NCBI RefSeq assembly: GCF_057098645.1 | Contig: NZ_CM169472.1 | Length of the DNA: 64,000 nt | Reading direction: 5' to 3' (one strand) | Shown: positions 1 to 64,000 of the stretch, piece after piece | Position numbering within the stretch: the stretch's first letter is position 1 | Layout: every line of letters begins with the position of its first letter | Program-made: the position numbers and the translations under genes | The notes under the pieces: model-generated | The model's database searches: none | Told to the model about the DNA's origin: nothing | The model's input: only the letters and a program-made list of their open reading frames with translations

Positions 1-17275: not shown

Positions 17276-18043
17276 TTATTGTCCTGGTGATTCGGATGAT
17301 CTGTCGTACATGACACATAAACACTCATCAATCATCCACTTGTCTTCCCAGACCTGATACTGTGTGCCCTGTTCGGACTGCTTAAGCGGGTTCTCAATCG
17401 CCTGCCGCGCGCGTTCTTTCAGGATGGATTGATTGTTGTCAGCCCAGGTATTGATTTGGGCGGTAATGGCATTATCGATATCGTCCTGGTTATCTCTGAT
17501 ATAACCTTCACGATACTGGTTCAATAAACAGGCAAGTGAAGCTGCCGACCAAAAGCCGGGAATTGAATTAACGGCATCAAGCAATGGCGCAAGAGCGATA
17601 TCGGCACGGAAAAACATTTCCAGCATATACTGTAATTCGACAGCTTCATCGCCGGATACCCAATCAGTCATATACTGGCAGGCAAATCGCTGTAAAATTG
17701 CCCGTTCATCCGCACGCCAGTTTTCTTTGTTGGCAAGGTTGATACGGCGCAGAGAAAAAACTACGTGAATATTGTCAAAATGCCCCTGTGCAACAAATTC
17801 CAGTAAACGCGGCAGAAAATAGCGGACCTCATCGCTATTTTGCGGATCAGGCTCTGGGCTACTATTCCAGGCATTGATTAAGGAATACGGGATCGCTCGT
17901 AACGATGTACTCCGTAATGCCTTTTGTTCCTGCTGACTCAGGCAATATTCACAACAAACCACAAATTTCTGCGGCACCGGATAACGACGAAAAATATGAT
18001 AAATCTGCTCAATTAATGCCTGCATGGCGGGGCTGGGTTGCAT
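17276..18043 (-). CDS. uncharacterized soluble protein (island gene 3)
   Basis: 255 aa ORF with strong GAGGGGG Shine-Dalgarno, 2 nt after the upstream stop; contains a CCEYC motif; no recognisable family. Confidence 0.6.
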   Translation of the reverse strand: MQPSPAMQALIEQIYHIFRRYPVPQKFVVCCEYCLSQQEQKALRSTSLRAIPYSLINAWNSSPEPDPQNSDEVRYFLPRLLEFVAQGHFDNIHVVFSLRRINLANKENWRADERAILQRFACQYMTDWVSGDEAVELQYMLEMFFRADIALAPLLDAVNSIPGFWSAASLACLLNQYREGYIRDNQDDIDNAITAQINTWADNNQSILKERARQAIENPLKQSEQGTQYQVWEDKWMIDECLCVMYDRSSESPGQ

Positions 18044-18045
18044 AA

Positions 18046-18756
18046 TTACCCCCTCGCCAGCTGATCACGTGTAAACGGTTGATAGACAAAACGAGCATTC
18101 GCCGCGTTCAGGCGAATAAGGGCGCTACGCGAAAGGGAAAAGCTGGGGCGAATGCAACTATTGCAGTCTCGACAGCTTTCCTCTGCGCAATTTTCCACTG
18201 AGTAATGACGCGTGTAGAGTTTCAGTTCGGCCTGCTTATCGCGAAATCCGCGTAAACTGTTATTGTTATGAAATTTCCAGGCATCTTTAAAGACCTGAAA
18301 GATATAGACATCCTCAATCCAGGAGTCACATTTTTTAAGCGGGCGCTTTGCTATTATCACCCGCTCATCCGGATTTAGCATCGCCGTAAATTGTACGGTG
18401 ACGTCATTTGTCGTGTTCAGGTCACATTGAACATCTGGTACATCACTGATATAGGGGTCAAATCCAAAATCAGCACCACAGGCACAAAGACGGCTAATGG
18501 TGGCGGTATCGAGGGAAAATCCCGGCCATACCTTGCTGGACGTTAAGCCAATATTTAATGTGACATCATATCGAAGCAATCCCTCAAGACCGTCAGCACC
18601 GACGAACTTTTCCCCTTCATCCAGGACCTGGTTAATAAGTTGCTGAACAATGCCTTCATCCCAGTATGCCGATTTGCAGTTGGCAATCGTAATATCCACG
18701 CCTGTGAAGGGATCAGTACCGGCAAGGCTTGCAAATAATGTATTAACTAATTCCAT
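18046..18756 (-). CDS. uncharacterized soluble Cys-rich protein (island gene 2)
   Basis: 236 aa ORF with a C-terminal C-x4-C-x2-C-x2-C cluster (CAEESCRDCNSC); 15 nt downstream of gene 1. Confidence 0.6.
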   Translation of the reverse strand: MELVNTLFASLAGTDPFTGVDITIANCKSAYWDEGIVQQLINQVLDEGEKFVGADGLEGLLRYDVTLNIGLTSSKVWPGFSLDTATISRLCACGADFGFDPYISDVPDVQCDLNTTNDVTVQFTAMLNPDERVIIAKRPLKKCDSWIEDVYIFQVFKDAWKFHNNNSLRGFRDKQAELKLYTRHYSVENCAEESCRDCNSCIRPSFSLSRSALIRLNAANARFVYQPFTRDQLARG

Positions 18757-18771
18757 TTTTATTATCCAGCT

Positions 18772-20289
18772 TTAAGGTAGCGTCTTATACATCGGGACAT
18801 AACCTACATCTTCCACCAAACTCTGCCCCTGCGGCGTTAAAAACCATTCCACCAATTTTTGTGTCTCTGACGTCGTATTTTCCCTCGTTACCATAAAGGC
18901 ATCGACGATATAGGGATATTTGCCGTTGCGAATATTTTCCGCAGTCGGTGCAATACCGTTAATCGCTAGCAGTTTTATATTTTTATCGGCGTTCATTTGT
19001 GTTGCGTAATAACGGAAGGTGTAACCTATTGCGTTGTTTGTATTACGATATTCGGCAACGACTTTAATCATTCCCTCCATTACGCTTGCCACTTCGGTTT
19101 CCTGCGGCGAGATCATGCGGACATTTTTCATGACCTGTGATTGCATCACTGTCTGGCTGCCAGAGTCTTCCGGGCGCTGCCAGGTCTGGATCTCCTGATC
19201 GTTACCGCCAACAGTACGCCAATTGGTAATTGCACCACTGAAAATGTCACGCACCTGTTGTTCAGTCAGGGAATTAACCGGATTATCCGCATTGACGATG
19301 AAAACGAATGCTTCACGGGCAAAGGGGGTGTACAGCAAAGTGACACCAGATTCCTTTGCACGTTTTTTTTGCCCACCGGAAGGTTGCGCCACGAAAATAA
19401 TATCAGCATCGCCCTTAACGATTTTGTTATATGCTTCTGGCGTACGAGAGTTTTCCAGATAATCCCAAACGTGAAAATCCTCTGGTATTACACTTAATGC
19501 ATAAAATGCAGAAGCATAAATTGGGTACGCAGCCGTGGCGCCATCGATTCGCGGCCAGTTTTGCCTAAACTGAATTTGCGGTTTGCCACGCAGCGGCGTC
19601 AGTCGATTATTGAGTTTATCGGGTTGCCAGGCCCAGATATCAATATTTTCGCGTACACCGACACCAGGATTGAGCTGTTTATATAAATAACCCTGATAAC
19701 CAGCGACAAAACCAAGCATGAGAAGGATAAACAGGAGGGAATTACGGCAACGTAGCCCGGATGTACCGGTTAAAGGATGTCTGGTTGGCCGGCCGTACCC
19801 CAGCGAAAAACTGATATGCGCGCCAACGGGTATAATGACTATCCACCAGTACTCACCTCCGACTACTGAGACTAACAAAACGCCCAGCCAGGGGAGCATA
19901 AGATCAGCCAACCAACCCGATCCCATCTGGTGAAATTGATAATCTGCCAGATGCAGCGCGATTATCCAGCCAACCAGGATTAATAAAGCGGGTACTAAAA
20001 AAAGACATTGTCGCCAGACGGCTATTTCTCTTTTTTCTGGTGCACTATCGCCTGCCCATACTCGCCCCGAGAAAAATAGCATTAATGCGCCCAGCGCCAG
20101 CATAAAAATGTTGAGCAGAAGGTAAATTGTTGGCGTGATAAGGATATTACAAACTTCAATAATACCGGCAAGTCCGACACCCAGCATAGCAACAACCGCC
20201 GCCAAAAATTGCGTCAGTATGGGGATGCCGAAAAAAGTCATTACCAGCGAGGACAAAATCCATTTTCTGTTTTGCATTATTCTTTCCAT
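18772..20289 (-). CDS. membrane protein fused to a PstS-like periplasmic binding domain (island gene 1)
   Basis: 505 aa ORF: N-terminal ~200 aa with several TM helices, C-terminal region resembling the PstS/PBP-like anion-binding fold; alternative start at 20277. Confidence 0.65.
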   Translation of the reverse strand: MERIMQNRKWILSSLVMTFFGIPILTQFLAAVVAMLGVGLAGIIEVCNILITPTIYLLLNIFMLALGALMLFFSGRVWAGDSAPEKREIAVWRQCLFLVPALLILVGWIIALHLADYQFHQMGSGWLADLMLPWLGVLLVSVVGGEYWWIVIIPVGAHISFSLGYGRPTRHPLTGTSGLRCRNSLLFILLMLGFVAGYQGYLYKQLNPGVGVRENIDIWAWQPDKLNNRLTPLRGKPQIQFRQNWPRIDGATAAYPIYASAFYALSVIPEDFHVWDYLENSRTPEAYNKIVKGDADIIFVAQPSGGQKKRAKESGVTLLYTPFAREAFVFIVNADNPVNSLTEQQVRDIFSGAITNWRTVGGNDQEIQTWQRPEDSGSQTVMQSQVMKNVRMISPQETEVASVMEGMIKVVAEYRNTNNAIGYTFRYYATQMNADKNIKLLAINGIAPTAENIRNGKYPYIVDAFMVTRENTTSETQKLVEWFLTPQGQSLVEDVGYVPMYKTLP

Positions 20290-20404
20290 TCTTTCTGAAT
20301 GGCGAAATTATACTCCCCGAGTCCCCTTGCCCCTTCTGGACACTTTTCCGAAATGATGGCGAAAAAAACGGGACCCTTTGGCCCCGTTCTATTTATTGGT
20401 GAAA

Positions 20405-22870
<2,466 letters not shown>

Positions 22871-24304
22871 CTATTTCAAGCGATAGTAAAGCTCACGGTA
22901 CGACTTCGCCGCGACCTGCCAGCTAAAATCCATTGCCATAGCCTGACGTTGCACAAACCGCCACAGTGAAGGACGGGACCACAGTACAAAAGCACGTCGA
23001 ATAGCCCGTAACAGCGACCAGGCATTACTATCTTCAAAGACAAACCCACTGGCGACGCCATCTGCAAGGTTCTCAAGAGAACAGTCAGAAACCGTATCAG
23101 CAAGCCCACCGGTGCGCCGCACTAACGGCAGCGTACCGTACTTCAATCCATAAAGTTGCGTTAAGCCGCACGGTTCAAAACGGCTGGGCACCAGAATGAC
23201 GTCCGCGCCGCCCATAATGCGATGCGAAAATGCTTCGTGATAGCCAATCTGAACGCCCACCTGGCCGGGGTATTCCGCTGCCGCCGCAAGGAAACCTTCC
23301 TGCAGCACCGGATCGCCCGCGCCGAGTAGCGCCAGCTGCCCGCCCTGCTCCAGAAGGCCCGGTAAGGCTTCCAGCACCAGGTCGAGACCTTTCTGGCTGG
23401 TCAGACGGCTCACCACTGCAAAAAGCGGCACTTTATCGTCAACCTTAAGCCCCATTGCGATTTGTAACTGGCGCTTATTTTCCGCTTTATCTTCCAACGT
23501 ATCGCGGGTGTAACGCGAGGCCAACAGTAAGTCCGTCTCTGGACTCCAGATTTTCTCGTCCACGCCGTTCAGTACGCCGGAAAGACGCCCTTCACGGTGA
23601 CGCTGTTGCAACAGACCTTCCATACCGTAGGCAAACTGCGGTTCGGTGATCTCGCGAGCGTAGGTTGGACTGACCGCCGTAATGTGATCGGCATAGTACA
23701 GACCGGCCTTCAGGAAAGAGATTTGTCCGTTGAATTCCAGCCCATGAATATTAAAGAATGACCATGGCAATTGGATGTCATTCATGTGATGTGCATAAAA
23801 CATGCCTTGATAGGCCAGGTTGTGCACAGTAAACACCGACTTCGCCGGACGCCCGCGCGCCGCCAGATATGCAGGCGCAAGGCCTGCATGCCAGTCGTGC
23901 GCATGCACCACATCAGGACGCCAGAATGGGTCAAGCCCGCTGGCCATTTCTGCCCCAACCCACCCCAGCAGCGCAAAACGCAATACGTTGTCGGTATAGG
24001 CAAATAAGTTGGTATCGTGATACGGGCTTCCCGGACGATCATAGAGATGCGGCGCGTCAATCAGGTATATGCCAACCCCGTTGTAATGACCGAACAACAG
24101 CGTGATATGTCCGGCGAAGGTATCACGACGGGATACTACCTGCGCATCGGTCACGCCACGGCGAATATCGGGAAATGCAGGCAACAGTACGCGAGCGTCA
24201 ACGCCGTCTGCGATTTGTGCTGCGGGTAATGCCCCAATAACATCAGCCAGACCGCCGGTTTTAAGCAGCGGGAACATCTCTGAACATACATGTAAAACCT
24301 GCAT
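22871..24304 (-). CDS. glgA: glycogen synthase
   Basis: 477 aa ORF with GlgA family sequence. Confidence 0.95.
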
Positions 24305-25599
24305 TATCGCTCCTGTTTATGCCCTAACTTCCGTAGCATTTCGCGCGTTACCAGCACGATGCCTTCTTCTGAACGATAGAAACGACGTGCATCTTCCTCT
24401 GCGTTTTCACCAATCACCATGCCTTCCGGAATAACACAAGCACGATCAATGACGCAGCGGCGCAGACGGCACGAGCGACCTACCCATACTTCCGGTAACA
24501 ATACGGCGGAATCAATGTTGCAGAATGAATTCACGCGAACGCGCGAGAACAGAACGGACTGCACCACCACCGAACCGGAGATCACACAACCGCCGGAAAC
24601 CAGTGAGTTAAGGGTCATCCCGTGGCTACCGGAGCGATCCTGCACGAATTTCGCTGGCGGTAATGATTCATTGTAGGTGCGAATTGGCCAATTGCGATCG
24701 TACATATCCAGCTCCGGTACCACAGAGGCCAGATCGAGGTTCGCTTTCCAGTAAGCTTCCAGCGTACCCACATCGCGCCAGTACGGCTCGGCATCCGGGT
24801 CGGATTGTACGCAAGAGAGCGGGAACGGGTGCGCATAGGCCAGACCGGCTTCGGTGATCTTGGGAATCAAATCTTTGCCAAAGTCGTGGCTGGAGTTCTC
24901 ATCGCGATCGTCTTCTTCCAGCAGTTCATACAGATAGTCGGCGTCAAAGACGTAGATACCCATACTCGCCAGAGATTTGCTCGGATCGTTCGGCATTGAC
25001 GGCGGGTTAGCAGGTTTTTCAACGAATTCGATAATTTTATCGTTCTCATCAACCGCCATAACGCCAAATGCGGAGGCTTCTTCAATCGGTACTGGCATAC
25101 AAGCAACGGTGCAACGTGCGCCTTTTTCGACGTGATCGATAAGCATACGCGAGTAGTCTTGCTTGTAGATATGGTCGCCCGCCAGGATCACCACGTATTC
25201 CGCTTTATAACGGCGGATAATATCGAGGTTTTGGGTGACCGCATCTGCGGTGCCGCGATACCAGTTTTCCCCTTTCATTCTCTGCTGTGCTGGCAGCAGA
25301 TCGACAAACTCGTTCATTTCTTCATTGAAGAATGACCAGCCGCGCTGAATGTGCTGCACCAGAGTGTGGGACTGGTACTGGGTGATCACGCCCATACGAC
25401 GGATCCCGGAGTTGATGCAGTTAGACAGCGCAAAGTCGATAATGCGGAACTTACCGCCGAAGTGTACGGCCGGTTTTGCTCGCTTATTGGTTAAATCCTT
25501 CAGGCGGGTACCACGTCCTCCCGCCAGTATCAGGGCAACAGATTTCAATGGCAGCTGGCGCGCCAACATTAAGTGATCGTTCTTCTCTAAACTAACCAT
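24304..25599 (-). CDS. glgC: glucose-1-phosphate adenylyltransferase
   Basis: Start placed at [17 protein letters not shown] (431 aa) within the 443 aa ORF. Confidence 0.95.
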
Positions 25600-25616
25600 G
25601 ACTAACTCCTTTTTTA

Positions 25617-27590
25617 TCATCTCTGGAACACACACAATCCGTGTGCAGGTCCCTGCCAGACAGCCGTAATCACTGGGTTATCCTCTCCAGCGAATGGGGG
25701 AATGGCGTGCCACTCCCCAGCAGGTAAAACAATCTCTGTTACCTCAAGCGTGGCGTTAATTGCGATCAAAAAGCGATCCGAGAGCAGAATTTGCAGCTGT
25801 TTCGGCCCGTTTTGCCACTCATCCGTGCTTAAAGGTTGAGCATATCGATTTAGCCAACGGACATTGCCGTCGCCTTCTTCCCACCAGCGATTCTCCACCA
25901 AAGCGGGAATACGCTTGCGCAGATGGATTAACGCGGCGGTAAATGCGGTTAAACCACTGCTTGCCTGCGACCAGTCCAACCAGGTTAATTGGTTATCCTG
26001 ACAGTAGGCATTGTTATTGCCATGCTGGCTGTGACCATGTTCGTCACCGGCCAGTAACATCGGCGTGCCCTGGGAGAGCAACAACGTTGTTAACAGGGCA
26101 TGAATGCTGTCGCGCCGCCGTTCAACCAGATCAAGAGTACCGCCTAACCCTTCTTTACCATGATTGTTACTGTAATTGTTGTTGGTCCCGTCGCGATTTT
26201 CTTCTCCGTTTGCTTCATTGTGTTTATGGTTGAAGCAAACGCAGTCGCGAAGCGTAAAACCGTCATGTGCGGTGACGAGATTAATCGCGGCACTCGGCAG
26301 ACGACCATTACGTTTAAAAACATCGCTGGAGGCAGCAAAACGCCCGGCAAACGCCCCCAGAGGCAAATCATAATGCAGCCAGAAACGACGGGCAGCATCG
26401 CGGAAATGATCGTTCCACTCGGCAAACAGCGGCGGGAAATTTCCCACCTGATAACCACCAGGAGCGATATCCCACGGTTCAGCAATTAACTTCACCTGCG
26501 AGAGCACCGGGCAGTTCTGGATTGCGGTAAACAACGGCGCATCCTGACGGAACTCTGGCGTACGGCCCATGACTGCCGCCAGATCAAAGCGGAAACCATC
26601 GACGTGGCAGGTTTCTACCCAATAACGCAGGCAAGCGCTGGCATAATCCACCACCGCCGGGTGACTCAAATTGAGCGTGTTGCCACAACCGGTCCAGTTG
26701 TGATAATCGCCGTCTTCTCTTATCCAATAATAGCTACGGTTGTCGATCCCACGCAGCGAGAATAACGGGCCGTCGAGGTCCAGTTCCGCACTATGGTTGA
26801 GTACGATATCAAGAATGACTTCGATACCCGCTTTATGCAGTGCTTTGATTGCATCGCGAAACTCATCCAGCGCCGTTTCTGGCGAGCAGGCATACGCCGG
26901 ATGCAGCGCAAACATCGCCACCGGGTTGTAACCCCAGTAGTTACTTAGCCCCATGCGTTGCAGACGTGGTTCACTGGCAAACTGCGCCACTGGCAGCAGT
27001 TCCAGCGCGGTAATGCCCAATTGTTTCAAATAGTTGATCATCACCGGATGCCCGAGGGCTTTATAAGTGCCACGGATCTCGACCGGGATCTCCGGGTGCA
27101 GGTACGTTAATCCTTTAACATGGGCTTCATAAATGATGGTGCTGCCCCACGGCGTGCGCGGCGGGGCATCATCTTCCCAGTCATAGTGATCAACCACCAC
27201 TACGCATTTCGGCGCAATGGCGGCGTTGTCGCGATAGTCAGGTTCATTATGACCGGCGTGCAGCAGCGGGTTATCTTTAAATTCCCCGTCAATTTGCCGC
27301 GCGCAAGGATCAATCAACAACTTCGCCGGGTTAAAGCGATGCCCCTCGGCGGGTTGCCAGGGGCCATGAACGCGATAACCATAACGCAAACCCGGGCGCG
27401 CATCCGGCAGATAACCGTGCCAAATGTCGCCACTGTGCCCTGGCAAGTCATAGCGATGTTCCTGGCCATTGGCGTCAAAGACACACAGCTCTACCCGCTC
27501 GGCATGAGCGGAGAAAAGTGTGAAGTTGACGCCCTGACCGTCGTAATGCGCGCCGAGGGGAGCGGGCTTGCCAATGGCGAGTTGTGTCAT
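25617..27590 (-). CDS. glgX: glycogen debranching enzyme
   Basis: 657 aa ORF of the GH13 debranching family; overlaps the glgB stop. Confidence 0.95.
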
Positions 27591-29773
27591 TCTGCCTCCC
27601 GAACCAGCCAGATAGTGGCCAGCGGTGGTAGCGTCAGGCTTAGTGAATGCTGACGACCGTGGCTGGCAATCTCATCGCTGTGTACCGTGCCGCCATTGCC
27701 TGCATTACTGCCGTGATAGTGCATGGAATCGGTATTGAGGATCTCACGCCATTTGCCTGGCTGATTAATGCCGAAGCGATAATCATGACGCGGCACCGGC
27801 GTAAAGTTACTGGCAACGATGATTTCGTTACCCTCTTTATCGCGACGCACAAAGATCAGCACCGAGCGTTCTTTGTCATCCACCACCAGCCATTCAAAGC
27901 CGTACGGGTCAAAATCCAGTTCATGCATCGCTTTATGGTGGCGGTAGGTGAGGTTCAGATCGCGCACCAGACGCTGGACACCGTGGTGCCAGTTATCGCC
28001 GCCTTCCAACAGATGCCAGTCGAGGCTGGCGTCATGGTTCCACTCGCGGCCCTGGGCAAATTCGTTCCCCATGAACAGCAGTTTCTTGCCCGGAAATGCC
28101 CACATCCAGCCATAGTAAGCGCGCAGGTTAGCGAATTTCTGCCATGCGTCGCCCGGCATCCGGTCGAGAATCGATTTTTTACCGTGGACCACTTCATCAT
28201 GCGACAACGGCAGGACGAAGTTTTCAGTGTAGTTGTAGAGCATCCCGAAGGTAAGTTTATCGTGATGATACTGACGATAAATCGGGTCGAGTTTCATGTA
28301 GTCCAGGGTGTCATGCATCCAGCCGAGGTTCCACTTGTACCAGAAGCCCAGACCGCCCATATCCTGCGGACGAGAAACGCCAGGGAAATCGGTAGACTCC
28401 TCAGCCATTGTCACCGCACCGGAAACCTGCTCACCAAGAATACGGTTGGTATTACGCAAGAATTCAATCGCTTCAAGATTCTCGCGCCCGCCAAATTCGT
28501 TCGGGATCCACTCCCCCTCTTTACGGCTGTAGTCGCGATAAATCATTGACGCCACCGCATCGACGCGCAGCGCATCAATACCAAAACGTTCAATCCAGTA
28601 AAGCGCGTTACCGACAAGGAAGTTACTGACTTCACGGCGACCATAGTTGTAGATTAGCGTGTTCCAGTCCTGATGATAGCCTTCACGCGGATCGCTGTGT
28701 TCATACAAGTTCGTGCCATCAAATTCGGCAAGCGCAAAGTCATCAGTCGGGAAGTGGCCTGGCACCCAGTCGAGAATCACGTTCAGACCAGCTGCGTGTG
28801 CGGCATCAATGAAATAACGGAAGTCGTCGCGAGTACCAAAACGGCGGGTCGGTGCATACAGGCCGGTTGGCTGATAACCCCAACTGCCATCGAAGGGATG
28901 CTCGTTAATGGGCAGTAGTTCGAGGTGGGTAAAGCCCATCCATTTAGCATAAGGCACCAGTTGATCGGCCAGCTCGCGGTAGCTCAACCAGAAATTGTTG
29001 TCGGTGTGGCGACGCCAGGAGCCCAGGTGAACTTCATAAATAGAGATTGGCGCATCAAACTGATTCGCTTTTTTGCGCTCTTCAGTCTGTACAACCTTTT
29101 CCGGCAGCCCGCAAATAAGAGACGCGGTTTCCGGGCGCATTTGCGCTTCGAAGGCATAAGGGTCGGACTTCAGACGCAAGTTGCCATTGGCATCAATCAT
29201 CTCGTATTTATAGAGCTGACCGTTATGCGCCCCAGGGATAAACAGTTCCCAGATGCCGCTCTCTTTACGCAGGCGCATCGGGTGACGGCGACCGTCCCAG
29301 TAGTTGAATTGCCCAACCACCGAGACCCGACGGGCGTTTGGAGCCCAGACAGAGAAACGCGTACCTGTGACGCCATCCATAGTATCTGCATGCGCGCCTA
29401 AGGTTTCATACGGGCGCAGGTGAGTACCTTCAGATAATAGCCAGGCATCCATTTCCTGGATTAGCGGACCAAAACGGTAAGGATCATCAATCAGGTTTTG
29501 CTGACCATGCCAGACAACAGCCAACTGATAGCGGAAAAAATTCTTACGTCGCGGAATGACGCCGCTAAAGAATCCCCGTGAGTCGAGACACTCCAGTTTT
29601 GCGAGTTTGCGCCCGGTTTTCGGTTCAATCACCCACACATCGGTAGCGTCGGGTAAAAGGGCACGGACTTCCAGTCCCGCGGTGGTTTTATGCATTCCCA
29701 GTACGGAAAAAGGATCCGCAAAATGGCCTGCAATTAGCGCGTTAATCACGTCTCTATCGATACGATCGGACAT
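27587..29773 (-). CDS. glgB: 1,4-alpha-glucan branching enzyme
   Basis: 728 aa ORF with GlgB family sequence. Confidence 0.95.
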
Positions 29774-30045
29774 GCTTGTCTTCCTGTTTTATTGTGTCAC
29801 CCCATCCAATTGGATTTTTGACTTCTGGTTGTGACATTTTTTTGACCTGAACGGCGCAGCACTCTGTGCATCCTCTCTGCGTCGTCCTCACTTCAGGTAA
29901 GGCTGTGAATACTCATGTATTCAGCCACCCTTAAAGAATAGCCAATGCTCTATTTAACTCCCGGTAAATCATGAAACATCTGCGCTTACTCCTGTATTAC
30001 GCACTAACAGGGGCGGCATCGCGCCCCAGATTTAATGAATAAAGA

Positions 30046-31149
30046 TTACGCCAGTTGACGAAGCATCCGACGCAGCGGCTCCGCGGCCCCCCACAGCAGC
30101 TGGTCGCCCACGGTAAAGGCTGACAGGAACTCTGGTCCCATATTCAGCTTACGCAGGCGGCCTACCGGCGTGGTCAGCGTGCCGGTAACGGCAGCTGGGG
30201 TTAGCTCACGCATAGTGATTTCCCGATCGTTCGGAACGACTTTCGCCCACGGATTGTGCGCAGCCAGCAGTTCTTCCACGGTCGGAATCGACACATCTTT
30301 TTTCAATTTAATAGTGAATGCCTGGCTGTGGCAGCGCAATGCCCCGACACGCACACATAAACCATCTACCGGAATTACGGAAGATGTGTTGAGGATCTTG
30401 TTGGTTTCCGCCTGCCCTTTCCACTCTTCGCGGCTCTGACCGTTATCGAGCTGTTTGTCGATCCACGGAATCAGGCTACCCGCCAGCGGCACGCCAAAGT
30501 TATCCACCGGCAGCTCACCGCTACGGGTTAAGGTTGTGACTTTGCGTTCGATATCGAGAATAGCAGAGGACGGGGTCGCGAGTTCATCTGCTACATGGCC
30601 ATACAGATGGCCCATCTGGGTTAATAACTCACGCATATGTCGCGCACCACCGCCGGAAGCGGCCTGGTAGGTTGCAACGGACACCCAATCAACAAGATCA
30701 TTGGCGAATAAACCACCCAACGACATCAACATCAGGCTTACGGTACAGTTACCGCCAACAAAAGTCCTGATGCCATTATTTAATCCGTCGGTAATGACGT
30801 CCTGATTGACGGGGTCAAGAATGATGATGGCGTCATCTTTCATGCGCAGAGACGATGCTGCGTCAATCCAGTAACCCTGCCATCCGCTTTCACGAAGCTT
30901 TGGATAGATTTCGTTGGTATAATCGCCGCCCTGACAGGTCACAATGATATCGAGGGCCTTTAGCGCCTCCAGATCAAAGGCATCCTGAAGTGTGCCAGTG
31001 GTTCCGCCAAAAGACGGCGCAGCCTGACCAAGCTGAGAAGTAGAAAAGAAGACAGGGCGAATGGCGTCGAAGTCGCGCTCTTCAACCATGCGTTGCATGA
31101 GAACGGAGCCGACCATACCGCGCCAGCCGATAAAACCAACATTTTTCAT
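30046..31149 (-). CDS. asd: aspartate-semialdehyde dehydrogenase
   Basis: Start placed at [16 protein letters not shown] (367 aa) within the 387 aa ORF. Confidence 0.95.
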
Positions 31150-31340
31150 AAGCGTTTTTTCCTGCAAAGATGTGTGCTGTATAAATGTGCCGGTCTCCTC
31201 TTGGCACATCTTTCACCATACAAAAAGCAGCCAAAGTCGCAAGTGAAATTAATCAATGATAGCGAAGCCATCAGTAATGCGACTTATCCTGCTTTGTTAG
31301 CACGCAGAAAGTCCGCGGCAATTATCAGGGAATTTGAGTT

Positions 31341-31934
31341 ATGAATGAAATCATTTCTGCAGCAGTTTTATTGATCCTGATTATGGATCCGCTCGGAAAC
31401 CTACCTATTTTCATGTCCGTACTGAAACATACTGAACCGAAAAGACGGCGGGCAATCATGGTGCGAGAGTTGCTTATTGCTCTCCTGGTGATGCTGGTGT
31501 TCCTGTTTGCGGGTGAGAAAATTCTGGCATTTCTTAGCCTGCGAGCAGAAACCGTCTCCATTTCTGGCGGCATCATTCTGTTTCTGATCGCCATTAAGAT
31601 GATTTTCCCCAGCGCTTCAGGAAATAGCAGCGGGCTTCCGGCAGGTGAAGAGCCATTTATCGTGCCGTTGGCAATTCCGTTAGTCGCCGGGCCGACTATT
31701 CTCGCCACGCTGATGTTGCTGTCTCACCAGTACCCAAATCAGATGGGACATCTGGTGATTGCTCTGCTGCTGGCTTGGGGCGGCACCTTTGTCATCCTGC
31801 TACAGTCTTCGCTATTTTTACGTCTGCTGGGCGAGAAAGGGGTGAACGCACTTGAACGCCTGATGGGATTGATTCTGGTGATGATGGCAACCCAGATGTT
31901 CCTCGACGGCATTCGAATGTGGATGAAGGGGTAA
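31341..31934 (+). CDS. yhgN: MarC-family inner membrane protein
   Basis: 197 aa hydrophobic ORF starting MNEIISAAVLLILIMDPLGNLPIF. Confidence 0.9.
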   Translation: MNEIISAAVLLILIMDPLGNLPIFMSVLKHTEPKRRRAIMVRELLIALLVMLVFLFAGEKILAFLSLRAETVSISGGIILFLIAIKMIFPSASGNSSGLPAGEEPFIVPLAIPLVAGPTILATLMLLSHQYPNQMGHLVIALLLAWGGTFVILLQSSLFLRLLGEKGVNALERLMGLILVMMATQMFLDGIRMWMKG

Positions 31935-31957
31935 CGAGGAGAGTTTTTCGAAAAGAG

Positions 31958-31981
31958 CCCGGTAGCGTCACAACTACCGGG
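31958..31981. terminator. stem-loop between convergent yhgN and gntU
   Basis: CCCGGTAGCGTCACAACTACCGGG forms an 8 bp GC-rich stem in the 56 bp gap between convergent genes. Confidence 0.5.
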
Positions 31982-31990
31982 CGAACAAAC

Positions 31991-33331
31991 TTAACTCAAC
32001 AGCTGGAACGCAATCATCCCAACGATGGCACCGACAGTGCCGAGGATGGTTTCCATCATGGTCCAGGTTTTCAGCGTTTCGGCTTCGGTCGCGCCGGTAA
32101 ATTTACCGAACAACCAGAAACCAGCGTCGTTAACGTGGCTGACAACAATCGAACCACCGGCGATACAAATCGACAGCGCCGCCATTTGCGCACCGGAGTA
32201 GTTCAGTTGTTCAATGACTGGCATCACCAGTCCCACCGCCGTTAAACAGGCAACGGTGGCAGAACCCTGAATGATGCGCACTGCAGCGGCCAGCACGAAG
32301 CAGGTGATAGCAATCGGCAGGCCCATGCCGGTTAACGCTTCGCCCAGTGCCGGACCTACGCCAGAGTCAACCAGCACCTGTTTGAACACGCCGCCCGCAC
32401 CAATCACCAGCAGAATGATCCCCGCCGGTTGCAGCGCGTGACCGCAAATCTCCATCACTTTGTCTTTTGGCATGCCCTGACGCATTGCCAGGCCATAAAT
32501 CGCTACCAGACAAGCAACCAGAATTGCGGTAAACGGATGACCAATAAACTCGAACCATTCGTAAGCGGTAGAGCCTTCTGGCACAAAACGCGCGGCAATG
32601 GTTTTCAGCCCCACCAGCACCAGCGGCAGCAGGATCAGCGACAGGCTGAATCCGAAGGACGGCATTTTGCCTTCGCCGAGATGCGGCTCGCTGATGTCGT
32701 CAGGAATATGCAACTCCACGTAGCGGCTGATGAAGTTACCCCACAGCGGCCCGGCAATAATCATTCCCGGAATTGCCGCACACAGGCCAATCAGGATCAT
32801 CCAGCCAAAATCGGCGTTCATCTGCGATGCCAGCAGCATTGGCGCTGGCCCTGGCACCAGGAACGCCGCCGCTGCCGCCACGCCTGCGAATAATGGGATT
32901 ACCAGCTTCACCAGGTTCGTACCGGTGTGGCGCGCCATTGAGAAAGCAACGCTAATCAGCAGAACAATCGCCACTTCAAAGAACAGCGGTAGCGCACAGA
33001 CCAGCCCCGCAAGGCCGATGGCATAATGCGCGCGGCTGTGACCGAAGGATTTAAGCATTTTGACGGCAATCTGATCGACTGCGCCGGTTTCATGTAAGAT
33101 CTTGCCAAACATAGCTCCCAGGGCGACAACCACCGCCAGGAAGCCGAGGGTGCCTCCCATCCCTTTTTCCATCGTCGCTGCGATTTTATCGAGCGGCATA
33201 CCGGAAAAAAGGCCAGCCCCCATGGACACCACCATTAAAGCCAGGAAAGCGTGCATACGCGCCTTCATGACTAAAAACAGCAGCAGTAAAACAGACCCTA
33301 CTGCTGTTAAAACAAGCGTTAATGTAGTCAC
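31991..33331 (-). CDS. gntU: gluconate:H+ symporter (GntP family)
   Basis: 446 aa polytopic membrane ORF with GntU sequence. Confidence 0.9.
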   Translation of the reverse strand: MTTLTLVLTAVGSVLLLLFLVMKARMHAFLALMVVSMGAGLFSGMPLDKIAATMEKGMGGTLGFLAVVVALGAMFGKILHETGAVDQIAVKMLKSFGHSRAHYAIGLAGLVCALPLFFEVAIVLLISVAFSMARHTGTNLVKLVIPLFAGVAAAAAFLVPGPAPMLLASQMNADFGWMILIGLCAAIPGMIIAGPLWGNFISRYVELHIPDDISEPHLGEGKMPSFGFSLSLILLPLVLVGLKTIAARFVPEGSTAYEWFEFIGHPFTAILVACLVAIYGLAMRQGMPKDKVMEICGHALQPAGIILLVIGAGGVFKQVLVDSGVGPALGEALTGMGLPIAITCFVLAAAVRIIQGSATVACLTAVGLVMPVIEQLNYSGAQMAALSICIAGGSIVVSHVNDAGFWLFGKFTGATEAETLKTWTMMETILGTVGAIVGMIAFQLLS

Positions 33332-33334
33332 TAC

Positions 33335-33862
33335 TTATTTGCCTTTTTTAATAACCTCAATGGTGCTTGCCACAACACCTTCCAGCGGTTGATCGATATC
33401 CACCACCAGTACATCGGTTTCGTCCGCACCCGGCTCCTGCAGCGTTTCAAACTGCGTCACCAACATTTGGGTTTTAAAGAAATGGCCTTTGCGCGCTTTC
33501 AGGCGGCTTTCAATCACATCAAAATCGCCTTTCAGGTAGATGAAAGAGAGATTCGGATTACCTTCACGCAGCAAGTCGCGATAGTGTTTTTTCAATGCAG
33601 AACAGACGATCAGTGACACTTTATTAGTGCGCTGCATAGCAAACGCGGCGTCGTTCAGCGCCTGCAACCACGGTTTGCGATCATCGTCATTCAGCGGTTC
33701 GCCAGACGCCATTTTTTCGATATTGCGCCGTGGATGGAGGAAATCGCCATCAAGAAACGCGGCATGAAGTTGATGCGCCACTTCACTTGCGACCGCAGAT
33801 TTGCCGCTGCCCGATACGCCCATCAAGACGTAAATGTGGTGATCATGGTTAGTCGTGCTCAA
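33335..33862 (-). CDS. gntK: gluconokinase
   Basis: Product matches GntK from the STTNHDHHIYVLMGVSGSGKS P-loop onward; no in-frame ATG, so a TTG start at 33862 (GGGGG Shine-Dalgarno upstream) is inferred. Confidence 0.85.
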   Translation of the reverse strand: MSTTNHDHHIYVLMGVSGSGKSAVASEVAHQLHAAFLDGDFLHPRRNIEKMASGEPLNDDDRKPWLQALNDAAFAMQRTNKVSLIVCSALKKHYRDLLREGNPNLSFIYLKGDFDVIESRLKARKGHFFKTQMLVTQFETLQEPGADETDVLVVDIDQPLEGVVASTIEVIKKGK

Positions 33863-34000
33863 AGTGGTGCCCCCACAATACAAGAATTAAAAATGTTACG
33901 GGTAACTGTTATCGGTAACATTGTCCAGCCGGACATTATCAGAAGCAATATCCATCCGTGCCTTAAGTGTATAAGTGTGAGCTACTTCAAATTTGTGGGC

Positions 34001-34996
34001 TTAAATAGATCCGCCCGGTGACAAGGTGAAACCTAAATCTAACATTTTCGGTGTCACAGATTCGCCACGAATACGCGCCAGCAGGCGTTCAGCGCCAATA
34101 CTGCCCATCCGCTCACGCGGCGTCAGCACGCTCGCAAGTCGTGGCTCCATCACCTGACCAATGTCATGACCGTGGAAACCGGCAATCGCCATATCGTCAG
34201 GAACTTTTAACCCCAGACGCTGACATTCAAACGCCGCGCCGACCGCCAGGTCATCATTAGTACAGAACACGCCATCCAGCTGCGGATATTCTCGCCGCGC
34301 CTGGCGAATCAGTTCAATACCGGAAGAGTAAGAAGAAGATTGCTCAACCATCACGCTATACGGCACCAGGCCTGCATCCAGCATCGCCTGTTCGTATCCC
34401 TTCTGTTTGATGATAGTACGTTCGTCGAGACGTGCGCCGAGATAGGCAATGTGGCGATGGCCGCGAGCAATAATGGCGGCGGTCATCTGGCGTGCCGCTT
34501 CAAAGTTATCAAAACCGACGGCGATATCGAGGCACGGCGACTTGCTGTCCATCAGTTCCACCACGGGAATACCCGCCACTTCAATCATCTTTAAGGTGCG
34601 CGGCGTGTGGGTACGTTCGGTGAGGATAAGTCCGTCGATATTCCATGAGAGCATTGATTCGAGACGTTCTTGCTCCATTTCCGGTTTATAACCGTAGTGC
34701 GCCAGCATGGTCTGATAACCGTGCGCGTCGGTGACACTTTCGATTCCGCGTAATACTTCCGCGAAAACCTGGTTGGTGAGAGAAGGTAACAGGACGCCAA
34801 TCGCCCGGCTGGTGGCGTTAGAGAGGATATCGGGCGCACGATTGGGAATATAGCCCAGTTCATCAAGAGCCGCGGCAATCTTGCCGCGTAGAGCGACGGA
34901 AACCTGCTCCGGGTTGCGTAAAAAACGGCTGACCGTCATTTTGGTCACGCCTACACGGTCAGCCACATCCTGAAGTACGGGTCTTTTCTTTTTCAT
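34001..34996 (-). CDS. gntR: LacI-family gluconate repressor
   Basis: 331 aa ORF with N-terminal HTH (LQDVADRVGVTKMTVSRFL). Confidence 0.95.
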   Translation of the reverse strand: MKKKRPVLQDVADRVGVTKMTVSRFLRNPEQVSVALRGKIAAALDELGYIPNRAPDILSNATSRAIGVLLPSLTNQVFAEVLRGIESVTDAHGYQTMLAHYGYKPEMEQERLESMLSWNIDGLILTERTHTPRTLKMIEVAGIPVVELMDSKSPCLDIAVGFDNFEAARQMTAAIIARGHRHIAYLGARLDERTIIKQKGYEQAMLDAGLVPYSVMVEQSSSYSSGIELIRQARREYPQLDGVFCTNDDLAVGAAFECQRLGLKVPDDMAIAGFHGHDIGQVMEPRLASVLTPRERMGSIGAERLLARIRGESVTPKMLDLGFTLSPGGSI

Positions 34997-35219
34997 CGTC
35001 CTGAAGGTACAAAAGAGATAGATTCTCTTAGTTTAACACGGACGCATCAGAACCTTCCCGGGGAAAACAGTGCTTGTTTACAATTATTAGATATACACTA
35101 AATCAATTGCATCGCATTGTGCTAACGACGCGGCAAAACCCCGGAAGCGTACATCAGCACGCGACCGGAGCGAGCGAGGAAGCCTGCAAAAAGGCAGGCT
35201 TCAAAGATGCCGTTGAGCT

Positions 35220-35915
35220 TTAAACCGGCGGCAGATCGAACAGTAACACTTCGCTGTCGCTATCCGCATGGATGGAGATTGCCTGCTCATCCCAGATTGC
35301 CAGACCATCGCTGGTCGAGGCTTTCACGCCGTTAATGGTGACATTGCCTTTCACCACCTGGATCCAGACGCGGCGTTCAGCGGCAATCTGATGCACCGAC
35401 TGCTCATCTTTCAGCAACGCCCAGCGGTACAGTTCCATATCCTGATGCACTTTCAATGAACCATCTCGCGCATCTGGCGAAAGCACCAGTTGTTTGCCCT
35501 GTACAGCATCGAAGCGACGCTGTTCATAACGCGGCGTAATACCATTTTCTTCAGGCATGATCCAGATCTGATACAGATGCAGACGCTCGGTGCTGCTTGG
35601 GTTGTACTCTGAGTGACGAATACCCGTACCCGCACTCATAATCTGGAACTCGCCCGCCGGAACCTGCTCTTTATTGCCCATGCTGTCCTGGTGCTCAACA
35701 GTACCTTCCAGCACGTAGGTCAAAATTTCCATATCTTTATGCGGGTGAGTGCCGAAGCCCTGCCCTGCTTCAATCACGTCGTCGTTAATCACGCGCAGCG
35801 CGGAGAAGCCCATAAAGTTCGGATCGTAATAGTTGGCAAAAGAGAAAGTATGCCAGGAGTCCAGCCAGCCATGATTTGCATGACCACGTTCATTTGCTTT
35901 GCGTAAGTAGATCAT
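35220..35915 (-). CDS. yhhW: pirin-like cupin (quercetin 2,3-dioxygenase)
   Basis: 231 aa ORF with pirin/cupin family sequence. Confidence 0.9.
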   Translation of the reverse strand: MIYLRKANERGHANHGWLDSWHTFSFANYYDPNFMGFSALRVINDDVIEAGQGFGTHPHKDMEILTYVLEGTVEHQDSMGNKEQVPAGEFQIMSAGTGIRHSEYNPSSTERLHLYQIWIMPEENGITPRYEQRRFDAVQGKQLVLSPDARDGSLKVHQDMELYRWALLKDEQSVHQIAAERRVWIQVVKGNVTINGVKASTSDGLAIWDEQAISIHADSDSEVLLFDLPPV

Positions 35916-36037
35916 TTGTATTCGCCCCCTGAATGATTTCGATGGGCTTAGTGTGGACCCGATCTGCCTGGGATGATAGAGGGTGAAAATTGACCCCTCT
36001 GTTCAAAAAAATTGAACTATTCGAGGGGCCATCAAAC

Positions 36038-37075
36038 TTACTTCGCGAGAGTCACTGTGGAGGGAGAGGCTTGCTCGAATCCGCGTTCAAGGATTTCCAG
36101 ATTCGTAAGAACTTCAGATTCCTTGACGTAATTTGGCGCACCGTGGGTGATGGTTTGATACAACGCATCATAAACGCGCCCGTAATCGCCCATCTCCGGC
36201 TTCATCTCTTCTCTGACCGTCACGCCCTCGTCATTGACATACTCCAGCACACCGACCGAATCATCCGCTGCGAATCCCGGTTCGCCCGGCATAATATTAG
36301 CCTTCAGGCTGGTTTCCTGCTGGTCGATACCGTATTTAATAAACGAACCTTTCTTACCGTGAACGATAAATTTCGGATAATCGATTTTCACCAGATGGCT
36401 GGTTTTGACGATGGCTTTCAGGTCGCCATAAAACAGTTGCGCTTCAAAGGTGTCGTCAGGATTGGCTTTATTACGCAGGCTGCGGATGTCATAAGCGACG
36501 TGATCCGGGCGACCGAACAGAGAAATAATCTGGTCCATCGTATGCACACCAAGGCCATAGAACGCGCCATCCTGCGGCAGCCCAGGTTTGGTTTCTGCCA
36601 CCGGGCGGTAATAGTCAAAATGGCTTTCCACTTCAACAATCTCTCCCAGCTTACCGCTTTCAATCGCTTTTTTCGCCGTCAGGAAGCAGGAATCAAAGCG
36701 ACGATTCTGATACGGCGTGACGGTCAGCCCTTTGCTTTTCGCCAGTGCAAACAGCTCCTTCGCCTGGGCAAGCGTCGGGGTGAACGGTTTTTCGACCAGC
36801 ACATTTTTCCCGGCTTCCAGCGCGCGTTTCGCGTACTCGAAATGGCTGTCCGCGTGGGTGCAGACAACAACCAGCTTAACATCGGGATCGTTTAGCACTT
36901 CGTCGAGATCGCTGGTGAAATGGATATGAGAGTAAATGGGAGCCTGTTCTTCCGGCTTCGCATGGCGACGAAAAATATGCGCGACATGCCAGCTATCCTT
37001 GCGGTTAAGTACATACGGCAGATGGTAACGGGTGGTGCTTTTGCCGAAGCCAATAAAGGCGCAGTTGATGACCAT
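36038..37075 (-). CDS. yhhX: Gfo/Idh/MocA-family oxidoreductase
   Basis: 345 aa ORF with N-terminal Rossmann motif (NCAFIGFGKSTTRYHLPY). Confidence 0.9.
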   Translation of the reverse strand: MVINCAFIGFGKSTTRYHLPYVLNRKDSWHVAHIFRRHAKPEEQAPIYSHIHFTSDLDEVLNDPDVKLVVVCTHADSHFEYAKRALEAGKNVLVEKPFTPTLAQAKELFALAKSKGLTVTPYQNRRFDSCFLTAKKAIESGKLGEIVEVESHFDYYRPVAETKPGLPQDGAFYGLGVHTMDQIISLFGRPDHVAYDIRSLRNKANPDDTFEAQLFYGDLKAIVKTSHLVKIDYPKFIVHGKKGSFIKYGIDQQETSLKANIMPGEPGFAADDSVGVLEYVNDEGVTVREEMKPEMGDYGRVYDALYQTITHGAPNYVKESEVLTNLEILERGFEQASPSTVTLAK

Positions 37076-37191
37076 GATTTCGTCCTTTTTAAGGTGGTTA
37101 TTTACACCTTAGCGCAAAGCGGACGTGGTTCCTACTGGAGTGCGCATAACGAACACAAGCCCCCCCGTGGATAAATTGAGAACGAAAGATC

Positions 37192-37286
37192 AAAAAAAAA
37201 GCCAGCACCCGGCTGGCTAAGTAATACTGGAAGCAATGTGAGCAATGTCGTGCTTTCAGGTTCTCCGCGAGGGTCTTCCTGATCGC
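37192..37286 (-). ncRNA. ryhB: RyhB small RNA (Fur-repressed)
   Basis: Minus strand reads GCGATCAGGAAGACCCTCGCGGAGAACCTGAAAGCACGACATTGCTCACATTGCTTCCAGTATTACTTAGCCAGCCGGGTGCTGGC followed by a U-run, i.e. the RyhB sequence with its intrinsic terminator. Confidence 0.95.
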
Positions 37287-37288
37287 GA

Positions 37289-37315
37289 GACAATAATAAT
37301 CATTCTCATTCGCAC
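37289..37315 (-). promoter_or_regulatory. Fur box in the ryhB promoter
   Basis: CAATAATAATCATTCTCATT directly upstream of the RyhB 5' end resembles the GATAATGATAATCATTATC Fur consensus. Confidence 0.7.
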
Positions 37316-37407
37316 TTGTCCAACACTTTTTGCAAAAAAATGCATTTGACTCGCATTTGAAAGTCAATGATGTTGAAAGGGACATTTACCCCAAAGAGGA
37401 CAAAGGA

Positions 37408-37896
37408 ATGAGTGAGATAGTAATACGCCACGCAGAAACACGGGATTACGAGGCCATTCGGCAGATTCACGCCCAGCCAGAGGTGTATTACAACACGCTA
37501 CAGGTGCCTCATCCTTCCGATCATATGTGGCAGGAGCGACTCGCCGATCGTCCCGGCATCAAACAGTTAGTTGCCTGTATTGATGGAACCGTCGTGGGTC
37601 ACCTCACCATTGACGTGCAACAGCGCCCACGCCGCAGTCATGTTGCCGATTTTGGTATCTGTGTCGACTCCCGTTGGAAGAATCGCGGCGTCGCCAGCGC
37701 CCTTATGCGAGAGATGATTGAAATGTGCGACAACTGGTTGCGGGTAGATCGTATCGAGCTAACGGTGTTCGTCGATAACGCGCCAGCAATTAAGGTCTAT
37801 AAAAAATACGGCTTTGAAATTGAAGGGACTGGTAAGAAGTACGCATTGCGTAATGGTGAATATGTCGATGCGTATTATATGGCGCGGGTGAAGTAA
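37408..37896 (+). CDS. yhhY: GNAT-family N-acetyltransferase
   Basis: Start placed at MSEIVIRHAETRDYEAI (162 aa) with AAAGAGGA upstream; GNAT fold. Confidence 0.9.
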   Translation: MSEIVIRHAETRDYEAIRQIHAQPEVYYNTLQVPHPSDHMWQERLADRPGIKQLVACIDGTVVGHLTIDVQQRPRRSHVADFGICVDSRWKNRGVASALMREMIEMCDNWLRVDRIELTVFVDNAPAIKVYKKYGFEIEGTGKKYALRNGEYVDAYYMARVK

Positions 37897-38878
37897 GATA
37901 GTGCCCTTTTTCTGAGATGGAAAAAGGGTGTCATTCAAAATCGGCATACCTTCCTTTAATGTATTTATTTTCCCAATAAATATATTGAGATTTACCTCAT
38001 AATTACTTCCTAAAGTGTAATATTTTATTTTTTAATATATACGCCTACAATTTCCTGGAGTAAATAAATAAAAATTAACAAGCATAATAGTGCCATTGAT
38101 AAAATAGCATGCCATAAAAGGACTTTTCAGGGATGAGTAATATTGTTTATCTGACAGTAACGGGAGAACAACAAGGAAGCATCTCCGCAGGTTGTGGGAC
38201 TACTTAATCTATAGGTAATCGCTGGCAGAGCGGGCATGAGAATGAAATATTTACATTCTCACTCGCAAATAGCATTACTAATACGGGGCTTGGTTCACAG
38301 TTACAGGGTATAACATTTTGTAAATTAATTGATAAAAGCACTCCATTACTTATTAATTCCATTAACAATAATGAGCAATTATTTATGGAATTTGACTTTT
38401 ATAGAATCAATAGATTTGGCAGATGGGAAAAGTATTATTATATACAACTAAGAGGCGCTTTTTTATCGGCTATTCATCATCAGATCATTGAAAATCAACT
38501 GGATACAGAAACAATAACTGTTAGTTATGAATTTATCCTCTGTCAACATCTTATCGCAAATACCGAGTTCAGCTATTTGGTTGGCACTCCCTGAAAATTA
38601 TAACCGTTTGTTTTTACCAAATTCAAAAAACCAAACAAATAATGGTTTCAAAACGTTAAACAGCAAAGCTGTTGGCAGGCTACTTGCTGCTGGTGGCGTA
38701 TACAATGGGAACATTGAAGGTTTCAGAGATACTGCGGAAAAACTGGGTGGAGATGCAATCAAAGGCTATGATCAAATACTAAATGAAAAAACAGCGGGCA
38801 TAGCGATAGCAACAGCATCTATTCTTTTAACAAAGCGTTCTAAAGTTGATACATATACAGAAATAAATAGTTACTTAG

Positions 38879-40074
<1,196 letters not shown>

Positions 40075-40511
40075 TTAGGCAAACTTAGAGGTCAACAAAA
40101 ACTTCTTGATGGCATAGACATAATAGAAATAAAATACATTAAGAGACCTTCAAAAGACTTAGCTAACTTACGAAAGGAGTTTAACAAAACTGTAAGAAAA
40201 AATTTTCTTATCAAACTTGCAAAAACCTCCGAAGCATCTGGAAGATTCAACGCCGAAGACCTTTTAAGAATGAGAAAGGGCTATGTTCCTCTAAATTATA
40301 ATGTTCACCATAAACTATCTCTAGATGATGGTGGTACTAATGATTTCGAAAATTTAGTATTAATCGAAAACGAACCATATCATAAAGTTTTTACTAACAT
40401 GCAATCACGAATAGCTAAGGGAATATTAGTAGGTGAAAGCAAAATCACTCCCTGGGCCATTCCATCTGGCTCAATTTATCCTCCCATGAAAAATATTATG
40501 GAACCCACAAA

Positions 40512-41006
40512 ATGATGACTAAAACCCAAATAAACAAATTAATAAAAATGATGAATGATTTAGACTATCCATTTGAAGCACCGCTCAAGGAATCATTTAT
40601 TGAAAGTATAATCCAAATAGAATTTAATTCTAATTCAACTAATTGCCTGGAGAAGTTATGTAATGAAGTTAGTATTCTTTTTAAGAATCAACCTGATTAT
40701 CTTACTTTTTTAAGAGCAATGGATGGATTCGAAGTTAATGGATTGCGATTATTTAGCCTCTCGATTCCAGAACCTTCAGTTAAAAACCTTTTTGCCGTAA
40801 ATGAATTTTATAGAAATAATGATGATTTCATAAACCCTGATCTACAAGAACGGTTAGTGATCGGGGATGATAGCATTTCAATATTTACTTATGACATTAA
40901 AAGTAACTTTTTTGAAATTAGAGATAATATTGGCACAGAAAATATATTCAGTTCGTTTAGTGATTTCTCTTCATTCTTAAACGAAATCATGGACAGTTGT
41001 TCATAA
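40512..41006 (+). CDS. putative immunity protein for the upstream HNH toxin domain
   Basis: 164 aa ORF whose ATG overlaps the toxin stop (ATGA); acidic, very AT-rich; the position matches a toxin-immunity pair and may correspond to K-12 yrhA. Confidence 0.5.
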   Translation: MMTKTQINKLIKMMNDLDYPFEAPLKESFIESIIQIEFNSNSTNCLEKLCNEVSILFKNQPDYLTFLRAMDGFEVNGLRLFSLSIPEPSVKNLFAVNEFYRNNDDFINPDLQERLVIGDDSISIFTYDIKSNFFEIRDNIGTENIFSSFSDFSSFLNEIMDSCS

Positions 41007-41455
41007 TAATCAAAAGGAAACAAAAATCATTGTAAACCATGCCATCTTTTTAGAGATTACCACCAGAAAATTCCTTGTTCGAAATTTAGCAATGCAAGCT
41101 ATGGAAAAACTTACAACGGAACTACACTCCTTAAGTGAGATGGACCGAAGACATGTAGTCTCTATTTTAGCCGAAATAGCTAATGGCTATGATGATTTTA
41201 GTGACATGTTGATTTATTTAGAATTTTACCCAAATCATAAGATTCTGATATCTTAAATAAGAAAATCCCGTTCGAAGTTCTGAAAAAGAAATCACAAAAT
41301 ATTAGCAGATACTTATTTCGTGACTATATCTTATCCGATGAACTTTTTTCAAAACCAGCATTTAATAATATCTTTGACGAAGATGAATGCACCTTTGCTC
41401 AATGTATCACACAGGAATAATAATATAACACTCAACAATAATATTTATTATAATT

Positions 41456-41794
41456 ATGATTACTTATCACGACGCATTCGCGAAAGCGAACCATTACCTT
41501 GATGATGCAGATCTCCCGGTCGTCATTACTCTACATGGACGCTTTAGCCAGGGCTGGTATTTCTGTTTCGAAGCACGAGAATTTCTCGAAACTGGAGATG
41601 AGGCCGCGCGCTTAGCTGGTAACGCACCTTTTATTATTGATAAAGACAGTGGTGAAATTCATTCTCTGGGAACGGCAAAGCCGCTGGAAGAATATCTACA
41701 GGATTACGAAAAAAAAAGGCTACCTTCGGCTTGCCCTGACAAAATAGCCCTCTTCCCACGAAGAGGGCCGCTAACCTTAATACCCCGCAGTTAA
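41456..41794 (+). CDS. yrhB: small conserved protein, YrhB-like
   Basis: ORF starting MITYHDAFAKANHYLDDADLPVVITLHGRF; its 3' end overlaps the convergent ggt, so the true stop is uncertain. Confidence 0.6.
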   Translation: MITYHDAFAKANHYLDDADLPVVITLHGRFSQGWYFCFEAREFLETGDEAARLAGNAPFIIDKDSGEIHSLGTAKPLEEYLQDYEKKRLPSACPDKIALFPRRGPLTLIPRS

Positions 41795-43510
41795 ATCATC
41801 CACCGAGCGCGGGTCGGATGCACCATACAGCTCACCGTCCGGCCCAACCATAATGCTTTGTGTACTGCCCATCGCCTCTTTCAGCGCCACTTTCTGACCT
41901 TTTGCTTCCAGCAGCTTGAGCGTATCCGGGCTAAACCCTTTTTCGACACGCAGCTCGTCCGGCAACCACTGATGGTGGAAACGCGGCGCATTGGTCGCTT
42001 CGGCGACGTTCATGCCATAATCGATGCTATTCACCACCATTTGAAGCACTGTAGTGATGATCCGGCTCCCGCCAGGGCTACCGGTGACCAGCCAGGTTTT
42101 ACCGTCTTTCACCACAATGGTGGGTGACATCGATGACAGCGGGCGTTTGTTCGGCCCGACGGCGTTGGCATCACCGCCCACCAGCCCGTAAACGTTCGGT
42201 ACGCCCGGTTTGGCGGAGAAATCATCCATCTGGTTATTAAGCAGAATACCGCTCTCGCCCGCGACAATGCCCGTACCGAAGGTGGTGTTCAGCGTATAGG
42301 TCACCGCCACCGCGTTACCATCTTTATCCACCACTGAGTAATGGGTAGTTTGATTACTCTCATAAGGCGCAAGCTTGCCAGGGCGAATCTCGCTGGACGG
42401 TTTCGCTTTATTGATATCGATTTGCTCGGCAATAGATTTGGCATAGGCTTTATTGGTCAGCGCCTGCCACGGGACTTTCACAAAATCCGGGTCGCCAAGA
42501 TATTCCGAGCGGTCAGCGTAGGCATATTTCTCCGCTTCTGCCATGATCTGCATCGCGTCGGCGCTGCCAAAACCGTATTTCTTCATATCGAAGTTTTCCA
42601 GAATATTGAGGATTTGTACGATATGGATCCCGCCGGAGGATGGCGGTGGCATGGAGTAAACCTGATACCCGCGATAATCGCCGCTTATCGGTGTGCGTTC
42701 GACCGCTTTATACGCCGCTAAATCTTCTTTAGTGATCAGGCCACCGTTTTTCTGCATCTCCTGGGCAATCTGTTCCGCTATCGTGCCTTTGTAGAATTCG
42801 TCCGGGCCGTTTTCGGCAATCATCTCCAGGCTCTTTGCCAGGTTCGCCTGCACCAGCTTGTCGCCCTTTTTCAGCGGCTCGCCCTCTTTCCAGAAGATAG
42901 CCTTGCTGTTTTCGTGATTCGGCAGCACTTCGCTCCCGTAGGTTTTGAGATCGTCAGCCAGCGCGTCGTTAACGATAAAACCATCGCGTGCCAGTTTAAA
43001 CGCTGGCTGCACCACTTTGTTCAACGGCATTGTGCCGTATTTATCCAACGCCAGCGAGAAACCAGCGACCGTACCGGGCGTGCCGGAAGCCAGATGCGAA
43101 GTGAGTGATTTTTTGCTGTCCGGGTTGCCCTGGTCATCAAGGAACATATCGCGGGTCGCTTTGGCGGGTGCCATTTCGCGGAAATCGATAGCGGTGGTAT
43201 TGCCATTTTTCGAGCGGATCAGCATAAAACCACCACCGCCCAGATTCCCTGCCTGCGGATGCGTTACCGCCAGCGCGTAGCCCACAGCCACGGCGGCATC
43301 AACGGCATTCCCGCCCTCCTTGAGGATATCCACCCCCACCTGAGTGGCAGTAGCATCTACAGATGCCACCATCCCCTGTTTCGCGCGTACCGGATGGAAG
43401 ACATCTTCCTCCACGCCGTAAGAAACAGGAGGCGCGGCGGCGGCGCTAAAACAACTTCCTGAGAGCAGAGCAGCAATAGCCACCCGGCGTAAAAACGTCG
43501 GTTTTATCAT
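41777..43510 (-). CDS. ggt: gamma-glutamyltranspeptidase
   Basis: Start placed at MIKPTFLRRVAIAALLSGS (signal peptide) within the 586 aa ORF. Confidence 0.95.
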   Translation of the reverse strand: MIKPTFLRRVAIAALLSGSCFSAAAAPPVSYGVEEDVFHPVRAKQGMVASVDATATQVGVDILKEGGNAVDAAVAVGYALAVTHPQAGNLGGGGFMLIRSKNGNTTAIDFREMAPAKATRDMFLDDQGNPDSKKSLTSHLASGTPGTVAGFSLALDKYGTMPLNKVVQPAFKLARDGFIVNDALADDLKTYGSEVLPNHENSKAIFWKEGEPLKKGDKLVQANLAKSLEMIAENGPDEFYKGTIAEQIAQEMQKNGGLITKEDLAAYKAVERTPISGDYRGYQVYSMPPPSSGGIHIVQILNILENFDMKKYGFGSADAMQIMAEAEKYAYADRSEYLGDPDFVKVPWQALTNKAYAKSIAEQIDINKAKPSSEIRPGKLAPYESNQTTHYSVVDKDGNAVAVTYTLNTTFGTGIVAGESGILLNNQMDDFSAKPGVPNVYGLVGGDANAVGPNKRPLSSMSPTIVVKDGKTWLVTGSPGGSRIITTVLQMVVNSIDYGMNVAEATNAPRFHHQWLPDELRVEKGFSPDTLKLLEAKGQKVALKEAMGSTQSIMVGPDGELYGASDPRSVDDLTAGY

Positions 43511-43629
43511 CGTTATTCTCCAGAGATTAAGGGGCAACCCCAGCTAAGCCTGGTATATAACTCTGAATTAATCCTGATGATTGCAGGAAAGGAGTAAACT
43601 TAAAGAATATCTTCAGAGGAGGATACGCG

Positions 43630-44070
43630 ATGAAACGACTTCTGATTCTTACGGCACTCCTGCCGTTTGTCGGCTTTGCACAGCCCATTAATACTCTGAA
43701 CAACCCTAACCAGCCGGGGTATCAGATCCCCAGTCAGCAGCGGATGCAAACCCAGATGCAGACTCAGCAAATCCAGCAAAAAGGGATGCTGAATCAGCAA
43801 CTGAAAACGCAAACTCAGTTGCAACAACAGCATTTAGAAAACCAGATAAACAATAATTCTCAGCGGGTGTTGCAGTCACAGCCGGGGGAGCGAAATCCCG
43901 CCCGGCAGCAAATGCTGCCCAACACCAATGGCGGGATGTTAAACAGCAACCGTAATCCGGATAGTTCGTTGAATCAGCAGCATATGTTGCCGGAGAGGAG
44001 AAACGGCGACATGCTGAATCAGCCCGGCACGCCGCAGCCTGATATACCGTTGAAAACTATTGGGCCGTAA
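43630..44070 (+). CDS. yhhA: secreted Gln-rich protein
   Basis: 146 aa ORF with signal peptide and a Q-rich low-complexity region. Confidence 0.85.
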
Positions 44071-44800
44071 AGTTCGGACCAATCACATCAATCGCATCGG
44101 TACAGATGCAATCCACGCCCCAGCGCAGCAACTCTGCCGCGCGCTGGGGTTTATTGACGGTATAAACCAGAATCCGCAGTCCAGCATCTTTCAACTGCAT
44201 TACTCGCGCTTTATCAAGCAACTTATGATTGAGATGAATAGAGACGCAGCCCAGCCGCGTAGTCAGTTCGCGCCAGTCGTCGCGCCATTCATCCAGCAAC
44301 AAACCGCGCGGCAGTTCTGGTACTGCCTGTTGTGCGGCTTCTAAAGCATCAATTTCGAACGATGACAGCAGCGGCGGCGTCATACCGCCCCACAGCTCGC
44401 GTGCCGCCAGCGCCACCATTTTGCCCGTTAATGGCCCGGTGCCAGTGGTGGGTTTGATTTCGATATTCGCCATCATCCCATGTTCGCGACAGCGTTCCGC
44501 CACCTGCGAAAGCAACGGCAGCGGCTCACCTTTAAACGCTTTGCCGTACCAACTGCCTGCATCCACACGTAGTAAATCCTGCCAGTTCAGTTCACCCGCG
44601 ACGCCCCAGCCGTTGCTGGTACGTTCGAGATTGTCGTCATGGAGCAGGAAGATTTCGCCATCTTTCGACAACTTCGCGTCAAATTCGATCATCTTATGAC
44701 CGTATTTTGCCCCGACGTCGATTGCCGCCAGGGTGTTTTCCGGGGCCAGCTTACCGCCGCCACGATGAGCGACGATGCGGGGATAAGGCCAGTTACTCAT
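44057..44800 (-). CDS. ugpQ: glycerophosphodiester phosphodiesterase
   Basis: 247 aa ORF, last gene of the ugp operon. Confidence 0.95.
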
Positions 44801-45867
44801 ACTCGTTGTCCTGTTTCACCATCAAAAAGATGCAGCTGATTTTCCGCCAGATGCAGCCACAGCGTGCTGCCTGCCGTCGGGCGCTCCTGATGCGCCAGTC
44901 GCACCACCAGCTTCTGTTCGCCCCAGCGTCCGTGCGCCAGGTTATCTGCGCCGAGGATCTCCAGCGTGTCCATCACCAGCGGAACGCCACCTTCTGCCTG
45001 CGAGCTTAGCGCAATATGTTCCGGGCGAATGCCGAGAGTCATTTTACGCCCGGCATACTGACGGTAGCCACCGTTTAGCGGCAGCACAATACCGCCGTCC
45101 AGTTCGAAATGCGTGCCTTCGGTATTCACGCGGCCTGTCAGCAGGTTCATCGCCGGGCTGCCGATAAAACTCGCCACAAACAGGCTGGCGGGCTTTTCGT
45201 AGACTTCAACTGGCGTGCCAATCTGTTCGGCAACGCCGCCGTTCATCACCATTACTCGCTGGGCGAGGGTCATCGCCTCAACCTGATCGTGAGTAACGTA
45301 GAGTGAAGTCGTTTTCAGGCGACGGTGCAGCTGTTGCAGTTCAAGACGCATCTGTACGCGCAGCTTGGCATCGAGGTTAGAGAGTGGCTCATCAAACAGG
45401 AACACCGCCGGATCGCGCACAATCGCGCGGCCCATCGCCACACGCTGACGCTGACCGCCGGAAAGCTCGCGCGGGCGGCGCTTAAGCAGACCGTCCAGTT
45501 CCAGAATGCGCGCCGCTTCTTTAACGCGCTCGGCAATTTGCTGCTTGCCCATGCCGCGAATTTTCAGCCCCCACGCCATGTTTTCTTCAACACTCATATG
45601 CGGATAAAGCGCGTAGTTCTGGAACACCATCGCAATCCCGCGATCTTTCGGCTCCATTTCGGTCACCCGCTGGTCGTTGATCCAGATATCGCCTTCCGTC
45701 ACCCGCTCCAGCCCGGCAACCATGCGCAGCAGCGTCGATTTCCCGCAGCCTGACGGCCCGACCATCACGATAAATTCGCCATCCGCCACATCAAGGGTCA
45801 GCGGTTTAATCACCTGGGTTTTGCCATCCCAGCTTTTGGTTACTGCCTGTAATTTCAGTCCTGCCAT
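44797..45867 (-). CDS. ugpC: sn-glycerol-3-phosphate ABC transporter ATPase
   Basis: Start placed at [15 protein letters not shown] (356 aa) within the 369 aa ORF; Walker [10 protein letters not shown]. Confidence 0.95.
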
Positions 45868-45868
45868 C

Positions 45869-46714
45869 TTATTTCTCACTATCGACCAGGCCGCGCACGA
45901 AGGCACGCTGCATCACTAAAACAATCACTACTGGTGGGATCAGGGTTAACAACATCGCCGCCATCACTGAGTTCCATTCTGTGGTGCCTTCGCCAGTGGC
46001 GATCATCCCTTTGATCCCTGCCACGGTGGTGCCGAGATCCACGTCGGTAATAATCAACAACGGCCACAAATACTGGTTCCAGCCGTAAATAAAGGTGATC
46101 ACAAACAACGCCGCCAGATTAGTTTTGGACAACGGAAAAACGATGTCGCAAAAGAAGCGCATTGGCGATGCGCCGTCGATCCGCGCGGCTTCCACCAGTT
46201 CATCCGGTAGGGTCATAAAGAACTGGCGGAAAAGAAACGTCGCGGTCGCCGAGGCCATCAGCGGCAGCGTTAAACCTGCGTAGCTGTCGAGCATCTTCAG
46301 GTTGGCGATGACTTCCACCGTCGGGAAGATACGTACTTCAACCGGCAACATCAGGGTGATAAAAATCATCCAGAAAAAGAGGTTACGCAGCGGAAAACGA
46401 AACCAGACAATGGCGAATGCCGAGAGCATCGAGACGGTAATTTTGCCGAGCGTAATGCTGAACGCCATCACGAAGCTGTTAAGCAACATCCGCCAGAACG
46501 GCGCACTATTTGTGCCTACCCCGTTTACCCAGATGTTGTGGATGTTTTCCAGCAGATGCGTGCCGGGGATTAGCGTCATCGGCGCGGCGTAGACGGCTTG
46601 TTTATCCAGCGTCGCCGCGACAAACGCCACGTACAGCGGGAAGAGGATCACCGCGATCCCGAGGATCAGCATGGTATGGCTGAATATCGTCAGCCACGGA
46701 CGGTTCTCAATCAT
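45869..46714 (-). CDS. ugpE: sn-glycerol-3-phosphate ABC transporter permease
   Basis: 281 aa membrane ORF. Confidence 0.95.
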
Positions 46715-47598
46715 TGGTAACGCACCTTGCTTTCAACATAGCGGAACTGCACCACCGTCAGCACGATGACGAGGAACATCAACACCACCGACTGTGCGGC
46801 AGACGAAGCCAGATCCAGTCCGGTAAAGCCTTCGCGGTAGATCTTATAAATCAGCGTCGTGGTGGCCTGAACCGGCCCGCCGGACGTGGCGGCGTCGATC
46901 ACCGGGAAGGTGTCGAAGAAGGCATACACCAGGTTCACTACCAGCAGGAAGAAACTCACTGGGGCGATAAGCGGCAGCGCAATCTTAAAGAAGCGGCGAA
47001 TCGGCCCTGCACCGTCGATGGCTGCGGCTTCGATCAACGAACGGGGAATGGATTGCAGCGCGGCATAGAAGAACAGGAAGTTGTAGCTGATTTGCTTCCA
47101 TACTGAGGCAAACACCACCAGAAACATCGCCTGACCGCTATTTTGCGCGTGGTTCCAGTCGTAGCCGAACTCAGCGAGAAAATAGGTGATCAGCCCGCGA
47201 CCGGGGTTAAACAGGAAGATCCACAATACGGCGGCAACGGCGGGAGCCACGGCATACGGCAGCAGCATCAAGGTTTGATAGAAACGACTGCCGCGCACGA
47301 TGTACTCCACCAGCGCCGCAAAGAACAGCGATACCAGCAAACCGCTGACGGTGACAAAGGTGCTGAATTTTATCGTCGTCCAGAAGGAGTCGAGATAGTA
47401 GCTGTCATGAAACAGCGCGACGAAGTTATCCAGGCCGACAAACTGGCTGGAGAAACCAAACGGATCGACGCTTTGCAGCGAGTACCACAACGCTTCGCCC
47501 GCAGGCCAGATAAAAAAGATAACGGTGATGATGAGCTGCGGCGCGACCAGCAGATAAGGCAGCCAGCGCGCGCGGAACACCGGACGGGATGATGACAT
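46711..47598 (-). CDS. ugpA: sn-glycerol-3-phosphate ABC transporter permease
   Basis: 295 aa membrane ORF. Confidence 0.95.
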
Positions 47599-47619
47599 TA
47601 CGGTTAATTCCTGAACTGT

Positions 47620-47690
47620 GCCGGATGCGCTTCGCTTATCCGGCCTACACGCGATGCCAGGTCAGATAAGCGAAACGCATCCGACATTAC
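47620..47690. repeat. REP elements in the ugpB-ugpA intergenic region
   Basis: GCCGGATGCGCTTCGCTTATCCGGCCTAC plus an inverted REP-like copy GTCAGATAAGCGAAACGCATCCGACATTAC. Confidence 0.8.
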
Positions 47691-47695
47691 ACTGA

Positions 47696-49012
47696 TTAAG
47701 ACTTCGTCGATTTCTCAAAGCGGCGCAGTAACTGGTTCCCACGCTCAACGGCGGTATCCAGTGCCTGCTGCGGTGTCTTCTTACCGGTCCACACGCTCTC
47801 CAGCTCTTCATCCACAATCACGCGGATCTGCGGCATGTTGCCCAGACGCAGCCCTTTGGTGAACGGCAACGGCGGCTTGTTCAGCATCTGACGCGTCGCG
47901 GTATCCGCCCCTGGGTTTTTCTCATAAAAGCCCTGCTCACGGGTCAGGTCATACGCTGCTTTGGTGATTGGCAGATAACCGGTTTTCTGATGCCACTCGG
48001 CAGCGTTTTCTGGCTTCGCGAGGAAGTCGAGGAACTTCGCCACGCCGGTATACGTTTCTTTATCTTTGCCCTGCATCACCCACAGGCTGGCCCCGCCGAT
48101 AATGGCGTTTTGCGGTGCATCTTTCGCATCGGCGTCGTAAGGCATCATGCCTACGCCATAGTTAAATTTGGCGTACTCACGAATATTAGCGAGAGAACCG
48201 GAAGAGGCGGTGGTCATCGCGCAATCACCGTTATAGAACTTCTCGGTGGATTCATCCTTACGCCCGACGTAGCTGAAATCGCCCTTCTTGTTCATCTCTT
48301 CGAGCATGGCGATGTGTTTCACCTGCTCCGGCTTGTTGAACTCCAGCACCGCATCCGTGCCGTCAAAGCCGTTGTTTTTGCTGGCAAACGGCAGACCGTT
48401 CCAGGCGCTAAAGTTTTCCAGTTGGATCCAGCCCTGCCAGCCGCTGGCGTAGCCGCACTTCATTCCGGAGGCTTTCAGTTTTGCAGAATAGTCCGCCAGA
48501 TCCTGCCAGGTTTTCGGCGGCTGTTCCGGGTCTAATCCTGCTTTCTTGAAGGCGTCTTTGTTGTAATAGAGAACGGGGGTCGAGCTGTTGAATGGCTGGG
48601 AGAGTAAGTGGCCCGTTTTGCTGTCGGAGTAGTAACCGGAAACCGTCGGCACAAACTGCGACTCATCGAATTGAATCCCCGCCTCTTTAAACACGTCATA
48701 TACCGGTTTAATGGCTTTCGACGCCATCATGGTGGCGGTGCCAACTTCATAAACCTGCAAAATAGCCGGAGCATTGCCGGTACGAAATGCGGCAATCCCC
48801 GCGCTTAAATTCTGTTCGTAGTTGCCTTTATAGGTCGGTACAATTTTGTAATCCGGGTTTTCGGCGTTAAAACGTTGGGCCAGAGAATCCACCTCTTTAC
48901 CCAGTTCCCCTTCCATAGAATGCCAGAACGGAATGGTCGTCACTGCCTGTGCATTCCCCATTAACGCCAGTCCGAGCGCCAGTGCTGAAGCTGTATAATG
49001 TAACGGTTTCAT
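47696..49012 (-). CDS. ugpB: sn-glycerol-3-phosphate periplasmic binding protein
   Basis: 438 aa ORF with signal peptide. Confidence 0.95.
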
Positions 49013-49128
49013 CGTTTATCTCTCTTGTTGTACCGAATGCGCGAATTCACGCGTTTTATGCTCGCGGGGTAACATGACATGCTCGAATTACAGAAAAATA
49101 ACTTTTTTGTTACATTTGTAAGATAGTA

Positions 49129-49160
49129 AGGTGTCAGAAAGATGACAAGGCGGTGACGGT
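49129..49160 (-). promoter_or_regulatory. Pho box-like element upstream of ugpB
   Basis: Minus strand CTTGTCATCTTTCTGACAC resembles the PhoB direct-repeat consensus CTGTCATA(A/T)A(T/A)CTGTCAC, about 120-150 bp upstream of the ugpB start. Confidence 0.5.
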
Positions 49161-49371
49161 ACGGGTGAGGGAAAATGGGAGATGGGGCACGGATATCCCG
49201 AGAATGCACTGAAAAGAGGCGATTAACGGCCAGCTAATCGCCAGAACTCCTTACCATGAAGAGCAAAAATGGCAGCAAATTCTGCGTCCAGTTTTGCTGC
49301 CCGATGAGAGCTACATTTTTCAATTTTAACAAAAGATTGCCGCGACACTGGTCTAACGGCAAAGAAGATTT

Positions 49372-50121
49372 TCATTGCACCACACTCTGCTTCAACCGTT
49401 CATTGGCGGTCTTAATCCATTCCCGGTGGTGTTTTCTATAATGAGGTCTTGAGCGTTTAGCCGTATCAACTACAGCAACATACTGCTCGTTGGCTTCACG
49501 TAACCGACTCATTTTCGCCAACATTTCCGCATAGTAAATACGCGCCTGCGGGCCGGGGTAATAAGAAATCAATACTTCAAACTCGCTTTCCGCATCAGCG
49601 TATTTTTCTTGTGCGGCTAACGTTCTGGCAAATAACAAATGCCCGTCTGCCGACTGAAAATCAGGGTTATAACGCATCACATCTTCCAGCGTCTGCTGAC
49701 AGGCGGCGAACTCCTGAATAGCAAACTGTGCCTGCGCCAGGCTTAGCATCATTGCCGCCGCTTCATGGGCGAATATCCCGCTTAACGCCTGCTGATAATG
49801 GGGAACGGCTTCGTGGTAACGCTCCAGACGCGCCAGCTCGTTGGCAAGTTGATAGTGGTTTTGATTGGTCTCGGCAATCGCCAGCTCTTCGGTTAATTTG
49901 CGCAGGTGACGTTCCGGATTGATTTTGTCCTGCAGGCGCATCAGAAAGGTACGCCCGTGACGGTCAGCGCCCGTTTCTGGCAGCATCACCATGACAAAAT
50001 ACGCCACGCAACCAATCACCGGAAAACAGAAGATGATAAAAAACCAATATCGCTCTTGTCCGGTACGGTAAGCGTGGATACAGCAAAGCATTTCAAGCAT
50101 GGCGACAACGGCATAATGCAT
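49372..50121 (-). CDS. uncharacterized membrane-anchored protein with TPR-like helical repeats
   Basis: 249 aa ORF; the N-terminus (RYWFFIIFCFPVIGCVAYFV) resembles the small two-helix PLDc_N membrane anchor; the remainder is helical and TPR-like; GGAAAGG Shine-Dalgarno upstream. Confidence 0.55.
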   Translation of the reverse strand: MHYAVVAMLEMLCCIHAYRTGQERYWFFIIFCFPVIGCVAYFVMVMLPETGADRHGRTFLMRLQDKINPERHLRKLTEELAIAETNQNHYQLANELARLERYHEAVPHYQQALSGIFAHEAAAMMLSLAQAQFAIQEFAACQQTLEDVMRYNPDFQSADGHLLFARTLAAQEKYADAESEFEVLISYYPGPQARIYYAEMLAKMSRLREANEQYVAVVDTAKRSRPHYRKHHREWIKTANERLKQSVVQ

Positions 50122-50205
50122 GGGAGGGAACCTTTCCGTGGCAAATAAGTGGTCTGGTTTTAATCCTCCCGGTCAGTTGAAACAAGTCTGTATACGGACG
50201 AAGAG

Positions 50206-50228
50206 CCCGGCAGAACGTGGCTGCCGGG
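50206..50228 (-). terminator. stem-loop downstream of livF
   Basis: CCCGGCAGAACGTGGCTGCCGGG forms an 8 bp GC stem immediately after the livF stop; the flanking U-run is weak. Confidence 0.4.
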
Positions 50229-50239
50229 TATTCGATAAT

Positions 50240-50953
50240 TTACCCGCCTAAATACGCACTTCTCACCGCTTCGTTCGCCAGTAGTGCATCACCAGTATCG
50301 GAGAGCACCACATGGCCGTTTTCCAGCACGTAGCCGCGATCCGCCAGCTTTAGCGCCTGGTTGGCGTTCTGCTCGACGAGGAAGATAGTCATCCCCTGCT
50401 CGCGCAGCTGCTCGATGGTGTCGAAAATTTGCTGGATGATAATCGGCGCAAGACCGAGAGATGGCTCATCAAGCAACAACAAACGCGGGTTGCTCATCAG
50501 CGCGCGACCAATCGCCAGCATCTGCTGTTCACCGCCGGACATGGTGCCCGCCCGCTGAACACGACGCTCATGAAGACGTGGAAACAGCTCATACACCCAC
50601 TTTATGCGCTCCTGAAACTGATCACGTTCGGCAAAAAAGCCGCCCATCGCCAGGTTCTCTTCCACCGTCATCCGCGAGAAGACGCGACGCCCTTCCGGGA
50701 CAATCGCTACCGCTTCGCGCATGATTTTCGCCGTCTGCCAGTCGGTAATGTCTTTATCATCAAACACAATTCGCCCGCTGGTGGCGCGCGGATCGCCGCA
50801 TAACGTGCCGAGCAAGGTGGTTTTCCCCGCCCCGTTCGCGCCAATCAGCGTGACAATCTCGCCCTGATTGATATGCAGGCTCACCTCATGCAGCGCCTGG
50901 ATTTTGCCGTAGTGGGCGCTGACTTTGTCAAAGGACAACATGACTTTTTCCAT
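50240..50953 (-). CDS. livF: branched-chain amino acid ABC transporter ATPase
   Basis: Start placed at MEKVMLSFDKVSAHYGK (237 aa) within the 241 aa ORF. Confidence 0.95.
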   Translation of the reverse strand: MEKVMLSFDKVSAHYGKIQALHEVSLHINQGEIVTLIGANGAGKTTLLGTLCGDPRATSGRIVFDDKDITDWQTAKIMREAVAIVPEGRRVFSRMTVEENLAMGGFFAERDQFQERIKWVYELFPRLHERRVQRAGTMSGGEQQMLAIGRALMSNPRLLLLDEPSLGLAPIIIQQIFDTIEQLREQGMTIFLVEQNANQALKLADRGYVLENGHVVLSDTGDALLANEAVRSAYLGG

Positions 50954-50954
50954 C

Positions 50955-51722
50955 TTATGCCTCACCTAAATAGGCACGGATCACGTCCGGGTTATTACGG
51001 ATTTGCTCCGGCGTACCGTTTGCCAGCGGCGTCCCCTGATTGACCACGTAAATTCGGTCCGAAATTCCCATCACCAGCTTCATATCGTGTTCAATCAACA
51101 AGATAGTGGTGTTGTGATGATTGCGCAGTTCGGCAATCAGCTCATCCAGCTCTTTCGTTTCTTTCGGGTTAAGACCTGCCGCAGGTTCGTCGAGCATTAA
51201 AATCTCCGGCTGCGTCACCATGCAGCGGGCGATCTCCAGACGGCGCTGGTCACCGTAGGCCAGGTTGCTCGCCTGGCGGTTGGCGTGTTCCAGCAAACCA
51301 ATGCGCTCAAGCCAGATGGCGGCGCGGTCGAGCGCTTCGCTCTGGGCGCGACGGAAAGAAGGCGTTTTCAACAGGCCAGAGAACAGCCCGGTTTTCAGTT
51401 GCTGATGCTGCGCCACCAGCAGGTTTTCAATTACCGTCATTTCACGGAACAGACGCACATGCTGGAAGGTGCGCACCACGCCCATGCGGGCGATTTGCTG
51501 CCCCGGCAAACCCTCCAGATGCTGATCGCGCAGTAAAATAGTGCCGCCGGTGGGTTTGTAGAATCCGGTCAGGCAGTTAAAGACCGTGGTTTTTCCGGCA
51601 CCGTTAGGACCGATTAACGAGACGATCTCCTGCGGGTACAGTTCAAGATTGACGTTGTTCACTGCCAGCAGGCCGCCGAAGCGCATCATCAGGCCGTTAA
51701 CAGATAATAATGGCTGACTCAT
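50955..51722 (-). CDS. livG: branched-chain amino acid ABC transporter ATPase
   Basis: 255 aa ORF; Walker [10 protein letters not shown]. Confidence 0.95.
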
Positions 51723-52996
51723 GCCTGCTCTCCTTTCGCTGCGCCGTTTTTCAGCTTGAGTTGCGGGCGCGTCATGGGCAGCAAGCCCTGCGGACGCCAG
51801 ATCATCATCAGCACCATCAAACCACCGAGCATTAACATGCTGTATTCGTTGAAATCACGCATCAACTCGCGCGACACCACCAGCAAAATTGCCGCCAGAA
51901 TCACCGCAAATTGCGAGCCCATACCGCCGAGCACCACTATCGCCAGTACAAAGGCTGATTCAGCAAAGGTGAAGGATTCCGGGCTGACAAAGCCCTGACG
52001 CGCCGCAAACAGCGTTCCGGCAAAACCCGCAAACGCGGCGCTGATGGTAAAGGCGGTCAGCTTGATACGACGCGGGCTTAAGCCCAGCGAACGGCAGGCG
52101 ATTTCGTCTTCACGCAACGCTTCCCAGGCGCGACCCAGCGGCATCCGCAGCAGGCGGTTAATGACAAACAGGCTTAATACCACCAGCAGCAACGCCACCA
52201 GGTAGAGGAAGATAACGCGATCGGAGGGATCGTATTTCAGGCCAAAGAAATTACTGAACGTGTCCCAGCCGCCTTCACGGGCGGTACGGCTGAACTCGAG
52301 GCCGAAGAAAGTCGGTTTCGGGATCTGACTGATACCATTCGGGCCGCCGGTAATTTCGGTGTTATTGAGCAGCAATATGCGCACAATTTCGCCGAAACCG
52401 AGGGTAACGATCGCCAGATAGTCGCCGCGCAGGCGCAGCACCGGAAAACCGAGCAGGAAGCCCGCCGCCGCTGCCATTAACCCGGCAATCGGCAGACAGG
52501 TCCAGAAGCCCAGGCCGTAATAGTGATTGAGCAGCGCAAAGGTGTAAGCGCCGATGGCGTAAAAGCCGCCGTAACCCAGCACCAGCAGGCCAGAAAGCCC
52601 TACCACCACGTTCAGCCCGAGGCCGAGGATAATGTAGATCATGGTCAAGGTGGCGATATCCACCGTCCCGCGTGAAACCATAAACGGCCACGCCACCGCA
52701 AGCACCAGCAGCGCCACGAGAAACAGCTTTTGCTTCACCGTGGAGCCATCAATCGCGGGCAGAATAAACTTCGGTCCGGAAACGCTTTTCAACCCTTTCT
52801 GGAAAGCCGGTCGCAAAAGCTGGAAGAAAAAGACCACCGCCGTGCCGATAAACACCCACTGCCAACGGACATCCGAAGCGCTATCGACCACCAGTTTGGT
52901 GCCATCCAGCTCCAGTTGCACGCCCATAAAGACGCCCGCCAGCACAAAGAACATCGCGGCAGAGAGCAGCGCCATTGCAATATGCATCGGTTTCAT
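51719..52996 (-). CDS. livM: branched-chain amino acid ABC transporter permease
   Basis: 425 aa membrane ORF. Confidence 0.95.
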
Positions 52997-53919
52997 ACTT
53001 TCTCTACCTCCGGGCGCCCCAGAATACCGGTCGGCATCACCAGCAGCACCAGAATCAGCAGGGCGAATGAGACCACATCTTTATATTCCGTACTCAGATA
53101 GGCAGAAGAGAGCGCCTCCGCAATCCCCAGAATCAGCCCGCCAATCATCGCTCCCGGAATGCTGCCAATCCCACCGAGCACCGCAGCGGTAAAGGCTTTC
53201 ATCCCGGCCATAAAGCCGATGTAGGGGTTAATGACGCCGTAGAACTGACCGAGCAGTACGCCCGCCACCGCCGCCATTGCCGCGCCAATCACAAAGGTCA
53301 GCGCAATCACCCGGTCGGTGTTAATGCCAAGCAGGCTCGCCATTTTCAGATCTTCGGCGCAGGCACGGCAGGCGCGCCCCATACGGGAATAACGAATGAA
53401 AATCGTCAGCGCCAGCATGGCGAGGAAAGTAACAATCCAGATCACCGCCTGCATGGTAGTAATAGAGGCAGAGAAGTTTTCGCTATGGCCCACCACCCAC
53501 TGACCGTTAAACAGGCTCGGCAGCGCCACGTCGCGCGAACCTTCGGTCAGGCTGACGTAGTTTTGCAGGAAGATGGACATACCGATTGCCGAGATGAGTG
53601 CAATCAGGCGCTTAGAGTTACGCACCGGGCGGTAAGCCACCCGTTCGATACTCCAGCCGTAGGCGCTGGCAATGACGATTGCGCCAACGAATCCCGCCGC
53701 CACCAGCAGCCAGCCGGTATCAATGCCCAGCATCATCAGCGCGGAGATGATCATAAAGGAGACATAGCTACCAATCATATAAACCTCGCCGTGGGCGAAG
53801 TTGATCATGCCGATAATGCCGTAAACCATGGTGTAGCCGATGGCTATCAGCGCGTAGGTACTGCCCAGCGTGACGCCGTTAAACATCTGCTGCAAGAAAT
53901 ATAAAAACTGCTCAGACAT
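52993..53919 (-). CDS. livH: branched-chain amino acid ABC transporter permease
   Basis: 308 aa membrane ORF. Confidence 0.95.
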
Positions 53920-53966
53920 AAGGTAACCTTTCTAAACCCGCCCGCATTTCACGGGCGGTGGGATTT

Positions 53967-55076
53967 TCACTTGGCTGCCGTGGATGAACCGTCGGCGTGC
54001 CACTGGAAGACACCAAAATCAAATCCCTTAAGATCGCCTTTTTCATCCCAGTTCAGCGGCCCAATCACGGTGTTTGCACCGTTAGCTTTTAAATCTTTCA
54101 CCAGCGCCAGCGGCTCATCGCTGCCGGTACGCTCAAGGGCAGTTGCCAGAGATTGCACCGCCGCGTAGGTGATCCAGACATAAGGCCCGGACGGATCTTT
54201 CTTGTCTGCTTTCAGCGCATCAACGATGCCCTGGTTTGCCGGGTCCTGGTCATAGCGTTTTGGCATAGTGACCAACATGCCTTCGGCGGCTTCGCCAGCA
54301 ATGTTCGACAGCGACGCATTACCCACACCTTCCGGCCCCATAAACTGGGTTTTCAGGCCAACGGAACGGGCCTGGCGCAGCATCTGCCCCATTTCCGGGT
54401 AGTAACCGCCGTAGTAAACGAAGTCGATGTTTTCTTTTTTCAGGCGTGCGATCAGCGCGGAGAAATCTTTCTCGCCAGCGGTAATGCCGTCGAAGAAGAC
54501 GACATTGGCGTTAGCCGCTTTCAGCCCGTCCTGCACCGAACGCGCCAGCCCTTCGCCATACTGTTGTTTGTCGTGAATGATGGCGATGCGCTGGGGCTTC
54601 ACCGTCTCAAGAATGTATTTTGCCGCCGTTGGCCCCTGGGAAGAGTCCAGCCCGGCAGTACGCATAATGTGTTGATAACCGCGTTGGGTCAGCTCCGGGT
54701 TGGTCGCTCCCGGCGAGATCATCAGAATACCTTCGTCTTCATAGATATCTGACGCAGGCTGGGTAGAAGAAGAACACAGATGACCAATAACGTATTTAAT
54801 GCCGTCATTAACGATTTTGTTGGCGACCGCAACGGCTTGTTTCGGGTCGCAGGCGTCGTCATATTCCACGCCAACCAGCTTATCGCCTTTAATTCCCCCT
54901 TTGGCATTAATGTCTTTAATCGCCTGACGCGCGCCGTTAAATTCCATATCGCCCCACTGGGCAATCGGGCCGGACATCGCGCCGACAACGGCAACTTTAA
55001 TATCGTCGGCTAAAGCGGTGTGTGAAATTGCCAGTGCAATCATCCCTGCGATGATAGTTTTCGCATTCCGTTTCAT
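53967..55076 (-). CDS. livK: leucine-specific periplasmic binding protein
   Basis: Start placed at [16 protein letters not shown] (signal peptide; 369 aa) within the 387 aa ORF. Confidence 0.95.
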
Positions 55077-55500
55077 AGTCAAAAATCCCCATTCGTGATG
55101 TTGTGTTGCTTTGTTTTTATGTGTTAACAAATCAGACTGTTCTTTTTTTATACTGCACTGTTTTTGCCTGTCTGATTAAGGGTTTAGCGCAGTATTTTGT
55201 GATAATAGCGATTAAAGTCCCTATTTTTCAGTCGATTAAGAACAGATAATATTCTGAATTTATTGATAGATAAACAGAAAAAAGTGCCTTTGTCAGCATA
55301 AAATAACGGCATAAAGGGCGGAATAATTCACTACCATTCAGGGGATTATGCTGGACATTTTTCATTCTCTAATGTTTTAACTTTGTAATTATTGCTGAAA
55401 AAAAAATTAATCACCTGCCAAAAGAAATAAAAAAGAGAAAGCCTCCGATTAAATTATTTCGTTACACTGGTTCCACTTTTGTGATTTACACGGGTTCCCC

Positions 55501-55884
55501 ATGAAGCTGACCATCATTCGATTAGAAAACTTTAGCGACCAGGACCGGATTGACCTGCAAAAGATCTGGCCGGAGTATTCCCCTTCCTCTTTACAGGTTG
55601 ACGATAACCACCGCATCTACGCCGCGCGTTTTAACGAGCGCCTGCTCGCTGCCGTACGGGTAACCTTAAGCGGCACCGAGGGAGCACTGGATTCCCTGCG
55701 CGTGCGGGAAGTCACTCGACGTCGCGGTGTGGGGCAATATCTGCTGGAAGAGGTTTTGCGTAACAATCCTGGCGTTTCATGCTGGTGGATGGCGGATGCA
55801 GGCGTGGAAGATCGCGGTGTGATGACGGCGTTTATGCAGGCGCTGGGGTTTACGGCACAGCAGGGCGGCTGGGAGAAGCGTTAA
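55501..55884 (+). CDS. panZ: GNAT-fold PanD maturation/regulatory factor
   Basis: 127 aa ORF (MKLTIIRLENFSDQDRIDLQKIWPEY...) at the position of yhhK/panM/panZ. Confidence 0.85.
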   Translation: MKLTIIRLENFSDQDRIDLQKIWPEYSPSSLQVDDNHRIYAARFNERLLAAVRVTLSGTEGALDSLRVREVTRRRGVGQYLLEEVLRNNPGVSCWWMADAGVEDRGVMTAFMQALGFTAQQGGWEKR

Positions 55885-56408
55885 TCGCTCTGTGTAAAAA
55901 GCAGTTCAATGGATTTGGTTGGGAAAAATAACGCATTTTCGTTTTCCCCGACCAACGGGATAAAGCCCAGCGATTTATAAAACGTATGGGCTTTTTCATT
56001 CAGCGCCTCTACAAAAAGACCGTGAATACCTACTGCTAAAGAGGCTGACCAGACGACTTTCATGGCATGAGCAACCAGTGTTGCTCCCCATCCCTGCCCC
56101 TGTATTGAATGATCAATTGCCAGACGCCCAAGAGTGACGCTGGGAATATTTTTGTAGGGAATTTTTTTCTGTTTCGATTTCGAGGGCAATGCGGCTCGTT
56201 CAAAACAACTGCCGCATAATGTGTAATATCCCAGCACCTGACGTTCTGGAGTGTTGCGACAAAGGATATACGCTCGCAGAATTTTGTTGCGATGTTGACG
56301 AACGAGATGTGTCGTCAGAAAGAGATTTAACGCTTCCTCGCCGCAGTCGAATCGCTGTAGATCATAATCTGCATCATCGGTCAGAATCTCTATCGTCAGA
56401 TCATCCAT
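55881..56408 (-). CDS. ataT: GNAT-family acetyltransferase toxin, AtaT-like
   Basis: 175 aa ORF with the TLGRLAID...GQGWG signature of tRNA-acetylating GNAT toxins; 6 nt downstream of its antitoxin; stop overlaps the convergent panZ stop by 4 nt. The symbol is a recollection, not a search result. Confidence 0.6.
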   Translation of the reverse strand: MDDLTIEILTDDADYDLQRFDCGEEALNLFLTTHLVRQHRNKILRAYILCRNTPERQVLGYYTLCGSCFERAALPSKSKQKKIPYKNIPSVTLGRLAIDHSIQGQGWGATLVAHAMKVVWSASLAVGIHGLFVEALNEKAHTFYKSLGFIPLVGENENALFFPTKSIELLFTQSD

Positions 56409-56414
56409 AAATTA

Positions 56415-56681
56415 TTACATTCCCTGAAGACGTTTTACCGCACGTTTTAGCTTTTCACCTGGTGACGGTGGATTACTCAGCGCATCCATCACCCGCGTCC
56501 AGGATTCCTCATTGAGGATCACCCGCCGATGCTGTTCAATCACTTCCGCAGCCCGCTGCGAAGCGCTGTTCAACATAAATTGGCTGACGGACTGATTAGA
56601 TATCGCTGCCGCTTCCTCAATCATACTTTTGTCATCGTCAGTTAAACGCAGATCGATACGCTGCTTTTTAACAGCAGACAT
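56415..56681 (-). CDS. ataR: DUF1778/RHH-type antitoxin, AtaR-like
   Basis: 88 aa ORF immediately upstream of the GNAT toxin in the same orientation. Confidence 0.6.
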   Translation of the reverse strand: MSAVKKQRIDLRLTDDDKSMIEEAAAISNQSVSQFMLNSASQRAAEVIEQHRRVILNEESWTRVMDALSNPPSPGEKLKRAVKRLQGM

Positions 56682-56830
56682 GTGAACTCTCCTGCTCCGT
56701 ATAATATGTACGGCACATCACCGTACAATAAGCATATCCTGGATTGTTTAATCTTTCTACAACCATTTCGACAAACATAAAAAAACCCGATGGACGTTAA
56801 GCGCATCGGGCATTTTCATTTATCTATCCG

Positions 56831-57934
56831 TTACTTCGCATCGGTCGCCGTGCCGTTGGCGTGCCAGTCAAACACACCGAACTCAAAGCCTTTCAGATCG
56901 CCTTTCTCATCCCAGGTCAGCGGTCCCATTACGGTATCCACGGAGTTCGCTTTCAGGTATTTGGCGATTTCAGCCGGATCGTCAGACTGATTCAGGCCCG
57001 CCTGCAAAGATTGCAGCGCGGCGTAGGTGGTCCAAACGAATGCGCCGCTTGGGTCCTGTTTTTTCGCTTTGATCGCATCAACAATGGGTTTGTTTGCCGG
57101 AACCTGATCGTAGTTCTTCGGCTTGGTCACCAGCAGCCCTTCCGCTGACTCGCCCGCAATGTTAGACAGCGAGACGTTAGCCACGCCTTCCGGCCCCATA
57201 AACTGAGTTTTCAACCCTGCCGCGCGTGCCTGACGCAGGATTTGCCCCATTTCCGGGTGATAACCGCCGTAGTAAACGAAGTCGATATTCTCTTTTTTCA
57301 GACGCGCCACCAGCGTTGAGAAATCTTTTTCCCCGGCGGTGATGCCATCAAAGAACACCACGTTAGCATTGCCTTTCTTCAGGCCGTCCTGCACCGCACG
57401 CGCCAGACCTTCGCCGTATTGCTGTTTGTCGTGAACGATAGCAATACGCTGCGGTTTCACTTTCTCAAGAATATATTTCGCCGCCGTCGGCCCCTGGTCG
57501 GAGTCCAGGCCGGTGGTGCGCAGGATCAGCTGATAGCCACGGGCGGTCAGCTCCGGCGCGGTTGCCGCTGGGGTGATCATTAAAATGCCTTCGTCTTCGT
57601 AGATGTCAGACGCAGGCTGCGTTGATGAAGAACAGAGGTGACCAATCACATATTTAATGCCGTCGTTAACGACTTTGTTCGCCACCGCAACCGCCTGTTT
57701 CGGGTCACAGGCATCGTCATATTTTACGATTTGCAGTTTGTTGCCTTTAATGCCGCCTTTAGCGTTGATATCCGCAACCGCCTGCTCTGCGCCGGTAAAC
57801 TCCTGGTCACCGTACTGCGCAACCGGACCGGACATTGCGCCCACGACCGCGACTTTAATATCTTCTGCCAGAGCCATATTGCTGAATGCCAGCGCGATAC
57901 ATCCTGCCAGTAACGCTTTACCCTTTATGTTCAT
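56831..57934 (-). CDS. livJ: Leu/Ile/Val periplasmic binding protein
   Basis: Start placed at [16 protein letters not shown] (367 aa) within the 386 aa ORF; paralogous to livK. Confidence 0.95.
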
Positions 57935-58204
57935 CCTGAGAATCCCCATTCTTCTGGTTATTACGTGTGTTGTGATGTTGTTGTTCAGCACTTTATTTCG
58001 TTTTATGCATGACTACCCGTGCTTTAGCAGCATACTCTGCTAAAACATACCCGATTTTTATGATATTGGAATAGCTATTTTGACAGTTTATTAACAATCT
58101 GCGTGGGGATTGGCGTTTTGCCGGAGGGGAAATTGATTATTGTAGAGGCCCAAAAAACAAAAACCCCGGACTCGCATCCAGGGTTCTCTGCTTTATAGCG
58201 GAAA

Positions 58205-59059
58205 TTACGCTTCTATAGCAGCGCGCAGTTTTTTCATCGCGTTCTTTTCCAGCTGGCGTACACGTTCAGCGGAAACACCGTAACGGTCAGCCAGTTCCTG
58301 CAACGTGGACTTGTTGTCTTCGTCCAGCCAGCGCGCGCGGATGATGTCCTGGCTGCGTTCGTCCAGCCCCTGCATCGCGTCGGTCAGACGGTTTGCTGCC
58401 TGCTCTTCCCAGTTATCATCTTCAATGCCGTCGGCAAAGTTAGATGATTTATCCTGCAGATAGAGCACCGGTGCCATCGGTTGGCTATCGGAATCGTCGT
58501 CGGAAGACAGGTCAAAGGTCATGTCCTGTGCCGCCATACGTGATTCCATCTCACGTACGTCTTTGCTGGTTACGCCCAGTTCACGGGCCACCATTTCGAC
58601 TTCATCCTGGTTAAACCAGCCCAGACGCTGCTTGGTTTTACGCAGGTTGAAGAACAGTTTGCGCTGCGCTTTGGTGGTCGCAACTTTGACGATACGCCAG
58701 TTACGCAGAACGTATTCGTGGATCTCTGCTTTGATCCAGTGAACGGCGAAGGAGACCAGGCGCACACCCACTTCCGGGTTGAAACGGCGCACTGCTTTCA
58801 TCAGGCCGATGTTACCTTCCTGAATCAAATCCGCCTGTGGCAGGCCATAGCCCGCATAATTACGAGCAATATGAACAACAAACCGCAGGTGAGACAGGAT
58901 CAGCGTTTTAGCTGCTTCCAGATCGCCATGGTAATGCAGCTTTTCAGCCAGCGCCCGCTCCTCGTCAGCCGACAACATCGGCCACGCGTTAGCTGCCCGG
59001 ATGTAGGAATCCAGGTTGCCAACTGGGGCTAAAGCTAAACTTTGCATTTTGTCAGTCAT
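58205..59059 (-). CDS. rpoH: RNA polymerase sigma-32 (heat-shock sigma factor)
   Basis: 284 aa ORF with sigma-70 family regions 2 and 4. Confidence 0.95.
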
Positions 59060-59303
59060 TCAAATCCTCTCAATCGATATCTTCTGGCGCTTCAGTGGTA
59101 GCAACAACTGTGCCAGAGCTTAAGAGCAACGAGGTTATCATTCACTGTTTTATCAGACCGTGATTTTATCCACAAGTTCAATGCAAGCTTGTGAATAAAT
59201 TACGCACAAAATGTGACATAGAGATGAAATACCGGGAAGAGACAACGGGGTCTCTCTCCCTGCTACGGAACCCATTGCAGGGAAAGAGTATAACACGCTT
59301 TTA

Positions 59304-60362
59304 TTATTCAGGCGTAAAGTGGCGTAAATGTTGTACAGTGGCAAGCCACGCTGCCACCCAGCCAATCATCGAGCATACCAGCAGCAATAGCAGGCATTCA
59401 TCGAACGATAAGCCATTGATATCAAACTTCGTTCCGAAAACCTGTGCCACTTCCGCAACCGCCGATGACAATCGCAGTACCAGAATTTCTGACAAAATTA
59501 GTGACAACAATGCGCCAGAAAACCCCAGCAATGCGCCACCGTACAGGAACGGGCGCAGGATGAAACCATCCGTTGCACCAATCAGTTTCTGCACGTTAAT
59601 GGAGTCACGACGAGCAAAGATACTCAGACGGACACTGTTACCGATGACGAGGAACACTGCCGCCACCATCAACACGCCGATCACCGCCGAAACGCGCCCG
59701 ACCAGCCCGGTCAACGCCGCCAGACGGGCAAACCAGCTGTCATCCATCCGCACTTCGTCAATGCCGTTAATCTGCGTGATACGATCACGCAGCGTATTGA
59801 GTGATTCCGTACCCTGGAAATCGAGTTTCGGGATCACCACCGCCACTGCCGGAAGCGGGTTTTCTTCCAGCATATCCAGCGCACCACCAAAACCAGACCA
59901 GTTACGGAACTCGCCCAGTGCGTCTTCACGAGAAAGATAGTTCACTTTCTCCACGCCTTGCTCGGCCTGCAACTGTGCCACCACGCCCGCAGCGGCGTCA
60001 TCGTCCAGCGTTTTTTGCAGATAAACAGTGATTTGCGGTGACGGATAATACTGCGTCGCCGCCTGGTTAACGTTTTTGTACACCATATAACAGACACTGG
60101 GCAGCGTCAGGGAGATGGCGATAACCATCACCGTTAAAAACGTGGCGAACGGTTTGCTTTTCAGATCCTGCAATGCGCCGTGGAAGGCATAGCGCACCTG
60201 TTCGTTGAAAACGTTGGTTTTGCGATTTACCGGTTTTGGCGAGGATTTCGCGCGTTTCGGTGCGTTACGACCGCCGTCGCCTGAGCCGCCGACCGATTTA
60301 CGGAAGCGATCAAGACGCCCGCCAAACTGCCGAATATGATTGATTGCATCGCGCTTATTCAT
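59304..60362 (-). CDS. ftsX: cell-division ABC transporter permease-like protein
   Basis: Start placed at [15 protein letters not shown] (352 aa) within the 361 aa ORF; overlaps the ftsE stop. Confidence 0.9.
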
Positions 60363-61023
60363 GGCCCACGCCTCCATGCAAGTGACCATCGCTCAGGGTG
60401 AGCATGCGATAGGAACGCCGTGAAATCAGGTTGATGTCGTGCGTTGCCATCAATACGGTTACCCCAACGCGGTTAAACTCTTCAAACAGACGTAGAATCC
60501 CTTCCGACAACGCGTCGTCCAGGTTACCAGTCGGTTCGTCCGCCAGCAGTACCGCGGGCTTATTCACCACCGCGCGGGCAATGCCAACACGCTGTTGTTC
60601 ACCGCCCGAAAGCTGAATAGGGAAGTTCTTCGCTTTGTCCAGTAGCCCGACTTTATCCAGTGCCGCCGACACCCGGCGACGAATATCGTCACCGCTGGCA
60701 CCGGCGATAATCAGCGGGATCGCCACGTTATCGTAGACAGTACGGTCCATCAGTAGATGGTGATCCTGGAAAATCATGCCAATCTGGCGGCGCAGAAACG
60801 GAACTTCACGGTTTTTCAGACGCGTGATGTCATGGCCGCTAAACCAGATTTTCCCGGCGCTGGGCCGCTCAATCCCACAGATCAGCTTCAGGAGGGTACT
60901 TTTCCCTGCGCCGGAATGACCGGTCAGAAACGCCATCTCACCCGGCTGCATATGGAACGTAACGCCCTGCAGCGCCTGTCTCCCACCGAGATAAGCCTTG
61001 CTGACATGTTCAAAGCGAATCAT
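60355..61023 (-). CDS. ftsE: cell-division ABC transporter ATPase
   Basis: 222 aa ORF; Walker [10 protein letters not shown]. Confidence 0.95.
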
Positions 61024-61025
61024 TG

Positions 61026-62522
61026 TTAATCCTCTCGGGCAAAAAGTGCCTCTATAAAGTCGTCCGCCTTAAACGGACGCAAATCCTCAATACGTTCGCC
61101 GACACCAATGTAGCGGATAGGGATACCAAACTGGTCAGCCACCGAGAAAATTACCCCGCCTTTCGCCGTGCCGTCCAGTTTCGTTAGCGTGATGCCGGTT
61201 AAGCCAACAGCTTCGTGGAACAGTTTGGCCTGGCTTACCGCGTTCTGCCCGGTGCTGGCATCAATAGTCAGCATAACTTCATGCGGCGCTTCAACGTCGA
61301 GTTTCTTCATCACGCGGACGATTTTCTTCAACTCTTCCATCAGATGCGATTTGTTCTGCAGACGTCCGGCGGTATCGGCAATCAGGACGTCGATATTACG
61401 CGCTTTAGCTGCCTGAATGGCGTCGAAGATAACAGAGGCGGAATCCGCACCGGTATGCTGGGCAATCACCGGAATATTGTTGCGCTGACCCCAGACCTGA
61501 AGCTGTTCAACCGCTGCTGCACGGAAAGTATCGCCCGCCGCCAGCATCACCGATTTACCCTGCTGCTCAAACTGACGTGCCAGCTTACCAATCGTCGTGG
61601 TTTTACCCACACCGTTGACGCCCACCATCAGGATCACGAACGGCGTTTTACCTTCAACATTCAGCGGCTCATCGACTTTCGCCAGAATCTCGCCCATCTC
61701 TTCTTTCAGCAGGCCATAGAGCGCCTCGGCATCACGAAGCTGCTTGCGGGATGCGCCTTCCGTCAGATTGGTGATAATTTTACGTGTAGTTTCCACGCCC
61801 ACATCGGCGATCAACAACTGTTCTTCCAGCTCTTCAAACAGATCATCGTCGATTTTTTTACCGCGGAACAGGCTGATAAATCCGGAACCGAGATTTTCTT
61901 TGGTTTTTAACAGGCTGCGTTTCAGGCGCGCGAAAAAACCTTCTTTGGTCGGTTTTTCCTGCTCCTGAGCGATTTCTTCCACCGGCTGCTCTTCTTCTGC
62001 CGGAGGAACCACCATCACCGCCTCTTCTGCCGCTTCGGCAGCCAGCGCCTGTGTTTCCAGCTCTTCGTCGGTAATTTCTTCTTTAGCCGCTTCTTCTTCC
62101 GCCGCTTCGACAATCTCTACGGTTTCCGCTTCAGCCTGCCACTCTTCTGGCGAAACCTCTTCGGCGTTGACGTCTTCCGGCAACGGCAGCTCTTCACGCT
62201 CGATAGCCACTGGCTCCGGCATTTCTTCTACGACCGGTTCCGGCTGTGCAACGACTTCCGCTTCAGGCTGCGCTTTTTCACTTTCAGCTACCTGTTCAGT
62301 GACTTCCACAACTTCGGCAGCAAAAGTTTCCGCCTCGGCTTCAGTATGCGCCTGCGGCTGCTCTTCAACGGCTTGTTCAGAAGCCTTCACAGGCTCTTGC
62401 GCCTGAACGATTTCTTCTACAACCGGTTGTTCATTCTGAACTTCTGTCTCTTTTTCCGGGGTCTGCTCTTTTTGACCAAAGCCCAGCCAGGAAAAAAAGC
62501 CACGTTTTTTTTCTTTCGCCAT
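61026..62522 (-). CDS. ftsY: signal recognition particle receptor
   Basis: 498 aa ORF with an acidic E/A/V-rich N-terminal domain and a C-terminal SRP GTPase domain. Confidence 0.95.
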   Translation of the reverse strand: MAKEKKRGFFSWLGFGQKEQTPEKETEVQNEQPVVEEIVQAQEPVKASEQAVEEQPQAHTEAEAETFAAEVVEVTEQVAESEKAQPEAEVVAQPEPVVEEMPEPVAIEREELPLPEDVNAEEVSPEEWQAEAETVEIVEAAEEEAAKEEITDEELETQALAAEAAEEAVMVVPPAEEEQPVEEIAQEQEKPTKEGFFARLKRSLLKTKENLGSGFISLFRGKKIDDDLFEELEEQLLIADVGVETTRKIITNLTEGASRKQLRDAEALYGLLKEEMGEILAKVDEPLNVEGKTPFVILMVGVNGVGKTTTIGKLARQFEQQGKSVMLAAGDTFRAAAVEQLQVWGQRNNIPVIAQHTGADSASVIFDAIQAAKARNIDVLIADTAGRLQNKSHLMEELKKIVRVMKKLDVEAPHEVMLTIDASTGQNAVSQAKLFHEAVGLTGITLTKLDGTAKGGVIFSVADQFGIPIRYIGVGERIEDLRPFKADDFIEALFARED

Positions 62523-62671
62523 TTGCGACTACACTCCTCGCTGTTGCTTCATGGCACAGCGTTAACGCTATGTACATAGCAGCTAAAAAAATGATGAAAT
62601 AGTCTATCACTTAACTTAATTCACATCACCGCCTGCAAGTATGTGTTATCTGGCGGATTGAGCAATTTATC

Positions 62672-63268
62672 ATGAAAAAACCGAATCATTCCGGCAGCGG
62701 CCAAATCCGCATTATTGGCGGGCAGTGGCGAGGCCGTAAACTACCGGTTCCTGATAGCCCAGGTCTGCGCCCCACCACCGACCGCGTACGCGAAACGTTG
62801 TTTAACTGGCTGGCTCCGGTCATTGTTGACGCCCAATGTCTGGATTGCTTCGCCGGGAGCGGCGCGCTGGGGCTGGAAGCGTTATCGCGCTATGCTGCGG
62901 GGGCCACGTTGATTGAGATGGATCGCGCGGTTTCTCAGCAGTTAATTAAGAATCTGGCGACACTAAAAGCAGGCAATGCACGCGTGGTGAACAGCAACGC
63001 GATGTCATTCCTGGCGCAAAAAGGCACACCGCATAATATCGTGTTTGTCGATCCACCGTTCCGCCGTGGCTTGTTAGAAGAGACGATAAATTTACTGGAA
63101 GATAACGGCTGGCTGGCTGACGAATCCCTGATTTATGTCGAAAGCGAAGTCGAAAACGGTCTGCCCACCGTTCCGGCAAACTGGTCATTGCATCGGGAAA
63201 AAGTGGCGGGTCAGGTGGCTTATCGGCTGTATCAACGCGAAGCACAAGGAGAAAGTGATGCTGATTAA
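62672..63268 (+). CDS. rsmD: 16S rRNA (guanine966-N2)-methyltransferase
   Basis: 198 aa ORF with a SAM-binding motif (DCFAGSGALGLEALSR) and DPPF catalytic motif. Confidence 0.9.
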   Translation: MKKPNHSGSGQIRIIGGQWRGRKLPVPDSPGLRPTTDRVRETLFNWLAPVIVDAQCLDCFAGSGALGLEALSRYAAGATLIEMDRAVSQQLIKNLATLKAGNARVVNSNAMSFLAQKGTPHNIVFVDPPFRRGLLEETINLLEDNGWLADESLIYVESEVENGLPTVPANWSLHREKVAGQVAYRLYQREAQGESDAD

Positions 63269-63527
63269 TATTGGACGTTTGTTAATGCTCTGCGTTTGGG
63301 GATTTTTAATCCTCAACCTGGTGCATCCCTTCCCGCGCCCGCTGAATATTTTCGTTAACGTGGCGCTGATTTTTACCGTGCTGATGCATGGTATGCAGCT
63401 GGCGCTATTGAAATCCACTTTACCGAAAGATGGCCCGCAGATGACCACCGCCGAAAAGGTGCGGATTTTCCTTTTCGGCGTGTTTGAACTGCTGGTCTGG
63501 CAGAAGAAATTTAAAGTTAAAAAATAA
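63255..63527 (+). CDS. yhhL: small DUF1145 membrane protein
   Basis: Start placed at MLINIGRLLMLCVWGF (about 90 aa), overlapping the rsmD stop, within a longer track ORF. Confidence 0.8.
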   Translation: MMLINIGRLLMLCVWGFLILNLVHPFPRPLNIFVNVALIFTVLMHGMQLALLKSTLPKDGPQMTTAEKVRIFLFGVFELLVWQKKFKVKK

Positions 63528-63529
63528 CC

Positions 63530-63889
63530 TTATTGTTCGCCAACAAAGCTAACAAAGCGCGTTCCTTTATAGCTCAGCGTACCTTTATCGCCCACTGTCA
63601 GGGCGTGGTACTGCTGGGCGTCGAGGCGAAACGTCTGCTCCATTCCTCCGCTTTGCGGTTTGAAGCTTGCCTCATAGCGCATACTGGTGCCTGCCGGAGT
63701 CACTTCCTGCTGACGCGAACGGCGATCGTTAATCGGTTTTTCCCGCTTGTTGCTCACCACCACCAGCTTTTGCTGGAGCGGTGCCATATCATTATCAGCT
63801 TTTTCCCGTCGCTGTTGCATAAAACGAAACGATGCGGCGACGATGATTAAGCCAATGATAACAATAAAGAAAAGAGGTGGTTTGCTCAT
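63530..63889 (-). CDS. yhhM: DUF2500 membrane-anchored protein
   Basis: 119 aa ORF with an N-terminal hydrophobic anchor (MSKPPLFFIVIIGLIIVAASF). Confidence 0.85.
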   Translation of the reverse strand: MSKPPLFFIVIIGLIIVAASFRFMQQRREKADNDMAPLQQKLVVVSNKREKPINDRRSRQQEVTPAGTSMRYEASFKPQSGGMEQTFRLDAQQYHALTVGDKGTLSYKGTRFVSFVGEQ

Positions 63890-64000
63890 CTTTATCCCTC
63901 ATCGGAAAATGCGGAATTAAGCATACCCTGCCAGTTATGGTGTTGTCATCCGTCCACCCTCGCCACTAAACTGGAAGCAAGACCGTAGGCATTCCGCCTA

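Follow-up and report, generated by a model that had tools for sequence, protein, structure and literature searches.

The gluconate genes analyzed in this study lie within a stretch of 64,000 nucleotides (NCBI RefSeq assembly GCF_057098645.1, contig NZ_CM169472.1), which as a whole is referred to as the window. Three genes follow one another on the minus strand, namely gntR (34001-34996), gntK (33335-33862), and gntU (31991-33331). With gntR upstream and gntU downstream of gntK on one and the same strand, these genes represent the gntRKU locus of the GntI system, and the RefSeq gene names agree with this context. gntK encodes the thermoresistant gluconokinase of the GntI gluconate system, an enzyme that was reportedly purified and characterized in the 1990s.

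All elements of the gntK start region described here are on the minus strand. The candidate initiation codon is the TTG at 33862..33860. It is followed by AGC ACG ACT AAC CAT GAT CAC CAC, encoding S T T N H D H H, and then in frame by ATT TAC GTC TTG ATG GGC. A Shine-Dalgarno-like GGGGG run is located at 33874..33870 and is separated from the TTG by the 7-nt spacer CACCACT. Further upstream, the frame is closed by a TAA at 33889..33887, and the codons from this stop down to the TTG are TTC TTG TAT TGT GGG GGC ACC ACT. By direct reading, neither an ATG nor a GTG is present in frame between the stop and the TTG. An earlier interpretation of the window, made from the letters and their open reading frames (the sequence-only reading), had placed a TTG at 33862 directly before the serine of GntK, a GGGGG run 7-11 nt upstream of it, and no in-frame ATG up to the next upstream stop. 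The coordinates on the minus strand, the spacer, and the eight intervening codons bear out these three observations. The span 33335-33883 assigned to the gene in that reading was correct only as an open reading frame. Its upper bound is a second in-frame TTG (33883..33881), so the span is a mechanical ORF of 182 codons and not the gene, and the real coding sequence covers 33335..33862 with 175 codons and the terminating TAA at 33337..33335. The first in-frame ATG of gntK is codon 14 (Met14; 33823..33821), directly before the P-loop sequence GVSGSGKS.

This extent of the coding sequence is supported by a protein structure entry, a profile, and the RefSeq annotation. Translated from the TTG at 33862, GntK comprises 175 amino acids, and all of them (residues 1-175; 100% identity) agree with the E. 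coli gluconate kinase sequence in PDB entry 1KNQ as well as in the entries 1KO1, 1KO4, 1KO5, 1KO8, and 1KOF. The NCBIfam gluconokinase equivalog NF008583 was matched with 373.6 bits (cutoff 265), whereby protein residues 1-174 aligned to profile positions 1-174 of 177. TIGR01313, which represents kinases of the GntK/IdnK type, was matched with 241.7 bits (cutoff 113.75) by residues 11-173. For the IdnK equivalog NF007336, a score of 184.1 bits was obtained, which is under its cutoff of 304. The Pfam matches of GntK were to generic P-loop kinase families only, and the Walker A P-loop GVSGSGKS (motif GxxGxGKS/T) occupies residues 15-22.

A comparison with the gntK starts of other E. coli, suggested as a check in the sequence-only reading, showed that the TTG is shared. 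A 751-nt query from the locus found matches in 5424 of 5426 complete E. coli genomes with identities of 96.5-100%. The gntR-gntK-gntU junction was unmatched in two of the 5426 genomes, and a few genomes carry two copies of the locus (5427 places in 5424 records). In six out of six RefSeq genomes inspected, among them one with an exact match, one derived from K-12, and the one with the most divergent match (96.5% identity), RefSeq/PGAP annotates gntK as a 528-nt CDS starting at this TTG. A 52-mer consisting of the Shine-Dalgarno-like run, the TTG, and ten codons was present exactly in 5388 of 5423 complete E. coli genomes; the other 35 genomes were scored as non-exact. A 63-mer centred on the TTG was exact in 4940 E. 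coli genomes, while the same 63-mer carrying ATG or GTG instead had no exact match in the E. coli genome collection. With 484 non-exact 63-mers versus 35 non-exact 52-mers, about 450 genomes differ within the 11 nt upstream of the 52-mer. In all three non-identical genomes sampled, an A>T exchange was found at 33887, which converts the upstream stop TAA to TAT. The closing TAA is thus polymorphic, and in the three inspected genomes carrying TAT the RefSeq start of gntK is still the TTG.

These population data bear on the other option raised in the sequence-only reading, a start-codon mutation lowering gntK expression. According to this explanation, the TTG would result from a strain-specific or recent ATG-to-TTG change or from a sequencing error. 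A lowered expression would be consistent with the generally weaker initiation at UUG, which reached 10-100% of the AUG level in reporter assays (10.1101/063800). However, TTG is the standard RefSeq start of gntK, and the near-invariance of the 52-mer together with the missing ATG and GTG versions identifies TTG as the species-wide state and not as a lesion of one strain.

For a comparison beyond E. coli, species-representative genomes were scanned with a DNA pattern back-translated from VLMGVSGSGKS, resulting in at least 120 loci. Also, tblastn was performed with GntR, GntK, and GntU of the window, and about 25 Enterobacterales loci were present among the matches listed, most of them with the full gntR-gntK-gntU order; Salmonella and Klebsiella pneumoniae lie outside the sampled loci. 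TTG was found at the homologous codon in at least 13 loci, representing 12 Enterobacteriaceae species and one unclassified MAG. They comprise a second E. coli, E. albertii, Superficieibacter electus, Leclercia adecarboxylata, two Enterobacter spp., two Citrobacter spp., Pseudocitrobacter faecalis, Pluralibacter gergoviae, Enterobacteriaceae bacterium RIT691, and the MAG. All TTG-bearing loci exhibit gntR-gntK-gntU synteny or have at least gntR upstream, and in the relatives the TTG is followed by AGC ACx ACx AAY. At least 11 more distant Enterobacterales carry ATG at the same aligned codon, namely Mangrovibacter, Klebsiella sp. BIGb0407, Erwinia endophytica, E. psidii, Edwardsiella hoshinae, Moellerella, Rosenbergiella, Xenorhabdus, two Photorhabdus, and Providencia. 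The gntK genes of Erwinia, Edwardsiella, Photorhabdus, Xenorhabdus, and Providencia resemble that of E. coli in start position, Shine-Dalgarno distance, and gntR-gntK-gntU synteny, but differ from it by the ATG start and often by a stronger AGGAG Shine-Dalgarno sequence.

In six loci of the TTG clade (Leclercia, both Citrobacter, Enterobacter BIGb0383, Pseudocitrobacter, and Pluralibacter; five species, with Citrobacter represented by two genomes), no other in-frame ATG, GTG, or TTG is present between the upstream stop and the TTG. Therefore, in these loci the TTG is the sole possible start that keeps the conserved N-terminus. As either ATG or TTG is found at one aligned codon, the place of initiation has stayed the same throughout the order, with a difference in the codon itself on a deep branch. 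This pattern would fit a single old first-base change, with either codon as the ancestral state, and not a recent lesion. In so far as the distant Enterobacterales carry ATG, the codon must have changed once on some deep branch, and to this extent a mutation did take place. A recent mutation or a sequencing error in the present strain, however, has next to no probability with TTG being common to E. albertii, Citrobacter, Enterobacter, Leclercia, Pluralibacter, Pseudocitrobacter, and Superficieibacter. Nearly all of the 5,423 E. coli genomes with this region have TTG as the wild-type codon, as do 12 further loci from related taxa, and the proposed start-codon mutation lowering expression was discarded as a strain-specific event.

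The signals for initiation were evaluated for all three in-frame candidates, i.e. the TTG at 33862, the upstream TTG at 33883, and the ATG of Met14. For the 20 nt upstream of the TTG at 33862, a duplex energy of −8.4 kcal/mol with the 3′ end of the 16S rRNA was calculated, a value equalled by about 9% of random 20-mers taken from the minus strand of the window. The pairing involves GGGGG against CCUCC with a central G-U pair. In contrast, the upstream TTG (+0.5 kcal/mol) and the ATG of Met14 (−1.0 kcal/mol) are without Shine-Dalgarno complementarity. In all 12 aligned species, the place of the Shine-Dalgarno sequence is taken by a G-rich or GGAG block. The 80-nt initiation region has a minimum free energy of −8.1 kcal/mol compared with a mean of −13.0 kcal/mol for dinucleotide shuffles (z = +1.84), and 197 of 200 shuffles are more strongly structured. 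According to these folding predictions, the structure around the TTG would be weak, as expected of a real ribosome-binding site. In the centroid structure, a 4-bp GUGG/CCAC hairpin covers part of the Shine-Dalgarno sequence; it was rejected as a regulatory element, being unconserved and broken in E. albertii.

An alignment of the start region from 12 species was used to determine where coding begins. Column counts were made on the ten sequences of the TTG clade, with 57 columns on each side of the TTG. Downstream of the TTG, 2, 2, and 14 of 19 columns were variable at first, second, and third codon positions, respectively. Upstream, the corresponding numbers were 14, 14, and 14 of 19, i.e. there is no codon periodicity. 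Also, the spacer between the start and an upstream palindrome (see below) varies between 17 and 40 nt with all three classes modulo 3 represented, so that length changes that are not multiples of three occur in this region. As periodicity is restricted to the part downstream of the TTG at 33862, purifying selection on the reading frame begins there and not further upstream.

This result decides on an initiation at the upstream TTG (33883..33881), which would add the extension MYCGGTT and yield a protein of 182 amino acids. This codon is the first start-type codon past the in-frame stop, where the mechanical ORF begins, and an in-frame TTG seven codons upstream of the start is also present in E. 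albertii, Enterobacter sp. Bisph1, and the second E. coli. It is absent, however, from the six TTG-clade loci named above. It is located just 10 nt downstream of the operator-like palindrome, and the NF008583 profile starts at the residue encoded by the TTG at 33862. Upstream variation is aperiodic and length changes break the frame; with selection on the frame starting at the TTG at 33862, the upstream codon is ruled out as a start site, and we regard initiation there as very improbable.

A start at Met14, with residues 1-13 lying outside the protein, would make use of the sole in-frame ATG near the 5′ end of gntK. Codons 2-13 are conserved, however, with variation mostly at third positions, and TIGR01313 already begins at residue 11, so that a start at Met14 would cut the strand leading to the P-loop. 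These two observations rule out Met14. Moreover, relatives using ATG have it where E. coli has the TTG and not at Met14, and the chance of this shorter protein is minimal.

We assign a probability of about 0.95 to the reading that the TTG at 33862..33860 is the native and evolutionarily conserved initiation codon of gntK, judging from sequence comparisons. The main claim of the sequence-only reading, a gntK start at this TTG, thereby holds in the annotation, the sequence of the structure entries, the E. coli population, the cross-species codon comparison, and the Shine-Dalgarno and periodicity analyses. One and the same predicted start may underlie both the PDB and the RefSeq sequence, so that these two are perhaps not fully independent of each other; the comparisons between species and the codon periodicity do not depend on annotation. 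In the proposed mechanism, the anti-Shine-Dalgarno sequence of the 30S subunit would pair with the GGGGG 7 nt upstream of the TTG in a poorly structured region. fMet-tRNA would then decode UUG as a near-cognate start codon, resulting in the 175-aa GntK with the N-terminus Met-Ser-Thr-Thr-Asn. The same codon position would serve as start throughout the Enterobacterales, with TTG in the group of Escherichia, Citrobacter, Enterobacter, Leclercia, and Pluralibacter and ATG in the more distant genera sampled.

Together with AUG and GUG, UUG belongs to the canonical start codons of bacteria, and it is read by fMet-tRNA. UUG starts are annotated for about 3% of the E. coli genes (10.1101/063800), and therefore a TTG in front of a conserved N-terminus is no statistical anomaly. 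For K-12, 81 UUG starts were previously annotated (PMC4909307). As expected from general knowledge on start codons, initiation of gntK from UUG is probably somewhat below the AUG level. The TTG start of gntK is already annotated and known; it is an ordinary UUG start, and the genome analyzed here has no gntK defect. The 175-aa gene model starting at the TTG is the correct one, and the mechanical ORF of 182 codons should not be used. The significance of this result beyond annotation hygiene is small.

The protein of E. coli K-12 (WP_000108330.1; 1KNQ) is identical over its 175 amino acids to that encoded in the window, and the K-12-derived genome shares the TTG, the Shine-Dalgarno-like run, and the gntR-gntK-gntU order. 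The start region itself shows no difference, while the 751-nt region is 98.9% identical, i.e. about 1% of the positions differ, and two differences are present in an aligned 174-nt stretch of gntR-gntK. Other UUG-initiated E. coli genes such as ftsH and cdsA (PMC4909307, PMC11448367) are comparable to gntK, as an ordinary gene is started at a near-cognate UUG preceded by a Shine-Dalgarno sequence. For several other genes with UUG starts, the start was tested by reporter fusions or complementation, whereas that of gntK is known here from sequence. The supplements of TetRP, INRI-seq, and TRAINSPOTTER contain no gntK entry, and a full-text literature search for the gntK start of E. coli found nothing. 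gntK is probably not expressed in cells without gluconate.

Two further elements were found between gntR and gntK on the minus strand. The first is a 29-bp double palindrome, ATGTTACCGATAACAGTTACCCGTAACAT (33893..33921), in the leader/promoter region of gntK. It is nearly invariant in 11 of the 12 aligned species, whereas length and composition vary freely in the stretch that separates it from the Shine-Dalgarno sequence. This double palindrome is GntR-operator-like and may represent tandem GntR operators in the leader of gntK. The second element, AAATTTGAAGTAGCTCACACTT (33973..33994), is located just downstream of the gntR stop codon, resembles a CRP site by direct reading, and fits TGTGA-N6-TCACA in 9 of 10 positions. 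gntK is among the known cAMP-CRP targets (PMC3105977). In the interval from gntR to gntK, a simple scan of the strand carrying gntK gave no sigma-70 promoter match, which fits a CRP-dependent promoter with weak hexamers.

The downstream gene gntU also has a non-ATG start. According to the ORF list and the RefSeq gntU CDS, it starts with a GTG at 33331..33329 (minus strand), 3 nt past the gntK stop codon. At the cross-species junctions, GTG was found as gntU start in the clade with TTG in gntK and in Mangrovibacter, TTG in Leclercia, and ATG, in contrast to the GTG of E. coli, in Erwinia, Edwardsiella, Xenorhabdus, and Photorhabdus. With GTG in gntU alongside TTG in gntK, both cistrons of gntKU have non-ATG starts in one lineage. 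One could speculate that the two codons arose together in the Escherichia/Citrobacter/Enterobacter lineage and are actively maintained, and thus are non-neutral, in order to cap or tune the translation of the GntI kinase and transporter, e.g. by IF3-dependent discrimination or for limiting 6-phosphogluconate overflow upon induction. We consider this scenario, including the suggested routes, improbable. All 13 TTG-clade loci among the matches listed share the T of the TTG, and so do at least 99.3% of the E. coli genomes. Purifying selection on this T was nevertheless rejected as unproven, because 5 of 19 third codon positions are equally invariant in the same alignment. The fixed start position of gntK with either ATG or TTG and the largely parallel ATG/GTG distribution in gntU could provide a small natural test of start-codon selection.

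Within the first codons of gntU, a terminator-like hairpin of 11 pairs with a 4-nt loop, followed by a T-rich tail, is located at 33281-33306 on the minus strand. It may represent an internal attenuator between gntK and gntU, with one terminator-like site being close to the expectation from shuffled sequences (mean 1.5).

Follow-up and report, generated by a model that had tools for sequence, protein, structure and literature searches.

The stretch of DNA analysed here (64,000 nucleotides; hereafter, the window) carries the divergent genes yhhX and yhhY, with the small RNA gene ryhB in the gap between them. yhhX (36038..37075, minus strand) encodes a GFO/IDH/MocA-family oxidoreductase of 345 amino acids and lies downstream of ryhB, with which it is co-directional; yhhY (37408..37896, plus strand) encodes a GNAT N-acetyltransferase of 162 amino acids and is divergent from ryhB. 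The first-pass annotation of this DNA had placed RyhB in the yhhX-yhhY gap, which agrees with these gene boundaries, and had named no strand; the strand of ryhB is minus. Its further remark that no open reading frame (ORF) accounts for the interval was a fair one, given that the ORFs there are mechanical and that RefSeq/PGAP annotates nothing at this position in the E. coli genomes sampled.

The yhhX-yhhY gap is 332 nt long. Only positions 37161 and 37163 distinguish it from the gap of E. coli K-12; both lie past the ryhB terminator, in the 116-nt spacer that separates the terminator from the yhhX start codon (37076..37191, minus strand). Together, the two changes turn K-12 GGGAGTG into a homopolymer of seven G residues on the minus strand (37160..37166), which lies inside a weak terminator-like hairpin (37154..37169). 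This G7 allele is common to O145:H28 strains, to which the whole intergenic region of the window is 100% identical. Compared to K-12, yhhX shows 19 nucleotide differences in 1,038 and no amino acid difference, and yhhY shows 25 in 489 and two amino acid differences. The absence of any change in the 139 nt of ryhB and its promoter, set against 2-5% divergence in the flanks, is a pattern compatible with purifying selection acting on both the RNA and the region that controls it.

Farther along the window, downstream of yhhY, a yhhZ/tssD-like pseudogene is the target of an IS5-family insertion. The element (ISKpn26-like, 1196 bp, 38879..40074) is complete; it has a transposase ORF on the minus strand (39026..40006), 16-bp terminal inverted repeats (GGAAGGTGCGAATAAG and CTTGTTCGCACCTTCC), and a 4-bp TTAG target duplication (38875..38878 and 40075..40078). 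O145:H28 genomes that are otherwise identical do not carry it (67% coverage, 100% identity), and the segment 37900..41500 is covered to at least 80% in only 7 of 5,426 complete genomes, at 95-98% identity.

At gathering thresholds, Rfam 15 gave two matches across the window as a whole. The first, to RF00057 (RyhB), is located at 37193..37257 on the minus strand, with a score of 83.1 bits compared to a gathering score of 55 (E 3.6e-14); all model positions are covered (1-67 of 67), and a local scan of 36900..37600 gave the same match with an E value of 3.9e-16. The RF00057 model spans only the 3' two-thirds of RyhB; the bounds of the full gene were taken from a comparison with K-12 MG1655, where the ncRNA gene ryhB (b4451, 95 nt) occupies NC_000913.3 3580922..3581016 on the minus strand, between yhhX (b3440) and yhhY (b3441). 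When the intergenic regions were aligned, positions 37192..37286 (minus strand) of the window were identical to b4451 at 95 of 95 nucleotides, with no differences. On the strength of the RF00057 match and this identity, ryhB is assigned to 37192..37286, its length of 95 nt following the K-12 annotation and its 5' end being G 37286, the same as in K-12. The mature RNA is presumably about 90 nt long, with its 3' end inside the U-tract. The window holds a single ryhB copy, the yhhY-linked orthologue. The first-pass annotation had described RyhB as present and apparently intact and had named, beforehand, a covariance-model search as the check that could refute it. Both parts of the description hold: the region scores well over the curated RyhB threshold, and the gene does not depart from K-12 at any position. 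We are therefore close to certain that the element is an ordinary, intact chromosomal E. coli ryhB gene, encoding the Fur-repressed, iron-sparing small RNA (sRNA).

The second Rfam match belongs to another part of the window. It is to the ES036 (CssrF) sRNA, RF02751, at 16545..16587 on the minus strand, and at 39.3 bits against a threshold of 37.6 (E 2.2e-4) it is barely above the cutoff. It is located just downstream of glpD and ahead of hypothetical genes that are listed in the O145 annotation and absent there in K-12. Around ryhB itself, a permissive Rfam scan of 36900..37600 on both strands did not find a second RNA, the only additional match being a sub-threshold one to PrrF.

A promoter scan of 36900..37600 identified one sigma-70-like site, the ryhB promoter. 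It consists of a −35 hexamer, TGGACA (37317..37322, minus strand), and a −10 hexamer, TATTAT (37293..37298, minus strand), which together match the consensus at 10 of 12 positions across an 18-nt spacer; six or seven bases separate the −10 hexamer from the start at G 37286, which fits the K-12 5' end. A simple scan of this kind may miss weak or non-sigma-70 promoters. For the operator, the 64-kb window was searched with the 19-bp Fur consensus GATAATGATAATCATTATC, allowing up to three mismatches. The search returned a single site, at 37289..37307, which matches the consensus at 16 of 19 positions, where 0.01 sites would be expected by chance; the Fur operator announced in the first-pass annotation is thus indeed there and unique in the window. 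Counted from the start site, the box extends from −3 to −21 and contains the −10 hexamer, a placement that, as read from the sequence, corresponds to the classical geometry of promoter occlusion. The interval originally delimited, 37192..37315, takes in the whole RNA, the start site, the −10 hexamer, and the Fur box, but leaves the −35 hexamer just outside.

The promoter, Fur box, and terminator are all identical to those of K-12. Chen et al. (2007; PMC2189734) described a 25.2-bit cluster of Fur sites at −15 of ryhB (given there as "= yhhX-yhhY") and confirmed Fur binding at the K-12 ryhB site by gel shift; the Fur site of the window is identical in sequence to the one that they shifted. Directly upstream of the −35 hexamer, at −41 to −52, lies a perfect A/T-rich palindrome, TTTTTGCAAAAA (37327..37338), which was read from the sequence and is conserved in the Enterobacteriaceae rows of the orthologue alignment. 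Its position is that of an UP element, and it could serve as one; alternatively, it could be a regulator site shared with the divergent yhhY.

Two parts of the RNA stand out. The first is the conserved single-stranded core, RyhB nucleotides 38-58 (GACAUUGCUCACAUUGCUUCC; 37229..37249, minus strand), which is marked by its conservation among orthologues and by its complementarity to sodB. The gene sodB lies outside the window; its K-12 sequence was used for the pairing test. RyhB nucleotides 38-46 (GACAUUGCU; 37241..37249) form an exact 9-bp complement of sodB AGCAAUGUC at −4 to +5, the start-codon region, and this is reportedly the pairing site published by Vecerek et al. in 2003 and by Geissmann and Touati in 2004. 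An unconstrained RNAduplex calculation with full-length RyhB and the sodB leader yielded a long, nonspecific duplex whose energy was reached by 84 of 1,000 shuffles, and for this reason the full-length duplex energy was dropped as a test of sodB pairing. Only the known seed match to sodB is specific; the core-restricted calculation and the direct 9-bp reading are the meaningful ones.

The second part is a Rho-independent terminator (37192..37218, minus strand), identified by a terminator scan and present as a hairpin in both the minimum free energy (MFE) and the centroid folds. Its 7-bp GC-rich stem, AGCCAGC/GCUGGCU, closes a 5-nt loop (37200..37218) and is followed by a U-tract, with eight more U at 37192..37199 and 8-9 U in all. 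From its sequence, this 3' hairpin with its U tail is predicted to be the Hfq-binding module. Folded as a single sequence, the whole RNA has an MFE of −24.1 kcal/mol and is no more stable than its shuffles (z = −0.67), an uninformative signal, which the long unpaired seed of such an sRNA would lead one to expect. RNAalifold, applied to 16 Enterobacteriaceae orthologues, gave 19 base pairs, none with compensatory changes, and all helices were invariant; these sequences are too conserved for covariation to support a secondary structure here. The 5' helix differs between methods, being UCAGG/CCUGA in the RNAalifold consensus and GCGA/UCGC in the single-sequence MFE fold.

The placement of yhhX downstream of ryhB raises the question of how far transcripts from this promoter extend. 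One reading is that the promoter at 37293..37322 mainly serves a ryhB-yhhX operon, in which RyhB is the 5' product left by processing or termination and an appreciable fraction of transcripts continues into yhhX under iron limitation. The two genes are co-directional and 116 nt apart, the spacer 37076..37191 contains no separate promoter-like site for yhhX in the promoter scan, nor does the rest of 36900..37600 outside the ryhB promoter, and the ryhB-yhhX order is conserved in Enterobacteriaceae. Moreover, frequent read-through of the ryhB terminator has been reported (Morita et al., 2015; PMC4509938), and co-transcription of ryhB and yhhX has already been suggested in print (PMC8896160). Against this, the ryhB terminator is strong by sequence, stress is reported to enhance termination at ryhB (PMC4509938), yhhX promoters that are weak or not sigma-70 dependent could escape a simple scan, and outside Enterobacteriaceae it is yhhY, not yhhX, that adjoins ryhB. 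As an account of what the promoter mainly does, we regard the operon reading as possible but doubtful, and it complements rather than excludes the identification of the element as ryhB. Some transcripts probably do pass the terminator into yhhX, making yhhX iron-responsive. A stronger version holds that the ryhB promoter, by read-through, is the main iron-responsive promoter of yhhX and that the G7 run alters the hairpin at 37154..37169, changing read-through into yhhX in this lineage; we consider this improbable, and the effect of the G7 allele on read-through, taken alone, is pure speculation.

That the interval encodes a small protein, instead of or besides the RNA, has next to nothing in its favor. 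Two frames of the mechanical six-frame list overlap ryhB, one of 95 amino acids (37098..37385, minus strand) and one of 53 amino acids (37132..37293, minus strand). RyhB itself, however, contains no AUG, and the only starts within the RNA are UUG and GUG, none of which is followed by a stop before the 3' end, so no frame is closed. The 95-amino-acid ORF would begin upstream of the mapped promoter and run across the terminator. Orthologues have indels of 1-4 nt, located in the terminator loop and the 5' stem-loop, that would shift the frames while the RNA core remains invariant, and the annotations of K-12, the O145 strain, and the RefSeq genomes sampled all lack a coding sequence at this place. 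The protein-coding reading was rejected on the lack of an AUG, the frame-shifting indels, and the lack of an annotated coding sequence. Still less credible is a ryhB decayed or silenced in this strain through a broken promoter, operator, or seed, an idea prompted by the IS5-family insertion 1.6 kb away and the two spacer single-nucleotide polymorphisms (SNPs), for which we found no supporting evidence and which is already refuted by the K-12 alignment, with no differences from the functional gene over RNA, promoter, and Fur box and with both SNPs downstream of the terminator.

The intergenic region is present in 5,424 of 5,426 complete E. coli genomes, the remaining two lacking it, and the 139 nt comprising ryhB and its promoter are at least 99% identical in 5,413 of the 5,424. 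The region was encountered at 5,429 places in these 5,424 genomes, a few of which have up to three copies. RefSeq/PGAP shows no feature under ryhB in any of 25 sampled E. coli records, and because the interval is left unannotated in the sampled genomes, scans for unexplained intergenic conservation will keep rediscovering ryhB.

Beyond E. coli, the 21-nt core GACATTGCTCACATTGCTTCC was searched in one genome per species and was found in at least 120 loci in Enterobacterales, Vibrionales, Aeromonadales, Orbales, and Moritella, often two per genome. Among the matches listed, 119 loci were usable; in 113 of these, the core has a Fur box (up to five mismatches) no more than 300 nt upstream. The corresponding numbers are 5 of 119 for upstream regions that had been shuffled and 2 of 102 for real-DNA regions taken 600-900 nt upstream. 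tblastn with YhhX and YhhY of the window showed that the order yhhY-ryhB-yhhX also occurs in Escherichia albertii, Citrobacter, Enterobacter, Leclercia, Kluyvera, and others, and that yhhY-ryhB with no adjacent yhhX reaches Serratia, Yersinia, Pantoea, and Mixta. When 25 yhhY-linked orthologues were aligned, the center of the Fur box (ATGAnAATGATTATnATT), the RNA core, the stem of the terminator, and a stretch of eight or more T residues proved invariant, and so did the GCAC and AGT that flank the core and were not part of the search pattern. The loop of the terminator and the 5' stem-loop varied and contained the indels of 1-4 nt.

Many Enterobacterales among the matches listed carry two unlinked RyhB cores. 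Tandem cores, co-directional and separated by about 300-380 nt, were observed in Moritella sp. PE36 (locus L047, 5832..5852 and 6210..6230) and in Salinivibrio sharmensis (locus L064, 11700..11720 and 12006..12026). This arrangement recalls the PrrF1-PrrF2 tandem of Pseudomonas.

Within the Fur regulon, RyhB is the central post-transcriptional arm, and its established mechanism is taken to apply here because the gene and its promoter agree with K-12 at every position. When iron is plentiful, Fe2+-Fur would occupy 37289..37307, over the −10 hexamer and 3 nt from the start, excluding RNA polymerase and keeping ryhB silent. When iron is scarce, Fur would leave the operator, allowing synthesis of an RNA of about 90 nt from G 37286 on the minus strand that would end at the hairpin and U-tract at 37192..37218. 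The 3' module of terminator and U tail would bind Hfq, and the unstructured, invariant core (nucleotides 38-58) would pair with the translation-initiation regions of mRNAs for nonessential iron proteins, such as that of sodB. Pairing would then block ribosome binding and lead to coupled degradation by RNase E, with the result that iron is spared. Fur repression in vivo, Hfq dependence, and RNase E-mediated decay have reportedly been documented in K-12 by Masse and Gottesman in 2002 and in later work. Iron- and Fur-regulated expression and dependence on Hfq and RNase E would accordingly be expected in this strain by analogy with the K-12 gene, whereas the anatomy and integrity of the gene, its identity with K-12, its complementarity to sodB, and the conservation of core, Fur box, and synteny were observed directly. 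This copy of ryhB is already known in all respects and adds no new information; the value of the analysis is in annotation completeness only, and the interval can be closed as explained.

Among known systems, PrrF1 and PrrF2 of Pseudomonas are functional analogues, being Fur-repressed sRNAs that downregulate mRNAs of iron proteins. The window element scores only 21.3 bits against the PrrF model (RF00444), compared to a gathering score of 90 (E 0.37); it is not homologous by the model, and PrrF membership was rejected. The RyhB paralogues and orthologues of other bacteria, including Salmonella RyhB-1 and RyhB-2, Klebsiella ryhB-2, and Vibrio RyhB, resemble it in the invariant core GCACGACAUUGCUCACAUUGCUUCCAGU, in having a Fur box upstream, and in their AGCCAGC-type terminator; their 5' parts differ in sequence and length. 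Copy number differs as well, in that many species have two unlinked copies and some have tandem copies, while the window has a single one. With E. coli K-12 RyhB (b4451), the window shares everything that defines the gene, namely, the RNA, promoter, Fur box, terminator, and position between yhhX and yhhY; no difference falls inside the element, and the two SNPs at 37161 and 37163 are confined to the ryhB-yhhX spacer.

Follow-up and report, generated by a model that had tools for sequence, protein, structure and literature searches.

A disrupted toxin gene and an intact predicted immunity gene in the yhhZ-yrhA island of Escherichia coli

The primary description of the Hcp-ET1 toxin and its partner ETI1 is reportedly that of Ma et al. 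in Virulence in 2017, and the outliving of a toxin by its immunity gene is a familiar pattern in the polymorphic toxin field. Reviews summarise Hcp-ET1/ETI1 as an effector-immunity pair of E. coli (PMC6099711, PMC6730261). ETI1 is the gene downstream of Hcp-ET1 in strains 55989 and C227-11, and it is credited with neutralising the HNH DNase (bioRxiv 10.1101/2024.03.05.583533); the toxin, YhhZ, is a His-Me finger nuclease by classification (PMC5714182). In the survey of Zhang et al. (PMC3482391), Imm-SUKH is listed for HNH-fold toxins, and Imm35 is tied only to the papain-like peptidase toxin Tox-PL1. The equation of 55989 yrhA with ETI1 rests on secondary sources and on inspection of the locus. 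yhhZ and yrhA are an already annotated and experimentally characterised type VI secretion system (T6SS) effector-immunity pair.

We analysed this locus in a stretch of 64,000 nucleotides (NCBI RefSeq assembly GCF_057098645.1, contig NZ_CM169472.1), hereafter the window, where the gene order is yhhY-yhhZ-yrhA-yrhD-yrhB-ggt. The locus is one that has already been described, and a previous sequence-only reading of it proved correct in its main lines. Gene identities, lesions, homologies, the predicted fold, the selection pattern and the island borders were established directly. The tract at 40512-41455 had been called AT-richer than the rest of the window; its GC content is 0.297 (29.7%), compared with 0.516 for the window on average (sd among 944-bp stretches 0.047), and none of the other 944-bp stretches sampled in the window was equally low. 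When 40060-41800 was used as the query, the locus was found in 4504 of the 5426 complete E. coli genomes searched, 3759 of which cover at least 80% of the query, and the island is present in ∼70% of the genomes. Strain RM12761 (O145:H28), a close relative, is identical to the window at every aligned position here, the IS5 element excepted. Local alignments with the yhhY-yrhB intergenic region of strain JS316 placed the right edge of the AT-rich island at 41424-41455, similarity to this 'yrhB-only' allele resuming at ∼41440, 16 nt upstream of the yrhB start. Taken as a whole, the region is very probably the distal half of the yhhZ-yrhA island, an AT-rich and presumably horizontally acquired type VI effector-immunity cassette located between yhhY and yrhB/ggt. 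A search of the tract against Rfam returned one chance snoRNA match under the family threshold, a repeat search gave no meaningful repeats apart from the IS5 ends, and the PADLOC defence-system library gave no match. The sole match in the PHROGs library was to a family of unknown function, for YrhA.

Lesions in the toxin gene

Alignment with the intact yhhZ allele of strain 12867, together with translation, showed that yhhZ (tssD, Hcp-ET1) is a pseudogene in the window. Its 5′ part (38133-38878, plus strand) encodes the Hcp domain, which in the intact allele matches TIGR03344 Hcp1 at 3.8e-34 as well as Pfam T6SS_HCP, and the start of the C-terminal toxin module. This part carries a TAA nonsense codon at codon 25 (38205-38207) and a frameshifting 4-bp TTGG duplication at 38577-38580. 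After codon ∼248 the gene is split by an IS5-family element of 1196 bp (38879-40074, minus strand), recognised by its terminal inverted repeats, the TTAG target duplication that flanks it (38875-38878 and 40075-40078) and a minus-strand transposase ORF of 326 aa (39026-40006). The 3′ part of yhhZ (40079-40515, plus strand) follows with its frame open and a complete HNH (His-Me finger) nuclease region, whose HNH and Col-Pyo_DNase Pfam matches are weak and under curated cut-offs; the corresponding ORF in the ORF list (40060-40515, 151 codons) begins at a TTG within the IS5 end. Once the lesions are removed, the toxin differs from the intact allele at 20 of 392 positions, the stop codon being one of the 20. 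RefSeq describes yhhZ of RM12761 as 'frameshifted; internal stop'. The toxin had been judged dead from the letters alone, and in agreement with that judgement it would no longer be made or delivered in this strain because of the nonsense codon, the frameshift and the IS5 insertion.

Only RM12761 shares the nonsense codon and the 4-bp duplication with the window, and this IS5 junction was found in none of the 5426 complete E. coli genomes searched. For these reasons the three lesions look young, and they are probably both lineage-specific and recent.

Function, fold and retention of yrhA

yrhA lies next to this triple-lesioned toxin gene and is intact (40512-41006, plus strand), as had been noticed. 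The 164 aa ORF is present in the ORF list, and its ATG (40512-40514) overlaps the TGA of the toxin frame (40513-40515) in an ATGA. The chance probability of an open frame of 164 codons at this composition is ∼8e-7. Because the start of yrhA overlaps the toxin stop, the two proteins are probably translated together in intact loci.

The encoded protein is RefSeq WP_000988496.1, and 163 of its 164 residues are identical in YrhA of strain 55989, which is encoded at the same locus by the gene after the Hcp-HNH gene. It matched the NCBIfam model NF038335 with 125.5 bits (cut-off 55; E 1.5e-36) over model positions 2-149 of 150, and this close family was found in Enterobacteriaceae and enterobacterial-looking contigs only. 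Inspection of 16 loci of other Enterobacteriaceae (Citrobacter, Kluyvera, Atlantibacter, Enterobacter, Lelliottia, Leclercia and others) showed a YrhA homologue directly 3′ of a homologue of the YhhZ C-terminal module in all 16, the N-terminal regions that carry the toxin module being Hcp, DUF8093 or others. These results support the proposal that yrhA is the cognate immunity gene of Hcp-ET1 (YhhZ, an Hcp-HNH DNase), with its function assigned by homology. YrhA/ETI1 would then bind and block the HNH DNase domain of the toxin.

Searches against immunity families, which the sequence-only reading had suggested, pointed to SUKH by way of relatives and of the predicted fold. YrhA itself matched no Pfam family at E≤1, so that there was no direct match to SMI1_KNR4, SUKH_5 or SUKH_6, and a direct sequence search of the PDB returned chance-level matches only. 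A profile of the YrhA family collected 125 proteins at E≤1e-3 among 1.8 billion; Pfam matches among the 96 aligned profile relatives were to SMI1_KNR4 (48), SUKH_6 (42) and SUKH_5 (28), and the same profile matched the PDB entry 2icg at 3.2e-6. An AlphaFold model obtained with distant relatives added to the alignment reached a pLDDT of 90.7 and a pTM of 0.87, compared with a pLDDT of 46.5 from an 18-sequence alignment. The best four PDB matches of the model in Foldseek were 2prv chains B and A (YobK), 2icg and 3d5p, with probability 1.0 and TM scores of 0.48-0.58. The transitive profile matches and the predicted structure, with its moderate TM scores, support the placement of YrhA in the SUKH (SMI1/KNR4) superfamily.

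Across E. coli lineages yrhA shows purifying selection (pN/pS 0.21), and 3.8% of its sites are variable, versus 11-14% in 41007-41455. Given this purifying selection and a toxin widespread among potential competitors, the benefit of immunity is obvious, and YrhA, if still expressed, should keep the cell immune to Hcp-ET1 from other E. coli. We infer from the sequence both the expression of yrhA downstream of IS5 and its present protective value. The gene may be poorly transcribed, because the IS5 element and a terminator-like hairpin inside it (plus strand, 38977-38990) stand between the yhhZ promoter and yrhA.

It is possible, although we hold this reading only tentatively, that the toxin was lost recently, that yrhA is useless in this strain and that its decay is still to come. 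Given lineage-specific and probably recent lesions in the toxin, an intact yrhA in one strain is by itself no proof of selection, and a gene of 495 bp is a small target for disabling mutations. Moreover, immunity is not always kept: comparison with K-12, which had also been suggested, revealed the opposite arrangement in K-12-like strains, where the toxin is intact and yrhA is cut by IS1. Such neutral retention is nevertheless at odds with the selection seen on yrhA across the species and with the value of immunity against a widespread toxin, and the neighbouring yrhD and X (see below) show that unneeded island genes do decay.

We consider it very unlikely that yrhA guards in an addiction-like manner against the cell's own leftover HNH nuclease (40060-40515), if weakly expressed, and not against competitors: the 151-codon ORF is open, keeps its HNH motif, still overlaps the yrhA start and has four substitutions relative to the intact allele, none inside the NVHHKL...N...H motif, but its sole upstream start is a TTG within the terminal repeat of IS5, a promoter-like site that might serve it (40106-40135) is downstream of that TTG, promoter-like sites in the tract are not enriched (10 found versus 12.3 expected in shuffled sequence), the first in-frame ATG is just upstream of the HNH motif, and K-12-like strains tolerate an intact yhhZ together with an IS1-cut yrhA.

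Small genes downstream of yrhA

The AT-rich tract downstream of yrhA contains the remains of two small genes, yrhD and a second gene that we call X, rather than spacer DNA. Small ORF remnants had been recognised here before, and they correspond to the decayed yrhD and to X at 41259-41417. The first of them had been described as an unannotated ORF of 54 codons at 41092-41256; the ORF and the translation quoted for it are real, but RefSeq carries it as yrhD in RM12761 and in the other E. coli inspected. The annotated yrhD (51 aa, ATG at 41101, 41101-41256) is the 3′ part, about two-thirds, of a pseudogene of a ∼91-codon small protein gene (40981-41256, plus strand), whose frame has 26 nt in common with the 3′ end of yrhA. 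Longer relatives were first noticed among the ORFs of a Leclercia locus and were then confirmed by alignment and HMM. yrhD is 38% identical to the Leclercia protein over 56 aa (E 4e-11), and the 91-codon frame aligns over its full length with proteins of Leclercia, Pantoea, Rahnella and Ralstonia. When an HMM of the family from which E. coli sequences had been excluded was run against the 1872 six-frame ORFs in the window, this ORF was its single match (E 1.1e-11). We also considered yrhD and the next open frame as one frameshifted gene of ∼105 codons, which was rejected since its halves match two unrelated families, the CDI-array family and the Citrobacter protein X.

In Leclercia, Pantoea, Rahnella and Ralstonia, genes of this yrhD-like family (∼82 aa, with a conserved N-terminal K-I-I-A-D-x-A-I-F-L-E-F motif) are located inside CDI toxin/immunity arrays, in the company of Imm63, Imm70, Imm33-like and DUF2247. 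In these genera the yrhD-like gene stands after complete toxin-immunity pairs, and because the toxins of those pairs are of unrelated types, it is not tied to one toxin. Searches with the family brought up nothing above the curated cut-offs of Pfam and NCBIfam, nothing in PADLOC or PHROG, and nothing in the PDB with a significant E-value. Weak tblastn matches in Deinococcus and Streptomyces (E ∼1e-2) had uninformative contexts and were not used as evidence. The family may represent an as yet undescribed group of proteins with an immunity or accessory role in polymorphic toxin systems, and the Hcp-ET1 island may once have had a member of it as a second, orphan immunity gene, a proposal that we hold only tentatively. 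A small protein family travelling in CDI immunity arrays has in any case been missed by current domain libraries.

The second remnant, X (41259-41423, plus strand), was identified by BLASTP, tblastn and an HMM. Its counterpart in Citrobacter youngae and C. koseri, an intact gene directly 3′ of yrhA, encodes an 85-aa hypothetical protein, of which the remnant covers residues 2-54 (BLASTP 42% over 53 aa, E 7e-14; tblastn 1e-9), and the X HMM had a sole match in the window, at +41241-41417 (E 3.4e-9). The remnant lacks a start codon and the 31 codons for the C terminus, and it terminates at TAATAA; K-12-like lineages have an additional stop at 41296. No annotation for the X family was found in Pfam or PDB searches. 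The candidate identification of X as a diverged YrhB/Imm35 protein was rejected (hhalign probability 1.9%, no Pfam or PDB match).

yrhB (41456-41794, plus strand), defined by Pfam, RefSeq and indel mapping, is outside 40512-41455 but part of the array. Residues 5-83 of its product match the whole Imm35 model (PF15567) at 6.7e-23, with 81.1 bits versus a cut-off of 27.5, and codons 1-85 show a pN/pS of 0.19. The loss of one T has left an A9 run at 41709-41717; through the resulting frameshift the final 9 residues are exchanged for others, and the ORF, now 112 aa long, runs on into the 3′ end of ggt; RefSeq notes the gene as 'frameshifted'. A peptidase toxin adjoining yrhB was absent in every allele inspected, so that yrhB would be an orphan.

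The sequence-only reading had likened the region to the orphan immunity-gene arrays found downstream of polymorphic toxin loci. Part of the likeness stands, namely a member of a family present in CDI arrays, the X remnant and an Imm35 gene; what does not is an orphan toxin fragment. It is thus improbable that 41007-41455 is an array of classical orphan modules, in which toxin C-terminal fragments each have their own immunity gene as in CDI/Rhs systems, even though a polymorphic toxin-immunity pair directly precedes the tract, members of the yrhD family sit in such arrays elsewhere and yrhB is an Imm35 gene without a toxin. tblastn with the YhhZ toxin module in related loci, a set that does not contain the window, found one copy in each, just upstream of the YrhA homologue. 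The tract itself had no match to a toxin family, and no Pfam domain was detected in the ORFs of 41007-41455. In other loci the yrhD-like gene follows complete pairs of differing toxin types, and yrhB is situated outside the island border and persists in strains where the island is absent. Because the remnants come without an orphan toxin fragment, the tract is not a classical orphan toxin-CT/immunity array, and an immunity role of the yrhD-like gene, suggested by its context, or of X is putative.

That yrhD is a genuine, functional gene for a 51-aa protein is highly improbable. RefSeq uses the label 'protein YrhD' in many genomes, and both the window and K-12-like lineages keep the 51 codons open. 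However, yrhD has a pN/pS of 1.40 and stop codons or a lost start in 4 of the 6 lineages compared, and its sites vary as often as those of the intergenic DNA on either side. When 5.8 billion proteins were searched with YrhD, E. coli sequences alone were returned, short-form homologues being limited to this species, whereas the homologous family is ∼82 aa long. In addition, the N-terminal motif best conserved in that family (K-I-I-x-x-x-A-I-F-L-E-F) is located in the same open frame but before the annotated start, and at the ancestral start position, 40981, the window has ACG in place of ATG. The RefSeq yrhD is therefore best read, from these alignments, as a pseudogene fragment of a longer gene and not as a 51-aa protein. 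Both yrhD and X appear to evolve without constraint.

Comparison with known systems

Polyimmunity arrays that follow CDI/Rhs toxins (Zhang et al. 2012, PMC3482391) resemble the window in having tandem, co-oriented small genes after the toxin: here the cognate immunity gene is followed by two small genes in decay and then by one of the Imm35 family. In contrast to those arrays, the window has no orphan toxin-CT fragments, two of its four genes are dead, and yrhB is outside the island border. With respect to the Imm35/YrhB family, yrhB matches the full model and is under purifying selection but differs in its missing Tox-PL1 neighbour and its frameshifted end.

Compared with SUKH proteins (SUKH-1 to -6; B. 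subtilis YobK 2prv, Lin2918 2icg, BF1740 3d5p), YrhA has a similar predicted alpha+beta fold and a similar putative role, immunity to an HNH nuclease toxin, although it is too divergent for a direct match to a Pfam SUKH model.

The closest system is the Hcp-ET1/ETI1 pair itself, with which the window has in common the chromosomal locus, the orientation and an ATGA-coupled immunity gene 3′ of the HNH toxin gene. What our analysis adds to that pair is modest and leaves the understanding of these systems unaltered. The window differs from the described pair in that the effector gene has been inactivated three times, once by IS5, and the immunity half alone is intact. All in all, the locus offers a clean case of asymmetric decay, in which the toxin has been struck three times and the immunity protein is unchanged.

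Locus, island borders and toxin lesions

The segment reads yhhX, yhhY, yhhZ, yrhA, yrhD, yrhB and ggt on an E. coli chromosome. When 40060-41800 was used as a megablast query, matches were obtained in 4504 of 5426 complete E. coli genomes, chromosomal in every case and with query coverage of at least 80% in 3759 of them, and the annotations beneath these matches were tssD/yhhZ, yrhA, yrhD, yrhB and ggt. Strain RM12761 (O145:H28) equalled the window at all aligned positions of the region, one insertion sequence excepted. The tract at 40512-41455 had been described as AT-richer than the rest of the window, and composition bore this out: its GC content was 29.7%, while the window averages 51.6% (sd 4.7%, stretches of equal size), and all 944-bp stretches sampled across it were richer in GC. 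Alignment showed that the island spans from the yhhY stop (37896) to about 41440, 16 nt 5' of yrhB. The yhhY-ggt locus is a replacement hot spot, for which three or more alleles were seen: JS316 carries yhhY, a 109-bp spacer (4905-5013 of its locus) and yrhB, without the island; O157:H7 LSU61 carries a 303-aa DUF4225 protein and ~730 bp of unannotated DNA (4392-6036 of its locus), without yrhB; and the window carries the Hcp-ET1 island together with yrhB.

Intact YhhZ comprises an Hcp domain (TIGR03344, 3.8e-34) and, C-terminal to it, a region in which the HNH signature is weak; it has been placed among the His-Me finger nucleases (PMC5714182). As Hcp-ET1, it has been reported to be an antibacterial DNase delivered by T6SS2 and neutralised by the downstream ETI1 (PMC6099711, PMC6730261, bioRxiv 10.1101/2024.03.05.583533). 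The sequence-only reading held this toxin to be dead. Excision of the insertion sequence and alignment to the intact yhhZ of strain 12867 agreed, revealing three lesions: a nonsense mutation at codon 25 (GAA to TAA, 38205-38207), a 4-bp duplication of TTGG (38577-38580), and an IS5-family element of 1196 bp (38879-40074), flanked by duplicated TTAG target sites and encoding its transposase on the other strand. The first two are common to RM12761, where RefSeq notes "frameshifted; internal stop", and the window's IS5 junction was found in none of the 5426 complete genomes searched. The locus is the known Hcp-ET1/ETI1 pair (yhhZ/yrhA), with the effector decayed in the window strain.

The AT-rich island apparently attracts insertion sequences. 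Independent IS5-family insertions lie at different places of tssD/yhhZ in other strains, one variant has IS5 within yrhD, and yrhA of K-12-like strains is interrupted by IS1. The yrhD variant displays the IS5-encoded tail GKVRISRSFLPKLTR, the one that terminates the truncated yhhZ ORF of the window.

Identity and family of YrhA

The predicted 164-aa ORF was present at 40512-41006, and its start overlaps the upstream stop (TGA) in the sequence ATGA, the coupling that had been claimed for it. RefSeq records an identical protein, WP_000988496.1, in toxin-proficient strains. The YrhA of strain 55989 shares 163/164 residues with it; the gene lies at the corresponding locus, directly 3' of the Hcp-HNH gene, and is named ETI1 in secondary sources (bioRxiv 10.1101/2024.03.05.583533). 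Judged by sequence, the ORF is most probably the cognate immunity gene of the yhhZ toxin.

YrhA matched the NCBIfam YrhA family (NF038335, 1.5e-36) and no Pfam model. A profile built from 18 enterobacterial homologues, searched against 1.8 billion representative proteins, recovered 125 proteins at E<=1e-3, and in the 96-sequence alignment derived from them Pfam matches were to SMI1_KNR4 (48), SUKH_6 (42) and SUKH_5 (28). The broadened profile also matched the SUKH structure 2icg (3e-6). AlphaFold failed on a shallow alignment (pLDDT 46.5) and gave pLDDT 90.7 and pTM 0.87 on a deep one; the top four PDB matches of the model were 2prv chains B and A (YobK), 2icg and 3d5p (SMI1/KNR4), all with probability 1.0 and TM 0.48-0.58, with a sharp score drop after them. 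Together, the profile matches and the predicted fold argue that YrhA belongs, as a divergent member, to the SUKH immunity superfamily. SUKH is the superfamily most often paired with HNH-fold toxins (PMC3482391).

The pairing extends to other genera. At the yhhY-ggt site of Citrobacter youngae an Hcp-HNH gene is followed by a YrhA homologue; in Leclercia, Kluyvera, Atlantibacter and Enterobacter the C-terminal toxin module of YhhZ (~215 aa, 50-69% identical) is joined to a DUF8093 N-terminal region, and in further taxa to still other N-terminal regions. A YrhA homologue lay directly 3' of the module in all 16 loci examined, which places the family in the toxin-immunity context on which the sequence-only reading had staked its claim. 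This pattern, in which the delivery domain is exchanged while toxin module and immunity gene stay the same, is the hallmark of polymorphic toxin systems.

Several of these loci show further features. The DUF8093-borne pair of Leclercia adjoins a CDI locus. In Citrobacter sp. NCU1 an additional N-terminal domain is present on the YrhA homologue, an ORF of 227 aa (3794-4477 of its locus), and the upstream toxin module is truncated, its match being confined to module residues ~7-79; one member of the YrhA-family alignment matches Pfam DUF4926 (3.7e-20) and may be a similar fusion. In C. youngae, yhhY and the hcp-HNH gene are separated by the gene for a hypothetical protein of 294 aa (2671-3555 of its locus), and an 83-87-aa protein, assigned to the MarR family in some records, is encoded between ggt and the Citrobacter counterpart of the second remnant discussed below (5807-6070). 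A YrhB homologue of 92 aa is present in other Citrobacter species.

Two decayed small genes and yrhB

The small ORF remnants noticed downstream of yrhA resolved into two decayed genes. The first, an ORF of about 54 codons at 41092-41256, does exist as described, but it is not unannotated: RefSeq has it as yrhD (51 aa, start 41101). Protein searches with the 51-54-aa form found relatives in E. coli only. Reading of the ORFs of the Leclercia locus revealed a ~82-aa protein that resembles the entire stop-to-stop frame 40981-41253 (38% over 56 aa, E 4e-11), the match taking in 27 codons upstream of the yrhD ATG, and tblastn found full-length relatives, 47-56% identical, in Pantoea, Rahnella and Ralstonia, where they lie on large replicons. 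Five sequences of this longer family could be aligned end to end and share the N-terminal motif K-I-I-x-D-x-A-I-F-L-E-F. With the database size scaled to a whole genome, an HMM of the four non-E. coli proteins matched just one of 1872 six-frame window ORFs, the long yrhD frame (E 1.1e-11). At the start position of this frame, the window and eight further E. coli loci read ACG; one divergent E. coli lineage has ATG there but a stop at codon 63. Thus the long gene is intact in none of the lineages sampled, and its lesions vary among them. In four of six lineages yrhD itself has a premature stop or a lost start, and RefSeq flags those four as pseudogenes. Annotated yrhD is best read as the tail of a pseudogene. 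At 41039-41053, where the long frame encodes the conserved AIFLEF motif, lies an ATG that is out of frame, with a T5 run after it; short-read contigs encode MPSFLEF... or MPSLEF..., implying that the T run differs in length, be it through assembly error or because the homopolymer really varies.

The long family lies within filamentous-haemagglutinin (CDI) loci in each of the other four genera, 3' of a complete toxin-immunity pair, and the type of toxin differs from case to case; the family's neighbours are Imm63, Imm70, Imm33-like or DUF2247 genes, or a deaminase toxin with DUF6911. The family had no match above curated cut-offs in Pfam or NCBIfam, none in PADLOC or PHROG, and no PDB sequence at a significant E-value. 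Its context makes it a candidate immunity or accessory protein.

The second remnant (41259-41417) matches residues 2-54 of an 85-aa hypothetical protein (42% over 53 aa, E 7e-14) whose gene lies 20 bp 3' of yrhA in C. youngae and is kept in C. koseri; an HMM of this protein matched only the remnant among window ORFs (E 3.4e-9). In E. coli the start codon and the final 31 codons are missing; the right junction near 41440 truncates the remnant, and K-12-like lineages have an extra stop. The protein matched no known family and is unrelated to YrhB. That yrhD and the following frame are a single frameshifted gene was rejected, as the two homologies are separate.

Beyond the island, yrhB (41456-41794) has a GC content of 46% and matches Pfam Imm35 (6.7e-23). 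Zhang et al. tied Imm35 solely to a papain-like peptidase toxin (PMC3482391); because no such toxin was found near yrhB, the gene is, judged by family, an orphan immunity gene. Loss of a T converts AAATAAAAAA into an A9 run (41709-41717), and the frameshift rewrites the last 9 residues and prolongs the ORF to 41794 (112 aa), past the ggt stop into the end of ggt. The extended ORF crosses the hairpin of the ggt terminator (minus strand, 41746-41769). Residues 5-83, which make up the Imm35 domain, are unaffected, so this 'pseudogene' may be functional.

Retention of yrhA and comparison with orphan immunity arrays

yrhA (pN/pS 0.21, 3.8% variable sites across six E. coli lineages) and yrhB (pN/pS 0.19) are constrained, whereas yrhD (pN/pS 1.40) and the second remnant are not, with 11-14% variable sites all through 41007-41455. 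We propose that YrhA would bind and block the HNH domain of the toxin, that yrhA may still be expressed in the window strain, and that it could have been kept because it protects when other E. coli fire Hcp-ET1. The promoter of yhhZ is separated from yrhA by IS5, which contains a terminator-like hairpin (38977-38990, plus strand). yhhZ and yrhA are among the K-12 'promoter islands' tabulated in a section on H-NS complex formation (PMC3661553), a listing that fits a silenced, horizontally acquired AT-rich island; a simple promoter scan of the window tract found no enrichment relative to shuffled sequence.

Retention could instead be neutral, the toxin lesions of the one strain examined being simply recent; K-12-like strains, with toxin intact and yrhA cut by IS1, show the reverse state, and we give this explanation a real, though less than even, chance. 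Downstream of IS5, the 3' fragment of yhhZ is a 151-codon open ORF (40060-40515) that begins at a TTG within the IS5 terminal repeat, spans the entire HNH nuclease region and retains the overlap with the yrhA start; its expression would yield a free nuclease domain in the cytoplasm, but that yrhA is needed for self-protection from it seems very improbable.

The locus was already annotated and its core pair characterised. What is new, but minor, is the probable status of yrhD as a pseudogene fragment, the second remnant, and an unrecognised CDI-array-associated family behind yrhD. The interpretation given by the sequence-only reading was essentially right. Taken as a whole, the locus falls outside the classical orphan toxin-CT/immunity arrays: such arrays have toxin fragments, and the window's extra genes are without any. 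The run is short and heterogeneous, made up of a cognate immunity gene that is still live, two small genes that are dead, and an Imm35 gene.

What the first reader, a model, noticed from the sequence alone, without database searches (positions are those of the whole stretch)
49372..50121. Unexpected membrane-anchored TPR-like ORF between ugpB and livF
A 249 aa minus-strand ORF with a plausible Shine-Dalgarno sits between the ugp promoter region and the liv operon terminator; I do not recall a gene here in the K-12 order (ugpB followed directly by livF). The N-terminus matches the small two-helix PLDc_N-type membrane anchor (RYWFFIIFCFPVIGCVAYFV) and the rest is helical and TPR-like. The likely Pho box region of ugpB lies just downstream of its 3' end. 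It may be a strain-specific insertion or an unannotated conserved gene.
Basis: partly seen in the sequence, partly recalled or inferred. Interest (0 to 1): 0.45.

Follow-up and report, generated by a model that had tools for sequence, protein, structure and literature searches.

The report
Known membrane TPR gene missing from K-12
The ORF is a real, already annotated accessory gene (ECs_4300 in E. coli O157:H7 Sakai) for a small membrane-anchored TPR protein of unknown function. About 12% of E. coli genomes, other Escherichia species and some Citrobacter carry it between livF and ugpB, and K-12 has a repeat element in its place.

The parts
49372..50121 (-). CDS of the 249-aa membrane-anchored TPR protein (= WP_000558828.1; allele of ECs_4300)
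   Evidence: ORF; same CDS in RefSeq; dN/dS 0.07-0.21; 654 homologue clusters at E<=1e-30
49966..50121 (-). Codons 1-52: PLDc_N-type membrane hairpin. Helix 2-20 is weakly hydrophobic. The basic loop is RTGQER. Helix 25-52 is strongly hydrophobic and kinked at P34.
   Evidence: AF2 secondary structure; hydropathy 2.62 for TM2 and 1.03 for TM1; H16, W26, P34, G37, Y41 and P48 are 91-99% conserved in 141 sequences; PLDc_N hit in 46/75 members
49867..49965 (-). Codons 53-85: basic linker of two helices (54-67, 69-82) with a conserved P69
   Evidence: AF2; the first 20 residues after TM2 carry on average 3.97 K/R and 1.42 D/E in the family
49375..49866 (-). Codons 86-249: TPR solenoid (about four helix pairs plus capping helices), including the family motifs NPDFQSADGHLLFAR and YYPGPQAR
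50122..50200 (-). 5' region conserved among Escherichia species, and partly in C. freundii (ACAGACTTGTTTCA...GGAGG.TTAAA). It holds the SD-like GGAAAGG (50131-50137). This is the presumed promoter and leader.
   Evidence: Alignment of upstream regions. No consensus sigma-70 promoter was called here, so the promoter is inferred, not shown.
50206..50228 (-). GC-rich hairpin directly after the livF stop (CCCGGCAG-N7-CTGCCGGG) with a poor U tract. It is the candidate liv operon terminator.
   Evidence: RNA fold; sequence
49259..49301 (-). Terminator-like hairpin 1 after the gene (GGCAGCAAA...TTTGCTGCC, then ATTTTTGCTCTT)
   Evidence: RNA fold; sequence
49208..49242 (-). Terminator-like hairpin 2 (GGCGATTAGC...GTTAATCGCC, then TCTTTTCAGT)
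   Evidence: Terminator scan; RNA fold
49196..50239 (.). Segment that is polymorphic in E. coli. It is present in 659 of 5426 complete genomes. K-12-like and ST131 genomes have about 215 bp (small terminator plus BIME) in its place.
49013..49195 (-). ugpB regulatory block shared by both haplotypes and by other genera. It includes the Pho boxes at 49131-49159 and a -10-like TATCTT ending at 49120. It is not part of the gene.

Best explanation
The ORF is a genuine accessory gene under purifying selection. It encodes a small inner-membrane protein of a widespread, uncharacterised proteobacterial family. One source names it 'Uncharacterized protein conserved in bacteria containing a divergent form of TPR repeats'; from memory that is the title of COG4700. 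A PLDc_N-type helical hairpin (residues 1-52) sits in the inner membrane. A basic two-helix linker lies along the membrane surface. A solenoid of about four TPR repeats (residues 86-249) acts as a protein-binding scaffold, most likely on the cytoplasmic side, with both N and C termini inside. It works as a stand-alone unit with its own leader and two downstream terminators. It is not a component of the Liv or Ugp transporters. In Escherichia the gene is ancestral at the livF-ugpB junction. In most E. coli lineages, including K-12, a terminator plus BIME repeat has replaced it. Shown here: coding status, conservation, domain architecture, distribution, and lack of conserved neighbours. Inferred: membrane topology, scaffold role, own promoter, direction of the gain/loss event. 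Unknown: binding partner and phenotype.
Against: There is no expression data. No consensus promoter was found in the 118-nt livF-ORF spacer, and the livF hairpin has a poor U tract, so read-through from the liv operon is possible. The loop between the two helices is also basic and conserved ([RK]-T-G-R), so the charge rule does not settle the topology. TM1 is only weakly hydrophobic. TPR folds say nothing about the partner. 88% of E. coli genomes lack the gene, and the E. albertii type strain has a truncated copy (202-aa ORF), so it is dispensable.
Confidence: 0.55

Rival explanations
1. Same protein but opposite topology: N-terminus out, basic loop in the cytoplasm, and TM2 acting as a signal anchor that exports the TPR domain to the periplasm. 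There it would serve an envelope function, like the periplasmic TPR proteins CpoB/YbgF or YfgM.
For: The [RK]-T-G-R loop is dense in positive charge (2.16 K/R in 8 residues) and highly conserved, and the N-terminus is uncharged, which suits translocation. The best NCBIfam hit, though far below cut-off, is tol-pal YbgF.
Against: About four K/R residues in the 20 residues after TM2 would hinder export. The YbgF score is 32 bits against a cut-off of 90. From memory, the cardiolipin synthase paralogues ClsB and ClsC lack the hairpin and work from the cytoplasmic side, which suggests that domains following a PLDc_N hairpin are cytoplasmic. That point was not tested here.
Confidence: 0.25
2. The gene is functionally tied to its neighbours, either as a sixth gene of the livKHMGF operon or as a modulator of ugp expression.
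For: It is on the same strand as livF and only 118 nt downstream. The livF hairpin lacks a good U tract. The livF-gene adjacency is kept in Escherichia, Citrobacter and Pseudocitrobacter.
Against: Outside Enterobacteriaceae the homologues never sit next to liv or ugp genes. 88% of E. coli genomes keep liv and ugp without it. Conservation upstream of the gene begins about 79 nt before the ATG even where the livF-proximal sequence differs, as in E. whittamii and E. albertii, which suggests an independent leader. Two terminators separate it from ugp.
Confidence: 0.07
3. The segment is a recent strain-specific insertion (a small genomic islet) acquired horizontally by the O157/O145 lineage.
For: Only 12% of E. 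coli genomes carry it. Its alleles are unusually divergent: 548 genomes are 90-95% identical to the window allele while the flanks are 96-100% identical. Divergence is mosaic along the gene. The livF-ugpB gap also holds toxin-antitoxin cargo in C. freundii.
Against: The position is the same in at least four other Escherichia species or clades and in Citrobacter and Pseudocitrobacter. There are no integrase, IS or repeat borders; the border on the livF side is exactly the stop codon. The alternative haplotype is itself a mobile BIME repeat.
Confidence: 0.1
4. It is a spurious, non-coding ORF.
For: No experimental evidence of expression was available here, and the Shine-Dalgarno spacing is weak.
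Against: dN/dS is 0.07-0.21. Hundreds of full-length homologue clusters share invariant residues. The AF2 model is confident.
Confidence: 0.01

Closest known systems
ECs_4300 (NP_312327.1) of E. coli O157:H7 Sakai, and RefSeq WP_000558828.1 / WP_000558842.1
   Same: Same gene at the same locus between ugpB and livF. WP_000558828.1 is the identical protein. The window ORF is 94.5% identical at the DNA level to the gene in the O157:H7 genomes listed, and Sakai's ECs_4300 has the same 747-bp length and position.
   Different: Nothing substantive. The window (O145-type) allele has one extra alanine codon (249 vs 248 aa) and a more divergent 5' half.
COG4700, 'Uncharacterized protein conserved in bacteria containing a divergent form of TPR repeats'
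   Same: One public source gives this exact protein that name. Two genome papers list COG4700, one as a TPR protein and one as function-unknown.
   Different: That this title belongs to COG4700 is from my memory. No COG profile library was available to test it.
PLDc_N domain (PF13396), the two-helix N-terminus of cardiolipin synthase ClsA and of many small stand-alone membrane proteins
   Same: Two hydrophobic helices joined by a short basic loop, with the W-x7-P-x2-G-x3-Y motif. 46 of 75 family members match the Pfam model, best E 2e-6.
   Different: TPR repeats follow the hairpin instead of PLD catalytic domains. The window protein alone scores below Pfam's cut-off. An invariant His16 sits near the end of helix 1.
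LapB (YciM), an inner-membrane-anchored cytoplasmic TPR adaptor for FtsH
   Same: The general design is shared: an N-terminal membrane anchor followed by a TPR solenoid. There is weak generic profile similarity to PDB 4zlh (E 8e-7).
   Different: LapB has a single TM helix, nine TPRs and a C-terminal rubredoxin domain (established knowledge). This protein has a hairpin, about four TPRs and no Cys-rich C-terminus (sequence). No specific LapB family hit was found.
CpoB/YbgF (TIGR02795), the periplasmic TPR protein of the Tol-Pal system
   Different: It scores 32 bits against a cut-off of 90. YbgF has a signal peptide and a coiled coil, not a membrane hairpin. The gene is not next to tol-pal.

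Membership tests
TPR repeat superfamily | Sequence match to TPR profiles above the curated cut-off | tested here: met
   TPR_19 scores 32.9 bits against a cut-off of 25. All 75 family members hit TPR_19 and TPR_14.
TPR repeat superfamily | Right-handed solenoid of antiparallel helix pairs | tested here: met
PLDc_N (PF13396) | Score above Pfam's gathering threshold | tested here: inconclusive
   The window protein scores 16.3 bits against a cut-off of 23.3, E=0.0099. 46 of 75 homologues match at E<=0.01, best 2e-6.
PLDc_N (PF13396) | Two N-terminal hydrophobic helices with the conserved W...P..G...Y motif in the second | tested here: met
   Helices 2-20 and 25-52. W26, P34, G37 and Y41 are conserved in 91-99% of 141 sequences. 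The match covers profile positions 22-39 of 42.
Phospholipase D / cardiolipin synthase | HKD catalytic domains after the hairpin | tested here: not met
   No PLDc hit. TIGR04265 (cardiolipin synthase) scores 12.5 bits against a cut-off of 290 and aligns only to the N-terminus.
CpoB/YbgF (TIGR02795) | Equivalog score of at least 90.1 bits | tested here: not met
   32.3 bits
LapB/YciM | C-terminal rubredoxin-type zinc domain and about nine TPRs | tested here: not met
   There is no CxxC pair in the C-terminal region of the sequence, only about four TPR pairs, and no LapB family among the NCBIfam hits.
COG4700 | Match to the COG profile | not testable with these tools
   The only link is a source-given name identical to what I recall as the COG title. 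No COG library was available.
E. coli K-12 gene set | Present in K-12-type genomes | tested here: not met
   K-12-like strain CIT and MG1655p match only 49000-49195 of the query. No remnant of the gene is present.
Anti-phage defence or phage genes | Match to PADLOC or PHROGs profiles | tested here: not met
   0 families in each library

The most novel reading that the evidence does not exclude
The membrane hairpin may be more than an anchor. It is the most conserved part of the family and carries polar residues inside the bilayer: Q at position 10 in 92 of 141 sequences, invariant H16, Y41, and E at position 45 in 89 of 141. It could be a lipid- or ion-sensing module that gates the partner binding of the TPR domain. 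That would make this family a new kind of membrane-state-responsive adaptor, loosely comparable to LapB.
Probability: 0.1. Interest if true: 0.5.

Novelty: already known. Interest (0 to 1): 0.14.

Why it matters
It matters little beyond bookkeeping. The gene is a known, annotated hypothetical in O157, O145 and other E. coli. The useful outcomes are four. The livF-ugpB junction is a variable spot in Enterobacteriaceae, holding this gene, a phd-doc module or its remnant, or a BIME. The ugp Pho-box block is untouched by the polymorphism. The family is large, tightly conserved in its membrane hairpin, and still lacks any assigned function, so it would be a reasonable target for a topology and interaction study.

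Tried and rejected
- **Gene neighbourhood:** I compared 62 loci and found no conserved partner outside Enterobacteriaceae. My first ORF caller picked antisense ORFs in high-GC loci and had to be refined with a GC3 filter. About 15 high-GC loci still lost the target gene, so they were not scored.
- **Other libraries:** Rfam found nothing in 48800-50500 at E<=1. PADLOC and PHROGs found nothing.
- **Regulatory sites:** the CRP-site scan gave fewer matches than expected by chance, and the only match near here is the Pho-box palindrome itself. The promoter scan found no consensus sigma-70 promoter between livF and the ORF. I tried by eye to fit sigma-E, sigma-32, sigma-54 and sigma-S consensus sequences to the conserved upstream block, without a convincing match.
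- **Topology from N-terminal extensions:** some homologues carry N-terminal extensions, but these look like mis-called starts and were not used.

Full report
**Observation.** The window has ugpB at 47696-49012 (-) and livF at 50240-50965 (-). Between them is an ATG-started ORF of 249 aa at 49372-50121 (-). The 1261 bases from 49000 to 50260 are 100% identical to E. coli O145:H28 chromosomes such as RM9872, RM12581 and RM13514. In those records the same CDS, with the same start, is annotated as 'hypothetical protein' WP_000558828.1. A 248-aa allele is annotated as 'tetratricopeptide repeat protein' WP_000558842.1 in other strains. In O157:H7 Sakai it is ECs_4300 / NP_312327.1, flanked by ugpB (ECs_4299) and livF (ECs_4301).

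**Is it a gene?** Yes.
- Nei-Gojobori dN/dS between the window allele and alleles from another E. coli strain, two cryptic Escherichia lineages and E. whittamii is 0.07-0.21, with 24-47 synonymous against 9-25 non-synonymous differences.
- A word-indexed search found 27 relatives. These include E. fergusonii (94% identity), Citrobacter (66-77%) and metagenomic proteins at 32-36%.
- A profile search over 1.84 billion cluster representatives found 25,324 proteins at E<=0.001, 2,901 at E<=1e-10 and 654 at E<=1e-30. Nearly all of the 150 best hits listed are 240-256 aa and match from end to end.
- A genome scan put relatives in Escherichia species, Citrobacter, Pseudocitrobacter, Budviciaceae, the Pseudomonas mendocina group, Lysobacterales, Woeseiaceae, Bradyrhizobium, Rhodoplanes and Niveispirillum.
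- A second indexed search added Beggiatoa, Thiotrichaceae, Rhodospirillales and Desulfobacterales. Every source name was 'hypothetical' or 'tetratricopeptide repeat protein'.
- One source calls the exact window protein 'Uncharacterized protein conserved in bacteria containing a divergent form of TPR repeats'. I recall that as the title of COG4700. Two genome papers list COG4700, one as a TPR protein and one as function-unknown.

**Distribution in E. coli and the alternative haplotype.**
- The ORF is found in 659 of 5426 complete genomes. It is always chromosomal, once per genome in all but one, and is annotated as a CDS in every record listed.
- Carriers include O157:H7, O55:H7, O145:H28 and SMS-3-5. 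From my own knowledge these belong to phylogroups E and F.
- K-12-like strains, ST131, NU14 and an APEC O78 strain match only 49000-49195.
- Alignment shows that both haplotypes share the ugpB upstream block up to 49195 and resume exactly at the livF stop codon at 50240. Between these points the window has 1044 bp and K-12 has about 215 bp.
- The K-12 filler is a short hairpin terminator plus two inverted REP units. It has no similarity to the gene at either the DNA or the translated level. It is 87% identical over 129 bp to another BIME in this window at 16499-16626.
- The order livHMGF-gene-ugpBAEC is found in Escherichia sp. E1V33, Escherichia sp. MOD1-EC7003, E. whittamii, E. albertii, Citrobacter sp. 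NCU1 and a Pseudocitrobacter MAG. C. freundii has the same order with extra cargo between the gene and ugpB.
- The simplest reading is that the gene is ancestral at this junction and was replaced by a repeat element in the lineages that dominate E. coli collections. This is an inference; I did not build a reconciled phylogeny.

**Architecture.**
- AlphaFold2 on a 19-sequence alignment gave mean pLDDT 85.9. The model has helices at 2-20, at 25-32 and 34-52 (one hydrophobic helix kinked at P34), at 54-67 and at 69-82, followed by ten helices from 86 to 248.
- Hydropathy over 19 residues peaks at 2.62 for the second helix, which is a clear transmembrane segment. The first helix reaches only 1.03.
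- In an alignment of 141 family members the best-conserved positions are in this hairpin: H16 (98%), W26 (99%), P34 (91%), G37 (99%), Y41 (99%) and P48 (96%). The usual residues at positions 10 and 45 are Q and E.
- The window protein hits Pfam PLDc_N only weakly (16.3 bits, cut-off 23.3). Across the family, 46 of 75 members hit it at E<=0.01, best 2e-6, while all 75 hit TPR models.
- NCBIfam has no specific family. The best hit is YbgF at 32 bits against a cut-off of 90. PADLOC and PHROGs give nothing.

**Topology.**
- Across the family the N-terminus before helix 1 is essentially uncharged (0.05 K/R).
- The eight-residue loop carries 2.16 K/R, with consensus [RK]-T-G-R.
- The 20 residues after helix 2 carry 3.97 K/R and 1.42 D/E.
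- Counting charges, the N-in/C-in orientation puts about 4.0 K/R inside and 2.2 outside. This favours a cytoplasmic TPR domain, but not decisively, because the loop is densely basic and conserved.
- There is no signal-peptide-like N-terminus. I rate cytoplasmic against periplasmic at about 2:1.

**Context and transcription.**
- After the livF stop there is a GC-rich hairpin (50206-50228) with a poor U tract.
- The 79 nt before the ATG (50122-50200) are conserved among Escherichia species, even where the livF-proximal sequence differs (E. whittamii, E. albertii). A core, ACAGACTTGTTTCA...GGAGG.TTAAA, is kept in C. freundii. The consensus scan called no sigma-70 promoter there. An own promoter is therefore plausible but not shown.
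- Downstream lie two terminator-like hairpins: 49271-49301 with a U-rich tail to 49259, and 49218-49242 with tail TCTTTTCAGT.
- The ugpB Pho boxes are at 49131-49159, with a -10-like TATCTT ending at 49120. They sit in the block shared with K-12 and with other genera. They are 213 nt past the stop codon and about 50 nt past the second terminator.
- Rfam finds nothing in 48800-50500.

**Function.**
- Gene neighbourhood gives no help. In Lysobacterales the gene follows dnaE-accA. In Pseudomonas it sits beside pnuC-nadR and a flavin monooxygenase. In Bradyrhizobium and Rhodoplanes it follows purS-purQ. In some gammaproteobacterial MAGs it precedes rpsB-tsf. In Budviciaceae it sits beside an ABC-F gene (gene identities assigned by me from the sequences). 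Two distant homologues had yet other contexts.
- The adjacency to liv and ugp is therefore a lineage-specific accident of position.
- The best-supported mechanism is generic: an inner-membrane-tethered TPR scaffold that brings a partner protein to the membrane.
- The unusually strong conservation of polar residues within the hairpin leaves open that the membrane part itself binds something, such as a lipid, an ion or a partner helix.
- The gene is dispensable for E. coli as a species (absent from 88% of genomes), and the E. albertii type strain carries a truncated copy (202-aa ORF).

**Verdict.** This is a correct observation of an ordinary, already catalogued accessory gene. The 'unannotated' and 'insertion' suggestions are not supported. 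Novelty is 'already known' and interest is low.

Noticed in passing
window 49223-49375 (-), homologous part 49226-49333: The 50-aa ORF whose ATG overlaps the TPR gene's stop codon (ATGA) ends with 36 residues that align end to end with the C-terminus (residues 38-73) of a Phd/YefM antitoxin. That antitoxin is encoded with a Doc/Fic toxin between this gene and ugpB in C. freundii (39% identity; E 9e-9 for the single comparison). No doc gene is present here, so this looks like a toxin-antitoxin remnant. Both terminator hairpins lie inside it. A similar remnant is seen in the Pseudocitrobacter locus L014. A retracted paper's table lists STM3558-STM3559 as phd-doc in Salmonella; that this pair lies between ugpB and livF is only my memory of the locus numbering.
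   Followed up: partly
window 16499-16626; L002 1747-1875: The K-12 filler between livF and ugpB contains a BIME/REP pair that is 87% identical over 129 bp to a repeat copy elsewhere in this window.
   Followed up: partly
window 55881-56408 (-) and 56415-56681 (-): Between panM and livJ there are two ORFs of 175 aa and 88 aa. In O157 Sakai the corresponding genes, ECs_4307 and ECs_4308, are annotated as an acetyltransferase and a toxin-antitoxin system antitoxin. This looks like a GNAT-toxin type TA module. As far as I recall K-12 has nothing between panM and livJ.
   Followed up: no
window 49372-50121: Divergence from the 248-aa allele of strain MRSN346647 is mosaic. dS is 0.27 in codons 1-60 and 0.40 in codons 61-125, but 0.05 in codons 126-249. 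The window allele also has one extra GCC (Ala) codon. This suggests recombination within the gene. The closest full-length allele found is in Escherichia sp. E1V33 (97% protein identity).
   Followed up: partly
window 50165-50170 and 50122-50128: GGGAGG in the leader is complementary to CCCTCCC immediately before the ATG, and the two pair in the predicted fold. The fold energy is not unusual (z = -1.3), and the pairing is not conserved in E. whittamii or C. freundii. It is probably not meaningful.
   Followed up: partly
L016 6001-6743 (E. albertii NBRC 107761): The orthologue's reading frame ends after 202 codons, and the tblastn match length is not a multiple of three. This is likely a frameshifted pseudogene in the type strain. 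Its 3' flank contains a REP element.
   Followed up: no
L017 about 3035-4600 (Enterobacteriaceae MAG Hs463_bin3): Two paralogues of the family lie in tandem on the same strand. This is the only tandem duplication seen among the 62 loci.
   Followed up: no
L005 6850-8324 (C. freundii): Between the TPR gene and ugpB, C. freundii carries two unannotated ORFs (93 aa and 135 aa) and an intact phd-doc (Fic) pair. This shows that the livF-ugpB gap is a cargo hotspot.
   Followed up: partly

Follow-up and report, generated by a model that had tools for sequence, protein, structure and literature searches.

Results

Organization of the locus

The window analysed here is a stretch of 64,000 nucleotides. 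On its minus strand, the program-made list of open reading frames places an 88-aa ORF and a 175-aa ORF, both starting with ATG, between 55881 and 56681. A preliminary description of this DNA had reported the two ORFs as lying 6 nt apart on that strand, with coordinates that turned out to be correct to the base. The features of the locus are collected in Table 1. The 6-nt spacing makes ataR-ataT a bicistronic operon; the spacer reads TAATTT in three E. coli alleles and TACTTT in a fourth. At its other end the toxin gene meets the convergent panZ, and the 4-nt overlap of the two stops that had been described is indeed present in the sequence. The TAA of panZ occupies 55882-55884 and the TAA of ataT is the complement of 55881-55883, so that 4 nt are common to both ORFs.

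Table 1. Genes and sequence features at the ataR-ataT locus
Feature	Position	Strand	Description
panZ (panM)	55501..55884	+	127 aa; convergent neighbour, outside the toxin-antitoxin module
TTAA	55881..55884		shared stop region of panZ (+) and ataT (-), from the sequence
ataT	55881..56408	-	175-aa GNAT acetyltransferase toxin, N-acetylates aminoacyl-tRNA; contains TLGRLAID...QGQGWG
Hairpin AAAGCCCA-N17-TGGGCTTT then TTTTTCATT	55962..55999	+ (panZ sense)	within ataT codons 138-149; candidate panZ intrinsic terminator
ataR stop/ataT ATG spacer	56409..56414	-	6 nt, TAATTT in gene sense
ataR	56415..56681	-	88-aa ribbon-helix-helix antitoxin and autorepressor, DUF1778/TacA1 family
Shine-Dalgarno AGGAG	56689..56693	-	7 nt 5' of the ataR ATG
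Operator palindrome TGTACGG-N7-CCGTACA	56707..56727		putative site of the AtaR4-AtaT2 repressor complex
Putative sigma-70 promoter of ataRT	56731..56759	-	-35 TAGAAA (56754-56759), 17-nt spacer, -10 TATGCT (56731-56736)
livJ intrinsic terminator	56778..56818	-	inverted repeat; hairpin then T7 run, directly upstream of the ataRT promoter
livJ	begins 56831	-	from the ORF list

The order of panM, ataT, ataR and livJ and their overlaps, including the 4-nt overlap of panZ and ataT, are the same in the annotations of EDL933, 95-3192, EH53 and WGS1363. The overlap is also called outside E. coli, as TTAA, CTAG or CTAA, at the loci of other Escherichia, S. enterica subsp. salamae, Pluralibacter and a metagenomic enterobacterium. 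As had been stated for K-12, panZ and livJ are neighbours in DH10B, with 187 bp between panM (= panZ) and livJ.

The panZ product is the acetyl-CoA-sensing activator and regulator of PanD. Its proposed GNAT fold is borne out by a match to Pfam PF12568, 'Acetyltransferase (GNAT) domain, PanZ' (E 2.7e-57), and it also matches NCBIfam NF033213, matur_PanM (E 1.2e-56). A duplication as the origin of the tail-to-tail GNAT pair was ruled out, as AtaT and PanZ have no similarity beyond the fold (BLASTP E 4.9). A link between the C127R change in panZ and the module was likewise rejected, since R127 is likewise found in an O111 strain that has no module.

Identity of the pair as AtaR-AtaT

We identify the locus, with high confidence, as the ataR-ataT operon, a type II toxin-antitoxin system on the chromosome, present here as a minor allele of the version characterised experimentally in E. 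coli O157:H7. The ataT product matched the AtaT chains 6GTS_A, 6AJM_A and 7CHD_A in the PDB over residues 1-175 with E values of 1e-114 to 3e-116, and the ataR product matched the AtaR chain 6AJM_C over residues 1-88 (E 2.4e-51). The resemblance to AtaR/AtaT noted earlier thus amounts to near identity. The toxin is identical to EDL933 AtaT at 172 of 175 positions, the changes being R100H, L102I and N117K, and the antitoxin is identical at 87 of 88 positions to AtaR of PDB 6AJM_C/6GTO/6GTS, with A82V as the sole change from EDL933. Pfam assigned the GNAT domains PF13508 and PF00583 to the toxin above cut-offs, and PF08681 TacA1 to the antitoxin (E 1.3e-25). In NCBIfam no model reached its cut-off for AtaT or AtaR of the window, and in PADLOC-DB neither protein was matched by any family at E 0.001 or better. 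None of the tests run contradicted the identification. The pair is already known and is named by genome annotation pipelines: RefSeq labels the 100%-identical DNA of strain 95-3192 ataT/ataR, and both genes are named in EDL933 as well.

The closest characterised system, AtaR-AtaT of E. coli O157:H7 (EDL933; Sakai ECs4308-ECs4307; PDB 6AJM, 6AJN, 6GTO-6GTS, 7CHD), consists of the same genes at the same panM-livJ locus; its gene spacing of 6 nt, its operator arms, its TTAA overlap with panM and its type of livJ terminator agree with those of the window. The palindrome arms extend over 7 bp in the window (TGTACGG/CCGTACA) and over 9 bp in EDL933 (ATGTACGGT/ACCGTACAT), and the spacer between them differs at four of five positions. 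KacA-KacT of Klebsiella pneumoniae (PDB 5XUN, 5ZGN) is a member of the same family with an identical architecture (KacT E 1e-73, about 68% identity; KacA E 7e-38). KacA is likewise 88 aa long, and, as in AtaRT, a hexamer on a palindromic operator is combined with conditional cooperativity. KacAT, however, occupies a different chromosomal locus, 3' of a CusS-like two-component system and not adjoining panZ.

More distant are AtaR2-AtaT2 of O157:H7 (ECs4261-ECs4262; PDB 7F37) and Salmonella TacA-TacT, which also combine a GNAT toxin that acetylates aminoacyl-tRNA with a DUF1778 antitoxin. A copy of this type lies in the window at 7892-8709 (+), between malT and rtcA, and this distant paralogue pair justifies the designation of the present locus as the second GNAT/RHH module. 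PMC7470980 gives 29.2% identity between AtaT2 and AtaT, and phmmer returned E 4e-22. The reported specificity of AtaT2 is for Gly-tRNA only, and the AtaR2-AtaT2 genes overlap, whereas those of ataRT lie 6 nt apart. The weakest PDB match of the window toxin was 7BYY_A (E 6.5e-4), which we take to be ItaT, and ItaT is very distant from the window AtaT. ItaT, encoded with ItaR in E. coli HS, is like AtaT a GNAT toxin acetylating aminoacyl-tRNA, but its reported targets, Ile-tRNA and species related to it, differ from those of AtaT (PMC7367177).

Regulatory elements upstream of ataR

The KacAT and AtaRT complexes bind a single promoter palindrome spanning the transcription start (PMC6698736), and hexamer-operator structures are consistent with such a binding mode (PMC6698736, PMC8138530). 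The palindrome of the window begins 3 nt 3' of a -10-like hexamer and ends 25 nt before the ataR ATG. Between its arms, the 7-nt spacer changes with nearly every lineage, but the arms themselves are invariant in four E. coli alleles and in five loci of other Escherichia, Salmonella, Pluralibacter and metagenomic origin. From these comparative data and the KacAT study, we infer that the palindrome is the AtaRT operator. A third half-site of the GTACGG type (TATACGG near 56700) was considered as part of the operator and dropped, as it is not conserved outside E. coli. The AGGAG Shine-Dalgarno sequence is kept in E. coli, other Escherichia, S. salamae and Pluralibacter.

The promoter-like site of ataRT is in register with TTGAAA/TTGATA-N17-TACACT/TAAACT of the Salmonella, Pluralibacter and metagenome loci. 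A consensus promoter and terminator scan of both strands of 55300-57000 returned nothing: the ataRT promoter fell below the threshold and the livJ terminator was missed by the loop limit. A looser terminator scan was therefore used, with the livJ terminator as positive control. This terminator combines a fold of -17.0 kcal/mol with a T-run, is kept in the other E. coli alleles, and is unlike the K-12 livJ terminator. A search of 55000-57300 against Rfam at E up to 1 gave only a chance snoRNA match far below threshold.

A candidate panZ terminator inside ataT

The panZ-ataT junction leaves no intergenic room for a terminator. The top terminator-like site 3' of the panZ stop, both in the window and in all five loci of other taxa, is a hairpin formed within codons 138-149 of ataT. 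It folds at -14.6 kcal/mol (z -2.48), and its stem was retained by RNAalifold in 7 of 7 sequences. Synonymous sites preserve the hairpin and its T-run in every panZ-linked lineage. All six codons of the arms are identical across four lineages, as against 22 of 106 conserved-residue codons overall (p about 4e-5), and no hotspot of synonymous-site conservation comparable to ataT codons 138-149 was found in panZ or ataR. In KacT, which does not have the hairpin codons conserved in the panZ-linked copies, and in two other relatives not adjoining panZ, the arms are non-complementary. Judged from these comparisons, the hairpin is probably the terminator of panZ, embedded in the toxin gene. Such a terminator would limit, but not abolish, the overlap of the panZ and ataT transcripts, whose expression convergent transcription may couple, as had been suggested.

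It is possible, if rather unlikely, that the hairpin is not a panZ terminator and either acts on the ataT-sense mRNA, where it might affect stability, pause translation or lower the toxin:antitoxin ratio by partial termination, or owes its conservation to codon preference. The arms are self-complementary and would fold equally on the ataT-sense strand, and in S. salamae the ataT-sense hairpin runs into TTTATTTCTTTA; yet in every taxon the panZ-sense strand has the strongest T-run. With 10-17 nt, the loop is longer than is usual in canonical intrinsic terminators. When two runs of three identical codons were tested by permutation, the result was only p = 0.027, and GAA, AAA and CTG are codons preferred in enteric bacteria. 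Against a by-product of codon preference, none of the 7 Ala, 10 Gly and 4 Lys conserved columns outside the arms uses a single codon in the four lineages, whereas GCC, GGC and AAA in the arms do. Moreover, the arms are broken in the KacT, Enterobacter and Siccibacter copies, which have no panZ neighbour, despite the same amino acids. We accordingly favor the reading of the hairpin as a candidate panZ terminator, which is a small new point.

In the opposite direction, the looser scan found no terminator for ataRT within panZ, the first weak candidate being at 55351-55309. With no terminator-like site found short of the far side of panZ, transcription of a de-repressed ataRT operon would continue through panZ in antisense.

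Mechanism and physiological role

The mechanism is known from published work on near-identical proteins. In that work AtaT, a GNAT enzyme active as a homodimer, acetylates initiator Met-tRNA as well as Gly-, Trp-, Tyr- and Phe-tRNAs and thereby blocks translation. AtaR is of the ribbon-helix-helix type, and with its C-terminal region it wraps AtaT, fills the acetyl-CoA site and stops dimerisation. An AtaT-AtaR4-AtaT hexamer on the palindromic promoter operator represses the operon, and surplus toxin lifts the repression. The window has all parts for such a mechanism: the ORFs, the catalytic and tRNA-binding residues, the Shine-Dalgarno sequence, the palindrome and a promoter-like site upstream. 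The preliminary description named initiator Met-tRNA as the substrate of the toxin; it is a substrate, but AtaT acetylates several aminoacyl-tRNAs and not this one alone (PMC7595197).

A different role has been proposed from virulence work, in which the relevant activity of AtaT in pathogens would be a virulence-promoting acetylation of protein lysine rather than tRNA-directed growth arrest. The reported target is EspB, a type III secretion translocon protein: AtaT acetylates and stabilises EspB at K206, and deletion of ataT in EHEC lowered adhesion and colon inflammation (PMC7957018). This comes from a single study and is compatible with tRNA activity, which is documented by assays in vitro, by LC/MS in vivo and by a co-crystal containing acetyl-Met-tRNA (PMC7595197). 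Nor can it account for the conservation of the module between livJ and panZ where EspB is not known to occur, as in urinary and canine E. coli isolates, Pluralibacter and S. salamae. We therefore consider it unlikely that EspB acetylation is what matters, and retain aminoacyl-tRNA acetylation as the activity of AtaT.

Distribution and history of the module

The whole segment is present in 1612 of 5426 complete E. coli genomes (about 30%), at the livJ/panZ locus; all matches are chromosomal and none is on a plasmid, plasmid-borne relatives reaching 69% identity or less only. The order livJ-ataR-ataT-panZ-livK, together with the 4-nt overlap, recurs in other Escherichia, S. enterica subsp. salamae, Pluralibacter and the metagenomic enterobacterium, which indicates that the arrangement is old. 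The module had been described as inserted between panZ and livJ. With the same arrangement and junction found across genera, this is doubtful and probably has the direction wrong: the module has probably long occupied the livJ/panZ gap rather than arrived as a recent island. In K-12-like strains it is lost or replaced by a REP spacer.

That the module is instead a small island recently acquired by horizontal transfer in O157-like strains relative to K-12 appears quite improbable, although several observations point that way. The G+C content of ataT (45.3%) and ataR (49.1%) is below the 54-57% of panZ, livJ and livK. Relatives at 61-69% identity are mobile and found on many plasmids; the Enterobacter relative adjoins a phage integrase, and those of Klebsiella and Siccibacter lie at unrelated chromosomal sites. 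The trees of AtaT and AtaR are not fully congruent with those of the flanking genes, and AtaT identity is 73% between E. coli and S. salamae and 83% between S. salamae and Pluralibacter. K-12, finally, has no module.

Recent acquisition, however, does not fit a gene order and an identical 4-nt overlap shared by several taxa, nor a presence in 30% of genomes always at the livJ/panZ site. Divergence of the module within E. coli keeps pace with that of panZ. Compared with strain WGS1363, ataT has 16 synonymous and 6 non-synonymous codon changes and panZ has 13 and 1, and codon changes among E. coli alleles are in the main synonymous. Neither an integrase nor repeats nor a target duplication mark the borders. 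K-12 has in this place a different, REP-containing spacer of 187 bp, in which no ataRT remnant was found (best blastn-short E 0.5). Since this spacer is unrelated and free of remnants, the two states of the locus would be alternative old haplotypes. O111:H- was rejected as a third state, being merely an empty site with a 198-bp spacer. The evidence as a whole is in line with a long-standing residence of ataRT between livJ and panZ.

Integrity of the window allele

AtaT of O157 arrests growth when expressed alone, is neutralised by its cognate antitoxin and acetylates aminoacyl-tRNA (PMC7595197, PMC7470980). From the 98-99% identity to the O157 proteins, we infer that the window allele has the same toxicity and neutralisation. 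Its AtaT has F30, H34, R37, R40, N41, R71, S76-K82, P84, Y85, R95, G108, Y144 and K165. All positions that affect toxicity (F30, H34/R37/R40, R71, S76, S78, K77/K79/K81/K82, Y85, R95, G108, Y144) are thus kept; mutations there reduce or abolish toxicity, Y85A abolishing it and changes of G108 or Y144 detoxifying the protein (PMC7595197). The acetyl-CoA loop, defined in the family as Q/R-x-x-G-x-G/A, is intact as Q103-G-Q-G106-W-G108, and the catalytic tyrosine Y144 is present. The tRNA-contact residues are complete, with H34/R37/R40 in alpha1, S76-K82 in alpha3, Y85 and R95; the roles of residues binding the tRNA acceptor stem and 3' end are described in PMC7595197. In AtaR, the N-terminal KKQRIDLRL is conserved with R8, D10 and R12 of the ribbon-helix-helix beta-strand, and R8 and R12 of KacA are essential for DNA binding (PMC6698736).

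Two of the three AtaT changes are common in the family, I102 occurring in 55 of 120 cluster representatives and K117, the family consensus where O157 has N, in 94 of 120. Position 100, three residues ahead of the acetyl-CoA loop, is K or R in 100 of the 120 and H in only 2. A82 of AtaR is invariant in nine other homologues compared, and by analogy with KacA L78/L85 the A82V change would lie on the toxin-facing side of helix alphaD. R100H or A82V could alter activity or neutralisation, and natural attenuation does occur in this lineage, as AtaT of other Escherichia species is without five residues in the 80-85 stretch, Y85 included. It is nevertheless very improbable that the window carries an attenuated or inactive, decaying remnant, in which R100H weakens the toxin or A82V alters neutralisation: both ORFs are full length with every experimentally important residue, other relatives tolerate Q, L, T or V at position 100, L being the residue of the Salmonella and Pluralibacter copies, and R100H and A82V are both conservative. 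Operator, Shine-Dalgarno sequence and gene spacing are also intact, and the haplotype is maintained, with 49 genomes matching the 1.5-kb segment at an identity of at least 99%.

Implications

AtaRT has been characterised biochemically and structurally, and as a discovery the pair in the window matters little. What changes is the view of its history, in which the module is not a strain-specific insertion but an old occupant of the livJ/panZ gap. Our literature search found no paper naming AtaT together with panM, yhhK or livJ.

The 4-nt stop overlap kept across at least three genera and a hairpin apparently under synonymous-site selection raise the question of whether panZ and ataRT form a co-evolved convergent unit rather than chance neighbours. 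We regard this as a speculative idea with little probability of being right. If it held, a 3' tail of some 110 nt on each panZ mRNA would lie antisense to the end of ataT. With antisense transcription from ataRT through panZ, the expression of PanZ, an acetyl-CoA sensor gating CoA synthesis, would be linked to that of an acetyl-CoA-dependent toxin. Deletion of ataT, as in the published virulence work, could change the formation of the panZ 3' end, and such deletions warrant care because the candidate panZ terminator sits within the toxin gene. Found in the livJ/panZ gap of several enterobacterial genera, the module has kept its position with a stability unusual among type II toxin-antitoxin pairs.

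Identity of the gene pair

The two small genes between panZ and livJ are ataR and ataT, a known system that is already named by standard annotation. In Pfam, the toxin shows GNAT domains and the antitoxin the TacA1/DUF1778 domain (PF08681, E 1.3e-25). Among solved structures, the toxin matched the AtaT chains 6GTS_A, 6AJM_A and 7CHD_A over the full length, with E values of 1e-114 to 3e-116, and next KacT of the related Klebsiella pneumoniae module KacA/KacT (E 1e-73). The antitoxin matched AtaR (6AJM_C, E 2.4e-51) and KacA (E 7e-38). When the translations were compared with the characterised proteins of E. coli O157:H7 EDL933, AtaT differed by R100H, L102I and N117K and AtaR by A82V. The resemblance to AtaR/AtaT noted in the preliminary description is thus near-identity, and the structure matches agree. 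E. coli strain 95-3192 matches the 1.5-kb segment at 100% identity, and RefSeq uses the names ataT and ataR in both 95-3192 and EDL933. The window is collinear with 95-3192, two 1-bp offsets aside; at about 37200-40100 (yhhY-tssD (yhhZ)-yrhA) it holds approximately 1.2 kb more than 95-3192, whose tssD is a frameshifted pseudogene. The source of the window is therefore closely related to 95-3192 but distinct from that assembly.

The ORF list reproduced the coordinates of both genes and the 6-nt spacing that had been read from the sequence. The pair had also been called the second of its kind. Another GNAT/DUF1778 pair is flanked by malT and rtcA. The toxin of that pair has a near-identical match in PDB 7F37_B (E 1e-105) and shows only a distant relationship to AtaT (E 4e-22); the RefSeq names of the pair are generic only. 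PMC7470980 assigns O157:H7 Sakai two GNAT modules, ataRT (ECs4308-4307) and ataRT2 (ECs4261-4262). The malT-rtcA pair is presumably the latter, AtaR2-AtaT2, with a Gly-tRNA-specific toxin, and the word second is therefore apt for ataRT.

Features of the ataRT locus and of the other GNAT module in the window
Feature	Position	Strand	Remark
First GNAT/DUF1778 pair	7892-8709	plus	between malT and rtcA
panZ	55501-55884	plus	ORF list and family matches
ataT toxin ORF	55881-56408	minus	175 aa, ORF list
Candidate panZ terminator, hairpin and T-run	55962-55999	plus	inside ataT codons 138-149
ataR antitoxin ORF	56415-56681	minus	88 aa, ORF list
AtaR codon 82	56436-56438		A82V
AGGAG	56693-56689	minus	upstream of ataR ATG at 56681
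Candidate operator palindrome TGTACGG-N7-CCGTACA	56727-56707	read on minus	arm conservation
Predicted promoter TAGAAA-N17-TATGCT	56759-56731	minus	register with distant loci
livJ terminator, strong hairpin and T7 run	56818-56778	minus	3' of livJ stop
livJ	starts 56831	minus	ORF list

Distribution and history of the locus

With a minimum coverage of 80% of the 1.5-kb query, the module segment was found in 1612 of 5426 complete E. coli genomes (30%), and all 5475 matches to the query were chromosomal. On plasmids, no relative exceeded 69% identity; in this search the AtaT lineage proper was never plasmid-borne. As the preliminary description stated, panM (panZ) and livJ are adjacent in K-12, 187 bp apart in DH10B. 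Homology to K-12 ends 3 nt beyond the panZ stop, at 55887, and is regained at the livJ stop (56831). The intervening DNA of K-12 is 184 bp long, contains REP sequence and supplies a livJ terminator of its own; in the window the gap measures 943 bp (55888-56830) and comprises ataT and ataR, the control region of the pair and a livJ terminator unlike that of K-12. Strains that lack ataRT have a spacer of 187-198 bp with two REP-like palindromes (GCCTGATGCGCTACGCTTATCAGGC, GCCGGATAAGGCGTTTACGCCGCATCCGGC); one O111 strain shows the same kind of empty site, and no remnant of ataRT was found in the DH10B spacer. From sequence, the gap with the module and the gap without it resemble alternative haplotypes of old standing.

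Contigs encoding AtaT relatives of 70-94% identity were collected from a protein search; NCBI names the proteins E. ruysiae, 'MULTISPECIES Escherichia', S. enterica subsp. salamae and Pluralibacter sp., with a metagenomic enterobacterium in addition. All have the order livJ-antitoxin-toxin-panZ (convergent)-livK. The preliminary description had the module inserted between panZ and livJ; an insertion in this strain is not the best wording, since the order and the 4-nt stop overlap are common to the other panZ-linked loci. Protein identity between the window and S. salamae is 94% for LivJ, 91% for LivK, 84% for PanZ, 80% for AtaR and 73% for AtaT. The simplest reading would be that the livJ-ataR-ataT-panZ arrangement is older than the Escherichia-Salmonella split and was lost in many lineages. 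Alternatively, the module was exchanged through its conserved flanks. The AtaT tree shows some incongruence (S. salamae-Pluralibacter, 83%) and the module is low in G+C (45-49% vs 54-57%), so that such exchange is a possible alternative to old residence.

Relatives at 61-68% identity occupy other sites: KacT lies downstream of a CusS-like system, and the Siccibacter copy is at another chromosomal site that is not panZ-linked. Judged from their contexts, AtaT/KacT-clade relatives at 61-69% identity are mobile. An Enterobacter ludwigii pair (contig positions 3728-4531) has lambdoid phage genes (RecT, NinX) on one side and a phage integrase on the other. Nearly 4000 plasmid records hold an AtaT/KacT-clade relative, and 2227 are conjugative plasmids.

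Control region

Four E. coli alleles and the loci of other Escherichia, S. salamae, Pluralibacter and the metagenome share both arms of the candidate operator without change, while the seven bases between the arms vary in nearly every lineage. The palindrome is therefore a clear phylogenetic footprint of a putative dimer-of-dimers binding site, and it would lie across the transcription start, the arrangement described for kacAT. The promoter is predicted from -35/-10-like hexamers that stand in register with TTGAAA/TTGATA-N17-TACACT/TAAACT of distant loci; a consensus promoter scan did not report it because only 4+4 of its 12 positions match. The EDL933 operator, and likewise that of Salmonella, has 9-bp arms, ATGTACGGT-N5-ACCGTACAT, whereas outer and inner positions are changed in the window (56707-56727), leaving arms of 7 bp. 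Repression strength could thus differ between the two alleles. By a T-for-A change in the window, a hexamer overlapping the left operator arm reads TTGTAC.

The panZ junction and the hairpin inside ataT

The 4-nt overlap of the ataT and panZ stops was borne out: TTAA at 55881-55884 supplies TAA to each gene on opposite strands. The product of panZ, the acetyl-CoA-sensing regulator of PanD, does have the GNAT fold (Pfam PF12568, E 2.7e-57; NCBIfam matur_PanM, E 1.2e-56). The overlap is 4 nt in every panZ-linked locus compared (TTAA, CTAG or CTAA), despite a 9-nt in-frame indel in the toxin tail. With no intergenic distance there can be no terminator between the genes, and at least one mRNA must end within the opposite gene.

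The best terminator-like structure on the panZ-sense strand is a stem-loop at 55962-55994, 78-110 nt beyond the panZ stop (AAAGCCCA-N17-TGGGCTTT, then TTTTTCATT), and the same site is best in all five loci of other taxa. Its folding energy is -14.6 kcal/mol (z -2.48; equalled by 4 of 200 shuffles), and RNAalifold kept it in 7/7 sequences with one compensatory inner pair. The arms consist of ataT codons E138-K139-A140 (GAA AAA GCC) and L147-G148-F149 (CTG GGC TTT). Across four divergent panZ-linked lineages, with 106 columns of conserved degenerate residue, the same codon was kept in only 22 columns, yet in all six arm codons (hypergeometric p 4e-5; residue-specific null 4e-5). Elsewhere in ataT, codon identity was 0/7 for Ala, 0/10 for Gly and 0/4 for Lys conserved columns. 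With a less refined permutation test, which asked for two runs of three identical codons, p was 0.027. KacT and the copies from Enterobacter and Siccibacter, none of them next to panZ, encode the same amino acids with stem-breaking codons. From the panZ-sense position, the synonymous constraint and the broken stem where panZ is not adjacent, we think that the hairpin is an intrinsic terminator of panZ written into the toxin gene, although its long loop is an argument against this. For transcripts in the ataT direction, no terminator-like site was found before 55351-55309, beyond panZ; unless Rho intervenes, ataRT transcription may therefore continue into panZ, antisense to it. Convergent transcription could couple the expression of panZ and ataT, as the preliminary description suggested. 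That panZ and ataRT form a co-evolved convergent unit with regulatory antisense overlap seems to us quite unlikely.

Activity of this allele

The substitutions F30A, H34A/R37A/R40A, R71A, S76A, S78A, K77A/K79A/K81A/K82A, Y85A, R95A, G108D and Y144F reduce or abolish AtaT toxicity (Yashiro et al., PMC7595197). All these residues, and likewise the contact residues N41, P84 and K165, are intact in the window. In an alignment of 120 AtaT family representatives, 55 have I102 and 94 have K117; both are ordinary for the family, and N117 is a peculiarity of O157. Position 100, three residues ahead of the acetyl-CoA loop Q103-x-x-G106-x-G108, is K or R in 100 of the 120, H in two, and Q, L, T or V elsewhere; R100H is thus unusual but at a tolerant site. 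A82 of AtaR is invariant among nine other homologues compared, from E. coli to Klebsiella and Siccibacter. In the KacAT structure, helix alphaD of KacA (residues 75-86) covers the toxin acetyl-CoA site, with L78 and L85 as hydrophobic contacts, and by helix periodicity A82 would lie on the toxin-facing side. R100H and A82V are conservative changes; as they co-occur, the antitoxin change and the rare toxin change beside the acetyl-CoA loop may have adapted to each other. Against strain WGS1363, ataT has 16 synonymous and 6 non-synonymous changes; the mostly synonymous substitutions among E. coli alleles indicate purifying selection. The allele very likely encodes a working module.

AtaT of non-coli Escherichia (NCBI: E. 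ruysiae, E. marmotae, 'MULTISPECIES Escherichia') has 170 aa; five residues of the 80-85 stretch (KKIPY) are missing from it, among them Y85 and K81/K82, which mutagenesis found necessary for AtaT toxicity (PMC7595197). These toxins may be attenuated, with the antitoxin still intact.

Mechanism and implications

The mechanism is established for the O157 proteins, and we infer it for the window allele. An AtaT homodimer would bind charged tRNA at the acceptor stem and 3' end and transfer acetyl from acetyl-CoA to the alpha-amino group, and the acetylated charged tRNAs would bring translation to a global stop (PMC7595197). AtaR would block AtaT dimerisation, binding at 1:1 stoichiometry. The initiator tRNA target named in the preliminary description holds for Met-tRNAfMet, but it is not the sole substrate, as Gly-, Trp-, Tyr- and Phe-tRNAs are acetylated too (PMC7595197).

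For this known system, our analysis adds modest refinements: an old, fixed residence in the livJ/panZ gap, a conserved shared stop, an operator footprint, an embedded hairpin under synonymous constraint, and the rare R100H with A82V. One study assigned AtaT a virulence role via acetylation of EspB K206 (PMC7957018). This role cannot account for the conservation of the module, which extends to non-EHEC strains and other genera. The hairpin, if it is the panZ terminator, would restrict the overlap to about 110 nt on the panZ side. Deletion of ataT would also remove this candidate terminator, and its loss is therefore a possible confound of the virulence phenotype.
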